Assembly: GCA_001179505.1 (NCBI GenBank)
Contig: CDMY01000835.1
Location: 1 to 16,198 of the forward strand
Source: Vitrella brassicaformis CCMP3155
Lineage: Eukaryota; Protista; Chromerida
Length of the DNA stretch: 16,198 nucleotides
Reading direction: 5' to 3'
Each line of letters starts with the position of its first letter. Position 1 is the first letter of the stretch. A program made the translations under genes and the position numbers. Below the pieces are notes generated by a model, which was given only the letters and a program-made list of their open reading frames with translations, searched no databases and was not told the DNA's origin. This document shows, in pieces, positions 1-16,198 of this stretch.

Positions 1-14
1 GCTTCTGTCTGCGT

Positions 15-32
15 GGGGGAGGGAGGGGAGGG
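15..32 (+). other. G-quadruplex-forming motif
   Basis: GGGGG-A-GGG-A-GGGG-A-GGG: four G-runs with 1-nt loops. Sequence motif only, no functional evidence. Confidence 0.35.
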
Positions 33-306
33 TTTGCGGGACTGGGGTGTGCTGATGGGGCGGGGATTGATCCCTCCTCCCCTTGAGCCTGTTTGAGTCT
101 GCGTGCTGATGGGACTGTATTTGTATGAGTATCAGGACACACGGACACACAGACGAGTGTTACGGTTAATGACAGTTTCCCTCAAAAACAATCAACCAAT
201 TCCATTCACTGTGTGATGCATCTGCAGCTGATTGCAGATCCATGCGGGTGTGTATCGTATCTGCCGTCAGCTGCGCGGCCTCTTGCGTCCTCAACCATTC
301 CATGGC

Positions 307-640
307 AGCACGGCAGAGGCGACGAGCTGCTCATGATCGAACAAGTCGCTGAGCAAGAAGGGCGCGGCCGTCCCCGGATGAGGACCTTCCACATCCGGGC
401 CACGCCTTCTCACTGACGGAGGCCGAGCTCCAGGACCGCTTCTAGGTGACAGGGCAAGGATGTGCTGTGGCCAGTCGCATTCCACGGGACAGGTGAGTAG
501 GGCAGGCGGGCAGATGGATGGATGGATGGATGGATGGATTCGTGGATGCACGGACCTATCTGTCTGTGTGATTGTGTGTGGTTGGTGTGCATTCTCTCTG
601 AATTCAGGGATGCCCATCGCTGCGTGCTCTGAGCTTATAA
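307..640 (+). pseudogene. LARS1: Degenerate N-terminal fragment of a cytosolic (eukaryote/archaeal-type) leucyl-tRNA synthetase; unprocessed pseudogene fragment
   Basis: Collinear LeuRS motifs fall in different frames: (STA)RGDELLMIE (~307-341); CAC ATC cg GGC CAC GCC TTC TCA CTG = H-I-[2 nt]-G-H-A-F-S-L (390-415), followed by TEAELQDRF and a TAG stop (443-445); GKDVLWPVAFHGT (453-491), a GTGAGT..TTCAG intron (493-607), then GMPIAACS. These match the cytosolic LeuRS pattern as recalled: TARRDxLxxIE...LHxGHAFSLSKxEF..RF...GKxxLFPFxFHCTGMPIxAC. Confidence 0.72.
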
Positions 641-1129
641 GCTCAGCCCCACAGAACAGGCTTCTGGGGCCAGTACAGCACCAGCACCACGGCCACCCCA
701 CCGACAGCCACATCAACCGCATCAACATGTACGCACGGCCAGCTGGCTGGTCATCATGCGCCTGCACTCAGAGAGAGACGGATGTACATCCATCCACTTG
801 CAGACTCACTCATGTGTGCGTTGTCCGTCTATCCATCTCTGTGGTGTCTGTGTTTTAGCAGCGCCATAGACGCAGCACCACCATCTTCAGCCCCATCAGA
901 GCACAGCAATGGGCGTCTTCGACAAGCTGTGAGTGCGCTTCATCGCTGACTGACGGATTGGCTTTTACGTGCTCTCGTCATACATACATATATAATGCAA
1001 CCGCTTATCTCTCTATCTGGCTATGTAGCTCAGTCCTTCTCCCTGCCGGCCGTGTTGAGCTACATAGCTTGTTTGCGTGTGGACACGGTTGTAGTCAAGG
1101 AGAAGGCAGTCACCGATGTCCACACATGA
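453..1129 (+). CDS. Possible spliced open frame continuing from the LeuRS-derived segment (453-492, 608-728, 859-928, 1034-1129; 108 aa, no start identified)
   Basis: Three GT-AG introns join in phase to an open frame ending at TGA 1127-1129. No start codon was found, and no recognisable homology follows MPIAACS. Confidence 0.25.
513..539. repeat. (GATG)n intronic microsatellite
   Basis: Tandem GATG units inside intron 493-607. Confidence 0.9.
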
Positions 1130-1170
1130 ATGCATTCATTCGTTGTTCTGGATGCATTCATTCGTTGTTC
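1130..1170. repeat. Two copies of a 19-bp unit (ATGCATTCATTCGTTGTTC), period 22
   Basis: Identical copies at 1130-1148 and 1152-1170, overlapping the stop codon of the minus-strand orphan gene. Confidence 0.85.
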
Positions 1171-2214
1171 CCATCAGTCGGGGATGCGCAGCGACTGGAC
1201 AATCGACAGCGCCCTGACATCATCACCACACACACACACACACACGATATCTCTTTGTCCCTGTCTCTCTTCATTGCTGTCTCACTTGTCGCACGGCCTT
1301 CGCACCGGTCCTCCCCCATTGTGTTGTGCGCTTGAAGTGAACGCCCACCAGAACATCCGGCCGCTCGTGACGATTTTCAGGTTGGCCATCGCAGCGCACA
1401 CCTCACGCGCCAACTCATCGTCAGCCGCAGCCTCACGCTCAGCACACACACTGACACACAGACAGTGACAGAGACACACACACTTTTTAGAGAGCGAGAG
1501 AGAGAGAGCTTACGTGTGTTCGTGTTGTGGTATGTTGATGAGTGTGGTGTGTTGCAGGTCGACCTCCAATTGGCGCCACTCAGACGACGACGGACGCACT
1601 CGAGACACACTCACCTGACAATGAAACACATCCAGCCATCCACATCCACACTTGTGTGTGGTCTCATTGTCACTTGTGTGTGGTCGAGTCCGGCCAGCTC
1701 TGCGATGGACAGCGGCGCGACATTGGACCAACACAGCGCACCCACGTCGACACAGAGACTCTCATCCACGGCTTTGCACGGCAGCCTGCAGATCACAGAC
1801 ACACAGACGCACAGACATGCAAATCTCTGTCTGTCTGTCTGTCTGTCTGAGTGGATTGCGTGCCGTGCGACGAGTGTGTCTGAGAGCGTTGCGACGGATG
1901 GGCACGAGTCGACGAGCCTCGGCATCATGTCACTCCCACACACCGGCAACTTGAACACACACAGCACCTGCACACGCACACATCCATCCATTCCCTCTCT
2001 CTGTGTCTCTGTCTCATTGGCCCACCGCCGTGCTGTTGGTGGGCAGATCGGCGCCGATGTGTCCCTGCTGGATGTCCCGCTCGAGTGCGGCGAAGAGCGT
2101 CGTGGGCCGGTGGCGCTTCACCTTGGGGCGGGCCAGCGAGTCAGCTGTGGCATTGGTGGGCTCGGCGAGGGGCGGGGAGACGTTCGGGTGCAGCAAACTG
2201 ACGGTCCGCTTCAT
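1136..2214 (-). CDS. Hypothetical protein, ~242 aa, 6 exons (2026-2214, 1864-1967, 1674-1785, 1514-1614, 1306-1450, 1136-1213)
   Basis: Exons join in phase: MKRTVSLLHP...STA|VLCVFKLP...VAR|LPCKAVDE...HTQ|VSVSR...HEHT|VCAERE...GGGP|GAVDCP...NNE*. Intron 2 needs a GC donor. No domain recognised. Confidence 0.55.
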
Positions 2215-2303
2215 CGCTGACCGACTGATTGATTGACGGATATATGGGCCGATTGATTTAGTGCTCTGCTTTGGGTCAATTGAGAGCGTCGGTCTGTTTG
2301 TCT

Positions 2304-2323
2304 GATCGATCGATCGATCGATC
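2304..2323. repeat. (GATC)5 self-complementary microsatellite
   Basis: Direct reading; about 90 nt upstream of the ATG at 2214. Confidence 0.9.
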
Positions 2324-2539
2324 GTGTAAGTTACGTACACACATAAGATTTAGAGAGCGTTGGTGTTGGTTGATTGAGCTTTGGCGCGTCATGCCATGGA
2401 TGTGATGTGGAGATCGAATGAGAGGCGGCCTGCCTAGGTGCTGTACTAAATCAGACTGCATGCCACTGCTACAGCTAGCTGCAGGGAGACTGACTGGTCA
2501 GCCAACAGAGAAAGAGGGACGCATCAATTCAATCGATGT

Positions 2540-2866
2540 CCTGCTGTGTGTCGGTGTGTCGGTGTGTGGGTGGGTGGTTACCTCCGTCCATGCGATGTGT
2601 GACAGAATTGACTTACGTAGTCAGTCAGTCGCAACAAACAAATACACTCAAGGCAGGCAGGCAGTGCAGTCAGCCGCACATTACAGATTTCTGGACAACG
2701 ATCCGATCCCAGCCGGCCCGGCCAGCCCACGACACATCGATCACTGACTGACAGGACGACGACGACTCCCACGCAGCCCAGCCTCACTCAGCTTTCACAC
2801 GCAGCGTGACCGCGGTGGGTGGCCGGCGTGTGTGCTTTCGGGTCGGGCGAGGCGAGACATACACAA
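2540..2866 (+). repeat. Direct repeat, copy 1 (~330 bp)
   Basis: Aligns with 5236-5583 from CCTGCTGTGTGTCG to GAGGCGA(G/C)ACATACAC. The core 2662-2746 is identical to 5369-5453. Confidence 0.9.
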
Positions 2867-3573
2867 TCTCGAGCAGCCACACGCCGCACACACACTTATC
2901 CCCTTACCAGAAAGTGTCGCACACACGTGAATGCATGGCTGACTCATACGTACATACACACACGGGCTGCATGGCTGGCTGGGTGGCACGTCTCCATGTG
3001 TCTGACTCTACGATGTCATGTGTGTGTGGGGGTTACAGTGAGTGTGTTTGTGTGGACAGACAATTGAAGATCTGAGAACCGATTTCACGCAGCCTTTTTT
3101 CTTTTGCCCCGAATGCTTTTTGACCTGAAGCCTGCCCGTCCATGAGTCCCGCGTGTTCTGGCCAATACGCGCAAGCACCCCTGAACACACATACCGCCAA
3201 CCATCAAAGGCAGCAAAGGCAATCAGTCGACTTACTCGATCACACAAAACGGCACGCGGACACGCATGACGGACGGGACGAAAAATGCCGTCTCCTTACG
3301 CACACACTGTGGGAAAAATACACTCTCAGCTGGCCCCCCAGGGTGTGGCCGGCCATCCTCGAGTGCCCCATGCATTGACTACCCTCATTTCCCTCTCACA
3401 TACCGCATAGGCTTGAACGAATGTCTAAGAGCAGTGGAAAAATCACTGCTGTAAGGTGTACAGCTCTCGCAGCCATCCCGGTGGACCAGTTCGGAAGAGC
3501 AGACACTCACGCAAGGAACCAGCTCAGCCAAGGGCAGTCGGGCACAGACACTCCATCACTAAGGCCAATTTGC

Positions 3574-4751
3574 CTAAGGCTGCTCTCCGCCTCTCAGACT
3601 CACACGCGAGCCCCCGTCTTCAGCGGCTCCGGTGGTCTTGTCCTCCGTGGGCGTGCCGGCGAGCTGTTCCATGACAGAGGCGAGCTGCTTCTCCAGCGCA
3701 TTCACACGCTGCGCCAACGCGGCCTCGCGCTTCTGCAGCTCCTGCACTACGCCGGTCATCGAGTAGAACATGTGATCCTGAAAAGACAGACAGACAGACC
3801 CACACTGCGCCACCGGAACCAGCCATCCTCCGTTCCAAAATCTGCCAACTTACCATGTCGATGTACAAGGTCTCCTCAGGCTGGGGCTCCTTGTCGCCGG
3901 TCTCCTCATCGCCTTGCTCAGCCACCTGCTCGACCTCGCTGGTCACGGCCTCTGCATGAGCAGACATGGGTGAGCCTCCGTGAGGGAGATGTGTCGTTTG
4001 CCATACCTGGAAAAATCTTCTGAAGATCCTGCGCCGTCAGACCTGCGGACGTATCAGTCAGGCAGACACACTGGAGTAGTGGGTTTATTTGCCGAGGGCC
4101 TTACCGAGGTGCACTTGGCTGCCGTCCTCATCGCTGAGCCGTCTCCCCTTGTCCGGGTCGAACTGATAAGTTTTCAGTGGTATGTCGGCGAACTGGGAAG
4201 AAGACACGATAAGTGTGCGCCCATCTCGCGTGTGACGCGTCCCGAGTGGGTCGCATACCTTCTCATAGGCCTCCTCCATCGACTCAGGTGTCACGTCCTG
4301 AGCAAAAGGCAGATGCGCACACAGCACGGCCCGATGAATCCCCCAGATGCGCCGTCCTTAAACTCTGAAGGGACCTGAATGTTTCTCTTGAATTTCTCAT
4401 CCGAGATTCCTTTCAAGCCCCCAGGCGTGTAAAAAATGAAATCACTGTAGACTTTGTGAATGTTCCCCCCCCCTCTTCCTCCGATCCCACATCCAATAGT
4501 GCCTGTAGCACACAAGGCGACAGCAAAGGTGATCGTTCCTCCCATCCATCATTCTCACCCCATCCAGCCGTGAACGGCGCCGGCCCCACGGGAGCCCCCC
4601 ATTGAATCGCTAAAGCAGGATCATTCCGGCAAAACCCCTCGACCCATTTCCGGCCATTGACGGGAGGAGAGCCGCTGATGAAAGCTGCAGGAATCTGAGT
4701 GAGGCACAAGGCGACGGCCACAAGGGCAAGGGCGGCAGAGCTGCGCATCAT
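3574..4751 (-). CDS. Secreted protein with intramolecular chaperone autoprocessing domain (ICA / Peptidase S74), ~261 aa, 7 exons (4559-4751, 4375-4502, 4259-4297, 4105-4192, 4007-4042, 3854-3951, 3574-3777)
   Basis: All junctions are GT-AG and in phase. Spliced product: hydrophobic N-terminus (MMRSSAALALVAVALCLTQIPA), ISDEKFKRNIQ (S74 motif SDxxxK.NI; Ser codon 4402-4404, Lys codon 4387-4389), LKTYQF, HLGLTAQDLQKIFPEAV (GxxAQe...FPEAV), LYIDMDHMF..., and the coiled coil VVQELQKREAALAQRVNALEKQL. Alternative start at 4796. The last residues are uncertain (possible donor after 3604). Confidence 0.85.
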
Positions 4752-5235
4752 GATGAATGACGAGATAGCGAGGGAGACGGGACGAGGGCGCAACATCCAA
4801 AAATCCCTGGGACTCCTCTTTGGGACTGCCTGGTGAATTTACAGGATTGAGGCAGGATGGGTTGCGGATGTGTTGCTGATCTAAACCCTAACTATTCTGT
4901 AATTACACGCAGACACACGCACGGGTGGGCTGTGTACTAGTTAGTTAAGCAAGAGAGAGAGAGGGGCGCGTCTGTGCGTGTGTGTGTGTGATGCAATCCT
5001 GCACACCCACACACACGACTAGTGCAACACACTCGATCAGTCAGCGCCCGCCATCCAGTCATTCACCCGTATGTGTTTGTGCGCTGCCTTTGCAGTGCAG
5101 TGCAACCCCCTCCACATGAGCGCATCGGACTGTGTGTCTGCGTTCGTGTGTAAACACTGCACTGATGGATGTGGCGCAGACAGACAGGAAGGATGTGGTG
5201 AGGTGGTACATACTGCCAGCCGCACCGCACAGACC

Positions 5236-5583
5236 CCTGCTGTGTGTCGTGTGTGGGTGGGGGAGTGTGTGGGTGGGTGGTCACCTCCGTCCATGCCATG
5301 TGTGACAGAATTGACTAAAGTAGTGAGTCAGTCGCAACAAACAAATACACAAAAGGCAGGCAGGCAGGCAGTGCAGTCAGCCGCACATTACAGATTTCTG
5401 GACAACGATCCGATCCCAGCCGGCCCGGCCAGCCCACGACACATCGATCACTGCACTGACAGGACGACGACGACTTGACAGTAAGTACTCACACACATCC
5501 CGGCCTCACTCAGCTTTCACAGCGTGACCGCGGTGGGTGGCCGGCGTGTGTGCTCTCGGGTCGGGCGAGGCGACACATACACA
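5236..5583 (+). repeat. Direct repeat, copy 2 (~350 bp)
   Basis: Second copy of 2540-2866, in the same orientation and ~2.7 kb away. Confidence 0.9.
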
Positions 5584-5687
5584 CCATCACTAGACACCAA
5601 AACACAAGGCAGCCTCTACCCCTCCCCCTCTCCCACGCCCTCCCTCCCTCCCTCCCTCCTACTATGCGTGTCGCTCTGTCCATCCAT

Positions 5688-6848
5688 CTATCGCTTGATG
5701 GGCCGTGCCTGCACAAAGGCCCCGAACCGACTGCAGTCGCCGAAGGGCCTCCCCTCTGCGTCGCGCAAGAAGTGGTCGCGCATGTCCTCGTGGTCCCAGT
5801 GATGCACCACCTCGAAGTCATGCTGCTTGAGCATTTTGTTGACCTCGCCCTTGACGATGCCATAAGTGATGGGCGTCTTGTTGCGCTTCATCATCTCTAC
5901 CACCCTGGACCAGAAGGGATCCACGGCCCCATCGATGAGGGCCTTGTCGATGTAGCTGCACACCACACCACACCACACCAGGACACACATCATCACATGT
6001 CGGGATGGGATCGGTCCATGTCTGTCTGTCTGTCTGTCTGTCTGTGTGGCTGCTCACTCAAATGTGATGGTGCTGTCCACCGACAGACTCTGAGAGGCCA
6101 CAATCAAATGATGCCCACACAACCAGACAGAGAGAGGACTGGACATCCACCACACATAAGCACAGAATGGTACTTACCCTCACGGCGGCCAGTGTGGCTG
6201 CGACGCCCTCTTCCGTCAAGTACATGGTCACACCCTCCCAGATGAAGAGGCTCCTCTGCCCTCTGACGAAGCCAGCGTCCAGCAGCACACTCTCGAGGCT
6301 CTCTGTGTTGAAGTCGCACGACACGAAGCGCACGTCCTCGTACGACGCAGGGTCCACCGAACGGTGCTGGACACCCACACGCAGACACACAAACACACTC
6401 ACCTGAAGGACTTCTTGTGTGTGTGTGTGTGTGTGTGGTTCAGGCGGTGTTCAGGTCCCACCCACCTTCATGAGGCTCAGTTTGTCTTGCTGCACGGCCT
6501 GCTGGTCAACTTCGAACATCTTGACGGCATGCTGCTTGCGGAGACCGGCGAACCGGTGCCACCGCGTGTCATAACCTGACCACACCACACCACACACACG
6601 CAGAGAGACGGAGGGAGAAAGGGAGGATGCCAATGGATGAGTGTGGTCGTATTGCCTCGCTCGCTCACCGGCTCCCAGTATGACGAGCTGCAGCGGCACT
6701 TTATCGGTTGCCGCGGCCTCAACGCCATCCTGAATCAGCTTGTCGACCAGCTTGGTACGGGCTGACGCATCGAACGGAGAGCACAGGGAGATGCAGACAT
6801 CCTGCCTGCCTGTGTGTGTCCGTACCGAAGATGCTTGCCGCGCCCTGC

Positions 6849-6884
<36 letters not shown>

Positions 6885-7313
6885 GCCGGATGCATCAAGT
6901 GGATCGGGAGGTGCACACATTGGTGGGCTATTGCTCGCGTACGCCGCCCTTCCACTTGTCGCTCCACTGTATGAGGCGGATCAGCCAGCTTGTGGGCAGC
7001 AGCATGTACAGCTGGACGAGCCACCAATACCTGTACCTGAGCCAACCAAAGCCAGGAAAGAGAGAGGCATCTGTCTGTCTGTCTGTCTGTCTGTCCATGT
7101 CATTGCCTCTTTCTCCTTTGCTCACGAGATGAATCGCGCGATGGCGGCTCGTTCGCTAATGGGCAGGTCGCACGGTGGCGGCAGCTTCGTCATAACGTAT
7201 CGGGCGCCACACACCGCTTCTGCGTTGAATGAACGAACGTTTCTTTCGGATCTGAGAATGGAAGTCCGTATGAACAACCACTCCCTCACGAACATGCTGA
7301 ACTGGGCACCCAT
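5688..7313 (-). CDS. Class I SAM-dependent methyltransferase, LCM (leucine carboxyl methyltransferase-like) family, ~330 aa, 8 exons (7126-7313, 6943-7036, 6826-6844, 6669-6761, 6466-6575, 6178-6366, 6058-6089, 5688-5955)
   Basis: Spliced motifs in the expected order: FARTKLVD, QLVILGAGYDTR, MFEVDQ, VRFVSCDF, LFIWEGVTMYL, ITFDYID. All introns are GT-AG and in phase, including a 19-nt exon. Confidence 0.88.
6853..6885. repeat. (GACA)n intronic microsatellite
   Basis: About 8 tandem GACA units. Similar arrays occur at ~1827-1849, ~6020-6044 and ~7071-7094. Confidence 0.9.
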
Positions 7314-7540
7314 CTTGATCAGATGACGACTTGTTTTTCGTCTTTAGAGTTTTGGGCCTCTTCTGAGCTCGCAAGCGATCCTTTTCGTCCCCCCGTTTTC
7401 CCTCTTTCACCTTCTTTCCCTCACTCCCGAGTCGGAAACACCTGTCTGCTGCAGGGCCCTACTCTCAATTCACGTTCGTACCCCCCTTCTCACCGTCCAC
7501 CTGTGTCGGTCGGCCCCACGAGGGCTGAGGGCTCTTCACC
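7314..7540. promoter_or_regulatory. Candidate bidirectional promoter between divergent genes
   Basis: 227-bp pyrimidine-rich gap between the ATG at 7313 (-) and the ATG at 7541 (+). Positional inference only. Confidence 0.3.
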
Positions 7541-8822
7541 ATGGCCTCAGCGGAGCTCCGCGAGGCCATGAGCCGCCTCTCCCATCGCAATGCCACCCGT
7601 ATGCAAAGGAACAGAGAGCAGTTTTCTCTGCGCCTGTGTGCGCGTGTGCATGCGCGTGCATTGATGTGTTCTGGCAGGGTATGAGTCAAAGCCGAAGGAA
7701 GGCAACAGCGACTTCTCCTTCTATCGCCAGGGGCCCTCACCCACCGGTAGCTCCAGCGTTGACAGAAGCCGCTCACATGCTCATTGTGCTTACGCTGTCT
7801 GCAGACGCATCATGTCAGAGCCAGCCCACGGTCGCATCGAGCACCGACGGATGCGAAGTTGATGAGGCCCCCACCGTGGCCGCCACGGGTTTTGTCCGTG
7901 AGCGAGCGGCCTCCATTGAGTCAGCCTCTGCCCACCCAAAGGACAAGGGCAGGCAGCAGCAGCAGCAGCAGCAGGAGCAGGAGCAGGAGGATAAGAGGGC
8001 ACCAAGGCCGGCCACAGCCTCTGTGGATGGGTGTGGTGAGAAGGACGAGAAAATGGAGGGGCAGGGGAAGACTGACATCCAAGGAGGGGAGAAAAAGGGT
8101 CGGTCGGCTGCCCTGCCTGGAGGCACGCATGTGCATTGTCCCTCCATGTCCGTCGGTGTTGTTTTGCTCAGTCGAGTTGGCTTGGACGAGCACTATCGTG
8201 TTGTTTTCGCTGGCCTCTTCCGTTGCGAACCCTCTGCCCAAGACCGTCGAGCGACTGTCATTCCACGGCAGGTACAAAAAAGACATGCGATGAAGGGATT
8301 TTTCTCTCATCACGTACAACAGTGTCTTTCGCTCTCAGGGTGGAGAAGCGCGCGTATCTGTATTCGCTCCAAGATGCTGTCTCCAGCGCCAAGGAGAACT
8401 GGCTGCAGGTCAGGTCACCTGATTGATGCGATGCACATGTGTGTATGCAGGTCAGGCGCCAGTTGTCACTTGTGTGTCTGTGTTGGCTGGTTGGTGTGTC
8501 AGGCTGAAAGGGATGAGCTCGTGTATCTGTTGAGCAAGACAGACATGACCATCGAAGCGTTCAATCAACGGTACACGAGACACAGAGACACATGACCAAT
8601 GGAGTCAAGGGGCCTCATTGAGTGTCTTTGTGCAGGGTGCGGGATGCTGTGGAGAAGTCAGGGAGCAACGAGGGGTCCTCTCGAGAGGTCAGTTCGCGCA
8701 GGTCGCATACCAACCGCTCACTCACGCTTGCACGTCTACACTCCCCTGCTGTCTGCCCACAGGTGTTGGATGCGCAGCGAGACGCCATTCTGAAGACTTA
8801 CTACGAGAAGGGCTTCGAGTGA
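7541..8822 (+). CDS. Hypothetical protein, ~256 aa, 8 exons (7541-7598, 7678-7746, 7805-8098, 8172-8271, 8339-8408, 8503-8570, 8636-8687, 8763-8822)
   Basis: All seven introns are GT-AG and in phase. The N-half is low complexity with a polyQ/E tract; the C-half is helical-looking (VELAWTSTIVLF...AERDELVYLLSK...LKTYYEKGFE*). No family recognised. Confidence 0.7.
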
Positions 8823-9723
8823 ACACCAAAGCGCCCCCCAACAGCACGCCACATGCGTGTGTGTTCCGGGTTTTCACGACGGTCAGACCGATGCGCTCGA
8901 GAGATGCTACTCTGCGCATTCATCTCGTGTGGGGACGTCACAGCTTGCCGGCATATTGATTTATCGGGCTCTGCACGACACGACTGGTATATTTGTGTGT
9001 GTGGCGCGAAGACCACTCACTGCGTTTGTTTGCAAAAACTCAATGATTGATCACAAACAAGGGCGACCGTGGGTCTGTCTCACCTGATTGTCCATCCATC
9101 AATGCATTGTGTAGACAGACAGACGCGAGCACAGCCACGTTCAGACGCATCATTGCATTGACAGCCAGCCAGCCACATACAGATAAAGCAAACCATCCGT
9201 TTACATAGCGTCTAGTCTAGCTGGCTACGCCACGCTGCATTGCATTGCACTGTCCACACGGACCTCCCTCCCTCCCTCCCATCTTGTCCATCCACCCATC
9301 CATGAGCCTGCCTGCGGCCATCGGCTCTCTCGGAGAGGATGACAGCTGCAGAGCCCATGGAACGAGGGACGGAATACGACCAAGCAAACGAATCCACACA
9401 CACACACACACACACACATGCTGAGCAGCCAACCCATCGATGATCGATGACGCGAGCAGCCAGCCAGCCGGCCATTCGCGTGCAGAGTTGTATTGTGTTG
9501 GGTGAGAGTCAGTCATCCGGGGGCTTGGCAGCTCGCCGCCTCATCTGCAGCAAGCCCAACACATACATACACATGGGTGGAGGAGAGGTACAAATGGCGT
9601 ACAGGGATGGCATTAACATCGCATCACGTCCGTGCGTTTGCTAGGCGCGCTAGCTAGACAGCCAGCCAGCCAGCCAGCCAGCCAGAAGGCAACGAGAAAC
9701 GACCATTAAAAGGCGGAGCTACT

Positions 9724-9757
9724 CAGAAGGGGGGAGGGGTCAGAAAGGGGGAGGGGT
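9724..9757 (+). repeat. 17-bp tandem duplication creating a G-quadruplex motif
   Basis: CAGAAGGGGGGAGGGGT / CAGAAAGGGGGAGGGGT, giving G6-A-G4-N7-G5-A-G4 at 9729-9756. Confidence 0.6.
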
Positions 9758-10095
9758 GGAGGCTACGAGTGCTTGCCCTTGAGTAGAGGCAAGCTGCTGT
9801 CCTTACAAAGCTCTGTCTGTCGGTCCTTCTCTGTCTGTCTGCCTTATCGTCTCATATGCACTCACTGGTCTGAAAAATACATACAAGACGATCTACGTGT
9901 CGGTGCCTGCCTGCCTCTCTGTCTGTCTGCCGCAAAGCCTGCTTCCTATTTGCCTACCTGCCTGCCTGCCTGCCTGCCTCTCGCGTCTACGCACTCACAC
10001 CCCCCCAGGCACATGGACACGTCCATCTAGGCAGCTAGGCACCCACCCACACCCCCAGCCCACACGCATCGCATGTAGGTCATGTCATGTTTCGT

Positions 10096-13000
10096 TCAGC
10101 CACGCACCTTGGTGGGCCCCTCGCCTCCCGCCATGTCGGCAGCGCCGCCCTTGTGCGTGTCTTTCTCGCCATCCAGCACGCTCACCGGCACCTCGTCGCC
10201 ACCGCTCCCAACGTCCGTCTCCTTGGTCACAGTGCGCGCCGCCGTGCTATCCCCGCCGCCAACCCCAGTCTCCCCCTCGGCTGCACGCGGCCCCTCATTC
10301 GCTGCCTGGTGGCCAGATTGTGGCAGTTGGCTGTGTTGTTGGTTGTGCTGCTGGACCGCAGCGCCGCTCAAATTGGATCTGGCAGTGGGTGAGCCGCTGC
10401 TGCCCGTTGCCGAGTCCGTGTAGAGGGGCGGTGGGGTGTGGGTGGTCTGCGTGTGAGTGGGTGAGCCGCCCTTGGGGCTGCCGTGGTTGGGGGGCTCGAT
10501 CTTTTGCAGGCGGAGGTTGGATGAGACGAGCACGACGTAGGTGATGAGGTAGTAGGCCAGGAGGAGCAGCAGGAGAGAGATGCAGCAGCTGGCCACGGTG
10601 GTCTGGTCGAACGACAGACGGGCCAGCACCTCCTCGCCGGTGCGCAGGCAGCCCTGAATGGACACACACACACAGACACATATCAAAGAGAGAGACGTTA
10701 GGGTAAGTGTGTGTGTGTGTGTGTGTGTGCACCGGTTGGTCAGCATAGTCGCATTCGAACTTGAGCCCCGTGAATTCGTTGATGCAAAGGGCCTCAAAGC
10801 CCCACCTTGTGGGCAAAAAGGCCGACACGGGTACATGATATAGCACGACAACTGAGCAAACACGTCTGTGTGTACCTGATGAGCGAGATGTTGTCGAGCC
10901 ATCTGAAGACCCACGGAATGTTGTCGGGGTTGATGTAGTAGCCGCCGAAGACGATGAATATCACCATCACCGCAGGAGCTATCGCCATCGCTGCCTCATA
11001 GGACGGGCAAAACGCACTGATGCTGCACCGAAGACGCACACATGATGAGTACAGTGAGGCCGTGTGTGTGTGTGTGTGTGGCAGAACCGTACCAGAGTCC
11101 AAATGCCGATGCGACGAACGACTCGAGTGTGATGGTGGCGATGAAGAAGAGGAACCGCATGAACGAGGGATTCAGCCCCGCCAGCGGATACATCACCGCG
11201 CCGAAGAAACAAGGGAAAAACGCACCTATACACACACACAGACACACACACACAGACACACGTGTGGGCAGATGCCCACGCATCCCCTGTGTGCATTTCT
11301 CTCTCGTCGCACCCACCTATGGGCAGTTCTGCGGCGAGTTTGGCAATGAAGTAGGGCGTGACTCGGTAGAGCTTCGCCTCCCTCTCTCGAGTGACGACCT
11401 CCCTCTCCCGCACAAACACCGTGATGGTCTTGATCAGTGATGACATCGCACCATTGATCGCCGCTACCTGCACATAAACACACGCACATCCATCCATCCA
11501 TCCACTCATCCTGGATGTCCGATTATGGATCACCTGCAGGAGTCCGAGTCTGTCCTGAATGTGCGACTGGAAGTTCTGGATCCTGAAGAAGATCGAGCCG
11601 AACACGATGGCCGAGAACAGCGCGCTGCCGAACCGACTCTGGTTCGTAAACTTGTCCCGAGACACCTGACAAGATGACACACACATAGCCATTCACTCAT
11701 CCATCTGTGTGTGTGTGTGTGTGTGCACACCTGCCTCCAGGAGCGCATGAAGAGGAGTGCGAACTGCTCCCACAGTGGCGCCAGGGGGGCCGTGATGACT
11801 GACGGGCGGATGTTGAACGCCGAAGGGGCGCTGAAGAGCGTCCTGGGGGACAGACAGACACAATCGCACCCGCATAGATTGACTACAGTGGAGGGCGGGA
11901 TGTTCAGATTTGCCCACCCGCTCTTGATGGCCTCTTGGTGAATGGGGTTGCTGTCCCTGCAGGCGGTCACCAGCTGCTGCACGCGAGCACGGCTTGACTC
12001 CTCAGCCTAGCAGCACCACACCACACCCACCACAGATAGGCAGACATGCACGGTTCGTGTGTTTTGCGGGAATGCAATCAATCAAGTCGCTCTCACCTCG
12101 GTGGATGTGAAGTCGATGGAGGCCAGGTCGACGCAGAACTCAGCCAGGTTGTAGTTGGGCGGGCACTGGTGGCCCAGACGGCTGAAGTGCCCCACCATGT
12201 CGCTGGCCAGACCGCAGTACACCTGCACACACATGGTATTCGTTAGCTGGTAGAGTGTGTGTGTGTGTGCGTGTGTGTGTGTGGTTGTTGTGTCGGTTGG
12301 TTGACCTGCTCTCCCTCCGACAGGACGATGACGTCGTCGAACATGGTCCAGATGGAGCTGCGCGGCTGGTGGATGGACACTATCACCGTCTTGCCCTGGT
12401 CGTGAGCCAAGCTCCGCAGCGACGCCATCACACGCTCCGCCTGTCGACACACAGATCAACGTGCATCCCGCTGCACGGTGTGCCACTGCATATGCACCGT
12501 ACCTGAAAGGCATCGAGTCCCGTTGTTGGCTCGTCCGCGAAAATGACGGCAGGCGTGCCGACCAGCTCGCACCCTAGGCTGAGCCGCTTCTTCTCTCCTC
12601 CGCTGACCCCCCGCCTCTTATCGTCCCCCACCAGCGTGTTGGCGCACTTGGCCAGCCCCAGCTGGCTCAGCAGCTCGCCCACAAAGGCCTCCTTGTCGTT
12701 GGTCGAGTGCTTGGACGGCAGCCGCAGGCGCGCCGCCATGAGGACCGTCTCGTGGACGGTCAGCTGGCCGTAGAAGACGTCCTTCTGCTGCACGAAGGCC
12801 TGCCGGTGCGTGGACTTGGCGAGTGGGGTGCCGCCCACGATCACCTCGCCCGAGAGGGTCGCGCCCTTGACGTACGCCAGCTGGCCGGCCAGGGAGTGCA
12901 GCAGGGTCGTCTTGCCTGAGGGATCAATCAACACACACACAAACACAGACACAGCCACACACAAAACACAAGTGCATCCCTGAGTGACATGACTGCATGT

Positions 13001-13270
13001 GCTTAGCTGACCTGATCCGGATGGTCCGAGTATGGCCATGAGACATCCCGGCCTCGCCATGCCGCTGATCTCCTTCAAAATGCGGTGAGGCTGCGCCCCC
13101 TTCTTGGCGGGCAGGATGGAATAAGACAGCCGACGGAACTCAATGGTGAGTCCTGGCGCCTTGCTGCCGCCGCCGTATCCGCCATGCGTGGGGGTGAAGA
13201 CGGGCAGCAGGGGTTCCTTCTCGGCCACAGAGGGGTCGATGGCTATCTCGGGGGCTGCTGAGTCGCTCAT
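10096..13270 (-). CDS. ABCG: ABC transporter subfamily G (White-like half-transporter, NBD-TMD), ~775 aa, 12 exons (13012-13270, 12503-12915, 12306-12440, 12097-12222, 11918-12006, 11731-11842, 11534-11665, 11317-11467, 11093-11225, 10876-11022, 10733-10805, 10096-10653)
   Basis: Walker A GPSGSGKTT (spliced), signature VSGGEKKR, Walker B IFADEPTTGLD, H-loop SIHQP. ABC2-type TMD motifs QFALLFMRSWRQ, REREVVTRE, FGGYYINPDNIPWVFRWLDNISLIRWGFEALCINEF. All junctions are in phase; the 3' end is uncertain. Confidence 0.95.
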
Positions 13271-13650
13271 GCCGCTCTCACATGCAAATCACCTCGGATG
13301 ACTCAGACTCCCCAGGCTGTCGCAGGTGTCGTGTGGCTGCCTTGTCCTTTGGATCAGGAGCCGCGCTGACGCTTCTTGACGTCGCTGACGCCTGCTGACG
13401 CCGAACGACAATGTGACTTGGCCCACGGAATCTGGTCGCCCTTGCGAGATGAGCTGACTCAGGGGACGAAGCGCTTCGTCAGCAGCTGTACTGCAACGCC
13501 GAAGAAGGACTTGAGCGCGGGGAGGGATCTGCGAGCTTAGCTTGGAGGTGCGAGCTTGGCTTTGCAGGAGAGGGGGAGGAAAAGAGATCTGCTCTGTCTG
13601 CATCGCATAACGAGCAACCCATGACAAGTGTCAACTGATTCGGCCACCAC
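13271..13650. promoter_or_regulatory. Candidate bidirectional promoter / 5' UTRs between ABCG and the Hakai-like gene
   Basis: 380-bp gap between divergent start codons. Positional inference only. Confidence 0.3.
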
Positions 13651-15344
13651 ATGTTTCCACGCGGACCTCCTCGCCCCTTCCCGCCGCCTTACGATGTTCC
13701 CTACGACCATCAGGCGCCGCCATACGACAGCGGAATGGACGCCATGGGCTACGAGGGTCCGCCTTATGAGGGATCTGGACATTTCCGGCCTCCTCCCTCG
13801 TCTGGCGGATGGTACGAATGCAGTGGCTGTGTGATGCCGAGAGATAAATGTGACTCATGCGACTCATGGAACCCATGTGTGTGCAGGTTCCCCCGTCGCG
13901 GCCGTCCTCCCCCTCCCCCGCCACCCCCGCCGTCGAGTGTGAGGATCCAGGCGGTCGCTGCGACGGTCATCAAGGGCGTTGGTGGCGATGAGAGTGCCCT
14001 CACGCCATGCCCCAAATGTGGCGTGCCCATGGCTGTCAAGATCAGAATGGTCAGACGACATGGAGGGGATGGGAGAGGAAGCGATGGGACATGGAATGTG
14101 CGCGCATTGGCCGTTGCGTGTCTTCGCTCAGGCCCCGTGCTATCACGTCATGTGCGGAGCCTGCGGCCTCAAGTCAAAGGAGTCCAAGAAATGCATCGTG
14201 TAAGGCAGACAGCAAGATGCATGGCATGCACCAATGAACATGCGCAGCTCTAGCGATCGATGGAGTGGATCACCGATGTATGGGTGTCTGGTCTGCAGGT
14301 GCTACCAGCCCATCAAGTATATCGAGTCGCTCAGCCCCTCTGTGCGGTGGTACATCTGCAAGCGCTCCGGCAGGGCGTTCGCCACCGCCAAGGACCTGGC
14401 CTACAGCGACTTCATCGAGCACGGTCTCACGCAGCGGCTGATACGGCGCAAGAAGGCCCTGCTGCGCGAGCGGGTGGAGGGGCCCACCAGGAGGCCCAAG
14501 GCGCGCTGGGACAAGCAGGAGGACGACAGCCTGGACCCGGACGAAATGTTCAACTTTGAACGTGAGTGCCTGTGTGAGTGGGCCAGCAAGATCTGCTGGA
14601 TTTCATCGTCTGTGTCAGGTTTCCTCGAGGCCCCCGCTCCATCGCAGCCGTCTGCTGCTGCACCCGCCCCTCCCCCCCAGCCCCCACGCAAGCGCCCGGC
14701 CGACCAGGCATTCGAGTCGGGCTTCACGCATCCAGCAGCCAAGGAGCCCAAAGTGGAGGCTGCTGCGCCGAAGTACATGCCAGCGGCCAAGAGCAAACCC
14801 GCCGTCAAAGCGTGAGATCACCGAAAAGACACGGGAGGGTGTCTCTCCTTCGCTTGCACATGCCTGTGTGTGTGTGTGTGTGTGTGTGTGTCAGAGCCCC
14901 CATGAGGCCACCTGCTGCACAGCGACCGGCTCAGGCGACGGCCCCGCTTCCCCAGCTGGTCCCCGTTCCGCCCGCCCAGCCGGTGTCTGCGGGCGGTCTG
15001 TCACCCATCTCGCCTGGGTCAGGTCACTCACCTGAAGGGCCGCCGAAGGCAGGCGACATGATGATGGACGACCTGCTCGGACTGGCCAACCAGCAGCAAC
15101 AACAGCAACAGGTGTGTGGGTGTGGGTGTGGATGTGAAAGGGATGGAGGGGTCTCCTCCAGTGAGTGATGAAACCTTGTCTTGCCTTGTGTGTGTGCTGC
15201 GTCTATTTGTCTATCCATTATCAGCATGCGGGTGCCGCCGCGCCATCTGCAGCAGCCGGCGGCGGTGGTGCCAAGAAGGGCGGAATGACGATGGCCTCCA
15301 TGTTTGCCAATCAGGGCATGGGAGACGATGACTTCGACCTCTGA
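13651..15344 (+). CDS. CBLL1: Hakai/CBLL1-like C3HC4 RING E3 ubiquitin ligase, ~394 aa, 7 exons (13651-13811, 13887-14049, 14132-14199, 14299-14561, 14619-14811, 14895-15111, 15225-15344)
   Basis: The spliced RING reads CPKC-GVPMAVKIRMAP-CYHVMCGAC-x9-CIVC-YQPIKYIE. It has the C2-x12-C3 spacing and the P..RM.PC.HV.C..C and P...IE features of Hakai ([25 protein letters not shown]...CPGC.DPV.RIE, as recalled). Pro-rich flanks. Confidence 0.75.
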
Positions 15345-16056
15345 ATGAATGGATGACTGAGACAGACAGACAGACGGGAAACCACAGAAGGACGGGAGGT
15401 GTCTGCGTCTGGGTCGTGGCCGTGACGATCAATCGATCGATCGACCCTTGTCTTGTCTCGAGCTTGGTCGGGTGGATCATCGCCACACGGGCTTGTCACC
15501 ACACGAATCTTGGGTGTCGTGTGGTGATGGGTGTCAGCTGGAGGGATATGGGCAAGTGGAGGGAAGGAGGGATGCATGGAGGGTGGGTGATGGACAATGC
15601 TGCTGCTGTGTTGACTATCTGCTTCGATGGGTGGCTGGCCACCGTTCACTGCGGGGCGGGGATGTCTGATCATTCACTGGCTGGGGTTACTCGCCTGGTG
15701 CCAGATATCATGCCTTCGCACTGGACGGGAGGTCGCCTCTCCAATTGTATCAAGAAGGGATGCGCTCACCGTCGGTGAGACATTGAGTGAAAATCCAATC
15801 GTGTCATCGGTCTGTCTGTCCCGAACACATAGCCAGCGACATGCCCTCAATCGTAGGCAACCGTAGGCGGGCAGAGAAATGTTCGAAGTCTCAGTCAGGA
15901 TATAAAGTGTAGGCAGCGATGAAACAAACGAGACACTGCCCTCCACCCTCTTCACACACAGAGCCCCTCGCCCCACCGACCTGCTGAGCAACAGAACAGC
16001 ACCGGCACCCTTGTCTGCACACGCAGGACAGAGGACAGGCTCCTCGAGACATACAC

Positions 16057-16198
16057 GCCGGGCGGGTCGAGGGCCTCCATGGCCGACTTGGTGGCCGACC
16101 AGAAGTCCTCCCCGCTATCGACGCCCCCGCTATCGACGCCCTCCTCTTCGTCAGCCCAGCCGTACTCGAGCAGCGAGCCCGCCACGTCCCCCCAGTCG
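16057..16198 (-). CDS. Partial exon of an unidentified gene entering from the right edge
   Basis: GC3-rich open frame RLGDVAGSLLEYGWADEEEGVDSGGVDSGEDFWSATKSAMEALDPPG, followed by GT donors near 16056/16054. Downstream exons were not resolved. Confidence 0.5.
16111..16140. repeat. Perfect 15-bp in-frame tandem duplication (GVDSG x2)
   Basis: CCCGCTATCGACGCC twice. Confidence 0.9.

What the first reader, a model, noticed from the sequence alone, without database searches (positions are those of the whole stretch)
3574..4410. Phage-tail-fibre-type self-cleaving chaperone (ICA / Peptidase S74) in an intron-rich protist gene
Seen only after splicing six exons: I-S98-D-E-K-F-K103-R-N-I, K-T-Y-Q-F, G-L-T-A-Q-D-L-Q-K-I-F-P-E-A-V and a terminal coiled coil. 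Known: the ICA domain of phage tailspikes/fibres (e.g. K1F endosialidase) and of animal MYRF trimerises, drives folding of the upstream region and cleaves itself off using a Ser-x4-Lys dyad (SDxxxK). Both residues are present here. No Ndt80/MYRF DNA-binding domain or C-terminal TM is present, so this is not a MYRF orthologue. Inference: a phage-, bacterium- or giant-virus-related module domesticated long enough to carry five internal introns.
Basis: partly seen in the sequence, partly recalled or inferred. Interest (0 to 1): 0.85.

Follow-up and report, generated by a model that had tools for sequence, protein, structure and literature searches.

The report
Spliced algal gene with phage self-cleaving domain
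The alga Vitrella brassicaformis expresses a seven-exon gene for a small, probably secreted protein whose C-terminal half is the trimerising, self-cleaving "chaperone" domain known from phage tail fibres and animal MYRF; databases already label the domain, but this kind of protein is unstudied.

Summary
Spliced RNA contigs from three coded studies show all six joints exactly as modelled. The same protein is on record as P0001, Vitrella brassicaformis CCMP3155; UniRef already calls it "Peptidase S74 domain-containing protein".

- **Domain:** Pfam PF13884 matches end to end (residues 113-180, 57.5 bits against a cut-off of 22, E 1.6e-15).
- **Fold:** the AlphaFold model of residues 111-250 is confident. 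Its only clear PDB matches are the four solved ICA domains: MyRF, GA-1, endoNF and T5.
- **Not MYRF:** there is no NDT80 domain, no MYRF_ICA match and no second hydrophobic segment.
- **Not a viral island:** the neighbours are cellular genes.
- **Unusual features:** an N-terminal signal-peptide-like leader and a very short, orphan, Gly-rich "passenger" of about 72 aa.

Self-cleavage, secretion and function are inferred, not shown. The donor lineage cannot be resolved, because the protein sits on a long branch at 35% identity or less. The scan had already noted about 16 S74 genes elsewhere in this genome. This is a new variant of a known kind, of moderate interest.

The parts
4680..4796 (-).
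   Evidence: This is the only hydrophobic segment of the protein. The AF2 model shows a helix at 8-32. An in-frame TAA at 4841-4839 closes the frame upstream (read). The RNA contig reaches 4832. The cleavage site is my reading; no predictor was run.
4405..4679 (-). Short 'passenger', residues about 40-112 (24% Gly, 10% Pro, Cys56 and Cys84), interrupted by intron 1 (4558-4503); it ends ...FIFYTPGGLKGI just before the cleavage serine
   Evidence: Composition. No Pfam family matches it. pLDDT is below 50. Searches found no relatives.
4402..4404 (-).
   Evidence: It aligns with endoNF S911, where the annotated mature peptide ends at residue 910, and with the S587A position of MyRF chain 7dc3. The position is Ser in 63 of 64 relatives.
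4387..4389 (-).
   Evidence: The column is invariant in alignments A1, A2 and A4 and is Lys in 64 of 64 relatives.
3941..4404 (-). Peptidase_S74 core (residues 113-180), spread over exons 2-6 with introns 2-5 inside it
   Evidence: Pfam PF13884 E 1.6e-15, profile 1-58/58. The splice joints are confirmed.
3658..3940 (-). Rest of the ICA domain: a beta-hairpin with an acidic loop (residues 181-208) and a long C-terminal helix with a heptad pattern (209-249); intron 6 lies at 3853-3778
   Evidence: AF2 gives strands 179-185 and 201-207 and a helix 209-249, with pLDDT 88-98 for residues 201-250. The a/d positions of the helix are 92% hydrophobic. The region aligns to the C-terminal helices of phage ICA domains.
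3574..3657 (-). Low-complexity C-terminal tail (residues 250-276) and the stop codon (3576-3574)
   Evidence: pLDDT is 54-65. The relatives have no counterpart.

Best explanation
This is an expressed nuclear gene of Vitrella brassicaformis. Its 276-aa product has three parts: an N-terminal signal-peptide-like leader, a very short Gly/Pro/aromatic passenger (about residues 40-112), and a complete C-terminal intramolecular-chaperone auto-cleavage (ICA, Peptidase_S74) domain (113 to about 250) with a disordered tail.

The proposed mechanism is taken from endoNF and MyRF and is not shown here. After entry into the ER, three chains assemble through the C-terminal coiled coil and the ICA beta-strands. 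This templates folding of the short preceding segment into a trimeric stub. Ser113, activated by Lys118, then cuts the Ile112|Ser113 bond. The products would be a trimer of a fragment of about 73 residues (about 7-8 kDa per chain) and a separate ICA trimer of 164 residues per chain.

The domain was acquired long ago from a virus or bacterium, or is an old eukaryotic lineage of the domain. It is now an ordinary spliced cellular gene, one of a set of S74 genes in this alga.

Shown: the gene model, its expression and splicing, the domain identity, the conserved catalytic residues, the fold prediction and the cellular gene context. Inferred: secretion, trimerisation, cleavage and biological role.
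For: - **Gene model and splicing:**
- **Identity with the database protein:** the model equals P0001 from Vitrella, contig CDMY01000835.1.
- **Pfam:** PF13884, 57.5 bits, E 1.6e-15, full profile length.
- **Phage profiles:** PHROGs tail-fibre families match the C-terminal ends of their profiles, E down to 3.9e-14.
- **Direct similarity:** tblastn to T4-like gp37 and T5-like fibres gives about 30% identity. In 27 of the 30 listed hits the match starts at residue 112-113, the cleavage serine, and the matches run to residues 223-249.
- **Conserved columns:** D114, K118, G165, A168, Q169, P176 and V179 are invariant among 24 viral relatives and present here; S113 is conserved in at least 90%. Among 64 relatives the serine position is S in 63, the next is D in 64, and position +5 is K in 64.
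- **Model:** AF2 pLDDT is 62-98 (10-residue block means) over residues 111-250, mostly above 85.
- **Fold matches:** the 13 best Foldseek PDB hits are all ICA domains (7dc3 E 2e-6, then 3gud, 3gw6, 4uw8). VIA-align gives Z 8.5, 7.1, 6.6 and 5.7 for those four; the next chain scores 3.0.
- **ESM Atlas:** feature and structure neighbours are nearly all S74 clusters.
- **Topology:** there is a single N-terminal hydrophobic segment and a heptad helix.
- **Context:** the neighbours are cellular genes.
- **Mechanism in the model systems:** PMC3742443 and PMC8326128.
Against: - No experiment or proteomic evidence for cleavage, trimerisation or secretion exists here.
- The position after Ser+2 is Lys116, where 56 of 64 relatives have Arg (6 have Lys). 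Phe117 is also a minority residue, in 3 of 64.
- In endoNF an upstream Arg897 in the triple beta-helix is needed for cleavage (PMC8326128). No equivalent can be assigned here, because the passenger is modelled with pLDDT below 50.
- The passenger has no detectable relatives, so its conservation cannot be judged.
- The signal peptide is my reading of the sequence; no predictor was available.
- Pro at -3 of the PAA|F site is atypical, so the exact cleavage site is unsure.
Confidence: 0.7

Rival explanations
1. The protein is the same, but the leader is the bipartite signal of a complex plastid: a signal peptide followed by a transit-peptide-like stretch beginning with Phe. The ICA protein would then act in the periplastid or plastid compartments rather than being secreted.
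For: The predicted signal-peptide cleavage ..IPAA|FISGSPPVNGRK puts Phe at +1. The next roughly 40 residues are rich in Gly, Pro and Ala, and the passenger as a whole (residues 41-112) has more basic than acidic residues (6 K+R against 3 D+E). A Phe at +1 marks plastid pre-sequences in algae with red-derived complex plastids; this is my own knowledge and was not tested here.
Against: No targeting predictor was run. The stretch that would be the transit peptide continues straight into the pre-cleavage segment, and part of it (from residue 70) aligns with another S74 protein in AlphaFold DB (A0A0G4EFD7), so it looks like part of the mature protein. Two Cys residues (56 and 84) would fit an oxidising secretory route.
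Confidence: 0.12
2. The ICA domain is kept only as a trimerisation module and no longer cleaves. The full-length trimer would be the working form.
For: The motif SDEKFK departs from the consensus SDxRLK at two positions, K116 and F117. The passenger is so short that a fold-sensing trigger like endoNF Arg897 may be absent. Another scan note reports a family member without the dyad (s1-233288, not checked).
Against: Ser113, Asp114 and Lys118, the residues needed in endoNF and MyRF, are all kept. SDEK-type motifs also occur in viral relatives (L016, L029 and L046). MyRF cleaves without help from its upstream stalk (PMC8326128).
Confidence: 0.13
3. It is a recent insertion of a virus (a polinton-like virus or giant virus) or a contaminant, and not a domesticated host gene.
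For: S74 domains cap fibre proteins of polinton-like viruses integrated in many protist genomes (PMC12220804). Foldseek also matches an S74-domain protein of the algal virus Bathycoccus sp. RCC716 virus 2.
Against: The gene has six short spliceosomal introns, five of them inside the domain, all removed in RNA. The flanking genes are an ABC transporter, an LCM methyltransferase and orphan genes, with no capsid, packaging ATPase or integrase family on record. No viral or metagenomic relative exceeds about 40% identity. GC content matches the rest of the contig.
Confidence: 0.03

Closest known systems
C-terminal ICA domains of phage tailspikes and tail fibres (K1F endosialidase gp17-CTD, T5 L-shaped fibre pb1, GA-1 neck appendage, T4-like gp37 variants)
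   Same: Same Pfam family. The Ser-x4-Lys pair sits at the start of the domain. The G-x-x-A-Q-D..P-E-A-V core and the terminal coiled-coil helix are present, and the domain lies at the C-terminal end of the protein. Identity is about 30% over some 130 residues.
   Different: Phage proteins carry long fibre or enzyme passengers (a median of at least 400 aa upstream in my set) and fold in the bacterial cytoplasm. This protein has about 72 aa upstream, a signal-peptide-like leader, introns and an extra 27-aa tail.
MYRF / MrfA, the membrane-bound transcription factors of animals and Dictyostelium
   Same: Eukaryotic proteins with an ICA domain. MyRF (7dc3) is the best solved-structure match (Z 8.5, 135 of 147 residues aligned) and the only PDB sequence hit.
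   Different: There is no NDT80 DNA-binding domain, no MYRF_ICA (PF13887) match and no transmembrane segment after the domain. The ICA domain is C-terminal and predicted to lie in the ER lumen or outside the cell, not on the cytosolic face.
Fibre proteins of polinton-like viruses and algal giant viruses with a terminal S74 domain
   Same: S74 domains in or beside eukaryotic genomes, at the C-terminus of the protein (PMC12220804; BFVD hits).
   Different: Those are large modular virion fibres (up to 3.9k aa) inside viral elements. This gene is small and spliced, and its neighbours are cellular genes.
Other S74 genes of Vitrella, and small S74 proteins in AlphaFold DB
   Same: The best AlphaFold DB cluster match is a 231-aa 'Peptidase S74 domain-containing protein' (A0A0G4EFD7, 34% identity over residues 70-249), and a 318-aa one also appears. 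Scan notes list about 16 S74 genes in this genome, several described as secreted.
   Different: No paralogue could be fetched, so kinship inside the family was not tested. Word-based and profile searches found nothing close. The first 64 residues (leader and start of the passenger), the only part of the upstream half searched on its own, have no relatives.

Membership tests
Peptidase_S74 / ICA domain (PF13884) | Profile match above Pfam's gathering score over the whole model | tested here: met
   57.5 bits against a cut-off of 22, E 1.6e-15, residues 113-180, profile 1-58/58
Peptidase_S74 / ICA domain (PF13884) | Catalytic Ser and Lys five residues apart at the start of the domain | tested here: met
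   S113 and K118 align with endoNF S911/K916 and MyRF S587/K592. The Lys is invariant and the Ser is present in 63 of 64 relatives.
Peptidase_S74 / ICA domain (PF13884) | Fold of solved ICA domains, including the C-terminal coiled-coil helix | tested here: met
   The AF2 model matches 7dc3, 3gud, 3gw6 and 4uw8 at Z 8.5 to 5.7, and the next chain scores 3.0. The helix has a heptad pattern. This is a monomer prediction only.
Peptidase_S74 / ICA domain (PF13884) | Trimerisation-dependent self-cleavage before the serine | not testable with these tools
   This needs expression of wild type against S113A and K118A, or proteomics.
MYRF family | [quoted passage not shown] | tested here: not met
   No PF05224 hit at E <= 1. 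Only 112 residues lie upstream.
MYRF family | Transmembrane segment and C-terminal domain after the ICA domain; MYRF_ICA (PF13887) match | tested here: not met
   There is no hydrophobic segment beyond about residue 43 (19-residue hydropathy windows) and no PF13887 hit.
Viral tail fibre or tailspike | Long fibre or enzymatic passenger, encoded in a viral genome | tested here: not met
   The passenger is about 72 aa with no family match. The gene is spliced and has cellular neighbours.

The most novel reading that the evidence does not exclude
Vitrella, and perhaps other protists, may run ICA-assisted folding inside the secretory pathway to build a family of extracellular trimeric fibres or knobs for the cell wall or surface. 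This gene would be the minimal member: the domain would act as a single-use folding and release device for a trimer of about 73 residues per chain. That would be a third cellular use of the phage domain, beside virion fibres and MYRF, and a compact natural model for studying how ICA domains work.
Probability: 0.3. Interest if true: 0.6.

Novelty: new variant of a known kind. Interest (0 to 1): 0.45.

Why it matters
In the papers I could search, the ICA domain is studied in phage fibres and, among cellular eukaryotic proteins, in MYRF and its Dictyostelium orthologue MrfA, where it is treated as a striking case of reuse. This is a spliced, expressed, non-MYRF eukaryotic gene that carries the complete domain behind a signal peptide, with an unusually small cargo. 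It suggests that the domain has been reused by eukaryotes more than once, and in a different cell compartment. At 276 aa it would be a convenient system for testing how little upstream sequence an ICA domain needs in order to trimerise and cut. The gain is limited: databases already label the domain, the function is unknown, and the scan had already flagged this gene family elsewhere in the same genome.

Tried and rejected
- **Single exons against Pfam and PDB sequences:** no S74 hit, because the pieces are too short. The test worked only after the full protein was recovered by searching exon 1 against the representative library.
- **Paralogues and orthologues:** whole-protein and domain-only word searches returned only the protein itself. 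A profile search returned 931 hits; none of the 120 listed carries a eukaryotic name, and the few with source names are marine (TARA, an uncultured Mediterranean phage). A search of earlier findings by sequence was blank. There is no second copy in the window. Family size and intron conservation are therefore untested.
- **Donor lineage:** a single-protein scan of viral contigs found nothing. Profile scans gave 43 viral and 147 metagenomic relatives at 23-40% identity. In a tree of 65 ICA domains the protein sits on a 1.5-substitution branch inside no supported group.
- **Passenger alone in the ESM Atlas:** scores of 0.84 or less and TM below 0.35, so uninformative.
- **NCBIfam:** no hit.
- **Exon-1 hits P0002-P0004:** these are repetitive, low-complexity proteins and were set aside as spurious.
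- **Literature:** no paper on S74 in chromerids was found.

Full report
**What is in the sequence**

The feature lies on the minus strand. Seven exons join into a 786-nt frame with no stop:
- 4751-4559
- 4502-4375
- 4297-4259
- 4192-4105
- 4042-4007
- 3951-3854
- 3777-3574

All six introns begin GT and end AG and are 55-77 nt long. All the quoted motifs are in the translation.

**Is the splicing real?**

Public runs that hold this stretch were found and laid on 3300-5000. Contigs of runs X1, X6 and X7, from three coded studies, skip exactly the six predicted introns (56, 77, 66, 62, 55 and 76 nt, all CT..AC on the plus strand). One X6 contig of 1634 nt runs from 3300 to 4832 with all six removed. 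The mRNA is therefore made, is spliced as modelled, and keeps the frame. Run X5 holds unspliced pieces, which could be DNA or pre-mRNA.

**Which organism and which protein**

Single exons gave no family match. I therefore searched exon 1 against the representative library and recovered P0001, 276 aa and 100% identical. P0001 equals my spliced product plus 15 residues from an upstream ATG at 4796. An in-frame TAA at 4841-4839 closes the frame above that ATG.

P0001 is recorded as an unnamed protein of Vitrella brassicaformis CCMP3155. UniRef calls it "Peptidase S74 domain-containing protein". The window is the whole contig CDMY01000835.1.

**Domain identity**

Several independent lines agree.
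- Pfam PF13884 matches residues 113-180 over the full profile, at 57.5 bits (cut-off 22) and E 1.6e-15. The K1F endosialidase C-terminal domain scores 40 bits in the same call.
- PHROGs tail-fibre families match residues of about 105-248 to the C-terminal ends of their profiles, with E down to 3.9e-14.
- tblastn finds T4-like gp37 and T5-like fibres at about 30% identity. In 27 of the 30 listed hits the match begins at residue 112-113, the cleavage serine, and the matches run on into the terminal helix.
- In an alignment with 24 non-redundant viral relatives, D114, K118, G165, A168, Q169, P176 and V179 are invariant and present here, and S113 is conserved in at least 90%.
- Among 64 relatives the motif is S (63), D (64), x, R (56) or K (6), L (58) or F (3), K (64). 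The protein here reads S-D-E-K-F-K, a minority but natural variant.

**Fold**

An AlphaFold2 model built on that alignment is confident for residues 111-250 (10-residue block means of pLDDT 62-98, mostly above 85). It shows a helix, short strands, a hairpin and a 41-residue terminal helix. Residues 33-110 have pLDDT below 50, apart from 61-64.

Foldseek against the PDB puts only ICA structures in the first 13 places: MyRF 7dc3 at E 2e-6, then GA-1 3gud, endoNF 3gw6 and T5 4uw8. VIA-align gives Z 8.5, 7.1, 6.6 and 5.7 for these four, and 3.0 for the next chain.

A phmmer search of PDB sequences aligns S113 with the S587A position of the MyRF crystal construct, and K118 with K592. Neighbours in the ESM Atlas, AlphaFold DB and BFVD are nearly all S74 proteins.

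**What it is not**

It is not a MYRF orthologue. There is no NDT80 or MYRF_ICA hit, and the only hydrophobic segment is N-terminal.

It is not a viral island. The called neighbours are an ABC transporter, an LCM methyltransferase and orphan genes, and GC content is even across the contig.

**Architecture and likely mechanism**

The protein reads as follows:
- a leader (basic start, hydrophobic core, ..IPAA|F);
- a passenger of about 72 residues, 24% Gly, with two Cys;
- the ICA domain from S113;
- an acidic hairpin loop;
- a coiled-coil helix whose a/d positions are 92% hydrophobic;
- a 27-residue tail.

In endoNF and MyRF, three ICA chains assemble and the Ser-Lys pair then cuts just before the serine. 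In MyRF the coiled coil drives trimerisation and no upstream residue is needed. In endoNF, Arg897 of the upstream beta-helix takes part (PMC3742443; PMC8326128).

By analogy, I propose entry into the ER, trimerisation, folding of a short trimeric stub, and cleavage at Ile112|Ser113. Only the sequence and fold parts of this are shown. Secretion, trimerisation and cleavage are inferred. A Phe directly after the predicted signal-peptide site leaves plastid targeting open as a minor alternative.

**How unusual it is**

Relatives in phages, viral contigs and metagenomes carry far longer upstream parts: a median of at least 400 aa in my set, even though the loci are truncated. The short cargo and the signal-peptide-like leader set this protein apart.

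No close relative exists in 5.8 billion proteins, in IMG/VR or in metagenomes; identity never exceeds 40%. In a tree of 65 ICA domains the protein is a long branch in no supported group, so the donor cannot be named.

S74-capped fibres are common in polinton-like viruses of protists (PMC12220804), and at least one algal giant virus (a Bathycoccus virus) appears among the BFVD matches. These are plausible sources, but not demonstrated ones.

**What was known already**

The domain label exists in UniRef. I found no paper on S74 proteins in chromerids, or on secreted cellular eukaryotic ICA proteins.

The scan had noted this kind of gene before on other DNA of the same genome: 16 notes, one followed up as an "undescribed gene family". 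I could not fetch those paralogues, so the family claim rests on those notes and on two AlphaFold DB matches.

**Verdict**

This is a new variant of a known kind and is of moderate interest. The decisive work is a wild-type against S113A/K118A cleavage test, a trimer model, localisation, and a family-wide phylogeny.

Noticed in passing
window 4193-4258 (intron 3): Intron 3 is 66 nt long, in frame and free of stops. If retained it would add 22 residues inside the S74 core without breaking the frame (ORF 4085-4327). Only run X5 holds the unspliced form, which may be DNA.
   Followed up: partly
window 3756-3812 and 4953-5000: Contig depth jumps 5- to 100-fold at a (GACA)n run in intron 6 and at a (TG)n tract upstream of the gene. 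Many loose ends there lead to other places, so these are simple repeats shared across the genome.
   Followed up: no
window 4680-4690 (residues 36-40 of P0001): Phe follows the predicted signal-peptide cleavage site (..IPAA|FISG). This resembles the motif of plastid-targeted proteins in algae with complex plastids. No predictor was available.
   Followed up: no
L005:601-912 and L010:2501-2812 (T5-like phage fibres): These tail-fibre ICA domains read I-C-D-E-R-L-K, with Cys in place of the usual catalytic Ser. This was 1 of 64 non-redundant relatives.
   Followed up: no
window 10096-13270 (-), 5688-7193 (-), 7541-8822 (+), 1174-2214 (-): Other called genes on the contig are an ABC transporter (ABC_tran + ABC2_membrane), an LCM-family methyltransferase and two proteins without any family.
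   Followed up: no
IMG/VR loci L009, L014, L023, L025, L029, L031, L034, L035, L039, L044, L046: A group of viral fibre-like proteins of about 370-540 aa ends the passenger with a shared G-N-[IV]-T-A-[YF]-G-[ST] strand directly before the SD..LK cleavage motif. The hosts are unknown.
   Followed up: no
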